A stretch of 64,000 nucleotides of DNA from Gammaproteobacteria bacterium (GTDB lineage: Bacteria > Pseudomonadota > Gammaproteobacteria > GCA-001735895): NCBI GenBank assembly GCA_050118655.1, contig JASFKL010000001.1:186-64185 (forward strand), given 5' to 3'. How positions within the stretch are numbered: the stretch's first letter is position 1; the number at the start of each line of letters is the position of its first letter. Below are positions 1 through 64,000 of the stretch, piece after piece. Under the pieces are notes generated by a model. That model was given only the letters and a program-made list of their open reading frames with translations. It ran no database searches and had not been told where the DNA came from. The position numbers were made by a program, and so were the translations under genes.

Positions 1-209
1 ACGGCATTCAGGCAGAGGGTCAGCGGCACGCCGATCAAAATCAGCAGCATAACCGGCCATAGCACCAGTTCATTCAGCACCTGGGGCTGCGAAATGTATG
101 AATACAATAGTCCCGCAACGAGAAATACCGTCGCACAACCCAGCGCGATTCTGCCGAATAGCGGATGGCTATCGAGATTGATGCTTGTATCGGCCTTGTC
201 TTTATTCAA
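1..209 (-). CDS. possible N-terminal part of a membrane protein gene running off the window start (partial); start codon uncertain (TTG near 207-209)
   Basis: Minus-strand reading frame is open from the stop at 219-221 to position 1. It encodes two hydrophobic helix-like segments (GRIALGCATVFLVAGLLYSYI and LVLWPVMLLILIGVPLTLCL). GC3 is lower than in neighbouring genes. It overlaps the plus-strand ORF 94-342, so one or both are spurious. Confidence 0.25.
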   Translation of the reverse strand, partial: MNKDKADTSINLDSHPLFGRIALGCATVFLVAGLLYSYISQPQVLNELVLWPVMLLILIGVPLTLCLNA

Positions 210-756
210 TGTCGTTTTCTATCGCGTCTGGGAAGCCGGATTCCGATATTTGCTTGGCAAGGTTGAACGCTGTTCCGAAATGCCTGCTGTTATAGTACTT
301 AACGCTTATGGGCGCAAAAGCCTGGTAACGATGTATTCATAAGTTGACGTAACGATTTCCAATCCTGGAAAAATCGGGGTCGGATCAGAAATTCCGTGAG
401 CGCCCTGCCCATAGCCTTCGAGAGTCGGCGAAGTCCGCGATGCAAGCGCGTTCCGGCGGGCTCGCCGAAGCCGCCGGTTATCCGCTTACCCGGCTCCGGG
501 AAAAAGGTTCCGTAAACCGGAGTCCTTCCGGTAAATCGGATTGGTCCCGGCTCTGCAAAGCTTGTTCAGAATTGTCGATCTTCCCGAAATGTTGCCAGAA
601 TCCGCCCGGTGCGACCTTCGGCCGCACTCGAGGAAGCGTCGAGATGCTTCGCTCTCTTCGAAGGGGACGGAGTTGCTATCGGTAACTGCGGAGACAACAG
701 GAGATGGTCGCCGAAAGCTACTCTGCCCCCCGGCCTCCCGGTTCTGGAACTCTCCC

Positions 757-1455
757 TCACTTCCAGGCGGGATCATCGTGCTGCGTGGCGAGAAACTCGA
801 TATATTCCCGGTTGGCCTGCCTGGCGCTTTCGTCCACCTGCCACAACGGCAGCGGCCGACCCGCCGCGATACGCTGAACCTCGGCTCCGGCGCGCCGGTT
901 CTCGGCGCCCTGCCCGGGCTCGAGCCCGAGACTGGTCTGACCGCCAGTCATCACCAGGTACACGTCCGCGAGTATGCGCGCATCGAGCAGCGCGCCGTGC
1001 AGGCTGCGGCCGCTATTGTCGATTTCGTAACGCTTGCAAAGCGCATCGAGGCTGTTTTTTTGGCCCGGGTGTTTCTGCCGTGCGAGCACCAGCGTATCGA
1101 GAATACTGCAGCTCTCCTCCAGGGTCGCAGGCGGCGGCTGCAGGCGTGCCAGCTCGCGTTCGAGAAACTCGACGTCGAAAGGCGCGTTATGAATCACCAG
1201 CTCGGCGCCGGCGACGTACTCGAGAAAATCCTCGGCAAGCTCGGCGAAGCGCGGCTTGTCCTGCAGGAACTCGCCGCTGATCCCGTGCACCTCGAACGCA
1301 CCCGGATCGATCTCGCGTTCCGGATTAATGTAATGGTGCCAGTGGTTGCCGGTGACTCGCCGGTTAATCAGTTCGACGCAGCCGATCTCGATGATACGGT
1401 GCCCCTGGCTGGCTTCGAGCCCCGTGGTTTCGGTATCGAGAACGATTTGTCTCAT
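757..1455 (-). CDS. dnaQ: DNA polymerase III epsilon subunit (3'-5' proofreading exonuclease)
   Basis: Translation [13 protein letters not shown]...EIGCVEL...[14 protein letters not shown] shows the DEDDh Exo I/II/III motifs. I set the start at the internal ATG (1453-1455), which forms an ATGA overlap with the rnhA stop. Confidence 0.9.
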
Positions 1456-1895
1456 GCGGAACCTCCTGCGTCGATGGCGGCGTTCGCCAGTTGATCGGCC
1501 CGTTCGTTGCCGTGGACCCCGGAATGTCCCTTGACCCATTTCCAGCTAACGCGGTGGCGGGCGGCCTCGTCGTCGAGCCGTTTCCAGAGATCGTAATTCT
1601 TGACCGGCTTGCGGGCCGCGGTTTTCCAGCCGTTACGCTTCCAGGTCTGGATCCACTCGTTGATTCCCTGCATCACGTATTTCGAATCGGTGTGCAATTC
1701 GACCTCGCAGGGACGCTTGAGTGCGCGTAAACCTTCGATCACCGCGGTCAACTCCATGCGGTTGTTGGTGGTTTGCGCCTCGAAACCCTTCAAGGTCTTG
1801 TCGTTGCCGCGGTAATGCAGCACCACGCCCCAGCCGCCCGGACCGGGATTCCCGCGGCAGGCGCCGTCGGTATACATTACGACTTTATCCGCCAT
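1452..1895 (-). CDS. rnhA: ribonuclease HI
   Basis: Translation [26 protein letters not shown]...[14 protein letters not shown]...[14 protein letters not shown] is a canonical RNase H fold of 147 aa. Confidence 0.92.
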
Positions 1896-1900
1896 CGAAA

Positions 1901-2665
1901 CTAGCGGTCATACTTCATGCTGCGCCCGACGCTGGGCCGGGCCATCTTGCCGGGCAGTATCTTGCGCGCGACCCAGCGATGGCGCACGGGTGTCAGGGGG
2001 GCGATATTCTTGCTGTATACCATCAGGTTGATCGCGCCGAGCAGCGGCGACAGGATACGCGTGCTCTTTTCCAGCCAGCCCAGGTGCCGAATCACCGAAG
2101 GCCGCTGAATCGGCGGCAGATAACCGACCCGGATGTGCCTGTCCTGATCGAAACCGAGCAGTTGCATCCAGTCGTCGATCCGCCGGGCCGTGTAGAGGTG
2201 GCCGGTAAAGGGAACATGCTCGAGCCAGGACTGGCAGTAGTGCCTGAAGCCCCAGAGCGAAACGGGATTGAAATCGATGATCACCAGCTTACCCTCGGGA
2301 ATCAGGACTCGAAAAGCCTCGCGCAGGACCGCGTGCGGTTCATCGGTATTCGCCAGGTGATGCATCAGGATGACCAGGTCGACGCTGTCCGAAGCGACCG
2401 GCAGCATCGAGGGGTTGGCCCTGATCTTGGACCCCGAATCCAGCTCGTCGAGCGTGAACTGGTGCTTGATGCGACAACTCTGTTGCAGGCTGGCTGCCAT
2501 GCCCGGACAACCGATTTGCAGCGAGTAATAGCCGAAAGTCGTCGACAATATCGGATTGATGCGCTCTTCCAGCTCTTTGAACAGATGTTGACCGGTTTCC
2601 GCCTGATACCAGTCGTCCATACAGGCAAATCTTTTGCTATCAGTGCCTTGTCGGTCAAATCTCAT
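1901..2665 (-). CDS. class I SAM-dependent methyltransferase (conserved rnhA neighbour)
   Basis: Translation shows a VLDLGCG-like Rossmann core ([10 protein letters not shown]...[14 protein letters not shown]). It sits where the methyltransferase is found in the Pseudomonas-type dnaQ-rnhA-MTase-mltD arrangement. An alternative start at 2620 (MDDWYQ) is possible. Confidence 0.8.
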
Positions 2666-2730
2666 TTGAAAGTTACGAATCGCGAGTTACAATCAAGTAT
2701 ATTCTAGCCACTAAAAACAATCGATACTAA

Positions 2731-4500
2731 ATGTTTCCCATTTCGAAGCCCCTGCCCGGGGACCGTAATCTGTTGGCCTATCCGCTGTTCGCGCTGTTGG
2801 TGGCGGGATGCGCGAACCTGCAACCCGCGCCCGATGCCGGCGGAGCGGACGCGGAGCCGATCCGGGCTCAGGACGCAGGCGACAACAGGCAGCAAATTGA
2901 CTCGCGCCTCGATGCGGTGGCGCTGGCTTCGGCCGGCTCGGTATATGTCGCTTACGATTTCGATTTCGAAAGCCAGCTGAAAATGGCCGAGACAGAGGCC
3001 GCCGAAAGACAGCGCGCGGCCGAGGCCGAAGCCAGGGCGGAAGCGGAGATCGTCGCCGCGATCAAGGCGGACCTGGAAGCGACCCGCAAGAAACACGATG
3101 CCTGGCTCAGGCTGCAACAGGGCATGCAATTGTCCGAGGTCCACAATGAGCGCGTCAACGCCCAGCTCAAATGGTTCGTCGATCACCCCGGATACATGCA
3201 ACGCGTGATGGAGCGCGCCCGTCCGATCCTGCCGTTCGTGCTCGACGAGCTCGAAGCGCGCAACCTCCCCAGCGAACTGGCCCTGCTGCCGATCGTCGAG
3301 TCGGCTTACCAGGCATTCGCCTATTCCCACGGACGCGCCTCGGGCATGTGGCAAATCATCCCCTCGACCGGCCGCTTCCTCGGGCTCAAGCAAAACTGGT
3401 GGTACGACGGACGTCGAGACATCATCGAGTCGACGCGCGCGGCGATCAATTATCTGCAGCAGTTGTCGCAGGAATTCGACGGCGACTGGGAACTCGCGCT
3501 CGCGGCCTACAACGCGGGGCCCGGCAGGATCCGCAGCGCGGTTCGCTACAACCGCTATCGGGACCGGCCGACCGATTTCTGGAGTCTGACCCGTATTCGC
3601 AAGGAGACCCAGGCTTACGTGCCGAAGATGTTCGCGCTCAAGGAAATGTTTACTCATCCGGAGAAGTACCAGCTCGACCTGTTGCCGATCAACAACCAGG
3701 TCAGTTACGAAATCGTCGAGCTCGACGGCCAGATCGATCTCGCGCTGGCCGCGGACCTGGCCGGAATCTCGGTGAATCAACTCTATCAGTTGAACCCGGC
3801 CTTCAATCGCTGGGCGACCGCGCCCGACGGGCCGCATCGCCTGCTGCTGCCGCGCGGCAAGGCGGATCATTTCAGGCACGAAGTCTCCAAGGTACCGAGT
3901 ACCAAGCGCATCAACTGGGTGCGGCACAAGATCAAGAGCGGTGAAACGCTGAGTGAAATCTCGCGACACTACCGGACTTCGGTGGCGCTGATCAGGGAAG
4001 TCAACAATATCCGCGGCAGCCATATCCGCGCCGGCAAATACCTGATGGTTCCGACGGCCACCAAATCGCTGAGAACCTATACCCTGAGCGCGAGTTCGCG
4101 GCTGGCAGCCCTGCAGAACACCGACCGCGGCGGAACCCGCCAGGAGCACATCGTGCGTCCGGGACAGAGCCTGTGGAGCATCTCGCGGAGCTACGGCGTC
4201 ACCACGCGGGCGCTCGCCAAGTGGAACGGCATGGCGCCGATCGATACCCTGCAGGTGGGACAGAAGCTCGTCGTATGGACCAGCGCCCAGGCGCGCAAGG
4301 TCAGTATCAGTCAGACGCGGCCCAGTAACGCATTACACGCGCTGCGCTACACTGTCCGCAAGGGAGATTCACTGTATCTCATCGCGGATCGCTTCAATGT
4401 CAGCATCGCGGATATCAGGCGCTGGAACCGGCTCGGCAAATATTTGCATCCCGGGCAAAAAATCAAACTTTACGTCGACATCACCAGTCAGTCCGGCTAG
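2731..4500 (+). CDS. mltD: membrane-bound lytic murein transglycosylase D, lipoprotein with SLT domain and three C-terminal LysM repeats
   Basis: N-terminal lipobox LLVAGC; SLT catalytic region ESAYQAFAYSHGRASGMWQIIPSTGR; three LysM repeats (HKIKSGETLSEIS..., HIVRPGQSLWSIS..., YTVRKGDSLYLIA...). Confidence 0.9.
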   Translation: MFPISKPLPGDRNLLAYPLFALLVAGCANLQPAPDAGGADAEPIRAQDAGDNRQQIDSRLDAVALASAGSVYVAYDFDFESQLKMAETEAAERQRAAEAEARAEAEIVAAIKADLEATRKKHDAWLRLQQGMQLSEVHNERVNAQLKWFVDHPGYMQRVMERARPILPFVLDELEARNLPSELALLPIVESAYQAFAYSHGRASGMWQIIPSTGRFLGLKQNWWYDGRRDIIESTRAAINYLQQLSQEFDGDWELALAAYNAGPGRIRSAVRYNRYRDRPTDFWSLTRIRKETQAYVPKMFALKEMFTHPEKYQLDLLPINNQVSYEIVELDGQIDLALAADLAGISVNQLYQLNPAFNRWATAPDGPHRLLLPRGKADHFRHEVSKVPSTKRINWVRHKIKSGETLSEISRHYRTSVALIREVNNIRGSHIRAGKYLMVPTATKSLRTYTLSASSRLAALQNTDRGGTRQEHIVRPGQSLWSISRSYGVTTRALAKWNGMAPIDTLQVGQKLVVWTSAQARKVSISQTRPSNALHALRYTVRKGDSLYLIADRFNVSIADIRRWNRLGKYLHPGQKIKLYVDITSQSG

Positions 4501-4617
4501 ATCCGGCGCTGCCATGGCGTTGCCGCGAGAATTTGTCCGCAGGTAGTTGCTTTATCCCGACCCAGACGCCAAAATAGACTTTTACGTGCGAACGACGAAG
4601 GGTTCCCCAACAAGATT

Positions 4618-5673
4618 ATGAGCCTTGAAATTGATCCCAAACAAATAAAATCCTTCTCTCCGATCAATTCTCTGAATCCAGAAAACGCTCAAGAATTAGT
4701 CAACAAAATTACCGCTACCCCGATCCAGGCGGGCCACTATATCTTCAAGAAAGGTGATATGGACAAGGCGCACGTCTACGTGCTCTCGGGCGAAGTGGAG
4801 CTGGTGCAGGACAAAAAGGTGGTCAAGACCATCAAGGCGGGCTCCCCGGAAGGCATGCAACCGCTGGCGCACGGATTTCCCCGGCCGGTGTCGGCGCGCG
4901 CCAAGGTCGCCTCGGTGGTCACCAAGATCAACAGCGACATGCTCGACATCATGCTGACCTGGGACCAGTCGGGCAGTTACTCGGTAGAACCCGTCGACGA
5001 AGAAGACGAAGAAACCGACTGGATGACCCGCATCCTGCAAACCCGGGCCTTCCATCGCATTCCGCCGGCCAATATCCAGGCGATGTTCATGCGCATGGAA
5101 TCGGTCAGCTTCAAGCCCGGCGAGAAAGTGATCGAACAGGATGCCGAGGGCGATTATTTCTACATCATCAAGGAAGGCCGTTGCCTGGTCACCCGCTCCA
5201 CGCCGGCCAACCCGAATGGCGTCAAGCTGGCGACCCTGTCGGTGGGCGACAGTTTCGGCGAGGAAGCGCTGATCTCCGACAGCAAGCGCAACGCGACGAT
5301 CACGATGCTGTCCGAGGGGCATTTGATGCGCCTCAACAAGGAGGATTTCAACTCGCTGCTGAACGAACCGCTGCTCAACTGGGTCGATTACGACGAGGCC
5401 AGGAAACTGGTCGATGCGGGCGCCGTCTGGTTCGACGTACGCCTGCCTACCGAGCACAAGGCCAAGCACATCAAGGGCAGTATCAATATCCCGCTGATTT
5501 TCCTGCGCATGAAGGCCAATTCGCTCGATACCGAAAAGAAATACGTCATCTATTGCGATACCGGCCGGCGCAGCTCCGCGGCCTCTTTTCTACTCAACGA
5601 AAAGGATATCGAGACCTTCGTATTGCGCGACGGCGTCGATACCGCCGAGCCCTCCGACCTGGTTACCAGCTAA
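4618..5673 (+). CDS. signalling protein with two cyclic-nucleotide-binding (CAP effector) domains fused to a C-terminal rhodanese domain
   Basis: Two cNMP-binding cores are present (FKKGDMDKAHVYVLSGEVEL and FGEEALISDSKRNATITM, with the G-E-x-A-L...R-x-A-T phosphate-binding cassette). The C-terminus is a rhodanese with an intact catalytic loop, YCDTGRRSSAAS. Confidence 0.85.
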   Translation: MSLEIDPKQIKSFSPINSLNPENAQELVNKITATPIQAGHYIFKKGDMDKAHVYVLSGEVELVQDKKVVKTIKAGSPEGMQPLAHGFPRPVSARAKVASVVTKINSDMLDIMLTWDQSGSYSVEPVDEEDEETDWMTRILQTRAFHRIPPANIQAMFMRMESVSFKPGEKVIEQDAEGDYFYIIKEGRCLVTRSTPANPNGVKLATLSVGDSFGEEALISDSKRNATITMLSEGHLMRLNKEDFNSLLNEPLLNWVDYDEARKLVDAGAVWFDVRLPTEHKAKHIKGSINIPLIFLRMKANSLDTEKKYVIYCDTGRRSSAASFLLNEKDIETFVLRDGVDTAEPSDLVTS

Positions 5674-5702
5674 CGCGCCTCGACGCCGTCGGATCCCGCC
5701 GC

Positions 5703-7307
5703 TCAGCCGGCGTAGCCCGGGATTAGCGATTCGTCTATTTCGTCGATCTGCTCCGGATCGAGAAACTCCTCGGCGTAGTCGAGGTAAACCCGCTCGCGAA
5801 TGAAGATCTCGAAGATATCGGGATCGATGTGATTGTCCTTTTTCATGAATCCCATGATGCGCAGGCACTCGGACAGTTTCTTGCCATGCTTGTATGGCCG
5901 ATCGCTGGCGGTCAGGGCCTCGAAAATATCGGCCACCGCCATAATCCGGGCCTGTACCGACATTTCCTCCCTTTTGAGCCCGCGCGGGTATCCCGTGCCA
6001 TCCATTTTTTCATGATGTCCGCCGGCATACTCGGGTACGTTTTGCAAATTGCGGGGAAACGGCAGCGATTCCAGCATCTTGATGGTCGCGACGATATGGT
6101 TGTTGATGACTTCCCGCTCTTCATCGTTCAGCGTGCCGCGCTTGATACACAGGTTCATGACCTCGTCGTCGGTCAAAAGCGGCCGCGTCTCGCCGGACCC
6201 GTCCACCCATTCGAGCCCGGCGAGTTGCTTTACCCGGTCGATATCCTCGTCGCTCATGAATTCGCCGCCGACATTGGCCTTGCGCAAAAATTCGAAATCC
6301 TGCCGGTATTGCTCGCGACGGGATTCGAGATCCCTGTCCAGTTGTTCGACATCGGCCTTCGATCCGTTTGCCGCTAGACGTTTTTTCAAGTATTCGATTT
6401 CGGCGTCGCGCTGCAGGATCACGAAACGGGTTTCCAGCGCATTGATACGATCGTAAATCGTTTCCAGCTTGGTGGCCTTGTCCATCACGTACTCGGGGGT
6501 AACCACCTTGCCGCAATCGTGCAACCAGGCAGCGGTCTCGAGTTCGTAGCGATCCTTGTCGGTAATTCTGAAATCCTTCAGCGGCCCCTTGTCGTCCTGG
6601 TGCGCGGCCTCGGCAAGCATCATCGTCAATACCGGAATCCGCCGGCAATGACCGCCGGTATAGGGCGACTTGTCGTCGATCGCCGAGGCGATCATGCGGA
6701 TAAAAGATTCGAACAGGATTTGCAGTTCCGAGATCAGTCTCCGCTGGGTCAGCGCGACGGCTGCCTGGGAAGCCAGTGACTCGGCGAGTTGCTGTTCGAC
6801 GGCGCTGAAAACTTTGACCTCGCCGGTTTGCTCGTTCCTGGCATTGATCAATTGCAGCACGCCGATGATTTCCTTCTCGTGGTCCTTGAGCGGAAAGGTC
6901 AGCATGGAGCGGGTGCGGTAACCGGTCTTTTCGTCGAAGGCCCGCGTGCCCGAGAAATCGAAGCCGTCCTCGTTATAGGCGTCGGCAATGTTGATGGTTT
7001 CTCCGGACAGTACGCAGTGGGAGACGACGTTGGCATGGTTATCCTTGCCTTCGATCGACAGCGGTATCGCCGGAAAAGTGATTTCGTTACCCGAGGTACC
7101 GCCCATCTGTATATCGAGCGAATCGTTGGAAATGATCTCGAATCTGAGTTCGCCGTCGTTCAGAAAATACAGCGAGCCGCCATCCGCGTGGGTGAGCGAT
7201 TTTGCTCCCATCATGATCAGCTCGAGCAGCTTGGGCGTATCGTTTTCCGCCGACAGCGCGATGCCGATTTCATTTAACCGATCAATCCTGTCGAGCAATT
7301 CTGACAT
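5703..7307 (-). CDS. GAF-domain HD-GYP phosphodiesterase (predicted c-di-GMP hydrolase)
   Basis: N-terminal GAF region; HD motif in AAWLHDCGK; HD-GYP signature GGHHEKMDGTGYPRGL. Confidence 0.9.
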   Translation of the reverse strand: MSELLDRIDRLNEIGIALSAENDTPKLLELIMMGAKSLTHADGGSLYFLNDGELRFEIISNDSLDIQMGGTSGNEITFPAIPLSIEGKDNHANVVSHCVLSGETINIADAYNEDGFDFSGTRAFDEKTGYRTRSMLTFPLKDHEKEIIGVLQLINARNEQTGEVKVFSAVEQQLAESLASQAAVALTQRRLISELQILFESFIRMIASAIDDKSPYTGGHCRRIPVLTMMLAEAAHQDDKGPLKDFRITDKDRYELETAAWLHDCGKVVTPEYVMDKATKLETIYDRINALETRFVILQRDAEIEYLKKRLAANGSKADVEQLDRDLESRREQYRQDFEFLRKANVGGEFMSDEDIDRVKQLAGLEWVDGSGETRPLLTDDEVMNLCIKRGTLNDEEREVINNHIVATIKMLESLPFPRNLQNVPEYAGGHHEKMDGTGYPRGLKREEMSVQARIMAVADIFEALTASDRPYKHGKKLSECLRIMGFMKKDNHIDPDIFEIFIRERVYLDYAEEFLDPEQIDEIDESLIPGYAG

Positions 7308-7634
7308 CTACTGGCACCTGCCCCTCGCGGAGGCCGAGCTACGCGAGCTTCGAAAGTCGCTCTATTCTAGGTGAATCCCCGGGCATTTCAATTCCGGGCC
7401 GGTTAAATTTTTAACCCCAAGCACTGGTAAAAAAGCGCATTCAACCTTATAGTTTAGAGGCATCACGATTCATAAGAATACCGGGGGGGATCCAAGCTGT
7501 TAACCAGTTCAAGGTGTTCGCATAAACTATTGAATATTATACGAATCGGATTTCTTCATTTTCCGGTCGCACACCCAGTAAAGTACGACTATAACAAGCT
7601 GGGTGACTAATAAGAATCAAACTATGGAGACGGT

Positions 7635-10265
7635 ATGAAAACCCGTTTTTGGAGTAGCGACTGGTTCGCCGGGCTGCTGATTACCATCGTGATTGTGGCG
7701 GTCTCGGGTTCCGGCCCCTTCCAAAGCCTGGAGCGCTCGTTTTACGACTGGGGCGTGCGCTCGACCGACAGGACTCCCTCCGACAAGATTGCGATCATCG
7801 CCATCGACGACGAGAGTATCGACAACCTGGGCCGCTGGCCCTGGCCGCGCGACCTCCACGCCGAATTGATCAACCGGCTTTCCGAGGGCGGAGCCAAGGT
7901 CATCGGTCAAACCGTATTTTTCCTCGAACCCCAGGTCGATCCGGGGTTGACCTATATCCGCGAACTGATCGAGTTTTTCTCTACCGCGAGCTTCGGCGAC
8001 GTTCCCGCCGATATCGATGCGCTGGGCGCGATGCTGGAACTGGGCGGCAACAATCGCAAGATAAACGATATCCTCGAATTCTATCTCCAATCGAGCCTGA
8101 ATACGCGTCTCAACCAGGATATCGAAACCCTGAAATCCCGAATGTTCGAAGCCGAGCAGGCGCTCAACACCGACGCCAAGCTCGCCGAGAGCATGGAAAA
8201 AGCCAAGAACGTCGTGCTGGCGATGGTCTTTTACCTGGGCATCCCGCGCGGCAAGCCCGACGAGGAACTGCCCGACTACGTGCTGAAAAACTCGATCAGC
8301 CAGATCCGTGACCGCGTATCGGCACAACCCAACGGCCTGTTCCCGATTCCGACCATCGATGCGCTGACACCGATTCCGGAAATCGGCCGCTACGCGGCGG
8401 CGATCGGCCATCTCAATACCCTGCCCGATATCGACGGCGGGGTTCGTTCAGAGCCGCTGGTGCTGCAGTACTACGACCGCTTCTTCCCGTCGATATCGCT
8501 GCAAATCGCCGCGCGCAGCCTGAACCTCGACACCAACGACATCCGCGTCAATCTGGCGGAGAGCGTCGAACTCGGCAGTCTGGCAATCAAGACCGATACC
8601 CAGCTGCAGATGAATACCTTTTACTACTCGAATCGCGATGGTTTTCCGGCATTTCCGGTGGATTCGTTTTACGACGTATTCACCGGCAAGATTCCGATCG
8701 AAAAGTATCGCGGCAAGATCGTTTTGATCGGCCCCACCGCCACCGGCGTCGGTACGCCGCAGGTCACTCCCATCGATCCCGCAATGGCGCCGGTACTGAC
8801 GCTCGCACACTCGGTTTCGAGCATCCTCAAGGAGGATTTTTTCATCGAGCCCGAATGGGGCTTCTGGGCGCGCATGGGTACCTTCCTCGTGGTTGCGCTC
8901 TACCTGATGCTGCTGATGCCGCGGTTAAAGGCCGGTGTCGCTTTCGTGGTCACCACGGTGCTGGTGCTGGCACTGATCGCCACCCATTACATACTGATGA
9001 CCGGCAGCACGATGTGGATTCAGTTGATGACCCCGGGGGCCCTGCTGGTGATCGGTTACCTGTTGATCACCACCAAGAGATTCCTGGTCACCGAGCGCGG
9101 CAAGGCCAAATCCGACGTGGAATCGGCCGAGAGCAACCGGATGCTGGGTATCGCATTTCAAACCCAGGGTCAACTCGACATGGCGTTCGAAAAATTCCGC
9201 AAGTGCAGCCCGGTCGACGAACAGGTGCTCGAGGCGATGTACAACCTGGCGCTGGATTTCGAGCGCAAGCGGCAATTCAACAAGGCCACTTCGGTGTACC
9301 AGTACATGGCCAAGCACGACAAGAGCTTCCGTGATATCGAAACCCGTATGAACCGCGCGCAGAAGATGGAAGAAACCGTCATGCTCGGCGGTAGCGGCGG
9401 ACATGCGGGCGGCACCCTGCTGCTCGATGGCAGCGGTGTCGAAAAACCGATGCTGGGCCGTTACGAAGTCGAAAAGGAACTCGGCAAGGGCGCCATGGGT
9501 ATCGTCTACCTGGGCAAGGACCCCAAGATCAGCCGGGTCGTGGCGATCAAGACCATGGCCCTGGCGCAGGAGTTCGAAGCCGACGAACTCGACGAGGTCA
9601 AGGAGCGGTTCTTCCGCGAGGCGGAAACCGCGGGGCGCCTGAATCATCCCAATATCGTAACCATTTACGATGCCGGCGAGGAGCACGATCTCGCCTATAT
9701 CGCGATGGAATTTCTCAAGGGCTACGACCTTACGAAACACTGCAAGCCCGATAACCTGCTGGAAATGAATACCGTGGTCAGCATCGTCCAGCGCGCCGCC
9801 GAGGGCCTCGATTTCGCGCACCGGCAAAACGTCGTGCACCGCGATATCAAGCCGGCCAACATCATGTACGAGCCGGAATCGGATACCATCAAGATTACCG
9901 ATTTCGGTATCGCGAGAATTACCGATTCGAGCAAGACCAAGACCGGGATGGTACTCGGCACGCCCTCTTACATGTCTCCCGAACAACTGGCGGGCAAAAA
10001 AGTCGATGGACGTTCCGACCTGTTTTCACTCGGCGTCATGCTTTACCAGATGCTTTGCGGATCCCTGCCCTTCAAGGCGGATTCGATGGCCAGTCTGATG
10101 TTCAAGATCACCAACGAAGAGGCCCCGGACATTCGCAGCGTGCGCGAGGATATACCCCATGGCCTGGTCGAAGTAATCGCCTTGGCCATGACCAAGGATG
10201 CCGACCAGCGATATCAGACAGGAGCCGATTTTGCCAATGCATTGAAAGCATTTCTGAATAATTGA
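7635..10265 (+). CDS. CHASE2 sensor domain / TPR-like linker / Hanks-type Ser/Thr protein kinase (membrane-bound)
   Basis: N-terminal TM followed by a CHASE2 region (IAIDDESIDNLGRWPWPRD). Several TM helices follow (residues ~420-470), then TPR-like helices. The C-terminal kinase shows GKGAMGIVY, VAIK, HRDIKPAN, DFG and SPE motifs. An RBS (GGAGA) lies 5 nt upstream of the ATG. Confidence 0.9.
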   Translation: MKTRFWSSDWFAGLLITIVIVAVSGSGPFQSLERSFYDWGVRSTDRTPSDKIAIIAIDDESIDNLGRWPWPRDLHAELINRLSEGGAKVIGQTVFFLEPQVDPGLTYIRELIEFFSTASFGDVPADIDALGAMLELGGNNRKINDILEFYLQSSLNTRLNQDIETLKSRMFEAEQALNTDAKLAESMEKAKNVVLAMVFYLGIPRGKPDEELPDYVLKNSISQIRDRVSAQPNGLFPIPTIDALTPIPEIGRYAAAIGHLNTLPDIDGGVRSEPLVLQYYDRFFPSISLQIAARSLNLDTNDIRVNLAESVELGSLAIKTDTQLQMNTFYYSNRDGFPAFPVDSFYDVFTGKIPIEKYRGKIVLIGPTATGVGTPQVTPIDPAMAPVLTLAHSVSSILKEDFFIEPEWGFWARMGTFLVVALYLMLLMPRLKAGVAFVVTTVLVLALIATHYILMTGSTMWIQLMTPGALLVIGYLLITTKRFLVTERGKAKSDVESAESNRMLGIAFQTQGQLDMAFEKFRKCSPVDEQVLEAMYNLALDFERKRQFNKATSVYQYMAKHDKSFRDIETRMNRAQKMEETVMLGGSGGHAGGTLLLDGSGVEKPMLGRYEVEKELGKGAMGIVYLGKDPKISRVVAIKTMALAQEFEADELDEVKERFFREAETAGRLNHPNIVTIYDAGEEHDLAYIAMEFLKGYDLTKHCKPDNLLEMNTVVSIVQRAAEGLDFAHRQNVVHRDIKPANIMYEPESDTIKITDFGIARITDSSKTKTGMVLGTPSYMSPEQLAGKKVDGRSDLFSLGVMLYQMLCGSLPFKADSMASLMFKITNEEAPDIRSVREDIPHGLVEVIALAMTKDADQRYQTGADFANALKAFLNN

Positions 10266-10279
10266 GCCCAGACTGTTTG

Positions 10280-11104
10280 ATGAATTTGCAAAACAAGATA
10301 ACCATCCAGGGCCTGACTGACACGGGGATAGTGCGCGGCAAGAACGAGGACGCGATCGGTTATGACAGCGCGCTGGGTCTCGTGGTTCTCGCCGATGGCA
10401 TGGGAGGTCATCGCGGCGGCGAAATAGCCAGCAGTATGACCGTCGATACGGTTATCAATCTCCTGCAGCAGCGGCTGCCGGAAATCAACTCCGGCGACGT
10501 CGACGAAGCCAGTGGATTTTCGATGGAGTCGATTTGTATCCAGGATGCCGTGGTCGCGGCCAACGAACTGGTCTACAAGACCGCCGAGGCCAATCCCGAA
10601 CACAAGGGAATGGGCACCACGATCGTGGTATTGCAGTTCTACAACAATTCCTTCTCCCTCGCCCATATCGGCGACTCGCGCTGTTATCGTCTGCGCAATG
10701 ACAAGCTCGAACAGATTACCAAGGATCACTCCCTGTTACAGGAACTCATCGACCGCGGCTTCTATACGCCCGAAGAAGCGCGCAATTCGATGAACAAGAA
10801 TCTCGTGACGCGTGCCCTGGGCATCGATCCGATCGTCATGCCGGACATACAGGAGGATATAGTCCTGAAAAATGACATATATTTGCTATGTTCAGATGGG
10901 TTAACGGATTTAGTCGAAGACGAAGATATATACTTAACTATTAAGCAATTTAGTGCTAATCTAGAAGAAGCTGCCAAGCAATTGATTACAAAGGCAAACC
11001 AGAATGGCGGAAAGGATAATATTTCGGTAATGCTGTGCCGGATTGACGATGATTTTTCGTCCCGGCAAGGCTGGTTCAACAAGATTGTCGGCTGGTTCGA
11101 CTAA
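10280..11104 (+). CDS. PP2C-family Ser/Thr protein phosphatase
   Basis: Translation TDTGIVRGKNEDA...VLADGMGGHRGGEIAS...GDSRCYRL...LCSDGLTD shows PP2C motifs. I set the start at the ATG at 10280, 15 nt after the kinase stop; the ORF-track TTG at 10262 would overlap the kinase stop. Confidence 0.88.
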   Translation: MNLQNKITIQGLTDTGIVRGKNEDAIGYDSALGLVVLADGMGGHRGGEIASSMTVDTVINLLQQRLPEINSGDVDEASGFSMESICIQDAVVAANELVYKTAEANPEHKGMGTTIVVLQFYNNSFSLAHIGDSRCYRLRNDKLEQITKDHSLLQELIDRGFYTPEEARNSMNKNLVTRALGIDPIVMPDIQEDIVLKNDIYLLCSDGLTDLVEDEDIYLTIKQFSANLEEAAKQLITKANQNGGKDNISVMLCRIDDDFSSRQGWFNKIVGWFD

Positions 11105-11150
11105 CGGATTACACACCCAGTACAAACTACTCTACAGGCTGGATAATAAA

Positions 11151-11873
11151 ATGGTCGCAAAACTGATCACTACTTCAAGCACGGGCGAAAAAACCGAGTA
11201 TGAACTGGTCAATGAAACCACCACGATTGGGCGTAAGCCGGGTAACGATATTCAAATCGATAATCTGTCAGTCAGCGGCAGGCATGCGCAGGTAATCACC
11301 ATCCTCGAAGATTCATTTCTGGAAGATCTCGGCAGCACCAACGGCACTTACGTCAACGGCAAACTGGTAAAAAAACACGCGCTCGAAGACGGCGACAGTA
11401 TCACCCTGGGCAAGTATCAAATCACCTACCAGAATAACTCCGGCGGCGGTGAACAGGATTTCGAACAAACCATGATTATCCGCCCCGGCGAAGCGGGCAT
11501 GCCCGAAGAAGCCGGCAGCAAGGAAATCGACAAGTCGGTGCAAAAAATTTCAGCGGCGATCGCCTCGGAGGCAGCCAGCACAGCCTCGTCGCCGATGTCT
11601 AACAAGGAAGCCTGCCTGCAATTGCTCAGCGGCGCCAACGCCGGCAAGGAGCTGGTATTGACCAAGGCCCTGACCACCATCGGCCAGCCGGGTGTGCAGG
11701 TGGCGGCGATCACCCGCCGTCCGCAAGGCTTTTTCCTGATTCACGTCGATGGCGGCCCGAACAACAATGTCCCGAAAGTCGGCGGCTCGGAGATCGGCTC
11801 GAACGCGCACGAACTCAAGAGCCACGACATTATCGAAGTAGCCGGCGTAAAAATGGAGTTCTACCTCAAATAA
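11151..11873 (+). CDS. FHA-domain protein (N-terminal canonical FHA plus C-terminal FHA-like domain)
   Basis: N-terminal FHA signature TIGRKPGNDIQIDNLSVSGRHAQV...GSTNGTYVNG. C-terminal second domain TTIGQPGVQVAAITRRPQGFFLIHVDGGPNNNVPKVGGSEIGSNAHELKSHDIIEVAGVKMEF. I set the start at the internal ATG at 11151. Confidence 0.8.
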   Translation: MVAKLITTSSTGEKTEYELVNETTTIGRKPGNDIQIDNLSVSGRHAQVITILEDSFLEDLGSTNGTYVNGKLVKKHALEDGDSITLGKYQITYQNNSGGGEQDFEQTMIIRPGEAGMPEEAGSKEIDKSVQKISAAIASEAASTASSPMSNKEACLQLLSGANAGKELVLTKALTTIGQPGVQVAAITRRPQGFFLIHVDGGPNNNVPKVGGSEIGSNAHELKSHDIIEVAGVKMEFYLK

Positions 11874-11913
11874 AGCCGTTCCTGCTCGTCCGCATTGAAA
11901 CCGGGGGCAAACA

Positions 11914-14145
11914 ATGCAATTACAGCGCATAGTCAGGCTGGTGCTTAGCGCACTGATCCTGCTGGTCATCCTGCTCGACACCTCCGGAGTTTACAAGTAT
12001 CCATTCATCAAGCAGCTGGAAAACTGGACTTACGACGCGCGGCTGAACTTTACCCGTCCCGATACCGTCGACGATCGCGTGGTTATCGTCGATATCGACG
12101 AAACCTCGCTCGCCGAGGTCGGCCGCTGGCCCTGGGGTCGCGACCAGCTCGCGCGCATCGTCGACAACCTGTTCGACTTTTACGGGGCCGACGTGGTCGC
12201 CTTCGATATCGTATTCGCCGAAAAAGACGAGAGCTCCGGACTGGAACAGTTCGAGCAGCTGGCGCGAACCACGTTGCGCGGCGACGAGGAATATATCGAG
12301 GCGCTCGATAAGATCCGGCCGAGCCTCAAACACGACGAAATTTTCGCGCAGAGCCTGGTCGGTAAAAACGTCGTTCTCGGCTATTACTTCAAGTCCAGGT
12401 TGCAGGAAGGAGAAAGCGGTGTCACCGGCCTCCTGCCCCCCGCATTGACCAGGATGGACAGGCAGTGGAGCGAACGCCTGCCGATCAACAAGGCGGTAGG
12501 CTACGGCGGCAACCTGGAAATACTGCAAACCTCGGCACGCTCCGGCGGCTACTTCGACAACCCCTTCGTCGATGCCGACGGCGTATTTCGCCGCGTGCCG
12601 CTGGTGCAGTCCTACCAGGGCTACCTGTTCGCCTCGCTGGCTCTCGCCACTACCCAGGCGTATCTCGACGCCGACGGTATCGAGCTGGCGATCGAAACCG
12701 AGGGAACGCGCGGCGAGAACGAATATTTCGCGCTGGAGACGATTAACCTGAAGAATCACAAGATTCCCGTGGACGCCAACGGCGCGGTGTTCGTGCCCTA
12801 CCGCGGCAGGCAGGGAAGCTTTCCCTATATCCCCGCCCACGAAGTGCTGAGCCGCAAGACCAACCCGCTGGCGCTAAAGAACAAGATCGTACTGATCGGC
12901 ACCTCGGCACCGGGCCTGCTCGACCTGCGCTCTACTCCAGTACAAAACATTTATCCCGGGGTCGAGGTCCATGCCAATATCATTTCCGGCATCCTCGACG
13001 ATCGTATCAAGCACAAGCCGGCCTGGACGGTGGGTTACGAACTCGTGTTACTGATAGTCATCGCGGTCAGCATGGCCTTGCTGTTGCCGCTGGTTTCGCC
13101 GCTGCTGGCGGCGACCGGGACGCTCGGGATTACCGGCCTGGTGGTCGCCGGAACCTTCGTCGCCTGGAACAACAACCTGATCCTGCCGCTGGCGAGCCCG
13201 CTGCTGCTGATTCTGTTGCTGTTCATGCTGCACATGTCCTACGGATTCTTCATCGAGTCCCGTGGCAAGCGGCAGCTCGCTAACCTGTTCGGGCACTACA
13301 TACCGCCCGAACTGGTCGACGAGATGAGCGAATCGCCCGAGGAATATTCGCTCGAGGGCGAGAACCGTGAAATGACCGTGCTGTTTTCGGACGTGCGCGG
13401 ATTCACGTCGATCTCGGAAGGCATGGACCCGAAACAGTTGACCCAGCTCATGAACGCGCTGTTGACGCCGATGACGCGCGTCATCCACAAGAACCGGGGT
13501 ACGATAGACAAGTACATGGGAGATGCCATCATGGCCTTCTGGGGCGCGCCGCTGGCCAATGCCGAGCATGCCCGGCACGCGCTCTATGCCGCACTCCAGA
13601 TGATGGAAGAACTGAAGATAATGCAGGAAGACTTCAAGCAACGCGGCTGGCCGACGGTCAACATCGGTATCGGCTTGAACACCGGCGACATGAACGTCGG
13701 CAACATGGGATCGGAATTCCGCATGGCTTATACCGTGCTCGGCGACGCGGTCAACCTGGGTTCGAGGCTCGAGGGCCTGACCAAGGAATACGGCGTCAAC
13801 ATCATCGTCAGCGAATCCACCAAGGCGGCGATACCCGAATTCGTATTCCGAGAACTCGACCTGGTCAGGGTGAAAGGCAAGAACGAACCGGTCGCAATTT
13901 TCGAACCGGTCGGGCACAAAAACGATCTCGACAAGTCGGTCACCTCGGAGATCAGCGAATACCGCAAGGCATTGATGAACTTTCGCTCCCAGTCCTGGGA
14001 CAAGGCCGAGCTCGATTTCTTCAACCTCAACCGCATCAACCCGGACCGGCAGCTATACCAGGTCTACCTCGAACGTATCGCGGTCTACCGCAGGGAGCCG
14101 CCCGGAGAGGGCTGGGACGGCGTTTTTACGCACACCACGAAGTAA
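11914..14145 (+). CDS. CHASE2 sensor domain / class III nucleotidyl (adenylate/guanylate) cyclase, membrane-bound
   Basis: CHASE2 region (VVIVDIDETSLAEVGRWPWGRD) is paralogous to that of the kinase. TM helices follow (residues ~370-440). The cyclase catalytic domain shows FSDVRGFT, KYMGDAIMAFWGAP and GDAVNLGSRLE. Confidence 0.9.
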   Translation: MQLQRIVRLVLSALILLVILLDTSGVYKYPFIKQLENWTYDARLNFTRPDTVDDRVVIVDIDETSLAEVGRWPWGRDQLARIVDNLFDFYGADVVAFDIVFAEKDESSGLEQFEQLARTTLRGDEEYIEALDKIRPSLKHDEIFAQSLVGKNVVLGYYFKSRLQEGESGVTGLLPPALTRMDRQWSERLPINKAVGYGGNLEILQTSARSGGYFDNPFVDADGVFRRVPLVQSYQGYLFASLALATTQAYLDADGIELAIETEGTRGENEYFALETINLKNHKIPVDANGAVFVPYRGRQGSFPYIPAHEVLSRKTNPLALKNKIVLIGTSAPGLLDLRSTPVQNIYPGVEVHANIISGILDDRIKHKPAWTVGYELVLLIVIAVSMALLLPLVSPLLAATGTLGITGLVVAGTFVAWNNNLILPLASPLLLILLLFMLHMSYGFFIESRGKRQLANLFGHYIPPELVDEMSESPEEYSLEGENREMTVLFSDVRGFTSISEGMDPKQLTQLMNALLTPMTRVIHKNRGTIDKYMGDAIMAFWGAPLANAEHARHALYAALQMMEELKIMQEDFKQRGWPTVNIGIGLNTGDMNVGNMGSEFRMAYTVLGDAVNLGSRLEGLTKEYGVNIIVSESTKAAIPEFVFRELDLVRVKGKNEPVAIFEPVGHKNDLDKSVTSEISEYRKALMNFRSQSWDKAELDFFNLNRINPDRQLYQVYLERIAVYRREPPGEGWDGVFTHTTK

Positions 14146-14151
14146 TACCGT

Positions 14152-15390
14152 TTACCAGCAGGCGCGTAATTCCCGCGCCAGTATGCCGACGCCTTTTTCG
14201 AGTTCCTCCTCGCTCTGCGCATAGTTCATGCGCACGCAACTCTCGGCGTGCGCGGACACGTTCTGCTGCCCGGGAAAGAAGTACTTGCCAGGCACGACCA
14301 GTAAACCGTTGCGCTTGAGCCGCTGGTAGAGTTCGGTAGTGGTCACGCCGAGATCTTCGAACCACAGCCACAGGAACATCGATCCCTCGGGTTTGTGGAT
14401 GTGCAGCCGCGGATCCTCGATCGCCTCGCGCAGCAGCCTGACCGCGAGTTCCGAGCGCTGCAGGTAAAACGGCCGGATGATATCGTCGCAAAGCGGTTGC
14501 AGGGCATCGTCGACGATCAGCTGGCGGACGATTTCGGCGCCGAGACCCGCCGGCGCGAGGCTGGTTATCGCGGTCATGTTGGAAAAATAGCGAATCAACT
14601 CCTCGTTGGCGATCACGATCCCGGTACGCGCGCCGGGCAACCCGAGCTTCGACAGGCTCATGCAAACGATGCAGTTATCGTTCCAGAAGGGATTGACGCC
14701 GGTGAATATGATGTTCGGGAAAGGCGTGCCGTAGGCATTGTCGATCAACAGCGGAACGTCGTGGTCGCGGGCGATCTGGTCGAGTTGCCCGCACTCGGCG
14801 TCGGTGAGCACGTTGCCGCTCGGATTGGTAGGCCGAGAAACGCAAATCAGGCCCACGGAATCGTCGGCCTCGAGCTGCTCGAAGTCGACCTGGTACTTGA
14901 AAAACCCGTCATCGAGGTGCTGAATCCTGGCCTCCTGGCTGGCGAGCAATCCCTCTTCGATACCGACGTCGCAGTAGCCGATATACTCGGGCACCAGCGG
15001 GATCAGAACGCGTTTACGGCCTTGCCTCGAGCGGCCGGCAAAAGAATTGAATAGAATGAAGAACGAACTCTGGCTACCGTGGGTCAAGGCGATATTGCGG
15101 CTGCTGATCGGCCAGCCGTAACGATCCCGGAAGTACTCGGCCAGCGCTTCGAGAAAGCCCGCCCTGCCCTGCGGCGCATCGTAGTTGGAAAGCGCCTCGA
15201 CCAGGGCGCCCGATTCCCGCAGTTTGTCGAGCACCTGGCCCACTATCTTCTTGACCTCGGGGATCGAAGCGGGATTGCCGCCGCCGAGCATGACCACGCC
15301 GGGTTGCGCGAGACCCTCGCTCAAATCGTCCATCAGGTGGGTAATACCGGAGTAACCGTTGAAATGTTCGCCGAATTCAGAAAATTTCAT
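14152..15390 (-). CDS. avtA: valine-pyruvate aminotransferase (aminotransferase class I/II)
   Basis: N-terminus MKFSEFGEHFNGYSGITHLMDDLSEGL...MLGGGNPASIPE resembles the E. coli AvtA N-terminus from memory. A PLP-lysine region SLSKLGLPGARTG is present. Confidence 0.85.
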   Translation of the reverse strand: MKFSEFGEHFNGYSGITHLMDDLSEGLAQPGVVMLGGGNPASIPEVKKIVGQVLDKLRESGALVEALSNYDAPQGRAGFLEALAEYFRDRYGWPISSRNIALTHGSQSSFFILFNSFAGRSRQGRKRVLIPLVPEYIGYCDVGIEEGLLASQEARIQHLDDGFFKYQVDFEQLEADDSVGLICVSRPTNPSGNVLTDAECGQLDQIARDHDVPLLIDNAYGTPFPNIIFTGVNPFWNDNCIVCMSLSKLGLPGARTGIVIANEELIRYFSNMTAITSLAPAGLGAEIVRQLIVDDALQPLCDDIIRPFYLQRSELAVRLLREAIEDPRLHIHKPEGSMFLWLWFEDLGVTTTELYQRLKRNGLLVVPGKYFFPGQQNVSAHAESCVRMNYAQSEEELEKGVGILARELRACW

Positions 15391-15533
15391 TACGCCTGCT
15401 TAGAGTCGATAACAATTACAATTACTGACAGCATTTGAGAAAAATGCAACCGTTTTCGATCCCGCAACAACCACCCGGTTGACTGGCCCGTCCAATCTGG
15501 CAAGATTTGCGCGACGATAAATCCGGTGCGCGC

Positions 15534-15944
15534 ATGCAATATACCCACGATCTGGAATTCAAGGTACGCGATTACGAATGCGACATGCAAGGCGTGGTCA
15601 ACAACGGCGTCTACCAGAATTATCTCGAGCATGCGCGCCACGAGTTCCTGCAGGCCGAGGGTATCAACTTCGCTCAGGTGACTGCTTCGGGAATCAACCT
15701 GGTGGTGATTCGCGCGCAACTGGATTACCGGAAATCGCTGGTTTCGAACGACCGTTTCGTGGTGCGTAGCCTGTTGCGGCGGATATCCAGGGTCCGCTTC
15801 GAATTCCAGCAGGACATTTTTCGCTTGCCGGATGAAGAACTCGTGCTCAACGCGCTGATCACCGGCACCGCGGTCAACCGCAACGGCCGGCCCTGCGTGC
15901 CGGGCGAACTCGAAAAGCTGTTCAGCGCCGCCGAAGACGCCTGA
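15534..15944 (+). CDS. acyl-CoA thioesterase, 4HBT hotdog fold (YbgC/FadM-like)
   Basis: Translation MQYTHDLEFKVRDYECDMQGVVNNGVYQNYLEHARHEFL aligns with the YbgC-family N-terminus. I use the ATG at 15534; the ORF-track start at 15507 is a TTG. Confidence 0.75.
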   Translation: MQYTHDLEFKVRDYECDMQGVVNNGVYQNYLEHARHEFLQAEGINFAQVTASGINLVVIRAQLDYRKSLVSNDRFVVRSLLRRISRVRFEFQQDIFRLPDEELVLNALITGTAVNRNGRPCVPGELEKLFSAAEDA

Positions 15945-16116
15945 GCCTTGCGGACAGGCTCGCCGGCGCGACGATCGCAAGGAATACTCGCCGCGTCGTG
16001 ATCTTGTCCCGACGGATTACGGCGCGAGGCTCTTCGCCGGTATTCCGTACGCTGCAGTTTGTATTTGCATGCGAACCGGGACGCTGAGAAAATAGTCTTC
16101 ATTTTCGGGAGATGAT

Positions 16117-16902
16117 ATGGGTTTATTATCCGGCAAGAAGGCATTGATCGTCGGCATCGCCAGCAATCGCTCTATCGCTTACGGGATAGCGCAGGCCATG
16201 CATCGCGAAGGCGCCGAACTCGCCTTCAGTTATGCCAATGACAAGCTCAAACCCCGAGTGGAGAAATTCGCCGCCCAATTCGAATCCAGTATCGTGCTTC
16301 CCTGCGACGTCACCATCGACGACGAAATCACCGGCCTGTTCGACCAATTGTCGGATCACTGGTCCAGCCTCGACGTGCTGGTGCACTCGGTGGCTTTCGC
16401 GCCGCGCGAGGCCCTGTCGGGCGACTACCTGAATAATCTCGATCGCGAGGGATTTCGCATCGCCCACGACATCAGTTCCTACAGCCTGGCGGCGCTGGCC
16501 AAGGCAGCCCGGCCGATGATGCAAAATACCCGAGGCGCGATCGTTACCATGTCTTACCTGGGCTCGGAACGCGCACTGCCGAACTACAACATCATGGGGG
16601 TAGCCAAGGCCAGTCTCGAGGCCAACGTGCGTTACCTGTCGGCGGCACTGGGTCCGGAAGGCATCCGCGTGAATTCGATATCCGCGGGACCGATCAAAAC
16701 CCTGGCGGCGGCCGGTATAGGGGATTTCAAGAAGATTCTCGACGAGGTTGCCACCAATGCACCGCTGCGCAGAAACGTCACTATCGAGGACGTGGGCAAC
16801 GCGGCGGCATTTTTGTGCTCGGATTACGCCGCCGGTATCACCGGCGAGAATATCTACGTCGATTCCGGCTATAACATCGTCAGTATGGGGGTGCTCGAGT
16901 AG
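16117..16902 (+). CDS. fabI: enoyl-[acyl-carrier-protein] reductase (NADH)
   Basis: Translation [39 protein letters not shown]... with catalytic Tyr and Lys in [31 protein letters not shown] lies 7 nt upstream. Confidence 0.93.
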
Positions 16903-16917
16903 CCGCCGTCGGCGGCG
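16902..16917. terminator. short GC hairpin between convergent fabI and ppiD (weak bidirectional terminator candidate)
   Basis: GCCGCCG..CGGCGGC inverted repeat lies directly after the fabI stop. No U-tract follows. Confidence 0.25.
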
Positions 16918-16921
16918 AGGG

Positions 16922-18799
16922 CTATTGCTCCTCCAGAGGCGTCCTGGTGACCTCCGCACGGCTGGTAATCAGATTGACCGTCGATCGGTACTCGGCTGCC
17001 GCTTCGGCCGTTTTAAGCCCTTCCAGGGCCTTCTCGTCGACGTTTGCGTCATTCGACATCACCGCGGACAATTCGACCACCACATATTCCCCTCCGGCCA
17101 GCACGAGGCCATCGTAAACCAGCCCCTGGTCGGGCTTCGGCATACTGAAAGCGAGATTGCGCACCGAGGCGTCGATATCGGCCTGATCGCGGGCGACGAA
17201 ACCGCGGTCCGTGATCTTCGCATTCCATTTGCCGGCCAGCTCTTCCAGCGACTCGCCGTTTTTGAGCGCCGCCAGCGCTTCGCGACCGGTGGTGGTGGCC
17301 AGTTCGCGCATCTTGCTGCGCCTGAGATCCTCGAGCACGAGATCGCGAACTTCCTCCAGAGGCTGTTGCTGCGACGGACGATGCTCGTTGAGGCGGATAA
17401 ATACGATTCGATTTTTATCCAGCTCGATACCCTCGCTATTCAGACCCTTTTGCAGCACCTCGTCGGAAAACGCCTGTTGACGAACCTTCGGCTCGGCGGC
17501 GATACCCTGGCCCGAAAAGCGGCTGAACCAGTCGCTGGTCTGCAATTTCAGCCCGAGTTGGTCGGCCGCCGGTAGCAGCGAATCCGGTTGTTCGTAGGCG
17601 AGATTGGAGACCGTTTCGATCAAATCGTAAATCTGGTTCTCTGCGCGTTGGGTCTTGATCTCGTCCTCGAGTTCCGCCTTGACCTCGTCGAACGGGCGTG
17701 TCTTCCCCCCCTCGATCGAATTCAGTTGGATCAGATGCCAACCGAAACTGGTCTTGACCGGTTCGCTGAGTTCGCCAACCTTCATCGAAAACAGCGCCGA
17801 TTCGAAACTCGGCACCATGTCTCCTTTTTCGATCTCGCCCAGGTTGCCGCCGTCGGCGGCCGATGCCGGATCCTCGGAATATTCCTTCGCCATCTCCGCA
17901 AAGCTTTCTCCATCGACGATCCGTTTACGGATCTTCTCGATTTGCGCGAGCGCCTGTTCGCTGTTCGAATCGTCCGCCTTGATCAGGATATGGCTGGCGG
18001 TTCGGGTCTCGGGCGTGGTGTAGGCAGCGATATTTGCCTCGTAACGGGCGCGAACGTCCTTCTCCGGTACCTCGATCGATTTCTTGACGTTTTCCAGGCT
18101 GAGCTCGATATAGTCGATTTTCACCTCTTCCGGAGTCATGTAGCGCTCCTTCTGGGACTGGTAACGGCTTTCGATTTCCGCATCGTCGATCTCGATACTC
18201 GCCGGGTCGACGCTGTAGCCGAGCGTTCTCAGTTTGCGGGTCTGGTTGCGCAGGCTGGCGAACTGCTTTTGCTCCGCGGGCACCAGAAATGCGGTTGCTT
18301 CCAGTCCCGTCTGAAACTGCTGCCTCGCGCCATTGACTCTCATTTCCTGCTCGAAGCCGAGCGGCGAGTATCCCAGCGAACGGAGCTGGGCCTCGTAAAC
18401 CTGGCTTTCGAATTTACCGTCGCGCTGGAACACGTCCATCGCTCGTATCATGCGGTTCAATTCGGCATCGCCGATTCGGTAGCGTTGCTTCTCGACGTAC
18501 TGGCGCAGCGCGTTTTCCTCGATCATTTGATTGAGAACTTGCTCGCGCAGCATTTGTTCGGTACCGAAGGATGCGGGAATGCTGCCGCCGAACAGGCGGG
18601 ACAGGCGCTGGCGATATCTGCTGTAAGCCTGATCGAGGTCCTGGGTGGTGATTTCCTGGCCGTTGACGGTCGCCGCGGGCGCGGCTTCGCCGCCGCCGAG
18701 ATAGGAATTGACTCCCCACAGGGCGAAGGGGATGCTGATCAGGAAAATAACGCCGTAGGCAATCCAGCCAGTTACTTTTTCTCGAATTGCTTGCAGCAT
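16922..18799 (-). CDS. ppiD: periplasmic chaperone PpiD (peptidyl-prolyl isomerase D)
   Basis: N-terminal membrane anchor MLQAIREKVTGWIAYGVIFLISIPFAL; 625 aa; parvulin-like segment. Conserved position downstream of hupB. Confidence 0.9.
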   Translation of the reverse strand: MLQAIREKVTGWIAYGVIFLISIPFALWGVNSYLGGGEAAPAATVNGQEITTQDLDQAYSRYRQRLSRLFGGSIPASFGTEQMLREQVLNQMIEENALRQYVEKQRYRIGDAELNRMIRAMDVFQRDGKFESQVYEAQLRSLGYSPLGFEQEMRVNGARQQFQTGLEATAFLVPAEQKQFASLRNQTRKLRTLGYSVDPASIEIDDAEIESRYQSQKERYMTPEEVKIDYIELSLENVKKSIEVPEKDVRARYEANIAAYTTPETRTASHILIKADDSNSEQALAQIEKIRKRIVDGESFAEMAKEYSEDPASAADGGNLGEIEKGDMVPSFESALFSMKVGELSEPVKTSFGWHLIQLNSIEGGKTRPFDEVKAELEDEIKTQRAENQIYDLIETVSNLAYEQPDSLLPAADQLGLKLQTSDWFSRFSGQGIAAEPKVRQQAFSDEVLQKGLNSEGIELDKNRIVFIRLNEHRPSQQQPLEEVRDLVLEDLRRSKMRELATTTGREALAALKNGESLEELAGKWNAKITDRGFVARDQADIDASVRNLAFSMPKPDQGLVYDGLVLAGGEYVVVELSAVMSNDANVDEKALEGLKTAEAAAEYRSTVNLITSRAEVTRTPLEEQ

Positions 18800-18865
18800 T
18801 TAATCTTCGGTCACTTATTCAGGTGCTGCCAAATTGAAGCGCTCGAATGAGAGCGCTTTCAATAT

Positions 18866-18942
18866 TGGCGGAGTGGACGGGACTCGAACCCGCGACCCCC
18901 GGCGTGACAGGCCGGTATTCTAACCAACTGAACTACCACTCC
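18866..18942 (-). tRNA. tRNA-Asp (GUC)
   Basis: Reverse complement GGAGTGGTAGTTCAGTTGGTTAGAATACCGGCCTGTCACGCCGGGGGTCGCGGGTTCGAGTCCCGTCCACTCCGCCA. Anticodon loop CUGUCAC. Near-identical to E. coli tRNA-Asp. Confidence 0.92.
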
Positions 18943-18950
18943 AGATTAGG

Positions 18951-19026
18951 TGGTGGGTGCTGACGGGATCGAACCGCCGACCCTCGCCTTGTAAGGGCGA
19001 TGCTCTCCCAGCTGAGCTAAGCACCC
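18951..19026 (-). tRNA. tRNA-Val (UAC)
   Basis: Reverse complement GGGTGCTTAGCTCAGCTGGGAGAGCATCGCCCTTACAAGGCGAGGGTCGGCGGTTCGATCCCGTCAGCACCCACCA. Anticodon UAC. Confidence 0.92.
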
Positions 19027-19047
19027 GGTGTCGCTAAAAAAGGGGCG

Positions 19048-19320
19048 CTAGTTTACTGCGTCCTTCAGAGCTTTGCCAGCCTTAAATGCAGGGACTTTCG
19101 AGGCTTTAATCTGGATGGTTTCTCCGGTACGGGGGTTGCGACCCGAACGAGCTTCGCGCTGCCTGACTAAAAAGGTACCAAAGCCGACGATCGTAACCTG
19201 GTCGCCTGATTTCAAAGCTTCCGTCACTGCCGCAATGACACCATCCACTGCACGCGACGCATCGGCTTTGTTCAAATCGGCACCGCTGGCAACAGCATCA
19301 ATCAATTCGGATTTATTCAT
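19048..19320 (-). CDS. hupB: DNA-binding protein HU-beta
   Basis: Translation [50 protein letters not shown]...[30 protein letters not shown] is 90 aa. I set the start at the internal ATG at 19318-19320. Confidence 0.92.
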
Positions 19321-19356
19321 TAGATTTTTCCATTTGGTTAGGTTGATATATTTATA

Positions 19357-19370
19357 GCCCGAAGGGCGGA
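19357..19370 (-). terminator. GC hairpin followed by A/T-rich tract downstream of lon (weak terminator candidate, just upstream of the hupB control region)
   Basis: Minus strand reads CCGCCCTTCGGGCT followed by ATAAATATAT. Confidence 0.25.
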
Positions 19371-19528
19371 CAGGCAACGTAAACAGATCTGTTTGTTGTG
19401 CTCTCTTCGGCGAGTATTTTACTCGCGACATCCCCCGTCCAGAGCGACGAATTAAACCAACAGCAGCCTTTACGGTCAACCACAAAAGCCCAAAAAGATT
19501 AAATAAGTCGCATTATTTCACTGCGCCG

Positions 19529-21967
19529 CTAGTGCGCCCTGACCCGCGAAGACTTCTTGTCCTTCTCTTTCGGTTTCGGCGTTTCGTCGTCGCTGCCCGA
19601 TGCTTTCGGCAGCGGCGTCGGCTGATGCGCCAACGCCACTTCCAGAACCTGGTCGATCCAGCGCACCGGGATAATTTCCAGCTTGGCCTTGATGTTGTCC
19701 GGAATTTCCGCGAGATCCTTTTCGTTTTCTTCCGGGATCAACACCTTGGTGATACCGCCCCGGTGCGCCGCCAGCAACTTCTCCTTGAGTCCGCCGATCG
19801 GCAGCACTTCGCCACGCAGAGTGATCTCGCCGGTCATCGCAACCTCGGCCTTGACCGGGATACCGGTGAGCGCGGAGACCAGCGCCGTGCACATACCGAC
19901 ACCGGCACTCGGGCCGTCTTTCGGGGTCGCGCCCTCGGGAACGTGGATATGTATATCCTTGTTCTCGTTGAAATCCGGGTTTACACCGAGTATCGAAGCG
20001 CGGCTGCGAACCACGGTCATCGCGGCCTGGATCGATTCCTTCATGACATCGCCCAGCTGACCGGTCTGTACGAATTTTCCCTTGCCGTCGACCACCGCCG
20101 ACTCGATCGTCAGCAGTTCGCCCCCGACCTCGGTCCAGGCGAGGCCCGTGACCTGGCCGACCTGATCTTTCTCGTCGGCCGATCCGAAACGGAAGCGTTT
20201 GACGCCGAGATACTTTTCGATGTTCTTGGCACTGACGGTGACCTTTTTGGTACTCGACTTCAACAGCATCGACTTGACCGCCTTGCGGCAGATTTTGGAA
20301 ATTTCGCGCTCGAGGTTACGCACGCCGGCTTCGCGCGTGTAGCGCTGAATGATTTCGCGCACCGCGTTTTGCTTGATATCGATTTCCTCGGGCTTGAGAC
20401 CGTTTTCCTTGATCTGTTTGGGGATCAGGTACTTGAGGGCGATATTGAGTTTTTCGTCCTCGGTATAGCCGGGAATACGAATGACCTCCATGCGGTCGAG
20501 CAGCGGCCCGGGGATGTTCATGCTATTCGAGGTAGCGACGAACATGGTGTCCGAAAGATCGAATTCGACCTCGAGGTAATGATCGGAAAAGGTGTTGTTT
20601 TGCTCCGGGTCGAGGACCTCGAGCAACGCCGAGGCCGGATCGCCGCGGAAATCCATCGCCATCTTGTCGATCTCGTCGAGCAAAAACAGCGGGTTACGAA
20701 CCTTGACCCGTGCCAGGTTTTGAATGATCTTGCCCGGCATCGAACCGATATAAGTCCTGCGGTGACCGCGGATCTCGGACTCGTCGCGCACGCCGCCGAG
20801 CGACATGCGGGAAAACTTGCGGTTGGTGGCCCTGGCGATGGAGCGGCCGATCGAGGTCTTGCCCACGCCCGGCGGACCGACGAGGCACAAAATCGGGCCC
20901 TTGAGCTTGCGCACACGCTGCTGTACGGCGAGATATTCGAGAATCCGTTCCTTGACCTTTTCGAGACCGTAATGATCTTCTTCGAGCACCTTTTCGGCCT
21001 GCGCGAGATCGCGCCTGATCTTGGACTTTTTCTTCCAGGGCACGCTGACCAGCCAGTCGATATAATTGCGCACCACGGTCGCCTCCGCGGACATCGGCGA
21101 CATCATTTTTAATTTGTTGAGTTCCGAATCGGCCTTTTCCCGGGCTTCCTTGGGCATACCCGATTCTTCGATCTTGTTTTGCAGATCCTCGACCTCGTTG
21201 GGCGCATCGTCCATGTCGCCGAGTTCCTTCTGGATCGCCTTCATCTGCTCGTTGAGATAGTATTCCCGCTGGCTTTTCTCCATTTGCTGCTTGACCCGGC
21301 CGCGGATGCGCTTCTCGATCTGCATCAGGTCGATCTCGCCTTCGATCTTGCTCATGATGTGCTCGATACGCTCGCGCGGATCCTGGATTTCGAGGATCTC
21401 CTGCTTTTCATCGAGTTTCAGCGACATGTGCGCGGCGATGGTATCGGCCAGGCGGCTGGGATCGTCGATCCCCGACAGCGAGGTCAGGATTTCCGGCGGA
21501 ACCTTCTTGTTGAGCTTGACGTACTGGTCGAACAGGTTGAGCACCGAGCGCAGCAGCACCTCGGCCTCGCGATCGTCGACCGCACCGGATTTCTCCAGCA
21601 TATTGATCGCCGCGGAGTAGTATTCGTTGGTTTCCAGCAGGCTGTCGACCACCACGCGCTCACCGCCCTCCACGAGCACCTTGATGGTCCCGTCCGGAAG
21701 CTTGAGCATTTGAAGAATCGTCGACAGGGTACCGATCTGGTACAGGTCTGCCTGGCCGGGATCGTCTACCTCGGCATTTTTCTGCGCCAACAGCAGGATT
21801 TTCTTGTTGTCGGCCATCGCCGCTTCGAGCGCGAGTATCGATTTTTCGCGGCCGACGAACAGCGGGATTACCATGTGCGGGTAAACCACCACATCGCGCA
21901 AGGGCAAAACGGGAATCAATTGCCGTTCCTGCGGTTCGGCGAGAAGATTATTCTGAAAGTCTGACAT
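19529..21967 (-). CDS. lon: ATP-dependent Lon protease
   Basis: 812 aa. N-domain [16 protein letters not shown], Walker [10 protein letters not shown], and the catalytic Ser region PKDGPSAGV. Confidence 0.95.
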
Positions 21968-21994
21968 AGATGCCTCGGTACTGGTTGTCGGGAC

Positions 21995-22023
21995 TATATG
22001 GGTGTCGACGGTTCGTTTTCAAC
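21995..22023 (-). promoter_or_regulatory. sigma-32 (heat-shock) type promoter upstream of lon
   Basis: Minus strand reads GTTGAAAacgaaccgtcgacaCCCATATAg. This fits the consensus TTGAAA-N14-CCCCATNT and lies ~30-60 nt upstream of the lon ATG. Confidence 0.5.
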
Positions 22024-22057
22024 CCGGCTCTCCGCCCCGCGCACGACCAGCTGAGGC

Positions 22058-23338
22058 TTAATCGTCAGAGGCCACCCGTTGCATATCGCCGCCCTCGTAA
22101 ATCACGTAGGGCTGGGCATGGCCTTCGATAACCGCGGCGTCGACGACGACCTTGCTGACGTTTTCCATCGCGGGCAGGTCGTACATGATTTCCAGCAGGG
22201 TATTTTCGAGAATGGTGCGCAATCCGCGGGCGCCGGTCTTGCGTTCCATGGCTTTCCTGGCCACGGCAGCAAGCGAATCGTTGCGAAACTCGATCTCGCA
22301 GCCCTCGATTTCGAACATTTTCTGGTATTGCTTGGTGATCGCGTTCTTGGGCTCGGTCAGGATCTGCACCAGCGCGTTTTCGTCGAGTTCCTCGAGCGTC
22401 GCCACTACCGGCAACCGGCCGACGAATTCCGGGATTAGCCCGTACTTGATCAGATCTTCGGGCTCGACCTTGGCGATTACCTCGCCGAACAGGTCTTTCT
22501 TGTCCTTGCTCTTGAGGTCGGCGCCGAAGCCGATTCCGCCCTTCTCCGAGCGATTCAGTATGACCTTGTCGAGCCCGGCGAAGGCGCCGCCGCAAATAAA
22601 CAGGATCTTGCCGGTGTCGACCTGCAGGAATTCCTGCTGCGGATGCTTTCTGCCGCCTTGCGGGGGAACCGACGCGATCGTGCCCTCGATCAGTTTCAGC
22701 AGCGCCTGCTGCACGCCTTCCCCGGAAACGTCGCGGGTAATCGACGGGTTATCGGATTTTCGCGAAATCTTGTCGATCTCGTCGATATACACGATTCCGG
22801 TCTGCGCCTTGTCGACGTCGTAGTCGCATTTCTGCAGCAATTTCTGAATGATGTTTTCGACGTCTTCGCCGACATAGCCGGCTTCGGTCAGGGTCGTCGC
22901 ATCGGCGATCGCGAACGGTACGTTGAGCAGTCTCGCGAGCGTCTCGGCGAGCAGCGTCTTGCCCGAACCGGTCGGTCCGATCAGCAGGATATTGCTCTTG
23001 GAAAGCTCGATATCGTCCTTGACATGCCCCACTTCGAGGCGTTTGTAGTGGTTGTATACCGCTACCGAAAGCACCTTTTTGGCGCGACTCTGGCCGATAA
23101 CGTATTCGTCGAGGACCTTGTAGATCTCGTGGGGGATCGGCAGCTTGCTCTCGGCGTCCTCGCCGTTTTCGTGGATTTCCTCACGAATGATGTCGTTGCA
23201 GAGGTCGACGCATTCGTCGCAGATAAACACCGAGGGCCCTGCAATCAGCTTTCTGACTTCGTGCTGGCTCTTGCCGCAGAACGAGCAGTAAAGCAGTTTT
23301 TCGTCCTTATTTTTGGATCTCTCGTCACTCATACACAA
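22058..23338 (-). CDS. clpX: ATP-dependent Clp protease ATP-binding subunit ClpX
   Basis: Zinc-finger N-terminus [30 protein letters not shown] and Walker [12 protein letters not shown]; near-identical to E. coli ClpX along its length. Confidence 0.95.
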
Positions 23339-23450
23339 CTACCGGAATCTTTATGCCCACGCTTTGATAATATTAGACCAAACCGCCAAGCACAACCGAA
23401 AAAACCGCTTTTTGATCAACGATTCACAGTTAAATCGGTAGACCGGGAGC

Positions 23451-24125
23451 TTATTCGTCGTCGGCTTTCTCGACCGGTTCGGTACGCGACGTCAGGACTT
23501 TGTCGATGATACCGTATTCGACCGACTCTTCGGCGCTCATGAAGTTGTCCCTTTCGGTATCGCGCTCGATGACGCTCTCCTTCTTGCCGGTGTGCGCGGC
23601 GAGCAATTTATTGAGCCTCGCGCGTACCGCGAGGATTTCCCTGGCATGGATCTCGAAATCGCTGGCCTGTCCCTGGAATCCGCCCAGCGGCTGGTGGATC
23701 ATGACCCGCGAATGCGGCAGTCCGTAACGCTTGCCGTGGCTGCCGCCGGCCAGCAGGATCGCGCCCATGCTGGCGGCCTGGCCGGTGCAGAGCGTACTGA
23801 CGTCGGGCTTGATGAACTGCATGGTGTCGTAAATCGCCAGTCCCGCGGTCACCGAGCCGCCGGGGCTGTTGATATACAGGGAGATATCCTTGTCGGGATT
23901 TTCCGACTCCAGAAACAGGAGCTGGGCGACGATCAGGTTGGCCATGTGGTCCTCGATCGGGCCGACCACGAAAATCACCCGCTCCTTGAGCAGGCGCGAG
24001 TAAATATCGTAGGCACGCTCGCCGCGAGCGGATTGCTCGACGACCATCGGTACCAGATTGGCCTGTATTTCCGGGTAACCGGACAGGATAGCGCTCAGCT
24101 CTGAACTACTGGGGTAATCTTTCAT
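23451..24125 (-). CDS. clpP: ATP-dependent Clp protease proteolytic subunit
   Basis: Translation [29 protein letters not shown]...catalytic GQAASMGA...MIHQP. The N-terminus is ~10 aa longer than in E. coli ClpP. Confidence 0.93.
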
Positions 24126-24151
24126 GGGTTAGCTTGCAACTCCTCGGTGAA

Positions 24152-25456
24152 TTAGATGTTACCGTTCATCAAGTCTTCGAAACTCGCCTTTTTCTCGGTA
24201 ACCTTTGCCTTGTCCAGGATGTGGTTGACCACCTGATCTTCAAGCACCATGTTCTCGATACCGGTGCGCGCCTGGCGGTTCTGCCGATAGTATTCCCTGA
24301 CCTGCTCCGGCTGTTCGTAGGCGACCGCCATCTCCTCGATGGCTGCGTCGACAAGCGATTGATCCAGCTCGATTTTTTCCTGCCTGATGACTTCGCCGAC
24401 CAGCAATCCGAGCTGCACCCGGCGGTTTGCCTCGGCGATGAACATGTGGTCGGGCAACTGGTTTTCGTCGACCGTGGCCGGATCCTGCCCCATACGCTGC
24501 GCCGCCTGCTGTCGCAGGGCCTTGATCTCCTCGCCGATCAACGCGGTCGGGGCGATGATTTCATTGTGCTCGAGCAGCCCCTCCATGACCTTGTTCTTGA
24601 GATCCATCTTGAGCCGTTCGTTCTTTTCCTTTTCCATGTTGGCGCGGATGTCGGTGCGCATTTTCTCGAGGTCGCCGTCGGCGATGCCGAAACTCCTGGC
24701 GAATTCCTCGTCGAGTTCGGGCAATTGCGGTTCCGACACGCGGCTAGCCCTGAGGGTGAATTTCGCGGTTTTGCCGGCGACGTCCTTACCGTGATAATCC
24801 TCCGGAAAATTGACCTCGACTTCCCGTTCCTCGCCCGCTTTTATACCTTCCAGGCCTTCCTCGAACTCGGGCAGCATCTGCCCGGCGCCGATTTCCACCG
24901 GCATGTCCTTGCCGCTGCCGCCCTCGAATATCTCGCCGTCGATTCGCCCCTCGAAGTCCACCGTCACCTGGTATCCGGATTTGGCCGCGGCATCGACTTC
25001 TTTCCAGGTCTTGCGCTGCTCGCGCAGCTTTTCGAGCATATCCTCGAAATCCGAATCGGTGATTTCGACCTGCGGTTTCTCGATCTCGATGGCTTCGAGT
25101 TCGAGCTTGTCGATCTCGGGATAGACTTCGAAGGTCGCGGTAAAGGACATGTCTTCCTTTTCTTCGCTGCTGATCGAGTCGATGCTGGGCATGCCCGCCG
25201 GGCGTACCTGCTCCTGGATCAGCGCTTCCTGGTAGCTGGATTCGATGACGTCGCCGATGACTTCCTGGCGCACGTGGCCGCCGAACTTCTGCTGCACCAC
25301 CTTCAGCGGCACCTTGCCCGGCCGGAAACCGTCGATTCGCACCGTCTTGCTCAGGTCCCTGAGCTTCTTTTCGACCGCCTCGGTAACTCGCTCGGACGGG
25401 ATCTGCACCGTCATCCTGCGTTCCAGGCCCTCGAGGGTTTCGATTGATACTTGCAT
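24152..25456 (-). CDS. tig: trigger factor
   Basis: Translation MQVSIETLEGLERRMTVQIPSERVTEAVEKKL...GFRPGKVP, 434 aa. Conserved tig-clpP-clpX-lon order. Confidence 0.93.
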   Translation of the reverse strand: MQVSIETLEGLERRMTVQIPSERVTEAVEKKLRDLSKTVRIDGFRPGKVPLKVVQQKFGGHVRQEVIGDVIESSYQEALIQEQVRPAGMPSIDSISSEEKEDMSFTATFEVYPEIDKLELEAIEIEKPQVEITDSDFEDMLEKLREQRKTWKEVDAAAKSGYQVTVDFEGRIDGEIFEGGSGKDMPVEIGAGQMLPEFEEGLEGIKAGEEREVEVNFPEDYHGKDVAGKTAKFTLRASRVSEPQLPELDEEFARSFGIADGDLEKMRTDIRANMEKEKNERLKMDLKNKVMEGLLEHNEIIAPTALIGEEIKALRQQAAQRMGQDPATVDENQLPDHMFIAEANRRVQLGLLVGEVIRQEKIELDQSLVDAAIEEMAVAYEQPEQVREYYRQNRQARTGIENMVLEDQVVNHILDKAKVTEKKASFEDLMNGNI

Positions 25457-25705
25457 GTCGGAGACTCGTGAATTTACTGAGAGATATTATCTAGATTAGC
25501 GCCGGTCGAAAGCGGCCGACCGCTTCGTGACGACAGTGTTGCAACACTGGGCGATGTCCAAAGTGGCGCGGATTATACCCACGTCGATGCAGGATGTCAG
25601 CCAATTTTTGCCCCTCCACGGCGACGCCCGCGGCGGCTTTCGGGTACCGATTGAACGCGGCCCCAGGCAATTTATCGAGGCCGGTGCATTTGCATTCGAC
25701 GGGGC

Positions 25706-25791
25706 TGGTGCGAAAGGAGAGACTCGAACTCTCACATCGTAAAGATACCAGAACCTAAATCTGGCGCGTCTACCAATTCCGCCACTTTCGC
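25706..25791 (-). tRNA. tRNA-Leu (UAG), long-variable-arm type, 86 nt
   Basis: Reverse complement GCGAAAGTGGCGGAATTGGTAGACGCGCCAGATTTAGGTTCTGG...GAGTTCGAGTCTCTCCTTTCGCACCA. Anticodon loop AUUUAGG. Confidence 0.88.
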
Positions 25792-25892
25792 AGTCGTTTC
25801 GTGCCTGCCTGATTACCGGACGCCGTGCCGCGCTCCGCGTCGCCGCGCGGAGTCGAAAACTAACGGCGCCTGCATCGCAGGCGCCGTGTGTA

Positions 25893-25969
25893 TGGGGTGG
25901 ACGATGGGGATCGAACCCACGACAACAAGAATCACAATCTTGCACTCTACCAACTGAGCTACGCCCACC
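25893..25969 (-). tRNA. tRNA-His (GUG), with the extra 5' G(-1)
   Basis: Reverse complement GGTGGGCGTAGCTCAGTTGGTAGAGTGCAAGATTGTGATTCTTGTTGTCGTGGGTTCGATCCCCATCGTCCACCCCA. Confidence 0.92.
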
Positions 25970-25975
25970 ATAATT

Positions 25976-26052
25976 TGGCACGCCCGGCAGGATTCGAACC
26001 TGCTACCCTCGGCTTAGAAGGCCGATGCTCTATCCAAATGAGCTACGGGCGC
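25976..26052 (-). tRNA. tRNA-Arg (UCU)
   Basis: Reverse complement GCGCCCGTAGCTCATTTGGATAGAGCATCGGCCTTCTAAGCCGAGGGTAGCAGGTTCGAATCCTGCCGGGCGTGCCA. Confidence 0.92.
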
Positions 26053-26056
26053 TTCG

Positions 26057-26194
26057 GATACCTCTCTCACGGCGTATTTTAGCCGATTGCTGCGTTGCCG
26101 CCGTGCTCGGATCCTCATGTATGTCTTTATACACTGCGGTCCTGCGCGCGGCGGCGCCTTGCACTCAACTAAAATACGCCGTGAGAGAGGCATC
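26057..26194. repeat. 138-bp element bounded by 26-nt inverted repeats (25/26 match) in the tRNA-Pro/tRNA-Arg spacer
   Basis: Left arm GATACCTCTCTCACGGCGTATTTTAG (26057-26082). Right arm CTAAAATACGCCGTGAGAGAGGCATC (26169-26194). The 86-nt interior is GC-rich. The element begins 4 nt from the tRNA-Arg 5' end. Confidence 0.7.
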
Positions 26195-26395
26195 CTCCAG
26201 TTCAAATTCCGACCGGTCATCCTAAACCTTTTGTATCCCCGGATTGCCGCCGTAGGGGAGGCAACCTGGATTCGTCTTGCCGGCGATAATTCCATTAATA
26301 TACGCGCCAATCGCGTATTCGGATGCCGGGAACCTGCCGTTTCCTCGAACCCCCGATATCCGGGGTGCAATGATAGCAAATTCCCGACAAAATTG

Positions 26396-26472
26396 GTCGG
26401 GGTGGAGAGATTCGAACTCCCGACCCACTGCTCCCAAAGCAGTTGCGCTACCAGGCTGCGCTACACCCCGTG
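26396..26472 (-). tRNA. tRNA-Pro (UGG)
   Basis: Reverse complement CGGGGTGTAGCGCAGCCTGGTAGCGCAACTGCTTTGGGAGCAGTGGGTCGGGAGTTCGAATCTCTCCACCCCGACCA. Confidence 0.9.
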
Positions 26473-26538
26473 TCACCCGCGCGGGCAAGGCGCGGAATCA
26501 TACGCCTAAGCCGACAGGCCGTCAATTCGACCCGGTCT

Positions 26539-27924
26539 CTACTTTCGTCTCCAGCGGGTGCCCTCGGGGCCGTCTTCGATCTCGATGCCGGCGGCGGACA
26601 ACCGGTCGCGTATACGGTCGGCCTCGGCCCAGTTCTTTTGCCCGCGCGCCTGCAGGCGTTCCTCTACCAGCGCCTCGATTTCGGCATCGTCGAGACCGCT
26701 CTCCCGGCCCGCCCGGGATTTCAGAAATGCCTCCGGATCGTCCTGCAACAGTCCGATCACGCCGCCGAGGTAACGCAACAGGCTGGCGAGTTCGTGAACC
26801 CGCTCGTCGCCGGCGCGCTTCGCGCGGTTGATATCGCGCACCAGGTCGAACAGCACGGCTACGGCGCCCGCGGTATTGAAATCGTCGCAAAGCGCCGCAT
26901 CGAAACGCTGTTGATATTCGCTCTCGGCCGCTATCTCTGCGCTGCGCGTATCCAGCAACGCCGCGTACAGGCGCTGCAGGGCGGCGCGCGCATGGTCCAG
27001 CTGCTCCTCGGAATAGTTCAGCTGGCTGCGGTAGTGGCTGCTGACGATGAAGTAGCGAATTTCTTCGGCGCGATAACTCTCGAGTACGTCTCGCAGGACG
27101 AAAAAATTACCCAGCGACTTGGACATTTTCTCTTCGTTGACGCGCACGAAGCCATTGTGCATCCAGTAATTGACGAACTTTTCGCCGCTGCAGGCCTCGC
27201 TCTGGGCGATTTCGTTTTCGTGATGGGGAAATTGCAGGTCCTGGCCGCCGCCGTGGATATCGAAGTGATTACCGAGCAGGCTGGTCGACATCGCCGAACA
27301 CTCGATATGCCATCCCGGCCGGCCCGGCCCGTAACGCGAAGGCCAGCTCGGTTCGCCCGGCTTGGCGGCCTTCCAGAGCACGAAGTCGAGCGGATCCCGC
27401 TTGCCGGGATCGACCTCGACTCGCTCGCCGGCGCGCAACTCGTCGAGCTTCTTGCCCGACAGGCGGCCGTACTCGGCAAATTTCGAGACCGAGAAATAAA
27501 CGTCGCCATTGTCCGCCAGGTAAGCGTAGCCGCCTCGCTCGAGCTCCTCGATCATCCCGAGGATCGGTGTAATGGTCTCGGTGGCGCGCGGCTCGCGGTC
27601 GGGGCGCAGGACTCCGAGTGCGTCCGCGTCCTGGTGCATGGCCTCGATGAAGCGCCCGGTCAGGCTGTCGACTGCCTCGCCGTTCTCGCGCGCCCGGTTG
27701 ATGATCTTGTCGTCGATATCGGTAATGTTTCTGACGTAGGTCACGTCGTAACCCAGGTGCTTCAGAAACCGGTAAACGACATCGAACACTACCAGTACGC
27801 GGGCATGACCGATATGGCAATAGTCGTAAACCGTCATCCCGCAGACGTACATCCTGACCTTGCCGGGCTCGATCGGTTCGAAGGCTTCCTTTTGCCTCGT
27901 CAGGCTGTTGTAGATGGTCAGCAT
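26539..27924 (-). CDS. cysS: cysteinyl-tRNA synthetase
   Basis: Translation [17 protein letters not shown]...[18 protein letters not shown] (HIGH motif) and KMSKSLGN (KMSKS motif), 461 aa. Confidence 0.94.
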
Positions 27925-28174
27925 ATGTCGGTATCACGAGGGCCGCGTAAAAAAGGTGGATTCTAAAAGATGCACTCTGCGAGCGAAACTGTTTATTGCC
28001 GTCGACCGGCGCCTACCCCTCTCCCCTGCTTTCATCCGGGCCGCGAAATCAGTAGAATTCGCAGCCTTGGAAATTGGTGGAATGCTGATGAAAAAAATAC
28101 TGCTCCCGATCGCGGTGGTACTTGCAGCTATTCTGTCGCTGATCCTTTATCCCAACTTCAAAGGTGAAAAATCA

Positions 28175-28696
28175 ATGAATCAGACCCCTGCAGGCAATCC
28201 GACCGTGCTGATCGAAACCACCATGGGCAACATCACCGTCGAACTCGATATGCAAAACGCCCCCAATACCGGCGAGAACTTTCTCGCCTATGTCGACGAC
28301 GGTTATTTCGTCGGCACCACTTTTCACCGCGTGATCCCCAATTTCATGATCCAGGGCGGCGGCCTTACCGCGGACATGCAGGACAAGCCCAGCGGACGTG
28401 CACCGATCCAGAACGAGGCCAACAACGGTCTCGAGAACGACCGCGGCACGCTGGCGATGGCGCGTACCGGCGACCCCCACTCGGCGACCTCGCAATTTTT
28501 CATCAATCTCAAGGATAACGATTTCCTCAATTTCACCGCTGAAACCGTGCAGGGCTGGGGATATGCCGTATTCGCCAGGGTGATCGACGGCATGGACGTG
28601 GTCGACGCGATTGCGCAGGTGCCGACCGGCAACAAGGGCGGCCATCAGAACGTGCCGCTGGAACCGATCACGATCACCGCGGTCAGCCGGCAGTAA
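28175..28696 (+). CDS. ppiB: peptidyl-prolyl cis-trans isomerase B (cyclophilin type)
   Basis: Translation [25 protein letters not shown]...[14 protein letters not shown] is a cyclophilin core. A strong RBS (AAGGTGA) lies 7 nt upstream of the ATG at 28175. An in-frame upstream ATG at 28082/28088 would add a hydrophobic 30-aa extension (see findings). cysS is divergent and lpxH lies downstream, as in E. coli. Confidence 0.85.
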
Positions 28697-28711
28697 CCCG
28701 GACCGTCTTGG

Positions 28712-29431
28712 ATGACGGGCGAAACGCTTTTCATCTCGGATTGCCACCTCGACAGCGGGCGGCCGGATATCACGCAGGCGCTGAGCGAATTTCTCGGCCG
28801 GCGAGCCGCGCGGGCTGATTGTCTCTACATTCTCGGCGACCTGTTCGAGGTCTGGCTCGGAGACGACGACCCGCTAGAGGCGCAGCAACCCGTGGTCGAC
28901 GCACTGCGAAGCCTGGCAAAACGCATCCCGGTTTATTTCATCGCCGGCAACCGGGATTTTCTGCTCGGCAGCGAGTTCGCCGGGAGCGTCGGCCTGCAAC
29001 TGCTCGACGAACCCCGGGTGCTGCAGCTTGACCGCCATCGCGTGCTGTTGATCCACGGCGATACGCTGTGCACGGACGATCACGATTACCAGCGGTTTCG
29101 CGCCCTGGTCCGGTCACCCGAATGGCAGGCCGAATTTCTCGCCCGACCGCTTGCCGAACGCCGGCAGATCGCCGCGCAATTGCGTAGCGAGAGCGCCGGC
29201 GCGATGGCGCAAAAGGCCGCCGAAATCATGGATGTAAACCTGCAGGCCGTCGAATCCTGCTTCCGGGAAAACGGGGTCGATACGATCATCCACGGGCACA
29301 CGCACCGGCCGGCCGTGCACCGCTATCCCGGTGACCTGACCCGTTATGTTCTCGGCGACTGGAATCCGGGACCGAGCTTTCTCTGCTGGCACCCCGATAG
29401 AGGTTTCGACCTGCGGGATCCGCGCGTCTAG
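28712..29431 (+). CDS. lpxH: UDP-2,3-diacylglucosamine pyrophosphatase (lipid A biosynthesis)
   Basis: Translation MTGETLFISDCHLD...LYILGDLFEVWLGDDDP...FIAGNRDFLLG...IHGDTLCTDD...IHGHTHRPAVH shows metallophosphatase motifs and aligns with E. coli LpxH throughout. Confidence 0.88.
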   Translation: MTGETLFISDCHLDSGRPDITQALSEFLGRRAARADCLYILGDLFEVWLGDDDPLEAQQPVVDALRSLAKRIPVYFIAGNRDFLLGSEFAGSVGLQLLDEPRVLQLDRHRVLLIHGDTLCTDDHDYQRFRALVRSPEWQAEFLARPLAERRQIAAQLRSESAGAMAQKAAEIMDVNLQAVESCFRENGVDTIIHGHTHRPAVHRYPGDLTRYVLGDWNPGPSFLCWHPDRGFDLRDPRV

Positions 29432-29446
29432 TTTCGCGCCGCGGAA

Positions 29447-30295
29447 TTATCCGGCCCCGTGCCGTTGGCGTTGATTACCGGATCGGGTCGCCGATTTCCG
29501 CCCGCGCCGTTCGAGAGCCTCTAGCTCGGCGCTCTCGAAGCCGGCCTCGATGCGCGCGCTCCAGTTGAAGGGCCCGCGCAGGCCTTCCCCCAGGTATTCG
29601 TCGATCAGGGTTTTGAAGGTCGACATCGGTTCCAGGCCCTGCTGCCGGCATAACTCGCGGTACCAGTAATTGCCGATACGAACGTGCCCGATCTCGTCGC
29701 GGTAAATAACTTCGAGTATCTCCGCGGCCGCCGGATCGCCGAATTGACGAAAGCGCTCGACCATGCCGGGAGTGACATCGAGGCCGCGCGCTTCCATCAC
29801 CCGGGGCACCAGCGCGATGCGATGCAACAGGTTGTCGCGGGTCTTGCAGACCATGTCCCAGAGGCCGCCGTGAGCCGAGAGGGCCCCGTAAAAACTGCCG
29901 CGTCGCCGCAGCTCGGTCTCGAGCATCGCGTAATGCTCCGCTTCCTCGGCGGCCACGCCGAGCCAGTCGCCGATATAGCTTTCCGGCACCTCGCGAAATC
30001 GATATACCGCATCCAGGGCGATGTTGACGGCGTTGAATTCGATGTGCGCGAAGGCATGCAACAGACGCAGGCGCCCCTCCTCGCTGGAAAAACTTCGCCG
30101 CGGCAGGTTTCGCGGATCGACCAGTCGCGGCAGCGGCGGCCTGCCCGGATCGTCGATGGGCAGGATCGGCGATACCGCATCGCGCGCCAGCACGCCCTGC
30201 CGCCAGTCCCGCAACAATCGCCGGGTCTGCTCGCACTTGGCCCGCGCATCGCGCTCGAGAATCGCGGCCTCGGCCCGCCGGTAGAGTTCAGGCAT
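29447..30295 (-). CDS. DUF455-like ferritin-fold protein (MiaE-like di-iron family), likely co-transcribed with metZ
   Basis: Translation MPELYRRAEAAILERDARAKCEQTRRLL...LLHAFAHIEFNAVNIALD...AEEAEHYAML shows ferritin-like E..H pairs. I set the start at the internal ATG at 30293-30295, giving an 8-nt overlap with the metZ stop. The longer ORF-track start would run deep into metZ. Confidence 0.65.
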   Translation of the reverse strand: MPELYRRAEAAILERDARAKCEQTRRLLRDWRQGVLARDAVSPILPIDDPGRPPLPRLVDPRNLPRRSFSSEEGRLRLLHAFAHIEFNAVNIALDAVYRFREVPESYIGDWLGVAAEEAEHYAMLETELRRRGSFYGALSAHGGLWDMVCKTRDNLLHRIALVPRVMEARGLDVTPGMVERFRQFGDPAAAEILEVIYRDEIGHVRIGNYWYRELCRQQGLEPMSTFKTLIDEYLGEGLRGPFNWSARIEAGFESAELEALERRGRKSATRSGNQRQRHGAG

Positions 30296-31466
30296 CCAGA
30301 CCGCGCGACAGATCGGTAAAAATATCCTCCAGGTTTTCGAGACCCACCGCGACGCGAACCAGTCCCTCGACGATTCCGGCGCGCGCCTTGAGTTCGTCGC
30401 TGACACGGCCGTGGGTGGTCGTGGCGGGATGCGTGATCGTGGTTTTGACATCGCCGAGATTGGCGGTAATCGACAACAAGCGCGTCTCGTCGATGACTCG
30501 CCAGGCCGCCTCGCGGCCGCCCTTGACCACGAAAGAGACCACGCCGCCGAACCCCTGTTGCTGGCGAAGGGCGAGATCGTGCTGGGGATGGGATACGAGA
30601 CCCGGGTGGTAGACCCGCTCGATCGCGGGGTGCTGGCTGAGAAAATCCGCCAGCGACTGCGCCTGCCGGGAAATCGCCTGCATCCGCAGGTTCAGCGTCT
30701 CCAGGCCCTTCAACGCGACCCAGGCATTGAAAGGGCTCAGGCTCGGCCCGGTGGTGCGCAGCACGCCGAAGATCTCCTCGCCGACCAGCTGCCCGGGACC
30801 GACCACGGCGCCGCCGACGATGCGCCCCTGGCCGTCCAGATACTTGGTGGCAGAATGCACCACCAGATCGGCGCCGAAGTTCAGCGGGCGTTGCAACGCC
30901 GGCGTACAGAAACAGTTGTCGACCACCAGCAGGCAGCCGTGCGCATGCGCCAGTTCCGCCAGGCCGGCGATATCGGCGATTTCCATCAACGGATTGGACG
31001 GGGTTTCCAGAAACAACAGCCGCGTATTGGCGCGGATGGCGCGTTCCCAGTCCGCGAGATCGGTCATCGCGACGAAGCTGGTTTCGATACCGTAGCGCGG
31101 CAGGTATTTCTCGAACAGCGTGGTCGTGGTACCGAATATCGACTGCGAACTGACGATGTGGTCGCCCGATTTCAATAGCGCCAGGCAAATGCTGGTAATC
31201 GCGGCCATGCCCGAGGCGGTCGCGACGCAGGCCTCGCCGCCTTCGAGCGCGGCCAGACGTTGCTCGAATGCCCGCGTGGTGGGATTGCTGAACCGGGAGT
31301 AAATGTTGCCGGGATCTTCGCCGGCGAAGCGCGCGGCCGCCTGGGCCGCATTTTCGAACACGAAGCTCGAGGTCGCGAAAATCGCCTCGCTGTGCTCGAG
31401 TTCTGCAGTACGTTGCTGACCGCTCCTGACCGCGAGCGTGTCAAATCCTAGATTGTCGTTGTTCAC
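30288..31466 (-). CDS. metZ: O-succinylhomoserine sulfhydrylase (PLP-dependent Cys/Met metabolism enzyme)
   Basis: Translation MNNDNLGFDTLAVRSGQQRTAELEHSEAIFATSSFVF...SATKYLDGQG (PLP-Lys region), 392 aa. The start is GTG (31464-31466), with GGAG 8 nt upstream. Confidence 0.9.
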   Translation of the reverse strand: MNNDNLGFDTLAVRSGQQRTAELEHSEAIFATSSFVFENAAQAAARFAGEDPGNIYSRFSNPTTRAFEQRLAALEGGEACVATASGMAAITSICLALLKSGDHIVSSQSIFGTTTTLFEKYLPRYGIETSFVAMTDLADWERAIRANTRLLFLETPSNPLMEIADIAGLAELAHAHGCLLVVDNCFCTPALQRPLNFGADLVVHSATKYLDGQGRIVGGAVVGPGQLVGEEIFGVLRTTGPSLSPFNAWVALKGLETLNLRMQAISRQAQSLADFLSQHPAIERVYHPGLVSHPQHDLALRQQQGFGGVVSFVVKGGREAAWRVIDETRLLSITANLGDVKTTITHPATTTHGRVSDELKARAGIVEGLVRVAVGLENLEDIFTDLSRGLDA

Positions 31467-31484
31467 GGAGTTTCTCCATAATAG

Positions 31485-31535
31485 AAAAAACTCGGGAGGG
31501 AATGGGCACGGAAGGACTTCGGAACCACCCTCTTT
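31485..31535 (-). promoter_or_regulatory. hairpin plus U6 tract in the metZ 5' leader, immediately upstream of the SD (attenuator or riboswitch-terminator candidate)
   Basis: Minus strand reads AAAGAGGGUGGUUCCGAAGUCCUUCCGUGCCCAUUCCCUCCCGAGUUUUUUCUAUUAUGGAGAAACUCC-GUG. A GAGGGUGG/CCAUUCCCUC stem is followed by UUUUUU, about 20 nt before the start codon. Confidence 0.35.
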
Positions 31536-31610
31536 AGCAAATTTGTTTTCGGATCCGTCCCCGGACCCTGGGCGCCTGCAAGCCGAGTAACAAATCGGCG
31601 CCGATCGCAG

Positions 31611-31639
31611 AAGATATTACCTCGCCCTAACCATGTCAA
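31611..31639 (-). promoter_or_regulatory. sigma70-like promoter for metZ (TTGACA-N17-TATCTT)
   Basis: Minus strand reads gcTTGACAtggttagggcgaggtaaTATCTTctg. This predicts a ~135-nt leader. Confidence 0.4.
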
Positions 31640-31707
31640 GCATCTCCGGGACGGTTTGTGCCGGATCCGGATCGGCGACCGCTTCCGGCGTTGCCGGGCG
31701 CGGGGCT

Positions 31708-32247
31708 CTAGCGGATCAGCACCAGGTCGTCGACCAGGACCTCGTCGAACAATTCGATCACCTCGTCGTTGGTCATGCGGATACAGCCGGCCGACACCGG
31801 CTGGCCGATGCGTTTCTCGTCGCTGGTGCCGTGTATGTAGATGTAACGCGAATAGGTGTCGTTATCGCCGCCGCGATTGACGCCCTCCTCGAGGCCGTCG
31901 AGCCACAGGATCCGCGAGGTGATTTCATCCTTTTCGCGGTTATCCAGGTTGCCGGCTATCCTGCCGGTGGGTTCGCGCGCCTCGAACACCATGCCCCGCG
32001 GTTGCCCGCCGCCGATTTTCTGCCGGATGCGGTGAATACCGAAGGGCGTGCGGAAGGAATCGCTGCGATTGCCGATGCCGTTAGCGGCAGTCGAAATCGT
32101 ATAGCTGCGGTTGTTTTCTTCGTCGGTATCCAGCCAGTGCAAACGTTGCGCGGCGGAATCGACGTAAATGATCGGCCGCTGGTCGGCGAGCGCCGGGTTG
32201 CCGTGCAGCCTGGGCGCGATTTCCCGATTGATATCCTGCCAGCGCAT
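31708..32247 (-). CDS. L,D-transpeptidase (YkuD domain) family protein
   Basis: Translation ...YIYIHGTSDEKRIGQPVSAGCIRMTNDEV carries the H..G..S/GC catalytic motif of YkuD. Its start overlaps the purF stop (TGATG). Confidence 0.8.
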   Translation of the reverse strand: MRWQDINREIAPRLHGNPALADQRPIIYVDSAAQRLHWLDTDEENNRSYTISTAANGIGNRSDSFRTPFGIHRIRQKIGGGQPRGMVFEAREPTGRIAGNLDNREKDEITSRILWLDGLEEGVNRGGDNDTYSRYIYIHGTSDEKRIGQPVSAGCIRMTNDEVIELFDEVLVDDLVLIR

Positions 32248-33764
32248 CAGGCGTTGTTGTGCAGTTCCATCCCGATCACGGTAACCTGCTCCTCGCCGTT
32301 ATCCTTCGCCGAGTCGCTTCTCAAGTGACTGATTTTATTAAGGTATTCGTCATCGACGGTCTTCGTGACATACTTGCCGTCGAAGCAGGAGCAATCGAAT
32401 TTCTTGATCTGCCGGTTGCCCTTTTGCACCGCGTCGACGAGGTCTTCGAGGTCCTGGTAAATCAGCCAGTCCGCGCCGATGTACTCGGCGATCTCCGCCT
32501 CGCTGCGGTCGTGGGCGACCAGTTCGTCGGCCGCGGGCATGTCGATCCCGTAGACGTTCGGATAGCGCACCGGCGGCGCCGCCGAGGCGATGTAAACTTT
32601 CCTGGCGCCGGCCTCGCGGGCCATCTGGATGATTTGCTGCGAGGTGGTGCCGCGAACGATGGAATCGTCGACCAGCAGCACGTTCTTGCCCTTGAACTCG
32701 ATATCGATCGGGTTCAGTTTCCGCCGTACCGATTTCTTGCGCATGGTCTGGCCCGGCATGATGAAGGTGCGGCCTATATAACGGTTCTTGATGAACCCCT
32801 CGCGAAACTTGACGCCGAGATGAAACGCGAGTTCCATCGCCGCGGGGCGGCTGGTGTCGGGGATCGGAATCACCACGTCGATATCGTGATCCGGCCTTTG
32901 CCGCTGTATCTTGCGCGCCAGCTTGACGCCCATGCGAAGGCGGGCCTTGTAAACATAAATATCGTCGATGATCGAATCGGGGCGCGCGAGGTAGACATAC
33001 TCGAAGATACACGGCCTGAGCTTCGGATTCGCGGCGCACTGGCGACGGTGGACGTTGCCGGAGCTATCGATGTAAACCGCCTCGCCGGGCTGCAGGTCGC
33101 CGATCAGTTCGAAGCCGGAGGCCTGCAGGGCCACGCTCTCGGAAGCGATCATGTATTCCGGGCCATCGCTGGAATCGCGCTTGCCGTAGACCACGGGACG
33201 AATGCCGTGGGGGTCGCGGAAACCCAGTATGCCCTTGCCGGTCAGCATCAGGACGACGGCGTAGGCGCCCTCGATCCGTTTGTGGGTCTCGGTCACGGCG
33301 GTGAAAATTTCGTCGGGAGTCAACTTCAGGCTGCCGCAGCGCTGCAGCTCGTGGGCGAAAACGTTGAGCAATACCTCGGAATCGGACTCGGTATTGATGT
33401 GGCGCAGATCCGACTGATAAAGCTCCGCCTTGAGTTGCTCCATGTTGGTCAGGTTACCGTTGTGGGCCAGGCTGATGCCGTATGGCGAATTGACGTAGAA
33501 CGGCTGCGCCTCGGCTGACGACGAACAGCCGGCGGTCGGGTAGCGGACGTGTCCGATACCCATATTACCGGTCAGCTTGAGCATGTGGCGGGTGTGGAAC
33601 ACGTCGCTGACCTGGCCGTTATCCTTGCGCAGATTCAGCTTCTTGTTCTGGTCGCAGACCACGATTCCGGCCGAATCCTGTCCGCGGTGCTGCAAAACCA
33701 GCAAGGCATCGTAGATTGTCTGCGCCACTTCCTGATAGCTGACGATTCCGACTATTCCACACAT
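32247..33764 (-). CDS. purF: amidophosphoribosyltransferase
   Basis: Translation [35 protein letters not shown] has the N-terminal Cys nucleophile; 505 aa; PRTase motif [13 protein letters not shown]. Confidence 0.95.
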
Positions 33765-33790
33765 ATTGCTCTACCTGGGTTGTAACCCGT

Positions 33791-34279
33791 TCAGAATTTG
33801 AAGCTGTCCGCGGCGGTGTCGGGAATGATTCCCTTGAGCCACCCCGCCAGTTGCTGGAAAAATCCGATCATCGCCGAATCCTGCCACCAGGACGCCTCGG
33901 GCATCGGCGTCAGGCTGGCCAGCAATACGATCATGGTGACGATCAGTACGCCGCGGGCAGCGCCGAAAATGACGCCGAGCGCCTTGTCGGTGCCGCTGAG
34001 GCCGGTTCGATTTACCAGCTGATTCATAATAAAGTTGATGATAGCGCCGATTACAAGGGTGCTGATGAATAAAACCGCGAACGCGGTGATATTACGGATC
34101 GTCGGCGCACCGACGTAAGGTTCGAGTATTTCCGCCAGCGGGGCGAAGTATCGAAACGCGAGGATGCCCGCGACGATCCAGGTAATCAGCGAAATCGTCT
34201 CCTTGACGAAACCGCGAATGACACTGATCAGCGCGGACAGCACGATGATCACGATGATGACGACGTCCAGCCAGCTCAT
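33791..34279 (-). CDS. cvpA: colicin V production protein CvpA (inner-membrane protein)
   Basis: Translation MSWLDVVIIVIIVLSALISVIRGFVKETISLITWIVAGILAF... I set the start at the internal ATG (coordinate from ORF-track arithmetic). Conserved dedD-cvpA-purF order. Confidence 0.85.
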   Translation of the reverse strand: MSWLDVVIIVIIVLSALISVIRGFVKETISLITWIVAGILAFRYFAPLAEILEPYVGAPTIRNITAFAVLFISTLVIGAIINFIMNQLVNRTGLSGTDKALGVIFGAARGVLIVTMIVLLASLTPMPEASWWQDSAMIGFFQQLAGWLKGIIPDTAADSFKF

Positions 34280-34366
34280 CCGCCTGCTCTCGCCGCAAGC
34301 CGTATCGGGGGCCGAGTCCCGGGGCAACAGTCGCTCAAGGCTTTCCTCCGGACAAAGAAGCGCAGA

Positions 34367-34972
34367 TTATCTTTCATACTTCATAATAATGCCATCGATG
34401 TCGTGCTTGGCCTTGATCTTGTTTTGCGCCACCCGGGTCTGTTCGCGGTTCAGGAAAGGCCCGAGCCGGACCCGATAACTATCCTTGCCCTGGTACTCGA
34501 ATCGCTCGATGAATACCGCGGCGATATTGGACTTGCGCAGTTTGTCGCGCTGCTTGAGCGCCTTGTCGCGATCCTGAAAGCTGCCGACCTGCAATACCCA
34601 GCTCTCGCCGCCGGTCCTGGTGGCGGGCTCGGGCTCGGGCTCGGCTGAGGTCTGGTTCCCGGATGCGGACGTCGCCTTCGCCGTCCGGGCAGGCTCCTCG
34701 GCGGCCCCGGTCCCCGTCTGATCGGCCTGGGGGTCGGAACTCTCGTCGACGAAGCGTGACTCGAGCTCGGGCACATCGTCGACTTTCGACTGCAATTCGA
34801 CGATTTTCGGCTCGAATTCGGGATTGGCGGTAACCAGCGGTTGCGGCGGGATCACCACCTCGTCCTTGTTTTTGCGCATCCCCGAACCGTCGAGGATCAT
34901 CGGCAGGAAGATGACCGCAAGCGCGAAAATAACGATCACGCCAACCAGGCGATTTTTAATATTCGGGTCCAT
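34367..34972 (-). CDS. dedD: SPOR-domain cell-division protein (DedD-like)
   Basis: N-terminal TM (LVGVIVIFALAVIFLPMI), a Pro/Glu-rich linker, and a C-terminal SPOR domain (WVLQVGSFQDRDKALKQRDKLRKSNIAAVFIERFEYQGKDSYRVRLGPF). Confidence 0.75.
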   Translation of the reverse strand: MDPNIKNRLVGVIVIFALAVIFLPMILDGSGMRKNKDEVVIPPQPLVTANPEFEPKIVELQSKVDDVPELESRFVDESSDPQADQTGTGAAEEPARTAKATSASGNQTSAEPEPEPATRTGGESWVLQVGSFQDRDKALKQRDKLRKSNIAAVFIERFEYQGKDSYRVRLGPFLNREQTRVAQNKIKAKHDIDGIIMKYER

Positions 34973-36254
34973 ATTGGTTCAATTCACGGGAATCGGGTAA
35001 CGCACGCAGGAGCAGTTCGACAGTAACGAAGGAGCCGGTGGCCAGCATTATATCCTTATTGCCCAAAGATGACAGTGCATGAGCCAGCGCGGCGGCCGGA
35101 TTTTCGAATTGCGCCTCGATTTCGGCCGCCGAACCGATTCTTTCCCGCAACCGATCGGCATCGAGGCCGCGGTCGCAGTCCAGCGAGGTCAACCACCAGG
35201 CGTCGACTGTCGGCGCCAGCGCAGCGACGAATTCCCGCGGCAGCTTGTCTTCGAGCATGCCGAGCAGCACCACGATGCGGCCCTGCTCCGGCCTGATTCG
35301 CTCCAGGCTGGCGGCCAGAACCCGGGCGGCGTCGGGGTTGTGTCCGACGTCCAGATACAGGCTGCCGGCGAGCGGACTGCGCACGGACTCGAATCGGCCG
35401 GCCACCCGCATACCTCGAAAATACGCGTTTATCTGCTCGGGCCGATAATCGTCGAGCGACAGGATCTGCGACAACCCGGCGATCACGCCGGCCAGGTTGA
35501 GTTCCTGGTGGGCCCCGGGCAGCACGCAATCGATCTCGATTTCGCACTCGGCGGACTGCCAGCGGAATCGCCCGTCAGTTCCCGGCAAGACCCGGTAATC
35601 CCGGCCCAGCTGCAGGCAGTCGCACCCGCGCCGCTCGATTTCGTCGAGTACGGATTGCGGCGGGTCCGGATCGTTCAATACGACCTTGATACCGTCGCGC
35701 AGCACGCCGGCTTTCTCGAATCCGATTTGCTCCCGCCCCTCGCCGAGCCAGGCCTGGTGATCGATGCCTATCGGCGTCAGGTGAACGAGATCGGCATCGA
35801 TGATATTGACCGCGTCCAGCCGGCCGCCGAGGCCGACCTCCAGCAGTGCGTAGTCGGGCTGCCATTGCTGGAACAGGTAAAGCGCCGCCAGGGTGCCGAA
35901 TTCGAAATAAGTCAGCGTGGTCCCGCCGCGGGCCTCCTCGACTGCGGCGAAAGCCGCGCAAAGCTCGCTATCTCCGACCGCTTCGAGATTGCGCTTGATA
36001 CGCTCGTTATAACGCAACAGGTGCGGCGAGGTATAGCTCGCGACTTCGAAACCGGCCTGCCGCAGCCAGGTTTCGTAAGCGGCAACCGTGGATCCCTTGC
36101 CGTTGGTGCCCGCAACCGTAATTACGTTGCGCGCAATCCGCTCCAGGCCGAGTCGATCGCCGACCCGCCGCACGCGATCGAGCCCCAGGTCGATGGCTTT
36201 GCCGTGCAACTGCATTTGCCATTCGAGCCACTGGTCGAGAGTATCGAAACGCAT
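34956..36254 (-). CDS. folC: bifunctional folylpolyglutamate synthase / dihydrofolate synthase
   Basis: Translation MRFDTLDQWLEWQMQLHGKAIDLGLDRV...VAGTNGKGST has the Mur-ligase P-loop. I set the start at the internal ATG at 36252-36254; the ORF-track N-terminal extension overlaps accD and is Arg-rich junk. The stop overlaps the dedD start by 17 nt. Confidence 0.88.
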   Translation of the reverse strand: MRFDTLDQWLEWQMQLHGKAIDLGLDRVRRVGDRLGLERIARNVITVAGTNGKGSTVAAYETWLRQAGFEVASYTSPHLLRYNERIKRNLEAVGDSELCAAFAAVEEARGGTTLTYFEFGTLAALYLFQQWQPDYALLEVGLGGRLDAVNIIDADLVHLTPIGIDHQAWLGEGREQIGFEKAGVLRDGIKVVLNDPDPPQSVLDEIERRGCDCLQLGRDYRVLPGTDGRFRWQSAECEIEIDCVLPGAHQELNLAGVIAGLSQILSLDDYRPEQINAYFRGMRVAGRFESVRSPLAGSLYLDVGHNPDAARVLAASLERIRPEQGRIVVLLGMLEDKLPREFVAALAPTVDAWWLTSLDCDRGLDADRLRERIGSAAEIEAQFENPAAALAHALSSLGNKDIMLATGSFVTVELLLRALPDSRELNQYGPEY

Positions 36255-36277
36255 CGGCGAGGCCGGAAAACCGGATC

Positions 36278-37144
36278 TTACTGGGGCCGCGCCTGCCCCA
36301 TCATCATGGTGCAAAGCGAGCTGATCTTGTCGCGCATCTTGCGACGGTCGACGATCATGTCGACGGCGCCGTGGTCGAGCAGGAATTCGCTGCGCTGAAA
36401 GCCCTCGGGCAAGGTCTCGCGAACCGTCTGCTCGATGACCCGCGGCCCGGCAAATCCGATCAGCGCCCCGGGTTCGGCGATATGAATGTCGCCGAGCATG
36501 GCAAAACTCGCCGATACCCCTCCCATGGTGGGATCGGTGAGCACGCAGATATACGGCAGTCCGCGTCTCGAGAGGCGTGTCAGGGCGGCACTGGTCTTGG
36601 CCATTTGCAGCAGCGAAAACAGGGCTTCCTGCATGCGCGCGCCGCCGCTGGCGGTAAAGCACACCAGCGGTATTCCGTGCTCCACCGCGGCGTTTGCCGC
36701 GCGCACGAATTTTTCACCGACCACGGATCCCATCGAACCGCCCATGAACCGGAATTCGAATGCCGCGGCAACCATTTCCACGCCCGTCACGGTTCCGCGC
36801 ATCACCACCAGGGCATCTTTCTCGCCGGTTTGTTTCTGCGCCTGGCTAAGGCGTTCGCGATAACGCCGGTCGTCCCGGAATTTGAGAATGTCCTCGGCTT
36901 CGAGTTCGGCACCGATTTCGCTGCGCTCTTCCTCGTCGAAAAACGATTCCAGCCGGCGGCGCGCACCGATACGCATGTGAAAGTCGCACTTGGTGCAAAC
37001 TTCCTGGTTACGCTCGAGTTCGGCACGGTAAATAATCGCATCGCAGGAATCGCATTTTGCCCACAGGCCCTCGGGCACGTTTTTCTTATCGTTGCCGCCC
37101 GAAGTTCTGATTTTCGAGGGTAACAACATTTCGAACCAGTTCAT
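36278..37144 (-). CDS. accD: acetyl-CoA carboxylase carboxyltransferase beta subunit
   Basis: Zinc ribbon [26 protein letters not shown] and carboxyltransferase core; near-collinear with E. coli AccD. Confidence 0.93.
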
Positions 37145-37183
37145 GCAATGCTCCAGTTAACGGGACCGGTGGAACCGATCGGG

Positions 37184-37822
37184 TTATGCGTCATAGCCAT
37201 CGCCGCGTCTGACCTGCTCGATGAAAGCCTCGACCAGGCCGGCGTTTTTGATCCCACTGGAATCTTCCACGCCGCTGCTCACATCCACCCCCCAGGGTTT
37301 GACACGGGAGATAGCCTCGGCAACGTTCGACGGATTCAAACCACCCGCCAGAACCACGGGATAAGCGAATGAAGTGGGGATTTTCGACCATTCAAATGTA
37401 TCACCAGAGCCACCCAGGCGTCCAGCGGCGTTGCTGTCGAGCAGGAAACCCTGCGCTGTCTCGAAACGCGCGGCATACTGCAGCGGATCGTCGATGCTGC
37501 CCATCGGAATCGCCTTCAGATAGGGCAGCCCCCAGGCCGCGCAAAACTCTTCCGACTCGTTGCCGTGAAACTGCAGGCAATCCGGCTTGACGCGATGCAA
37601 AACTTGCGCGATCAGGTCCTCGCTGTCGTCGAGAAACACCGCGGTCGCGGTGACGAAAGGCGGCAGCGAGTGCCTGATTTCGATCGCCCGGTCGAGGGAA
37701 AGCGCGCGTGAACTCGGCGGATGCATCATCAATCCAATCGAATCTGCGCCCGCCGCCGCGGCATGCCGCGCATCCTCGATCCGGGTGATTCCGCAGATTT
37801 TAACTCGTGTACGCTGTTTCAT
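37184..37822 (-). CDS. trpF: N-(5'-phosphoribosyl)anthranilate isomerase
   Basis: Translation MKQRTRVKICGITRIEDARHAAAAGADSIGLMM...GGSGDTFEW, 212 aa. Confidence 0.9.
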   Translation of the reverse strand: MKQRTRVKICGITRIEDARHAAAAGADSIGLMMHPPSSRALSLDRAIEIRHSLPPFVTATAVFLDDSEDLIAQVLHRVKPDCLQFHGNESEEFCAAWGLPYLKAIPMGSIDDPLQYAARFETAQGFLLDSNAAGRLGGSGDTFEWSKIPTSFAYPVVLAGGLNPSNVAEAISRVKPWGVDVSSGVEDSSGIKNAGLVEAFIEQVRRGDGYDA

Positions 37823-38610
37823 GGCCCGAATAATACGGGTTTTTTGCCCCGCGTGGGCAGCTTATATCGAGATTCGTACCAGGCACGCAAAAGGTACAAA
37901 CCCGCGGCGGAGGCGGTTACATCCGCGAGATTACGGTCCCGCGCCGCAAAAACCCCGCGGAACCACTCGCGGTCCTGCTCGCCCTTGCCGACGGCAATCA
38001 GGCTGCCGGCTATATTGCGAACCATGTGGTAAAGGAAAGCATTGGCCTTGACGTCCAGGATAATCAACTCGCCGTGCCGCTGAACGGAAATTTCCTGCAC
38101 TTCGCGTTGCGCGGATTTGGCCTGGCAGCCGACGGCGCGAAAGCTGCTGAAATCGTGCTCGCCGAGCAGCAACTGGGCGCAATCGTGCATCGCCTGGTGA
38201 TCGAGTGGCCGGTGTTCCCAGCTCGCGCGGTCGTGGAAGATAGCGCTCGGCACCGGAGAATTGACGATCAGGTAACGATAGGCACGGGCGCGGGCGCTGA
38301 ACCGGGCGTGGAAATCGTCGTCGACCGGCACTACCCAGAGCAGGCGAATGTCGGCTGGCAAGCGGCAATTGGTGCCGAGCACCCAGGCGCGTTCACTGCG
38401 CTCGGAGTCGCTTTCGAAATGAGCGACCTGTTCTATCGCATGTACTCCGGCGTCGGTGCGTCCGGCGCATACCAGCTCGACGGGATGGTTGGCGACGAAG
38501 CCGAGCGCTGACTCCAGATGCTGCTGGATCGATGCGCAGTGCGGCTGGCGTTGCCAGCCGCAATACGCGCTTCCCGCATATTCGACTCCGACCGCGTATT
38601 TCATGCGCAC
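37819..38610 (-). CDS. truA: tRNA pseudouridine(38-40) synthase
   Basis: Translation MKYAVGVEYAGSAYCGWQRQ...AGRTDAGVHA (catalytic Asp). Forms a 4-nt overlap with trpF. Confidence 0.9.
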   Translation of the reverse strand: MRMKYAVGVEYAGSAYCGWQRQPHCASIQQHLESALGFVANHPVELVCAGRTDAGVHAIEQVAHFESDSERSERAWVLGTNCRLPADIRLLWVVPVDDDFHARFSARARAYRYLIVNSPVPSAIFHDRASWEHRPLDHQAMHDCAQLLLGEHDFSSFRAVGCQAKSAQREVQEISVQRHGELIILDVKANAFLYHMVRNIAGSLIAVGKGEQDREWFRGVFAARDRNLADVTASAAGLYLLRAWYESRYKLPTRGKKPVLFGP

Positions 38611-38803
38611 GCGGTGTGAGCGCCCGCCGCCGGCATCCGGGTCCGGCCACAGGGCTGCTGTAGACAGTGTTTATCGGGTATCACGATTGCGGCGATTCGC
38701 GTGCAGAAAAACGAGGAGCGGAGTCTAGCAAAAACCGCGACTGCTTTGCGGGCCAATTTACGCGCCCGCGGTCCGGCCAGGCTCGGGAGAGGATCTCTCG
38801 AGC

Positions 38804-41800
38804 CTAGATCTGTTCCAGCAGTGCCTGCGCCTCTTCCTTTTGCGCATCGTTGCCTTCGGCGATGACTTCCTCCAGGCTGCCGCGGGCGCCTTCGGTATCG
38901 CCCATGTCGATGAACGCGCGCGCCAGATCGAGCTTGGTCGACACCTCGTCCACGTCGTCCGGCAACATCAGGTCGTCGATATCGTCGAGATCGGCAGCAT
39001 CGGCTACCGCGGTCGGCTCGTCGAAGTCGCCGGGCGCGAAAGTACCGGTCCTGGCTTCCTCGTCGTCATCCTCCATGTCGACATCGATCGACAGGGAATC
39101 GTCGTCGCCGGCGGATTCCACCAGTGCCGTGGGCTCTTCGAAATCGTCGGCGCCGAAATCGAGTATCGATACATCCTCGTCGTCGTCGATATCCCCGTCG
39201 TCATCCGTCGGCAGCTGCAATTCACCGGTATCCAGCGACGGATCGTTGAGATCCATGATTCCGGTATCGTCCATACCGAGATCTATGCCCTCGTCGTCAT
39301 CGCTTTCGGAATCGTCGCCGCCGAGCAACGAGGCTTCCAGCTCATCGGAAGACACCACCGCGGTTGCTTCCAGGAAATCGTCGGCACCGTCTTCTTCGGG
39401 CACCTCCAGTTCGATCGAATCCTCGATTTCGTCACCGCCGTCGTCGTCATCCGCGAAACCCAGGTCTTCACCGAGATCGAAATCGGAGGGATCGTCGTCG
39501 GTGGTGCCGTCATCGAGGTCGAAATCCATCGCCATGTCGAGTTCGTCGTCTGCCTGGTCAGCCGATTCCCCGGCGCCGACGGTATCTTCGTCGTCTATCG
39601 AAAACTCGAGTTCGTCGCCGATATCATCGGGCAAGTCGAGGCCGCTGTCCTCCGGCTCTTCCGCCCGCTGATTCAGATTCGTTTCGTCGTCCTCGCCGAG
39701 GTCGGGGAAATCGCCGACTTGCTGGACCACCTGGGTGGCCGCGACTTCTTCCTCGCCCAATTCCGGCAACTCGTCGACTTGCTGGATGACCTGGGTAGGC
39801 GGTAAGCTGTCGTCGTCACCCCCCGATTCGTCTTCGTTGAAATCCCCTCCGGTATCGTCGGCGCCGAGATCGAAATCGGTAGTCGAGAAGCTGGTATCGT
39901 CATCATCGGCGCCGAGATCGAAATCAGCCTCCTGGGGGTTGGCGATCTCCAGATCCGCGGCACTCAGATCACTGTCCTTGGCCTCCGAGAACAGCGGATT
40001 GTCTGGCGCCAGTTCGTAGCCCATGATTTGCACGCGATCCCAGTAACGTGTCGCCGCATCGCCCATCGACTTGAGTTTTTCCGCTTCCTTGACGAAAGCC
40101 GATTCGTTCTTGGTCGCGAAATAGGTATCGAGCAGTTTCGAGCGGTAATCGGCGCGATCCGGATTATCGGTCAGGCTGCTGTTGAGTAATTCCTCGGCAT
40201 TGTCGTACAGGCCATAGGCGAGGTAGACATCGACCTCGTTGAGCACGTCGTCCTGTTCGGCGGGCTCTGCCGTGGCCGCCGGAGCGGGTGCTTCGGGCTC
40301 CGGCATATCGGTTGCCGAAATGATCGAGGTCTGCGCAAAATCATCCTCGGCTTGGGGCGGCACTTCGGCGGTAACTTCCGCCGTCGAGGTCATCGTATCC
40401 AGTTCGTCGGCGGACGGGATATCCTCGTCCGACGGTGTCTTGATGTCGGTATCTTCGGGGAGTTCGACATCCGCGAGATGAATCGGGGTCAGTTCTTCTT
40501 CGTCGTCGGCGAAAAGATCCTCGTCGCCGCTCGCGGTTATCGTCGATTCGCTGTCACTGCTGTTTTTTTTTCTCTTGATTACCAGCAGGGCCACCAGGAG
40601 CAGGACTACCCCGCCGAGCGCGGCGAGCGTAATCGGGTCGCTGAAGATTCCGCCCATAGAAGGCATCGACGGAATCATGTCGGCGGCGCCGGCCGGGAGA
40701 ATTCCATCCAGGAAGGACGGCTCGCGTTTCGTCTGTTCGGTTACTATTACGGGCGCCGGCGGAGTGGTCTGCTGTGCGGCCTGTCCCTGGTCGTCCGACT
40801 GCCCGCCGGTGGCGGCTTCTTCGCCCTCGTCGGCGGCCATCCCCTCGGTGGAACCCATTTCGGCGGCAGGCGCCTGCCCGGCAGCTTCGTCTTCGACCAT
40901 GCCGCCTGCAGTTCCCTCGTCGCTGACCATGCCGTCGTCGCTGGCCGCCGGGGCTTTCGCAGCCTCTTCCTCGGCCTGGGCCGCGGCCTCTTCGGCAAGT
41001 AATTCCTCGATGAGCGCATCCTCGCTGGACTCCACCTTCCCGTTACCCGCTTCAGCCGGTGGTTCCTCGACAGGCTCGCCACCTTCGGATGCTCCAGCTT
41101 CCGGTTGCTGGGCGGACTGATCGGCCTGCAGCCTGGCCAGGCTGTCATCCTCGATCTCGACCATTTTTTGCAGTTCTTCGACCTTGGACAGGCGTGCCTG
41201 GAGATCCGAGATACGCGATTCGAGTTCGCGATTCTCGATTCGGGAGGCCTCGAGTTCTTCCTCGGCCATCGCCAGCTTGGTGCGTAACTCTTCAACCTCG
41301 GCACCATCGCCGGTTCCCGCCGAATCGCCGCCGCCGTCGGCGGGCAACAGCAGGCTCAATTCGCCACCAGACTCGCCGGTATCGGCGGTCTCGCCGCCGG
41401 CGGATTCGGTGGATTCGGCGGACTCGCCCTGATCGACCGCGGCCGTCGTCGAAACGCCGGTTACCCGTGCGACATACTCGTCCCACAGACCATTCTGGAC
41501 CAGGACTTCCGCGTAGGCTTCCTGCTCACCCATGGCATCGAGTTCGGCGGCATCGGGAGCGCGCAGAATCGCGCCCTCCTTCATATTGTTGATATTACCG
41601 TCATTGAAGGCATCCGGGTTGGCGCGCTGAAAGGCGAGCATAACCTGCGACATGCTGTGACGGTCGTCCTTATAGAGCTTGGCGATACTCCAGAGGGTGT
41701 CGCCCTTATTGACGTATACCTCCTGGTCGAGGCCGGTCTGCGAACTGGAGGGCGTGTACTGGTAACTGCTCGAGTCGGCTATCGGCTCGGGCTCCGGTTG

Positions 41801-42418
41801 GGCTACCGGCTCGGGCGTCGCGATCTCGTTGCCAGAGCCGTCATCCGACAAGGCGATCGGCTCGCTGAGCTGCTCGCCGGTTTCGGCAGACTCGGCGGAT
41901 TCGGATTCCATGGTGCTGGTCACGCCGGTCTGCTCGACGATATCGCTGACACTCGATTCGTCGCTGATCGGTGCGGCGGCCTGCTGGCTGGCAGGCTCTA
42001 CGGGCGGCGGCTGATCGGCATAGAACGGCGGGTCGAGCAAGACCGTGAATTCGCGCAGTACCCTGCCCTTGGCCCAATCGGCCTCGATGAGGAAATTCAG
42101 AAAGGGTTCCTTGACGCCGTCCTTGGTGGACACCACGATGACGGCCTCGTCGCCGGCCTCGTTCTTCCTGACGGAAAAACGCAGGTCCAGAAGATTGCGC
42201 GGGCGTGCCAGGCCGGCGCGGGAAAATGCTTCGCGGGAAGCGAGGCTGACCAGTAAATCGTCGATCTCGCCGGGACGGGCGGAAATAACCGGGATCTCCG
42301 CTTCTAGCGGCTGGTTCAGGAATGACTTGACTTCGATCTCACCCAAACCCAAGGCGAGCGCGTTGGTCGGCAAGATCGCCGTTAGCCACAATGCAACTAT
42401 TAGTCCCAGATTACGCAC
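38804..42418 (-). CDS. fimV: FimV-family peptidoglycan-binding protein (LysM, long acidic repetitive region, C-terminal TPR-like FimV motif)
   Basis: Signal/TM N-terminus, FimV N-domain, LysM (YVNKGDTLWSIAKLY), a coiled-coil, and >400 aa of Asp/Glu-rich repeats with DFDLGADD units. C-terminal motif LDLARAFIDMGDTEGARGSLEEVIAEGNDAQKEEAQALLEQI. Conserved position between truA and asd. Confidence 0.85.
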   Translation of the reverse strand: MRNLGLIVALWLTAILPTNALALGLGEIEVKSFLNQPLEAEIPVISARPGEIDDLLVSLASREAFSRAGLARPRNLLDLRFSVRKNEAGDEAVIVVSTKDGVKEPFLNFLIEADWAKGRVLREFTVLLDPPFYADQPPPVEPASQQAAAPISDESSVSDIVEQTGVTSTMESESAESAETGEQLSEPIALSDDGSGNEIATPEPVAQPEPEPIADSSSYQYTPSSSQTGLDQEVYVNKGDTLWSIAKLYKDDRHSMSQVMLAFQRANPDAFNDGNINNMKEGAILRAPDAAELDAMGEQEAYAEVLVQNGLWDEYVARVTGVSTTAAVDQGESAESTESAGGETADTGESGGELSLLLPADGGGDSAGTGDGAEVEELRTKLAMAEEELEASRIENRELESRISDLQARLSKVEELQKMVEIEDDSLARLQADQSAQQPEAGASEGGEPVEEPPAEAGNGKVESSEDALIEELLAEEAAAQAEEEAAKAPAASDDGMVSDEGTAGGMVEDEAAGQAPAAEMGSTEGMAADEGEEAATGGQSDDQGQAAQQTTPPAPVIVTEQTKREPSFLDGILPAGAADMIPSMPSMGGIFSDPITLAALGGVVLLLVALLVIKRKKNSSDSESTITASGDEDLFADDEEELTPIHLADVELPEDTDIKTPSDEDIPSADELDTMTSTAEVTAEVPPQAEDDFAQTSIISATDMPEPEAPAPAATAEPAEQDDVLNEVDVYLAYGLYDNAEELLNSSLTDNPDRADYRSKLLDTYFATKNESAFVKEAEKLKSMGDAATRYWDRVQIMGYELAPDNPLFSEAKDSDLSAADLEIANPQEADFDLGADDDDTSFSTTDFDLGADDTGGDFNEDESGGDDDSLPPTQVIQQVDELPELGEEEVAATQVVQQVGDFPDLGEDDETNLNQRAEEPEDSGLDLPDDIGDELEFSIDDEDTVGAGESADQADDELDMAMDFDLDDGTTDDDPSDFDLGEDLGFADDDDGGDEIEDSIELEVPEEDGADDFLEATAVVSSDELEASLLGGDDSESDDDEGIDLGMDDTGIMDLNDPSLDTGELQLPTDDDGDIDDDEDVSILDFGADDFEEPTALVESAGDDDSLSIDVDMEDDDEEARTGTFAPGDFDEPTAVADAADLDDIDDLMLPDDVDEVSTKLDLARAFIDMGDTEGARGSLEEVIAEGNDAQKEEAQALLEQI
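39471..39925. repeat. DNA-level direct repeats (GCCGAGATCGAAATC-type, three copies plus a longer 23-nt near-identical pair) inside the fimV acidic-repeat coding region
   Basis: CCGAGATCGAAATCGG at 39471-39486. GCGCCGAGATCGAAATCGG at 39861-39879. GGCGCCGAGATCGAAATC at 39908-39925. On the coding strand these encode DFDLGA units. Confidence 0.6.
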
Positions 42419-42933
42419 GTTATAGTCTCCCAGCTCCCCGACCTATTTGTTATAAAAGTGCCTTAAATTCCATGCACCTATGATTGCAGCCAGAGAATTT
42501 ACTTTAAAGAAAGCACTTTCACAAGTAGATGTAAATACAGATTGTAGAAAAGATTTTAGCAAAATCTCTAAAACATTCACGAAATTATTGGTGAGCCCTG
42601 AAATCGCACTTTCCACGGTCTATCCCGCAGGGCCGCGGGAACGACGGTACGGAGCTTGTTGCAGGAGGCTTATAGCATAGCTAAACAATTGATTCCAATC
42701 GAAATACCCTGTTCTTCGAACCCTGTCACCTGGACCCCGAAAAAGGCTTCCGAGCGCCGTTTAAAGCAGGCCAGGCCGCGAATTCCCGCCAGAATAAGGC
42801 CCCGAGACCGGCGCCGATACCCGCAAACGCGTCGAATCCGGCCTTAACGGCCGCCTGGAATATGAAATATTTCCCAAAAAGGCTTTTCCCGGCGAGAACC
42901 TGACCGCCTCATCGAGGTTCGCGATCCGCTCGC

Positions 42934-44049
42934 CTAGCGTTGTTGCAAAATGTTCAGCATCCGGCGCAACGGCTCGGCGGCGCCCCACAGCAACTGGTCG
43001 CCCACGGTAAAAGCCGCCAGATATTCGCCGCCCATGTTCAGCTTGCGCAGTCTGCCGACCGGTATGTCCAGCGTGCCGGTTACCGCTGCCGGCGACAATG
43101 CATCCAGGGTTATCTGCCTGTCGTTTTCGAGCACCCGCACCCAGTCGTTCGAGGCCGCAAGCATTTCGTGGATCTCGTCGAGCGGCACATCCCGCTTGAG
43201 CTTGACGGTCAGCGCCTGCGAATGACAACGCATCGCGCCGACGCGCACGCACAGCCCGTCGATCGGGATCTGGTCGTCGCCGCGTCCGAGGATCTTGTTC
43301 GCCTCGACGCCCGCCTTCCACTCTTCGCGGCTTTGCCCGTTGTCGAGCTGCGCGTCGATCCAGGGGATCAGGCTGCCGGCCAGCGGCACGCCGAACTCCT
43401 GGCACGGAAAATCCGCCGCGCGCAACTGCTCGGTAACCCGCCGATCGATATCGAGGATCGCCGATGCGGGATCGTCCAGCCGATCGGCCACACTTCGATA
43501 GAGACTGCCCATGCCGGCGATCAGCTCGCGCATGTGGCGGGCGCCGCCGCCGGAAGCAGCCTGGTAAGTCATTACGCTCATCCAGTCGACCAGTTCGTGC
43601 TCGAACAGGCCGCCCATGGCCATCATCATCAGGCTAACCGTACAGTTGCCGCCGATGAAATCTCGGCAGCCGCCGTCGAGCGCCCGGTCGATGACCTTGC
43701 GGTTAACCGGGTCGAGAATGATGATACTGTCGCTTTCCATGCGCAACGCAGAAGCCGCGTCGATCCAGAATCCCTGCCAGCCGCTGCCGCGCAGATCCGC
43801 GTAAACCTGCTTGGTGTAATCCCCGCCCTGGCAGCTGACGATCGCATCCATGGTTTTCAGTTGCGCAAAATCGCCTGCATCCTGAAGCGGCGGTACCTCG
43901 CGGCCTATATCGGGCCCCGGCTCGCCTGCCTGCGAGGTGGTAAAAAATACCGGTTCGTCGATACGATCGAAATCGCGCTCCTCGAGCATGCGTTGCATCA
44001 ACACCGAACCGACCATACCGCGCCAGCCGACAAAACCTACTCTTTTCAT
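42934..44049 (-). CDS. asd: aspartate-semialdehyde dehydrogenase
   Basis: Translation [28 protein letters not shown]...catalytic Cys in [12 protein letters not shown]; 371 aa; collinear with E. coli Asd. Confidence 0.93.
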
Positions 44050-44071
44050 GTTTCAATCTCCGCCGGGCCAT

Positions 44072-45157
44072 TCATTTCCCGTGTTCACCGAGCGCCGCCA
44101 CCACGGCATCCCCCATTGCCGCGGTACCGACTGACTCGCCGTCGCCGGCGATGTCGGCGGTGCGCAGTCCCCGATCGAGCACCGTGCCAACCGCTTCTTC
44201 GATCGCACTTGCGAGTTCGGTTTGTCGCAGGCTGTAACGCAGCATCATAGCCAGGGAAAGAATCGTCGCCAGCGGGTTGGCGAGGCCCTTGCCGGCGATG
44301 TCGGGCGCCGAGCCGTGCACCGGCTCGTAAAGGCCCTTGCCGTTTTCGTCCAGCGATGCCGAAGGCAGCATGCCGATGGATCCGGTCAGCATCGCCGCGG
44401 TGTCCGAGAGAATATCGCCGAACATGTTGCTGGTGACGATGACATCGAATTGCTTCGGCGCTCGCACCAGTTGCATGGATGCGTTGTCGACATACATGTG
44501 GCTCAGCTCGACGTCGGGATAATCGCCGGCGACCCGCTCGACCACCTCGCGCCAGAGCTCGGATACCTCGAGGACGTTGGCCTTGTCGACCGAGCACAGG
44601 CGGCGGTTGCGCAGCATCGCGGCCTCGAGCGCCGCGCGCGCGATGCGCTCGACTTCGTGCTCGGCATAGACCAGCGTGTTGTAGCCCTGGCGTTCTCCGT
44701 TGTCGAGTTCTCGAATACCGCGCGGCTCGCCGAAATAGATACCGCCGGTCAGCTCCCGCACGATCAGGATATTGAGCCCCGAGACCAGCCCGGGCTTGAG
44801 GCTGGACGCCTCGGCGAGCTGCGGGTACAGGATCGCGGGTCGCAGGTTGGCGAACAGGTCCAGCGACGAGCGCAACTGGAGCAAGCCTTTTTCCGGCCGC
44901 AGCTCGCGCGGCAGCGAATCGTACTGCGGCCCGCCGATCGCGCCGAACAGGATGGCGTCCGCTTGCCGGCAAATTTCCAGGGTCTCGTCGGGCAGCGGTT
45001 TGCCGGATTGATCGTAGCCCGCGCCGCCGATGGCCGCGGGTTCGAGCTCGGCGTCGAAACGGAACTGCCGCTGCAGGCATTCGACGACCTTGACGGCCTC
45101 GGCGACGATTTCCGTTCCTATGCCGTCGCCTGCGAGTACTGCAATCTTGTGAGTCAT
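44072..45157 (-). CDS. leuB: 3-isopropylmalate dehydrogenase
   Basis: Translation [25 protein letters not shown]...NMFGDILSD, 361 aa. Confidence 0.95.
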
Positions 45158-45166
45158 GGTTTTATC

Positions 45167-45802
45167 CTATTTCAGCCAGGGCATCGACTGGTAATACTGC
45201 TGCTCGAATTCGCGGATCTCGTCGGCATGCTGCATGGTCAGGCCGATATCGTCGAGGCCGTTCAACAGGCAATACTTGCGGAACTCGTCGATTTCGAATC
45301 TCATCTCCTCGCCGTCGGGAGTGCGCACCAGCTGGTTCTCGAGATCCACCGTCAGCCGGTAACCCTCGTTCTGCGCGACCGCGGCGAACAGCCGATCGAC
45401 CTCTTCGCCCGTCAGCGCCACGGGCAGCAAGCCGTTCTTGAACGAATTATTGTAAAAGATATCGGCGTAGCTCGGTGCGATGACGACCTTGATACCGAAA
45501 TCGAGCAGCGCCCAGACGGCGTGCTCGCGTGACGAGCCGCAAGCGAAGTTTTCGCGCGCCAGCAAAATCTGCGCCTGCCGGTAGGGTTCGCGATTGAGCA
45601 CGAAATCCGGATTCTTTCGCCGGGCCTCGTTATCCTGCCCGGGTTCGCCGGGGTCCAGGTAGCGCCAGTCGTCGAACAGGTTGATACCGAAGCCGGAGCG
45701 TTTGATCGACTTCAGGTATTGCTTCGGAATAATCGCGTCGGTATCGATATTGGCGCGATCGATCGCGGCGACGATGGCGGAAAAGGTTTCGAATTTATCC
45801 AT
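45167..45802 (-). CDS. leuD: 3-isopropylmalate dehydratase small subunit
   Basis: Translation [39 protein letters not shown], 211 aa. Confidence 0.93.
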
Positions 45803-45814
45803 TACGACCTCGGC

Positions 45815-47218
45815 TCAAAAATTGCGTACATCGACGAAATGGCCCTCTACCGCGGCCGCGGCGGCCATCGCCGGCGATACCAGGTGAGTGCGCCCGCCCT
45901 GCCCTTGCCGGCCCTCGAAGTTGCGGTTCGAAGTCGAGGCGCAACGCTCTCCCGGCTCGAGCCGGTCGGCGTTCATACCCAGGCACATCGAGCAACCGGG
46001 TTCGCGCCATTCGAATCCGGCATCGATGAAAATCCGGTCCAGACCCTCGGACTCGGCCTGTTCCTTGACCAGCCCGGACCCCGGCACTACCAGCGCGAGC
46101 TTGATATTGTCCGCGATCTTGCGCCCCTTGACGACGCCGGCGGCGGCGCGCAGGTCTTCGATCCGCGAATTGGTGCAGGAACCGATGAATATCTTGTCCA
46201 GCCGGACCTGCTCAAGCGGCGTGTTGGGCTCGAGGCCCATGTAAGCGAGCGCGTTGCGGATACTCCCGGCCCGGGTGGGATCGGTTTCGGCGGCGGGATC
46301 GGGTACCTTGCCGCCGATACCACAAACCATTTCCGGGGAGGTTCCCCAGGTCACCTGCGGTGAAATATCGGCAGCGTCGATCTCGACTTCGCGGTCGAAC
46401 CGCGCATCGTCGTCCGAATGCAGATCGCTCCAGAATTCGACTGCACGGTCCCAGGTCTCTCCGCGGGGCGCGAACGGACGGCCCTTGATGTAATCGAGCG
46501 TGGTCTGATCGCAGGCAATCAGACCTGCACGGGCGCCGGCTTCTATGGTCATGTTGCAGACCGTCATGCGGCCTTCCATCGACAGATCGGTAATTGCATC
46601 GCCGGCGAATTCGATCGTGCAACCGGTGCCGCCGGCGGTGCCGATGACACCGATGATATGCAGCACGATATCCTTCGCGGTAATTCCCTCGGCTACCGAC
46701 CCCCTGACGCGCACGCGCATGTTTTTCGACTTTTTCTGAATCAGGCACTGGGTAGCCATGACATGCTCGACCTCGGAAGTGCCGATGCCGAAAGCCAGCG
46801 CCGCGAAAGCCCCGTGCGTCGAGGTGTGCGAATCCCCGCATACCACGGTCATGCCCGGCAGGGTCGCGCCCTGTTCCGGACCGATGACGTGCACGATGCC
46901 CTGGCGCACGTCGCCCATCTTGAATTCGGTGAGCGCATGCTTGTCGCAATTGGCGTTCAGCGTATCCACCTGCAGACGCGCGACCGGGTCGGTAATACCG
47001 TATTCGAGACCCGTGGTCGGTACGTTGTGATCGGGAACCGCGAGAATCGAGCGCTTGCGCCACAGCGGACGATGCGCGATTTCGAGTCCCTCGAAGGCCT
47101 GCGGCGAGGTAACCTCGTGAACCAGGTGACGGTCGATATACAGCAACGCGGTGCCGTCTTCGTCGAGGCGCACCTGGTGCAAATCCCAGATCTTGTCGTA
47201 CAGGGTCTTTCCGGACAT
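45815..47218 (-). CDS. leuC: 3-isopropylmalate dehydratase large subunit
   Basis: Translation [45 protein letters not shown] aligns with the E. coli LeuC N-terminus. I set the start at the internal ATG (arithmetic from the ORF-track end). Confidence 0.93.
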
Positions 47219-47314
47219 GTCGATTACCCGCAATAAAACTTGAGCGATTTTACGCCTGCATTTAAAATAACTCTAATTCATTATTTTCATAAATTTGATT
47301 CTATTTAGGAATAC

Positions 47315-48232
47315 ATGCAGCTCAACCAGATCCGCGCTTTTCTCGCTGTCGCCGAACTCGAGTCGTTTTCGCTCGCCGCCGAGCGCCTGCACGTCACCCA
47401 GCCCGCGGTCAGCAAGCGTGTCCGCCAACTCGAAAACAACCTGCGGGTGGAGCTGTTCGACCGTATCGGCAAGCGCAGCATCCTGACGCCCAACGGCCTC
47501 GCCTTCAAACCCCGCGCCGAGCGCATCCTCGAAGAATTGCAATCCTACCGCCAGGATCTCGCCCGGCAGCTGGGAACGCCCTCGGGCAGTCTGAGTTTCG
47601 CGACCAGCCACCACGTCGGGCTGCACCGCCTGCCGCAGGTGTTGCGCGAATTCAAGATCCGCTACCCGCAGGTCGACCTCGACCTGCAGTTCATGGATTC
47701 GGAGGATGCCTGCAGCGCGATCGCCGCCAACCAGCTGGAGCTGGCGATCGTCACCCTGCCCGAGGTCGTCGACGACAGGCTGATTTGCGAAACCGTCTGG
47801 ATAGACGAACTGGTCGCGGTCACCGCACCCGATCACGAACTCGCCGCGAGCGACGTGATCGATGCCGAAGAATTACTGCGCTACCCCGCCATCCTGCCGT
47901 CGCACGAAACCTTCACTCGCCGAATCATCGACAACCTGTTTGCCGACAACGACCGTCGGCTCGATATCATTCTCGAAACCAATTACCTGGAAACCATCAA
48001 GGTCATGGTGTCTGCCAACCTGGGATGGAGCATACTGCCGCGCAGCATGATCGACGCGAGCCTCATCGGGCATCGACTCGCCGGGCTCGACGCGCACCGT
48101 CGGCTGGGCATGGTGACGCGCAGGCATCGCAGCCTGTCCCCGGGTTCGAGCGCGATGCAGGAATTTTTGCGCGAGCTTGCCGCGACCCCGTCGCCGGCGG
48201 CCAATACGGCCGCCGGCCGGTCTACTGCATAA
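47315..48232 (+). CDS. LysR-family transcriptional regulator, divergent from the leuCDB-asd operon
   Basis: Translation MQLNQIRAFLAVAELESFSLAAERLHVTQPAVSKRVRQLE is a LysR helix-turn-helix, followed by a LysR substrate-binding domain. A 96-bp AT-rich shared promoter region separates it from leuC. Confidence 0.85.
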   Translation: MQLNQIRAFLAVAELESFSLAAERLHVTQPAVSKRVRQLENNLRVELFDRIGKRSILTPNGLAFKPRAERILEELQSYRQDLARQLGTPSGSLSFATSHHVGLHRLPQVLREFKIRYPQVDLDLQFMDSEDACSAIAANQLELAIVTLPEVVDDRLICETVWIDELVAVTAPDHELAASDVIDAEELLRYPAILPSHETFTRRIIDNLFADNDRRLDIILETNYLETIKVMVSANLGWSILPRSMIDASLIGHRLAGLDAHRRLGMVTRRHRSLSPGSSAMQEFLRELAATPSPAANTAAGRSTA

Positions 48233-48281
48233 CCCCTGGTTTGTTGCTATAGTCAGGACGTCACCATTCAAGGAGACTTCA

Positions 48282-48665
48282 ATGCGTCCTTTAATGAAAG
48301 TATCGATTCTTGTCGCTGCCATACTGCTCAGCGGCAACAGTTTCGCGGGTGAAGTCAGCCGGGCCATGTTCACCATCGGCATCGACAATCGCGAGCCCGT
48401 CATCATGGTCGACAGCATCGACAGCAGCGCCTACAACTCGATTTCTTTTTTCACCGAGTTGAAAGATCTCGAAGGTCATAACGTCACCCATCAATGGAAA
48501 TTCGACGGCAAGGTGATGTTCGAAAAAACCTTCGAGGTCAAGGGCGCCCGCTGGCGCGTGTGGACCAGCAAGACGCTGCTGCCTTCCTGGACCGGCGAGT
48601 GGACCGTCAACGTGCTCGATACCGATCGCACGGTACTCGCCAGCAAGACTTTCGAGTACCTGTAA
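48282..48665 (+). CDS. small secreted protein of unknown function (cleavable signal peptide)
   Basis: Translation MRPLMKVSILVAAILLSGNSFAGEV... is a signal peptide with an AGE cleavage region. RBS AAGGAGA lies 5 nt upstream. C-terminal W-rich beta-like region (RWRVWTSKTLLPSWTGEWTVNVLD). Confidence 0.6.
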   Translation: MRPLMKVSILVAAILLSGNSFAGEVSRAMFTIGIDNREPVIMVDSIDSSAYNSISFFTELKDLEGHNVTHQWKFDGKVMFEKTFEVKGARWRVWTSKTLLPSWTGEWTVNVLDTDRTVLASKTFEYL

Positions 48666-48671
48666 ACTGTT

Positions 48672-48685
48672 CACGGCATGCCGTG
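48672..48685 (+). terminator. perfect 14-nt palindrome hairpin just after the stop of the small secreted protein gene
   Basis: CACGGCATGCCGTG lies 7 nt after the TAA stop. No strong U-tract follows. Confidence 0.25.
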
Positions 48686-48747
48686 CTTCATTCCCTGCCG
48701 GAGTGGAGAACGGCCCGCCGTTTCTGCCGTTTGCCGCGCTGACGACG

Positions 48748-49236
48748 ATGTACTGGCCGAAGAAAATTTTCATCGCGTTGACCGCGATCGTCCTGCTGCA
48801 GTCGGTCTTCTACTACCCGAAGATGCCGGCGGTGGTCGCCTCGCATTTCGATGCGCAGGGCGCGGCCAACGGCTGGTCCGGCAAGGAAGTTTTCTTCGGG
48901 CTTTACCTGGCTATCGTCCTGTTGCTGTTCGGGGTCTTCGGCTGGGTACCGAAGTGGATCGAATCACGCCCCGGCAAAAGCGTTAACATTCCCAATCGCG
49001 ATTACTGGCTGGCCCCGGAACGCAGGGCCGAAACCTGGGCCTTCTTCCGCCGCCAGATGATGCTGATGGGTGACCTGCATCTGTTGCTGGCGATTTTCGC
49101 CTTCCAGCTGGCGATCCTCGCCAACTTCGATCGGCCTCCTCGATTGCATCCGGCGATCGGCTGGGCGCTGGCTTTTTACTTCATCGTTTTCACCGCCTGG
49201 CTGATCCACTTTTTCCTGCATTTCAAAAGGCCGTGA
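48748..49236 (+). CDS. DUF1648-like small integral membrane protein
   Basis: Four hydrophobic helices ([72 protein letters not shown]). The start is ambiguous: ATG at 48748 or GTG at 48703. The stop overlaps the next gene's GTG start (GTGA). Confidence 0.55.
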
Positions 49237-50264
49237 AGAGCCGCAAGATCATTCACGTGGTTTCCTGTCACGCCGAGGGCGAGGTCGGCGACGTTATCGT
49301 CGGCGGCGTCGCCCCGCCTCCCGGCGATAGCCTCTGGGAACAGTCGAGGTGGATCGACCGCGACGGCCGGCTGCGAAATTTCATGCTCAACGAACCCCGC
49401 GGCGGCGTGTTCAGGCATGTCAACCTGTTGCTGCCCGCGAGGCATCCCGACGCCGACTTCGGCTTCATCATCATGGAGCCCGAGCACACCCCGCCGATGT
49501 CCGGCTCCAACGCGATCTGCGTGGCGACCGTGCTGCTGGACAGCGGGCTGATCGAGATGCAGGAACCGGTCACCGAGTTTACGCTCGAAGCACCGGGCGG
49601 ACTGGTGCCGGTGAAGGCATTTTGCGAATACGGCAAGGCGCAGAGCATCGAGGTTGAAAACGTCGCGTGCTTCGCCGGGCGGCTCGATGCGCCGCTGGAA
49701 GTCGAAGGCGTCGGCACGCTCCGCGTCGACACCGCTTATGGCGGTGACAGTTTCGTCATCGTCGACGCCGCCGGCCTGGGCTTCGAGATTCGTCCCGAGG
49801 AGGCCGCCGAACTGGCGCGGACAGGCGGGCGCATCACGCGCGCGGCCAACGAACAGCTGGGCTTCGAACACCCGGAAAATCCGGACTGGTCGCATATCTC
49901 TTTTTGCCAGTTCGCATCGCCGATCGAGCAGGACGACGGCGTCCTGGTCAGCCGCAATGCCGTGGTCATCGACCCGGGCAAGCTGGACCGCTCTCCGACC
50001 GGCACCGGCTGCTCCGCGCGGATGGCGGTATTGCATGCCAGGGGCATGATGGGCACGGGCGACCGGCTGGTCGGCAAATCGATCCTCGGTTCGCGATTCG
50101 ATTGTCGTATCGTCGGCGAAACCCGGGTCGGCAGCAGGCCGGCGATCCTGCCCGCGATCCGCGGTCGCGCATGGATCACGGGCACCCATCAGTTATTGCT
50201 GGACCCCGACGATCCCTGGCCGGAGGGATACCGGCTCAGCGATACCTGGCCGCTGAAAACCTGA
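49233..50264 (+). CDS. proline racemase / hydroxyproline epimerase superfamily enzyme, predicted trans-3-hydroxy-L-proline dehydratase type (Cys...Thr catalytic pair)
   Basis: Family motifs [13 protein letters not shown] and [16 protein letters not shown] are present. The second catalytic position reads Thr (DRSPTGTG) where true racemases and epimerases have Cys (DRSPCGTG). GTG start. Confidence 0.8.
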
Positions 50265-50392
50265 TGACCGCCGGGTATCGAAGCGGGACGCCGCGGATCG
50301 CCTTGATCCCGGTCAAATTGTATCCGCGGGTCATGCCGATATAATTGCGCATTCTCGAAACCGGAATACCGGATTCATTATCGTGCCCTGAA

Positions 50393-51820
50393 ATGCCCGA
50401 ATCGCCAATGGAAAAAAACGTCAGCAGCCGCAACACCCACGATAAGGCGCTGCGCATCAATCTCGACGAAAAGAAATACGGCACCATCGTCGAGATCGGC
50501 GCCGGCCAGGAAGTCGCGCGCCAGTTTTTCAAGGCCGGGGCGGCCGCGGGAACCATCGCCAAGACCATGTCGGCATACGACATGCAGTTTTCCGATGCGA
50601 TTTACGGGGTCCAGGAAGACCGCCGCTACGTCAGCCACAGCCGGGTGGAGGCGATGCTGAAAAAGGAATTCCAGCTGGTCATCGACCGGGTCAGCAAAAT
50701 TCGCTCGGCCTCGTCGCGCTATTTTTCCTATGCCGCCACGGTGGCCGCCAAGAGTTTCAAGGGCAACAACGAGTGCCATGCCTGGTGCGGTATCCGGGTG
50801 CAGATGTATCCGGGCGCGGAGCCGTCCGACATCGTCATCCACGTACGCATGCGCGACGGCGACGCGGATCGCCAGCAGCAGGCGCTGGGTGTGTTCGGTG
50901 TCAACGTGATTTACGCGGCCTATTACTACTTCGAAAACCCGCAAACCCTGATCGATTCGCTGACCGATAACCTCGAGCAGGGGCGCATCGAAATCGACTC
51001 GATCGAATTTCAGGGCCCCTACTTCGAAGAAGTCGACAATCGCGCCATCAACCTGCACCTGATCCGCAGCTGGAAAACCCGCGCCATCATGTTCCGGCCC
51101 GACGGTTCGGTCGCCGTTCCGGCCGAAATGCTTCACAAGAAAAACGTGCTCACGATTCGCGGTACCTTCAAACCGGTAACCCGCCTCAACGTGGACATGA
51201 TCGAGCAGGGCCTGAAGGCTTTCACGGGCATGGACGGCGTGACCGTGGAAAACAGCGTCGCACTGGCCGAAATATCGCTCAACGACATGCAGGGTAACGA
51301 TCTCGGGGTATCCGGAGAAGACTTGATCGAGCGCGTCAGCCTGCTGAACAAGCTCGGCTACAGCGTGATGGTTTCGGATTACACGCGGTACTTTTCGCTG
51401 CGCGCCTATTTCCGCCAGTTCACCAAGCTGCAGATCGGCATCGTCCTCGGGATCATGAACATCCGGCAGATTTTCGACGAGAACAGCTACCGCGGGGTCG
51501 AAGGCGGTATCCTCGAAGGTTTCGGCAAGCTGTTCCCCGATAATACGCGGCTGCTGGTTTACCCCGAAATCGACAACGCCGGGGAATATGTGGACTATCA
51601 AAGCGTCGTTTTACCGACGAATCTGCAATACCTGTATCGCCACCTGCTGGAGAACCATTTCATCTTCGGCATCGAAGCCAGCGACCGCGAACTGTTCAAG
51701 ATTCATTCGCGCGAGGTGCTCAAGCAATTGCCGGACGGCAGGGGCGACTGGGAAGCCTGTCTGCCCGAGGGTATAGCCGAGGAAATCATCGAGCGAAGGC
51801 TGTTCGGCTACCGGGACTGA
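50393..51820 (+). CDS. hypothetical protein, ~475-490 aa, no domain recognised by eye
   Basis: Long ORF on the coding strand with no convincing antisense competitor and GC3-rich codons. Start ambiguous (TTG 50345, ATG 50393, ATG 50408). Distinctive segments: IVEIGAGQEVARQFFKAGAAAG and HAWCGIRVQMYPGAEPSDIVIHVRMRDGD. Confidence 0.55.
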   Translation: MPESPMEKNVSSRNTHDKALRINLDEKKYGTIVEIGAGQEVARQFFKAGAAAGTIAKTMSAYDMQFSDAIYGVQEDRRYVSHSRVEAMLKKEFQLVIDRVSKIRSASSRYFSYAATVAAKSFKGNNECHAWCGIRVQMYPGAEPSDIVIHVRMRDGDADRQQQALGVFGVNVIYAAYYYFENPQTLIDSLTDNLEQGRIEIDSIEFQGPYFEEVDNRAINLHLIRSWKTRAIMFRPDGSVAVPAEMLHKKNVLTIRGTFKPVTRLNVDMIEQGLKAFTGMDGVTVENSVALAEISLNDMQGNDLGVSGEDLIERVSLLNKLGYSVMVSDYTRYFSLRAYFRQFTKLQIGIVLGIMNIRQIFDENSYRGVEGGILEGFGKLFPDNTRLLVYPEIDNAGEYVDYQSVVLPTNLQYLYRHLLENHFIFGIEASDRELFKIHSREVLKQLPDGRGDWEACLPEGIAEEIIERRLFGYRD

Positions 51821-51847
51821 AACGCCCGCGCACGGATTTGCCGGGGT

Positions 51848-53062
51848 TCAGGCGATAATCCCCGCAGCGCGGAGTTTTTCGAGATCTCCGGCGTCCAGCT
51901 CGAGCAATCGCGAGAGAACCTCGTCGGTGTGCTGGCCGAGCAACGGCGGGGCCTGCCGATAGTCGATCGGCGTACGCGACAGCCGGATCGGGTTGGCGAC
52001 GCTGGCGACGCTGCCGGCCGACGGGTGATCGAGCTGCAGCTGCAGACCGCGTGCCTTGACCTGCGGATCGTCGAAAACCTGATCGATTTCATTGATCGGT
52101 CCGCAGGGAATCCCCTCGGAGTTGAGTGCCTCCAGCCACGCGGCGGCGGATTTTTCACGCATGATTTCGGCGACCCGGGGAACCAGCAGGTCGCGATGCT
52201 CGACGCGCGCGCGATTGCTGCGAAAACGGGGGTCCTCCGCGAGTTCGGAGCGACCGGCGAGAGCGCAGAAGCGCGCGAACTGGGAATCGTTACCGACCGC
52301 CAGGATGATATAGCCGTCGCTGGTCTGAAACGCCTGGTAAGGGACGATATTGGGATGCGCATTGCCGAGCCGGCGCGGGTTTTCGCCGCTGGCGAGATAA
52401 TTCATCGCCTGGTTGGCGAGCGCGGCCACCTGCACGTCGAGCAGGGCCATATCGATATATTGTCCCTCGCCCGTCGCGCGCTGGTGAAGCAATGCCGCCT
52501 GGATCGCGTTGGCCGCGTACAGGCCGGTCAGGATGTCGGCCAGCGCCACGCCGATCTTCATCGGCTGACCGTCGGCCTCGCCGGTGACGCTCATCAATCC
52601 GCCCATCGCCTGGATCATGAAATCGTAGCCGGCGCGCGCCGCGTAAGGGCCGTCCTGGCCGAAACCGGTGATCGAGCAATACACCAGGGAAGGATTGATT
52701 TCTTGCAGGCTGTCGTAGTCGAGGCCGTATTTTTCCAGACCGCCGACCTTGAAGTTTTCGATCAATACGTCGGCGAGACGGGCGAGCTCGCGGATCAACT
52801 CCTGCCCGCCGGGTTGCGACATGTCGATGCATACCGACTGCTTGCCGCGGTTGGCGCTGTGAAAATAGGCCGATTCTGAACCCGGTTTGCCGTCGCGATC
52901 CGGCATGTAGGGCGGACCCCAGCCGCGCGTATCGTCGCCGCTGCCGGGACGCTCGACCTTGATCACCTCGGCGCCGAGATCGGCGAGCATCTGGCTGGCC
53001 CAGGGCCCGGCGAGGATGCGGCTCAGATCCAGTACCCGCACGCCGGCGAGTGGTCCAGACAT
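51848..53062 (-). CDS. gcdG: family III CoA-transferase (CaiB/BaiF), glutaryl-CoA transferase candidate downstream of gcdH
   Basis: Translation MSGPLAGVRVLDLSRILAGPWASQMLADLGAEVIKVERPGSGDDTRGW is the family III CoA-transferase N-terminus; 404 aa. Its start codon directly follows the gcdH stop (TAGATG). Confidence 0.85.
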   Translation of the reverse strand: MSGPLAGVRVLDLSRILAGPWASQMLADLGAEVIKVERPGSGDDTRGWGPPYMPDRDGKPGSESAYFHSANRGKQSVCIDMSQPGGQELIRELARLADVLIENFKVGGLEKYGLDYDSLQEINPSLVYCSITGFGQDGPYAARAGYDFMIQAMGGLMSVTGEADGQPMKIGVALADILTGLYAANAIQAALLHQRATGEGQYIDMALLDVQVAALANQAMNYLASGENPRRLGNAHPNIVPYQAFQTSDGYIILAVGNDSQFARFCALAGRSELAEDPRFRSNRARVEHRDLLVPRVAEIMREKSAAAWLEALNSEGIPCGPINEIDQVFDDPQVKARGLQLQLDHPSAGSVASVANPIRLSRTPIDYRQAPPLLGQHTDEVLSRLLELDAGDLEKLRAAGIIA

Positions 53063-54247
53063 CTAGAAGAATGCCTGGATGCCGGTTTGCGCCCTGCCCA
53101 GGATCAGGGCGTGGATATCGTGGGTACCCTCGTAGGTATTGACCGCCTCGAGGTTCATCGCGTGGCGGATGACGTGATACTCGTCGGCGACCCCGTTACC
53201 GCCGTGCATGTCGCGTGCGACGCGGGCGATGTCGAGCGCCTTGCCGCAGTTATTGCGTTTCATCATCGACACCAGCTCCACCGGGCAGTTGCCGGCATCC
53301 ATCAGGCGCCCCATTTGCAGGCAACCCTGCAACCCCAGGGTGATCTCGGTCTGCATGTCGGCGAGCTTCTTTTGCACCAGCTGGGTCGCCGCCAGCGGCC
53401 GGCCGAACTGGTTGCGGTCGAGCGTGTACTGGCGCGCGGCGTGCCAGCAGAATTCGGCCGCGCCCATGCTACCCCAGGCGATACCGAAACGCGCCCGCGT
53501 CAGGCAGCCGAAAGGCCCCTTCAGGCCCTCGACGTTCGGCAACAGGTTTTCCTCCGGCACGAAAACGTCCTGCATCGCGATTTCACCGGTTACCGAGGCG
53601 CGCAGCGAAAACTTGCCTTCGATCCCGGGTGTCGTCAATCCGTCCATGCCGCGCTCGAGGATAAAACCGCGAATCACGTCGTCGAGCTTGGCCCAGACAA
53701 CGAAAACGTCGGCGATCGGCGAATTGGTGATCCACATTTTGGCTCCCTTGAGCCGATATCCGCCGTCGACCGCGGTGGCCGTGGTTTTCATGCTCGCGGG
53801 ATCCGATCCGGCATCGGGTTCGGTGAGCCCGAAACATCCCACCAGCTCGCCGCTGGCGAGCCCGGGCAGATACTTGCCGCGCTGTTCGTCGCTACCGTAG
53901 GCATAAATCGGATACATGACCAGCGACGACTGCACGCTCATCGCCGAGCGGTAACCGCTGTCGACGCGCTCGACCTCGCGCGCGATCAACCCATAGGACA
54001 CGTAGTTGACGCCGGCACAGCCGTATTCCTCGGGAAGCGTCGCTCCCAGCAATCCCAGCTGGCCGAATTCGTTCATGATTTCGCGATCGAACACCTCGTC
54101 GCGATTGGCCCTGCGGATGCGCGGCATCAATTGCTGCTGGCAGTAGTCGCGGGCCGCATCGCGGATCAGGCGCTCCTCGTCGGCGAGCTGCTGCTCGAAA
54201 AACATCGGATCCTGCCAGTCGAAAGTTACGCGTTTTGCTTGGGTCAT
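53063..54247 (-). CDS. gcdH: glutaryl-CoA dehydrogenase (acyl-CoA dehydrogenase family)
   Basis: Translation [37 protein letters not shown]...[14 protein letters not shown]...[18 protein letters not shown], 394 aa, collinear with known GcdH. Confidence 0.9.
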
Positions 54248-54306
54248 GGGTTATAGAGGCTCGAAGACGGAGACCAGATTTTATCGCCGTGCGCGCAGAT
54301 TGCCAG

Positions 54307-55638
54307 TCAATTTCCGCTCCCCGCGTTCGAACTCGCGGCACCGGGCCCGCGCCGATCGGCGATTTGCAACGCCAGGGTTCCGTAGTTGTAATAAGCGGCG
54401 CGAAGCTTGCGCCAGTGCTCGCGATGGACCGCCTCCACGGGAAACGGAAAATCGCGCAAATCGTCCCTGACCAGGGCCTCGGCCAGGTGTTTGCCGATCA
54501 CCGTGCCCGGACCGATACCGCGCCCGTTGTAACCCGCCGGCGCATAGATTCCCGGGGCGATCAGCTGCACGCGCAGAATCTTGCTGTCGGTAACCCCGAC
54601 CTGCCCGCTCCAGCGATACACCCAGCGCAGGCCCCGGGTTTGCGGAAACAGGCGGTTGCGATTGCGCGTCATCCAGTTTTCGCGCGGCGCGCGCTGGTAT
54701 CCGGCCAGTCTCCCCGCACTACTCATGATCAGCCTTCCGGCCGAATCGACCCGCGACGACGTCATCAGGCTCTGCGTATCCCAGAGACCCTGTCGCTGCG
54801 GGATGATGCGCGCGGCGAGCTCGGGCGACAGCGGTTCGCTGGCGCACTGGAAGATGAACACCGGCAGGGTCGACGCACGCACCTGCGCGTTATTTCGATC
54901 GGCATAGGCATTGGTCGCGAGGATGACCCGCGACGCGGAAACTTCGCCGGCGGCGGTGCTTGCCAGCCAGCGATCCTGCCTGCGCTCGAGACTCGATATA
55001 GCGGAGTCCTGGAAGATCCGCGCCCCCGCACCGAGCGCGGCCGCGGCCAGCGAGCGAGCGTAATTGAGCGGATGAATGGTGCCGGCACCGGGATCGAGGA
55101 TACCCCCATAGCGATAGCAGGGCGACGCCGATATCCTCGACGCGGCCGGGCCGTCGATCAGTTCGACCGCGGCGCCCAGCGCCTGCAGTTGGCTACAGCG
55201 ATCCTCGAGCGTCTTCATCGCCGCGGCACTGTGCGCGATATGTACCGTGCCGGCGCGCCGCGCTTCGCAGTTCATCGAAAACCGTTCGATCAGCTCGAAG
55301 ACCAGCGCCGGCGAGTCCCTTAGCGCCCGGTAGAATCGCTCGCCCTTGTCCGCGCCGAGTTGCCGGGCCACGTGACGCGGATCTTTCCACACTCCCGCGT
55401 TAACCAGGCCGGCGTTGCGCCCCGACCCGCCGAAGCCGATCGACCTGGCCTCCAGCAAGACCACGTCGACACCCTGCTCGGCGAGGTGCAGGGCGCTCGA
55501 CAGGCCCGTATACCCGCCGCCGACGACGAGCACGTCCGCGCGCAGCGATTCCCGCAGGCGATCGTCGACCGGGTTGTCGATTGCAGTTGCTCCCCAGAGC
55601 GAGTTTTCTCCGGGATCCTGCGGTAAAAAGTCTGCCAT
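54307..55638 (-). CDS. FAD-dependent oxidoreductase of the PuuB/OrdL (gamma-glutamylputrescine oxidase-like, DAO) family
   Basis: Translation VLVVGGGYTGLSSALHLAEQGVDVVLLEARSIGFGGSGRNAG closely matches the PuuB N-terminal FAD-binding region from memory. I set the start at the internal ATG at 55636-55638. Confidence 0.8.
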   Translation of the reverse strand: MADFLPQDPGENSLWGATAIDNPVDDRLRESLRADVLVVGGGYTGLSSALHLAEQGVDVVLLEARSIGFGGSGRNAGLVNAGVWKDPRHVARQLGADKGERFYRALRDSPALVFELIERFSMNCEARRAGTVHIAHSAAAMKTLEDRCSQLQALGAAVELIDGPAASRISASPCYRYGGILDPGAGTIHPLNYARSLAAAALGAGARIFQDSAISSLERRQDRWLASTAAGEVSASRVILATNAYADRNNAQVRASTLPVFIFQCASEPLSPELAARIIPQRQGLWDTQSLMTSSRVDSAGRLIMSSAGRLAGYQRAPRENWMTRNRNRLFPQTRGLRWVYRWSGQVGVTDSKILRVQLIAPGIYAPAGYNGRGIGPGTVIGKHLAEALVRDDLRDFPFPVEAVHREHWRKLRAAYYNYGTLALQIADRRGPGAASSNAGSGN

Positions 55639-55808
55639 GGCGTTGCTTCTGTGGACGACGCCGGAATTGTCCGCGATCCGTGGTTTTATTGCCAGTCCGC
55701 GCATTATATCAGCATTGCGCATGCACTCATTCGGCTCATGCGATATACGGGCTAGCCAAGGCAGGAAAAATCGATAAGAATCCGGGAATTGAAATCAGTG
55801 GAGCCTTC

Positions 55809-57245
55809 ATGAGCGTCGACGAGTTGTGTTATCTGACCGCCGCGCAGGCGATCGGCAAATTTACCGACGGCAGCCTGTCGCCGGTCGACCTGATGCAGGC
55901 GATAGCCAGCCGCACCGATGCCGTCGAGCCGTCGGTCAATGCCTTCACCGAAACCTGGTTCGAAGACGCGCTGGAAAAGGCGCGCGAGGCCGAGGCGCGT
56001 TACCGCAACGGAACCCAGCGCCCGCTCGAAGGCATTCCGCTCGCGGTCAAGGATGAATTCAAGCTCGCGGGCCGGCGGCGTACTTCGGGTTCGCTGGTTT
56101 ACCGCGATCGGGTCGACGACGAAAGCGACGTCATTATTCAACGATTGCTCGACGCCGGCGCGATCGCGCATGCGAAAACCGTGACACCCGAATTCTGCCT
56201 GCTGGGCTCCTGCCATTCGCGCCTCTGGGGGGTGACCCGAAACCCGTGGAACCTCGATATCACCAGCGGCGGTTCGTCCGGGGGTTCGGGAGTCTCGCTC
56301 GCCGCCGGCACCACGATCATCGCCACCGGCACCGATATCGGCGGATCGATTCGCATCCCGTCGGCACTCTGCGGAACCGTCGGTTACAAACCGCCTTACG
56401 GCAGGAACCCGGAAATCCCCGTATTCAACCTCGATTTCTACAGCCATTCGGGACCGATGACACGCAGTGTCGGCGATGCCGCGATGATGCAGAATATCGT
56501 CTCGGGCGTGCACAACCGCGATATCGCCAGTCTGCGCGAAAAACTGGTGCTCGACGCCTCGATCCCGGCCGATCTCTCGGGCTGGAAAATCGGCTATTCG
56601 CTCGATCTCGGCTTCATGGAAGTCGATGCCTCGGTGCGCGACAATACCCTCGCCGCGCTGGATATCCTGCGCGGACTCGGCGCGCAGGTCGACGAGGTCG
56701 AACTCGGCTGGGACGAAGCGATCATCCAGGCGGCGCACAGCTACTGGGCGCACGGCTGGGCCGCGCCGATGGAACGCCTGCTCGACGAACATCGCGATCA
56801 ACTCTGCGACTACACGGTCTGGTTCGTCGAAAACTCCCGCCGCTCGACGCCGCGCGACTACCTCGAATCGATCGAGACCGCGGTAGGTATGTACGACCGC
56901 TTCGGTCCGCTGATGGATGAGCTCGACCTGTTCGTCTGCCCGACCCTGATGACCACCGGGATACCGAACGACAGTACCTGGCCCGATAACGAGGTCGAAA
57001 TCAACGGCCGGATTCACCGGCTCAGCGAAGAGCACTGGTCGGCGACTTATCCGTTCAATATGCTGAGCCGTTGCCCGGTGATTTCGATGCCCAGCGGCCT
57101 GGCCGCCAACGGGGTGCCCACCGCGGTACAATTCGTCGCCCGGACTTACGACGATCAGCGGGTTTTCAGTGCCGCGCTGGCTTACGAGCAGGCCTTCGAG
57201 CGCCCCCTTTACCAACTCGATAAACGCATTTCAGCCGGAGAATAG
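55809..57245 (+). CDS. amidase-signature family amidohydrolase
   Basis: Translation GGSSGGSGVSLAAGTTIIATGTDIGGSIRIPSALCG is the amidase signature with the Ser-cisSer-Lys triad context. I set the start at the internal ATG at 55809. Confidence 0.88.
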   Translation: MSVDELCYLTAAQAIGKFTDGSLSPVDLMQAIASRTDAVEPSVNAFTETWFEDALEKAREAEARYRNGTQRPLEGIPLAVKDEFKLAGRRRTSGSLVYRDRVDDESDVIIQRLLDAGAIAHAKTVTPEFCLLGSCHSRLWGVTRNPWNLDITSGGSSGGSGVSLAAGTTIIATGTDIGGSIRIPSALCGTVGYKPPYGRNPEIPVFNLDFYSHSGPMTRSVGDAAMMQNIVSGVHNRDIASLREKLVLDASIPADLSGWKIGYSLDLGFMEVDASVRDNTLAALDILRGLGAQVDEVELGWDEAIIQAAHSYWAHGWAAPMERLLDEHRDQLCDYTVWFVENSRRSTPRDYLESIETAVGMYDRFGPLMDELDLFVCPTLMTTGIPNDSTWPDNEVEINGRIHRLSEEHWSATYPFNMLSRCPVISMPSGLAANGVPTAVQFVARTYDDQRVFSAALAYEQAFERPLYQLDKRISAGE

Positions 57246-57247
57246 CG

Positions 57248-58279
57248 ATGCTTACGGTGTTTAGCGAAAAACACGCCCTGCGCGACGCCAAAACCGAACT
57301 CTACGGCGGCAAACTGGTGCCCCCGTTCGAATGCCCGGTGCGCGCCGAGCACGTACTCGATCGCGTGCGCGAGGTCGGGCTCGGCGAAATCCTTGCGCCG
57401 CGGGAATTCGGCATCGAGGCCGTGACTCGCGTGCACGATGCCGACTTCGTGCGTTTCCTCGAGACTTGCTGGAAGGAATGGACCGCGCTGGGTTACGACG
57501 GCGAGGCGATCGCCAACTGCTGGCCGGCGCGCGGCATGCATCTGGATCGGGTACCGCGGCATATCGAGGGTAAGCTCGGACATTATGCGATGGCCGCGGA
57601 AACCTCGATATCCAGCGGCACCTGGGAAGCGGCGCGCGCCAGCGTCGACGTCGCTTTGACCGCGCAGGCGGCGATACGGGACGGCGCCAGGGAAGCCTTT
57701 GCCCTGTGCCGGCCGCCGGGTCACCACGCGGCGGAGGATATGTTCGGCGGTTACTGCTTCATCAACAATGCCGCGGTTGCCTCGCAGGCATTCCTCGACC
57801 AGGGGGCCTCGAGGATCGCATTGCTCGACGTCGACTTTCACCACGGCAACGGCAGCCAGGCGATTTTTTATCAGCGCGACGACGTCATGTTCCTGTCGCT
57901 GCACGGCCACCCCGAAGATGCTTTCCCGCACTTCCTCGGTTACGCGGACGAAACCGGCGCCGGCGCCGGTGAGGGTTATAATCATAATTACCCGATGGGT
58001 CCGGGTACCAATTTCAGGACCTGGGGCAGCGCGCTCGACGACGCTTGCAAAAAAATCGCCGCCTATGCGCCCGATGCATTGCTGGTCTCGCTCGGTGTCG
58101 ACACTTTCGAGCACGACCCGATATCCTTTTTCAAGCTGACCAGCGACGACTTCAAGCGCTACGGAGCAACCCTCGGCCGGCTCGGTCTGCCGACACTGTT
58201 TTTGATGGAAGGCGGTTACGCGGTCGAGGAAATCGGCGTCAACGCGGTCAACGTGCTCGAAGGCTACGAGGGCCGGTGA
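57248..58279 (+). CDS. histone-deacetylase-family amidohydrolase (acetylpolyamine/acetoin-type deacetylase)
   Basis: Translation CRPPGHHAAEDMFGGYCFINNAAVAS...LLDVDFHHGNGSQAIFY carries the HDAC catalytic His-His and Zn-binding Asp/His motifs. Its start is 3 nt after the amidase stop. Confidence 0.85.
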   Translation: MLTVFSEKHALRDAKTELYGGKLVPPFECPVRAEHVLDRVREVGLGEILAPREFGIEAVTRVHDADFVRFLETCWKEWTALGYDGEAIANCWPARGMHLDRVPRHIEGKLGHYAMAAETSISSGTWEAARASVDVALTAQAAIRDGAREAFALCRPPGHHAAEDMFGGYCFINNAAVASQAFLDQGASRIALLDVDFHHGNGSQAIFYQRDDVMFLSLHGHPEDAFPHFLGYADETGAGAGEGYNHNYPMGPGTNFRTWGSALDDACKKIAAYAPDALLVSLGVDTFEHDPISFFKLTSDDFKRYGATLGRLGLPTLFLMEGGYAVEEIGVNAVNVLEGYEGR

Positions 58280-58340
58280 CCGGCGGCGCCTTTCGCCGAC
58301 TTACCGACCGCGCCTTTCCCGCGGTCGCGATACCCGGGGT

Positions 58341-59303
58341 ATGAAAAGCCTCGCCCTGCTCAGTCCCAATACTCGCGGCGTGCTCTGCCTGGTCGTCGCA
58401 ATCGCCTGCCTGACGGTCAGCGACGCGATCATCAAGTGGCTCAGTCCGGAGCTGGCACTGCACCAGATCACCCTGCTGCGCTCGTTAATCGCGCTGTTGC
58501 TGGTATTTCTGATCGCGTATCTCGAAGGTGGATGGCATACCCTGAAGACCCGCCGCCCGGTACTGCATTTCATCCGCGGATCGCTGCTGGTGCTGGCCAA
58601 CATGTTCTTTTTCACCGCCCTCGCGGCCCTGCCTTTGGCGGAAACCGTGACCCTGTTTTACACCGCGCCGCTGTTCATCTGCCTGCTGTCCTGGCCGGTA
58701 CTCGGCGAACGCGTCGGCGCATCGCGCTGGATCGCGATCGCGGCCGGAATGGCCGGGGTGGTGATCATGATGCGCCCGGGAGCCGAACTGTTTCGCTATA
58801 CCAGCCTGTTGCCGGTGCTGGCGGCACTCAGTTACGCGGCGATGACGATGCTGACGCGCAAGCTCGGGCTGCGAGAAACCGCGGGGGCGCTGACTTTTTA
58901 CATCCAGCTCGCGTTCATCTTCGTCAGCGCCGCGGCGGGGATTTTGATCGGCGACGGCGAATACGATATCTACGCAAACCCGTCGCTGCAATTCCTGCTG
59001 CGCGAGTGGCGCTGGCCCGACGCGACGCAACTGCAGCTGATCGCTGCCTGCGGAGTCATCGTCGCCTTCGGGGGCTACCTGATTTCACAGGCCTATCGGA
59101 TCGGCGAAGCCTCCGCCGTGGCGCCGTTCGAATACGCCTCGCTGCCGTTCGCGCTGCTGGTCGGCTATTACCTGTGGGCGGACTGGCCCGAGCCGCGCGC
59201 CTTTCTCGGCACCGGCCTGATCATCGGCAGCGGCCTGGTGGTCGTCTATCTCGACAACCGCGCATGGCGAAAATCGATGCGCCCGGCACAAATCGACTTT
59301 TAA
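58341..59303 (+). CDS. EamA/DMT-superfamily transporter (10 TM)
   Basis: Two EamA repeats; hydrophobic throughout; 320 aa. Confidence 0.85.
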   Translation: MKSLALLSPNTRGVLCLVVAIACLTVSDAIIKWLSPELALHQITLLRSLIALLLVFLIAYLEGGWHTLKTRRPVLHFIRGSLLVLANMFFFTALAALPLAETVTLFYTAPLFICLLSWPVLGERVGASRWIAIAAGMAGVVIMMRPGAELFRYTSLLPVLAALSYAAMTMLTRKLGLRETAGALTFYIQLAFIFVSAAAGILIGDGEYDIYANPSLQFLLREWRWPDATQLQLIAACGVIVAFGGYLISQAYRIGEASAVAPFEYASLPFALLVGYYLWADWPEPRAFLGTGLIIGSGLVVVYLDNRAWRKSMRPAQIDF

Positions 59304-59391
59304 CTTGTCCAACGTCAATGCTTACCGCGATCCGTAGCGCGATACTCGGATCGTTAAACCTTTCAAGTCAAATGCCAGTCCAACGGAGAAA

Positions 59392-59727
59392 TTGATGACC
59401 GACGAAGCCCGATTCAGACAGACCCTGCTCGATATGAAAAACGATCTGACCCGGCGTATAGACTCGATCGACAAGACCATTCGCCACGAGGGCATGTCCG
59501 CGGACTGGAGCGAACAGGCCAGCGAACGCGAAAACGACGAAGTCCTCGAGTCGCTGGGCAGCAATTCGGAAAAGGAATTGCAGATGATCAAATACGCGCT
59601 GAAACGAATCGAGGACGGCAGCTATTTCCTCTGCGACCGCTGCGGCGCGAAAATTCCCGAAGCCAGGCTGGAGCTGCTGCCTTTCACGCCTTACTGCGTC
59701 GACTGCGCCGAGAAAATCGAACCCTGA
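59392..59727 (+). CDS. DksA/TraR-family C4 zinc-finger protein
   Basis: C-terminal CDRCGAKIPEARLELLPFTPYCVDC has the four-Cys finger of DksA/TraR proteins; 111 aa. Confidence 0.8.
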   Translation: MMTDEARFRQTLLDMKNDLTRRIDSIDKTIRHEGMSADWSEQASERENDEVLESLGSNSEKELQMIKYALKRIEDGSYFLCDRCGAKIPEARLELLPFTPYCVDCAEKIEP

Positions 59728-59737
59728 GAAACTTATC

Positions 59738-59977
59738 ATGTTGACCGACAAGCACGATTTACTGCACGAGTTCCCCGAGTACAAGGACAAAATTCACGAT
59801 CTCAAGCTGAGCGACTCGCATTTCGCCAGGCTTTTCGACGAGTACCACGACCTCGACCACGAGGTGCATCGCATCGAGACCGGGGTCGAGAATACGTCCG
59901 ACGAATATCTCGAGGGACGCAAACTGCGCCGTCTGCACCTCAAGGACGAACTCTACCGGATAATCCGGGAAGACTGA
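59738..59977 (+). CDS. YdcH/DUF465-family small protein
   Basis: Translation HEFPEYKDKIHDLKLSDSHFARLFDEYHDLDHEVHRIE matches the DUF465 consensus pattern; 79 aa. Confidence 0.75.
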   Translation: MLTDKHDLLHEFPEYKDKIHDLKLSDSHFARLFDEYHDLDHEVHRIETGVENTSDEYLEGRKLRRLHLKDELYRIIRED

Positions 59978-60090
59978 CCTGCATACTGCCGGGTCATACC
60001 GGAGAACGGGGTAAAACGGCGTTCGCCCGGCCCAGCCACGGGCCGGCAGCCTCGACTATGTCGGAAGCCGGGGCCCGGGCGGCAGGCCGG

Positions 60091-60447
60091 CTAATCGACG
60101 GACTTGCTGTCCGGCAGGTAGCAGACGACGATACAGCCGTTCTCGCTATAGGTCGTATGCTGGGTTCCGGATTTCAGCCACACCAGGTCGCCGGGGCGGT
60201 AAACCGTGCCGTCGTTATCCCTGGCATCGCCCCTGATCACGTAGAACTCCTCGGCGCCGAGATGCTCGTGCGGCAGCGTGGTGTATCCGGGGTCCATCTT
60301 GTAAAGGTGAAAACCCGTGCCCGGCGGCTTGCTCTTGTCGAGTTGCATGACATAACCGTCATGCTGGCCGCGATCGTTGACGAAGGGCTCGAATTCGTCC
60401 TCGTCGATATTGGCGATCAAACGCTCGCCTTCGGCGACTGCTTTCAT
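60091..60447 (-). CDS. cupin-domain protein
   Basis: Translation FHLYKMDPGYTTLPHEHLGAEEFYVIRGD...GDLVWLKSGTQH is a double-stranded beta-helix motif pair; 118 aa. Confidence 0.7.
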   Translation of the reverse strand: MKAVAEGERLIANIDEDEFEPFVNDRGQHDGYVMQLDKSKPPGTGFHLYKMDPGYTTLPHEHLGAEEFYVIRGDARDNDGTVYRPGDLVWLKSGTQHTTYSENGCIVVCYLPDSKSVD

Positions 60448-60457
60448 ACTGCATACC

Positions 60458-60877
60458 TCATTTTTCGGATTCGGGTATTACGGCGATCACATCGATCTCC
60501 ATCAGCCATTCGGGCTGGCCGAGACCGGCGACTACGAGTCCCGTGGATATCGGGAAAACTCCCTTGAGCCACTTGCCGACCTCCTGGTATACCGGTTCGC
60601 GATAACGCGGATCGGTGATATAGGTCGTGGTCTTGACGACGTGACCGAGCTCGCTGCCACATTCGGTAAGCAGCTGGCTGACGTTTTTCATCGCCTGCTC
60701 GGCCTGCGCGCGGGGATCTCCGAGGCCCACCAGCTTACCGTCGAAGTCGGTACCCACCTGGCCGCGCAGATAGACCGTGTTGCCGGCGACTACCGCCTGG
60801 CAAAGGTCGTTGTCGAGCGACTGGTTCGGATAGGTATCCCGCGTGTTGAACATGCGGATGCGTTTGTGAGTCGGCAT
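60458..60877 (-). CDS. RidA/YjgF-family (reactive intermediate deaminase) protein
   Basis: Translation VYLRGQVGTDFDGKLVGLGDPRAQAEQAMKNVSQLL...VKTTTYITDPRYREPV...MEIDVIAVI is the RidA fold. I set the start at the internal ATG at 60875-60877; the longer ORF-track N-terminus is Arg-rich junk. Confidence 0.8.
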   Translation of the reverse strand: MPTHKRIRMFNTRDTYPNQSLDNDLCQAVVAGNTVYLRGQVGTDFDGKLVGLGDPRAQAEQAMKNVSQLLTECGSELGHVVKTTTYITDPRYREPVYQEVGKWLKGVFPISTGLVVAGLGQPEWLMEIDVIAVIPESEK

Positions 60878-61113
60878 CGAGTCTCCGGACGGGAGGCTGA
60901 CGACGGACAGCCGCCGACTGCGCCTCCGGTTAACATGACTGTTTTCGAAACCTGGAATTCTAAAGCAAATCCCGGATTCGCGCAGCTTTCGATCGCGCAC
61001 CGACAAGACGCGATAGACGAAAACAAAAGGCCCTGCCCCCGAATCGGCGCGGATGAATTCGACCGTCGCCATGTTATCCTTCGTTATTACGGTCCTGGTA
61101 ACGAGGAATTGAA

Positions 61114-61785
61114 ATGACCCTGTCCATCGCCGCGTGGGACGAACGGAGCGGCCAGCTCGGCGCGGCAATCGCCTCGTCGAGCATCAGCGTCGCCGCGCGC
61201 TGCCTGCACTGGCGCTCCGGCGTCGGCATCGCGCTGAGCCAGAATATCACCGACCCGAGGCTCGGCCCGCGCCTGCTCGCGCTGCTCGCCGACGGCGTCG
61301 ATGCGAATGCCGCGATGGACGCCGTCAGGCACAGCACGCCCCATATCGCCTATCGACAGCTCGGCCTCGTCGACAATACTGGAAATACCAGCCGGTTCAC
61401 GGGTGACGCGGTACTCGGCTGCTTCGCTTCGGGCGAGGGCAGGCACTGCGTGGCCGTCGGCAACCTGCTCGAAAACGACGGCGTTCCCGCGGCCATGATC
61501 CGCGCCTTCGAACAGGCTTCGGGTTCCCTCGGCGCGCGCCTGCTCGAAGCGCTGCGAGCCGGTGCCGAGGCCGGCGGAGAAGCGGGTCCTCTGCACTCGG
61601 CGGGACTGCTCCTCGGCGGCGAACCGAGCTGGCCGCTGGCGGAACTGCGCATCGACTGGAGCCCGGACCCGATCGCCGCCATAGTCGAGGGATGGGCGGT
61701 CTACGAACCGCAAATCGACGACTATGTGCTGCGCGCCTACAACCCCGTCGAGGCACCGTCTTACGGTGTACCGGGGGACCCTTAA
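61114..61785 (+). CDS. DUF1028-family (Ntn-hydrolase-like) protein
   Basis: Translation MTLSIAAWDERSGQLGAAIASSSISVAARC begins with the DUF1028 signature MT(F/L)SI(V/A)A, which has an N-terminal nucleophile-like Thr/Ser. Confidence 0.7.
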   Translation: MTLSIAAWDERSGQLGAAIASSSISVAARCLHWRSGVGIALSQNITDPRLGPRLLALLADGVDANAAMDAVRHSTPHIAYRQLGLVDNTGNTSRFTGDAVLGCFASGEGRHCVAVGNLLENDGVPAAMIRAFEQASGSLGARLLEALRAGAEAGGEAGPLHSAGLLLGGEPSWPLAELRIDWSPDPIAAIVEGWAVYEPQIDDYVLRAYNPVEAPSYGVPGDP

Positions 61786-62949
61786 ATGAACAGCCAGGAA
61801 ATTCTCGCGCGCCTGGTCGCCTTCGATACCACGAGCACGAAATCGAATCTGGAGTTGATCGACTTCGTGCGCAACCTGCTCGACGACCACGGCATCGAAT
61901 CGCAACTGGTACACAACGACGAGCAAACCTGCGCCAACCTCTATGCCACCATCGGTCCCGACGACCGCGGCGGGATCATGCTCTCCGGTCATACAGACGT
62001 CGTGCCGACCGCCGGACAGGACTGGCACAGCGATCCCTATCGGATGAAAACCGGCGACGATCGACTCTTCGGACGCGGTTGCTGCGATATGAAAGGCTTT
62101 ATCGCCTGCACGCTCGCGGCCCTGCCCCGCCTCGCGGCCGAACCGCTGCAGACGCCCGTGCACCTCGCGTTTTCCTATGACGAGGAAATCGGCTGCGTCG
62201 GCGCCAGGCGCCTGGCCGCGGCGATGTCGGGTTTCGAGGTCAGACCGCGGCTGGGATTGATCGGCGAACCCACCGGCATGAAACTGGTGCTCGGCCACAA
62301 GGGCAAGGTTTCCTATCGCGTCACGGTCGGCGGCCTGTCCTGCCATTCGGCCTATATCGACCAGGGCGTCAACGCGGTCGAATACGCAGCCGAACTGATC
62401 GCCTTTATTCGCTCCATGAACGAGCGGGCAAGCGAACTCCTCCGCGACCCGTCCTACTCGGTACCCCATACGACCTTCCACGTCGGCAACATCATCGGCG
62501 GCACGGCGCTCAATATCGTCCCCAGACAATGCAGCTTCGAATTCGAAATCCGCAACCTGCCGCAACAGGACCTCGAATCGCTGGTCCACGAAATCCGCCA
62601 TTATGCCGACGATACGCTGTTGCCGGACATGCAGTCGCGTTATCCCGAAAGCCGTATCGACTTCGAGGAAATCGCTTCCTACCCGGGCCTGCACACCGAC
62701 CCGACCGCCGCCATCATCGGCTACACCAGCGCCATCAACCCGGTTGCCGAGATCGGCGATAACGTAAGCTTCGGTACCGAGGCCGGGCTGTTCGACGGCA
62801 TCGGCGTGGAGTGCCTGGTCTGCGGTCCGGGCAGTATCGAGCAAGCGCACAAGCCCGACGAGTTCGTCAGCCGCGAGCAATTGCAGCATTGCGACCGCAT
62901 GCTGGAAAATCTTGCGCAACGCTGTCGCGAAACGGCAGAATTCGATTAA
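61786..62949 (+). CDS. M20-family metallo-deacylase (ArgE/DapE-like acetylornithine deacetylase family)
   Basis: Translation LSGHTDVVPTAGQDWHSDPY...GRGCCDMKGFIAC...LIGEPTGMKLVLGHKG shows the M20 metal-binding His/Asp/Glu motifs. Its start immediately follows the DUF1028 stop. Confidence 0.85.
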   Translation: MNSQEILARLVAFDTTSTKSNLELIDFVRNLLDDHGIESQLVHNDEQTCANLYATIGPDDRGGIMLSGHTDVVPTAGQDWHSDPYRMKTGDDRLFGRGCCDMKGFIACTLAALPRLAAEPLQTPVHLAFSYDEEIGCVGARRLAAAMSGFEVRPRLGLIGEPTGMKLVLGHKGKVSYRVTVGGLSCHSAYIDQGVNAVEYAAELIAFIRSMNERASELLRDPSYSVPHTTFHVGNIIGGTALNIVPRQCSFEFEIRNLPQQDLESLVHEIRHYADDTLLPDMQSRYPESRIDFEEIASYPGLHTDPTAAIIGYTSAINPVAEIGDNVSFGTEAGLFDGIGVECLVCGPGSIEQAHKPDEFVSREQLQHCDRMLENLAQRCRETAEFD

Positions 62950-62971
62950 ATCCGCAGATTAAAAAGGTCCC

Positions 62972-63445
62972 ATGCCGACAGACACCGACAAGCTTTGTAT
63001 CGGATGGCGCGAATGGGTCGCGCTGCCCGATCTTAACCTGCCCGCGATCAAGGCCAAGGTCGATACCGGCGCGCGCACCTCGGCACTGCACGCCTTCCTG
63101 ATCGAACCCTACACGCGCGACGGCACCGACATGCTGCGCTTCATGATTCACCCGATACAGCGAAACCAGGAGCTGGCCATCGAATGCCATTGCCCGGTTT
63201 TCGACTACCGCGAGGTAACGGATTCCGGCGGCCATCGCGAGATGCGCTACGTAATCCAGAGCCTGATCGAAATCGGCGGCCGGCAATGGCCCATTGAACT
63301 CACCCTGACCAACCGTGATACAATGCGCTTTCGCATGCTGCTGGGGCGGCGCGCCATGGAAGACCGTTTCATCGTCGATCCGGGCGCGTCTTACGTCAAT
63401 GGCAGATTGAGACCCCGCCAACTCTACGGGATCCACCAAGGATAA
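62972..63445 (+). CDS. RimK-associated retropepsin-like (DUF785, ATP-dependent zinc protease family) protein
   Basis: Translation [22 protein letters not shown] is the aspartic-protease-like DTGA motif, in a conserved partnership with rimK. Confidence 0.8.
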
Positions 63446-63449
63446 CTGC

Positions 63450-64000
63450 ATGAAAATCGCCCTCCTCTCGCGCAACCGGAAGCTTTATTCCTCTCGTCGG
63501 ATCATCGAGGCCGCCGAAGAGCACGGGCACGAAATCGTCGTCATCGACGTGCTGCGCGCCTACATGAATATCGCCGCGCACAAGCCGTCGATCCATTACA
63601 AGGGCGAAGCTCTCGAAGGTTTCGATGCCGTGATACCCCGTATCGGTGCCTCGGTAACCAGCTACGGTACCGCGGTTCTGCGGCAGTTCGAAATGATGGG
63701 CGTGGTGTCGCTCAACGAATCCGTGGCGATTACCCGCTCGCGCGACAAGCTGCGCTCGCTGCAGCTGCTGTCGCGCCGCGGCATCGGCATGCCGCTGACC
63801 GGTTATGCCAATAAACCCGACGATATCAAGGACGTGATCGAGATGGTCGGCGGCGCGCCCGTGGTGATCAAGCTGCTGCAGGGCACCCAGGGTATCGGCG
63901 TGGTGCTCGCGGAAACGCGCAAGGCCGCCGAAAGCGTGATCGAGGGTTTCATGGGCGTCAAGGCCGACATCCTGATCCAGGAATTCATCAAGGAGGCCGG
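63450..64000 (+). CDS. rimK: ribosomal protein S6--L-glutamate ligase (ATP-grasp), 3' end beyond the window
   Basis: Translation [46 protein letters not shown]... is collinear with E. coli RimK. RBS AAGGA lies 8 nt upstream. Confidence 0.9.

Follow-up and report, generated by a model that had tools for sequence, protein, structure and literature searches.

What is the long inverted repeat that lies directly upstream of tRNA-Arg in this tRNA cluster? The window analyzed here, i.e., the whole stretch of 64,000 nucleotides, carries the repeat in the spacer between tRNA-Pro and tRNA-Arg, which a sequence-only reading had put at ~340 bp and which measures 341 nt (26053-26393). That reading had proposed either a processing determinant for RNase III or RNase E in the tRNA precursor or a miniature inverted-repeat element (MITE) inserted in the operon spacer. 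Here, we consider the repeat through its fold, its conservation in related genomes, and its likeness to known RNAs and mobile elements.

All six tRNA genes of the window are on the minus strand, and the order of transcription around the spacer is Pro(UGG), spacer, Arg(UCU), His and Leu(UAG). The cluster lies between cysS (26539-27924, minus) and tig-clpP-clpX; the surrounding genes are cysS, ppiB and an lpxH-like gene upstream and tig-clpP-clpX-lon downstream, and there is no conserved partner gene for the RNA module near the locus. Since a promoter-like site precedes tRNA-Pro and a terminator-like hairpin follows tRNA-His (Table 1), the RNA is most simply part of a Pro-X-Arg-His transcript. 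The terminator-like hairpin is strong and separates tRNA-His from tRNA-Leu (25863-25887, minus), and tRNA-Leu may therefore form a separate transcription unit. In one strain that is otherwise near-identical (L002, 300-356), the His-Leu spacer past this hairpin is swapped for unrelated sequence. At the other end of the unit, an A/U-rich stretch is found directly 3' of tRNA-Pro in the window (26350-26393, minus) and in the orthologues of all relatives, followed by a small hairpin, likewise conserved, that surrounds a GATATC or TATCAT motif (in the window CCCCGGATATCGGGG); its possible roles are those of an internal promoter or a signal for processing. A sigma-70 promoter inside the element itself, made of the TAAAAT of the 3' arm or the apical TATAAA, was considered and rejected, as there is no conserved -35 element and the promoter scan reports none.

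Table 1. Features of the Pro-Arg spacer and the surrounding tRNA genes, with positions in the window.
Feature	Position	Strand	Evidence
Structured RNA module: 140-nt rod and 3-nt linker GAA, directly 5' of tRNA-Arg	26053..26195	-	Covariance model R1 163.3 bits, E = 9e-32; fold z = -10.85; covariation
P1 5' strand, RNA positions 1-31; base GGAUGCCU and top UAUUUUAG conserved, positions 9-19 hypervariable	26165..26195	-	Repeat, fold, alignment
P1 3' strand, RNA positions 110-140; pairs with 26165-26195; G.U at 5/136	26056..26086	-	Fold, covariation
Apical domain: P2 (UGC/GCA), P3 (variable, covarying), P4 (GGACC/GGAUCC), P5 hairpin	26088..26163	-	Alignments A2, A3
Conserved loops of the apical domain: GAGUGCAAGG, GCGCGCAGGACCGCA, GAGGAUCCGAGCAC, CAACGCAGCAAUCG	within 26088..26163	-	Alignments A2, A3
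tRNA-Pro(UGG), first gene of the unit	26394..26470	-	tRNA gene prediction, Rfam
tRNA-Arg(UCU)	25976..26052	-	tRNA gene prediction, Rfam
tRNA-His(GUG)	25893..25968	-	tRNA gene prediction
tRNA-Leu(UAG)	25706..25791	-	tRNA gene prediction
Promoter-like site TTGACG-17-TATGAT, 5' of tRNA-Pro	26497..26525	-	Consensus scan only, 10/12 consensus matches
Terminator-like hairpin, 11 bp then UAGUUUUCGA, 3' of tRNA-His	25863..25887	-	Consensus scan only
Remaining Pro-Arg spacer: A/U-rich AUUUUG after the tRNA-Pro CCA, then small hairpins	26196..26393	-	Sequence, locus comparison

The repeat search found inverted arms of 35 nt (26056-26090 and 26161-26195) that are 89% complementary, separated by 70 nt, and share an identical 22-nt core (CCTCTCTCACGGCGTATTTTAG). 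When the tRNA strand is read as RNA, the arms pair without a break over 31 bp, 3 of which are G.U pairs. The arms had previously been given as 26 nt with a perfect 26-bp stem; the pairing is present but longer, and it is perfect at the RNA level, through G.U pairs, and not at the DNA level. The interval 26056-26195 (minus strand) folds as a 140-nt near-complete hairpin, a single rod of -96.7 kcal/mol, compared with -52.8 +/- 4.1 kcal/mol for shuffled sequences (z = -10.85), and 0 of 200 shuffles folded as well. The repeat search and the fold prediction, a check suggested by the sequence-only reading, confirm that the inverted repeat beside tRNA-Arg is real, and it is more pronounced than first noted. 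The basal helix stops 3 nt (GAA) short of the mature 5' end of tRNA-Arg(UCU), and instead of a loop, three further helices fill the region between the arms.

Using the Tig protein as an anchor, we collected 70 orthologous loci from species-representative genomes and 17 from metagenome assemblies. The close relatives are all metagenome-assembled genomes (MAGs) of uncultured Gammaproteobacteria, among them the Olavius algarvensis Gamma3 endosymbiont (Tig 80% identical). A homologous element, full or near-full, was found in at least 12 related sequences from other MAGs and metagenomes (L007, L015-L018, L020, L031, L033, L085, L094, L096), always placed exactly alike, 3 nt upstream of tRNA-Arg(UCU), in a locus with the order Pro-X-Arg-His-Leu between cysS and tig. 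The homologues score 92-164 bits with R1; the elements of L020 and L093 are identical, and those of L010 and L032 are partial, clipped by contig ends. Two contigs that are 99.7-99.9% identical to the window (L001 and L002) both carry the element, with a single substitution in L002 that turns a U-A pair into U.G. The spacer comparison that had been proposed as a check thus gives an orthologous element in relatives both near and further away. The final ~30 nt of the remaining spacer (26196..26393, ending …GGUCGGAAUUUGAACUGGA) are also conserved with L007, L016 and L020.

Among species, the arms diverge yet stay complementary, as seen for the window (CUCUCUCACGGCG/CGCCGUGAGAGAG) and L007 (CUUUCUAAGGGGC/GCCCCUUAGAAAG). 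In alignment A2, which holds nine sequences aligned by unguided MAFFT, the RNAalifold consensus has 53 pairs in five helices, and 22 of these pairs show compensatory double changes. Paired cells make up 95.5% in A2 and 82.9% in shuffles, the covariation score is 0.366 vs. 0.132 and was reached by 0 of 500 shuffles, and pairing falls to only 32-43% when the partner strand is slid by 1-3 columns. Alignment A3, with twelve sequences of one clade aligned to the covariance model R1, gives 96.4% paired cells and double changes in 25 pairs. This is unusually strong covariation support given so few sequences.

Conservation is unevenly distributed over the element. The base of P1 (GGAUGCCUUU/AAAGGUAUCC), its top (UAUUUUAGG/CCUAAAAUA) and the four loop motifs of the apical domain (GAGUGCAAGG, GCGCGCAGGACCGCA, GAGGAUCCGAGCAC, CAACGCAGCAAUCG) are nearly invariant across species, while interspecies identity is only about 50% in the central parts of P1 and P3. 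P1 of the homologues is a 29-31-bp helix with a small internal loop, and optional extra hairpins are present at fixed sites in L017, L032, L033, L085, L087 and L096. As judged from these alignments, the compensatory changes, the mosaic conservation and the fixed-site inserts together are the mark of a functional structured RNA and neither of the end of a transposon nor of a palindrome in DNA.

A long near-perfect dyad symmetry could also act as DNA, i.e., as a cruciform, a protein-binding dyad or a recombination site, in which the arms are kept matched by template-switch correction of quasipalindromes. Intra-strand templated repair could in principle change both arms together. However, such correction would erase any asymmetry between G.T and A.C mismatches, yet on the tRNA strand there are 31 G.U cells vs. 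4 A.C cells, the latter being G.U on the opposite strand. One G.U pair, the fifth of P1 (5/136), is conserved in 10 of the 11 homologues with letters at this position and is A-U in L096. In addition, the conserved internal loops are not symmetric, the short inner helices P3 to P5 covary too, and pairing of the antisense strand is not equally conserved. A DNA-level palindrome is for these reasons extremely unlikely. The excess of G.U over A.C cells assigns the pairing to the tRNA-sense strand, and selection on the structure acts at the RNA level, on this strand. This, together with the promoter- and terminator-like sites, supports the earlier suggestion of a double-stranded structure within the Pro-Arg-His precursor.

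The insertion of a MITE or another dispersed palindromic repeat (REP/ERIC-like) into the operon spacer was the second proposal made from the letters of the window. The element does resemble MITEs and Correia/ERIC repeats in its size of about 140 bp, its terminal inverted repeats and its location in a transcribed intergenic region, and in addition it is patchy among relatives and MAG contigs often break at the locus. In contrast to these repeats, it is single-copy at an orthologous site. Within the 64 kb of the window, no further match to the arm core was found even when 3 mismatches were allowed (0 expected by chance), and a second full copy was detected by R1 neither in the window nor elsewhere across the 94 loci scanned. 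An exact 19-nt arm core matched 0 of 185,579 species-representative genomes, plasmid and phage records gave no BLAST match to the element, and one scan of viral contigs with the conserved core motif was likewise without a match. The arm scan of metagenome contigs returned six matches, of which five are chance 19-mers without a second arm and the sixth is L007, the orthologous locus. The two flanks, …CUGGA| and |GAAGCG, show no target-site duplication, the element has no compositional anomaly and the locus no transposase gene, and L012 holds a deletion remnant and not a clean empty site. Compensatory arm changes are not expected of transposase-bound terminal repeats, and a MITE is therefore unfit to explain arms that evolve in compensation while the conserved, asymmetric internal loops stay fixed and the G.U pairs are strand-asymmetric. 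It had been stated beforehand that arms confined to this site, with an identical spacer in related strains, would argue against a mobile MITE; in the searches above the arms have no second site, and the element is present in L001 and L002, so this holds largely, if not wholly. We give the MITE proposal next to no credence.

The comparison with known RNA families and site classes also placed the element outside those tested. Rfam 15, with 6S, SRP, YrlA and ribozymes among its families, returned only tRNAs at the gathering threshold, and for the element alone at E <= 10 it returned generic miRNA-precursor hairpins (22 bits vs. a 170-bit threshold) and Metazoa_SRP (8 bits). 6S RNA is a ~180-nt rod whose large central bubble imitates an open promoter, whereas the element has no central bubble, the largest internal loops of the consensus structure being a few nucleotides per strand, and no match to RF00013. 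Intrinsic terminators or attenuators consist of a G+C-rich stem and a U tract, but here the helix is followed by GAA and tRNA-Arg, and the terminator scan found only a 5-bp sub-stem inside an arm. Integron attC-like sites carry R''/L''/L'/R' boxes (RYYYAAC…GTTRRRY), while the element ends in GGATGCC…GGTATCC and the locus has no integrase. By inspection, K-turn, loop E and CsrA-type motifs gave no convincing fit to the conserved loops. The 5' arm (GCCUUUCUAAGG) resembles the anticodon arm of tRNA-Arg, whose anticodon loop has its complement in the 3' arm; we treat this as chance because it applies to only some species and not to the window, L017, L031 or L033. The 31-bp P1 does have the property of an RNase III stalk, i.e., at least ~20 bp of double-stranded RNA formed from the flanks of a stable RNA.

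In the literature, we found no relevant described motif adjoining tRNA genes. The sequence comparisons support well that the element is a new, previously undescribed structured RNA family in a tRNA operon, and within the loci searched the family is confined to one clade of uncultured Gammaproteobacteria. Nearest in kind are the processing stalks of RNase III and those RNAs, stable or regulatory, that are carried on tRNA precursors, and the element is a member of no family tested.

The history of the module suggests frequent turnover. In the neighbour-joining tree of Tig, carriers and non-carriers are interspersed. L012 has the apparent stump of a deleted hairpin (GGATG|AAGGTTGCGAA), whereas L016, L020, L093 and L094 have an additional upstream copy with damaged P1. 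L007 carries three more decayed tandem units of ~100-155 nt upstream of the intact RNA (927-1381, plus-strand coordinates), and one of these units, which is the actual match of the metagenome scan, has at 1149-1183 an arm identical in sequence to that of the window's copy. That a decayed unit of L007 shares the arm of the window suggests an old tandem array that was resolved differently by lineage. The module has thus been repeatedly deleted, tandemly duplicated or decayed in sister lineages. More distant relatives have Pro-Arg spacers of only 11-35 nt (L054, L055, L059, L065, L071, L072). In a more distant subgroup (L035, L036, L038 and L040), a different conserved Pro-Arg spacer of about 180-200 nt is found (e.g., L035 2811-3011); it forms several different hairpins and does not match R1, so these spacers were rejected as homologues and may represent another spacer RNA.

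Such turnover raises the alternative that the element is non-functional debris of tandem duplications in the tRNA-Arg region, with the stem as a slowly decaying by-product of an inverted duplication. This would agree with the frequent losses, with the tandem partial units upstream of the main copy in L007, L016, L020 and L096, and with a possible, faint likeness of the 5' flank to the T-arm and 3' end of a tRNA. However, decay would break pairs, yet 96% of the cells are paired and 22-25 pairs have compensatory changes, pairing is held across lineages whose Tig is only 72-84% identical to that of the window, and the loop motifs are nearly invariant. We therefore regard debris as very unlikely.

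Several other irregularities were seen at the locus. Contigs of MAGs and metagenomes end very frequently in or beside the hairpin or tRNA-Arg (L010, L019, L021, L025, L027, L032, L034, L080, L095), and L015 has a run of N there (2700-2760); the locus is an assembly breakpoint, probably owing to the palindrome, the tandem copies or strain heterogeneity. In L024 (1927-2595), a second tRNA-His and tRNA-Pro lie inverted a short way upstream of the usual Pro-Arg-His-Leu cluster, the result of either an inverted duplication or a chimeric assembly. The end of the spacer and the first 17 nt of tRNA-Arg (GCGCCCGTAGCTCATTT) are tandemly duplicated upstream of the intact tRNA-Arg in L041 (1-143). In one lineage (L083 and L084, 860-2938; Tig 82% identical), tig follows a CHASE5/PAS histidine kinase gene and not the tRNA cluster, and synteny is broken.

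A second element affects the same tRNA gene. In at least 12 related loci, tRNA-Arg(UCU) is split between anticodon positions 34 and 35 (after U34) by an insert of 233-688 nt (L011 284-1040, L022 2471-2945, L024 2644-2955, and further L026, L028, L029, L030, L073, L081, L087, L089 and L091), and these split genes were missed by ARAGORN. By eye, the insert has the R and S boxes that are hallmarks of group I introns, and its match to Rfam Intron_gpI (25 bits, E = 1.4e-4) falls short of the gathering threshold. The insert of L011 encodes a PD-(D/E)XK homing endonuclease (PF11645, E = 1.7e-39), and that of L073 holds a similar, putative reading frame. Intron-bearing alleles are usually without the hairpin, and this near-exclusivity likely comes from co-conversion of the flanks during homing. 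The hairpin was also considered as a decoy or relic of the homing site that would be mutually exclusive with the intron, but this was rejected: L087 and L088 carry both, and the two elements therefore do not exclude each other mechanistically.

How such an RNA would be made can be proposed from the layout of the operon. [quoted passage not shown] If RNase P cuts at the 5' end of tRNA-Arg, the rod would end in a 3' tail of 3 nt, and such an end should be very resistant to exonucleases. P1 is long enough to be a likely substrate of RNase III, comparable to a processing stalk that excises a stable RNA, such as the flanking stem from which RNase III excises the scRNA of B. subtilis (PMC1935012). 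It is thus plausible, and in this the first proposal of the sequence-only reading is partly right, that the 31-bp helix serves as an RNase III or RNase E determinant, but this reading leaves the nearly invariant apical internal loops unexplained. The conserved asymmetric loops in the apical 80 nt most likely serve to bind a protein, and a released RNA would for this reason probably accumulate and act in trans. On balance, we favor a vertically inherited, structured non-coding RNA module of ~140 nt in the tRNA-Pro/X/Arg/His precursor that is probably released and likely binds protein.

A serious rival is a purely cis-acting leader, in which the rod serves only the maturation or dosage of tRNA-Arg(UCU), either as an RNase III entry site that parts tRNA-Pro from Arg-His or as a stable helix that masks the leader from position -4 and beyond and throttles RNase P on a rare-codon tRNA. 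In synthetic constructs, hairpins that sequester the 5' leader of a tRNA block bacterial RNase P, while unpaired positions -1 to -3 give partial access (PMC8925977), and this inhibition is what makes the rival serious. The invariant 3-nt spacing to the 5' end of tRNA-Arg and the conserved base of P1 agree with a cis role, as does the finding of every known copy at one locus. On the other hand, a processing stem would have no need of an apical structure of ~80 nt whose asymmetric loops are nearly invariant, sister lineages mature the same tRNA-Arg with unstructured spacers of 11-130 nt, and the upstream partial copies of L016 and L020 retain the apical core and not an intact P1. We consider an exclusively cis-acting role rather unlikely, and the superfluous loops and the partial copies that keep the core favor instead the released, protein-binding RNA. 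Since close relatives lack the module (L012, L045 and every intron-bearing allele but one), it is dispensable, and any function would be non-essential.

A more far-reaching version of the released RNA is that the rod represents a new class of stable, trans-acting ribonucleoprotein RNA made by tRNA-processing enzymes, with invariant loops that would bind a conserved cellular protein. RNase E or RNase III would trim its 5' side and RNase P its 3' side, its two rapidly evolving helical segments could drift freely, and the class would be specific to the clade of Gammaproteobacteria related to marine sulfur oxidizers and symbionts. We put this forward tentatively, as a possibility we would not yet bet on.

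If the RNA is made and stable, the few non-tRNA products of tRNA operons in bacteria would be joined by a structured family. The module is also a defined substrate for asking how RNase P handles a helix of 30 bp that stops 3 nt from where it cuts and whether RNase III contributes to the processing of gammaproteobacterial tRNA operons. The hosts are uncultured sediment bacteria and relatives of gutless-worm symbionts, in which non-coding RNA biology is almost blank. In addition, the loss, duplication and decay of the module next to a group I intron make the locus a compact natural experiment on how RNA elements come and go.

Among known systems, the 3'ETS of glyW-cysT-leuZ and the spacers of metZWV in E. 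coli are sRNA sponges that derive from tRNA-operon spacers. The element would likewise be a by-product of pre-tRNA, freed by tRNA maturation nucleases and maybe with a life of its own. However, RNAs of the 3'ETS-leuZ type are short, largely unstructured and Hfq-dependent, while the element is a 140-nt structured rod with covarying helices and conserved loops. The tRNA cluster of phage T4 encodes species 1 and species 2 RNAs, which are small, stable and of unknown function. These are also non-tRNA RNAs of ~140 nt that are co-transcribed with tRNAs and cut out by tRNA-processing enzymes, as predicted for the element, but the latter is chromosomal, specific to one gammaproteobacterial clade and without a match in the phage records and viral contigs searched. 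Synthetic RNase P riboswitches share the stable hairpin just upstream of a tRNA with -1 to -3 alone unpaired (PMC8925977); the element, in contrast, is natural, far longer and has no known ligand, and its 31-bp helix is unlikely to open upon ligand binding. RNase III stalks, as in rRNA operons and the scRNA precursor of B. subtilis (PMC1935012), resemble the element in that the flanks of a conserved RNA pair over more than 20 bp inside a larger stable-RNA precursor, and in that the helix sequence drifts while pairing is kept. Unlike the known stalks, the element encloses only about 80 nt, and its putative stalk lies in a tRNA operon with the 3' side abutting the RNase P site.
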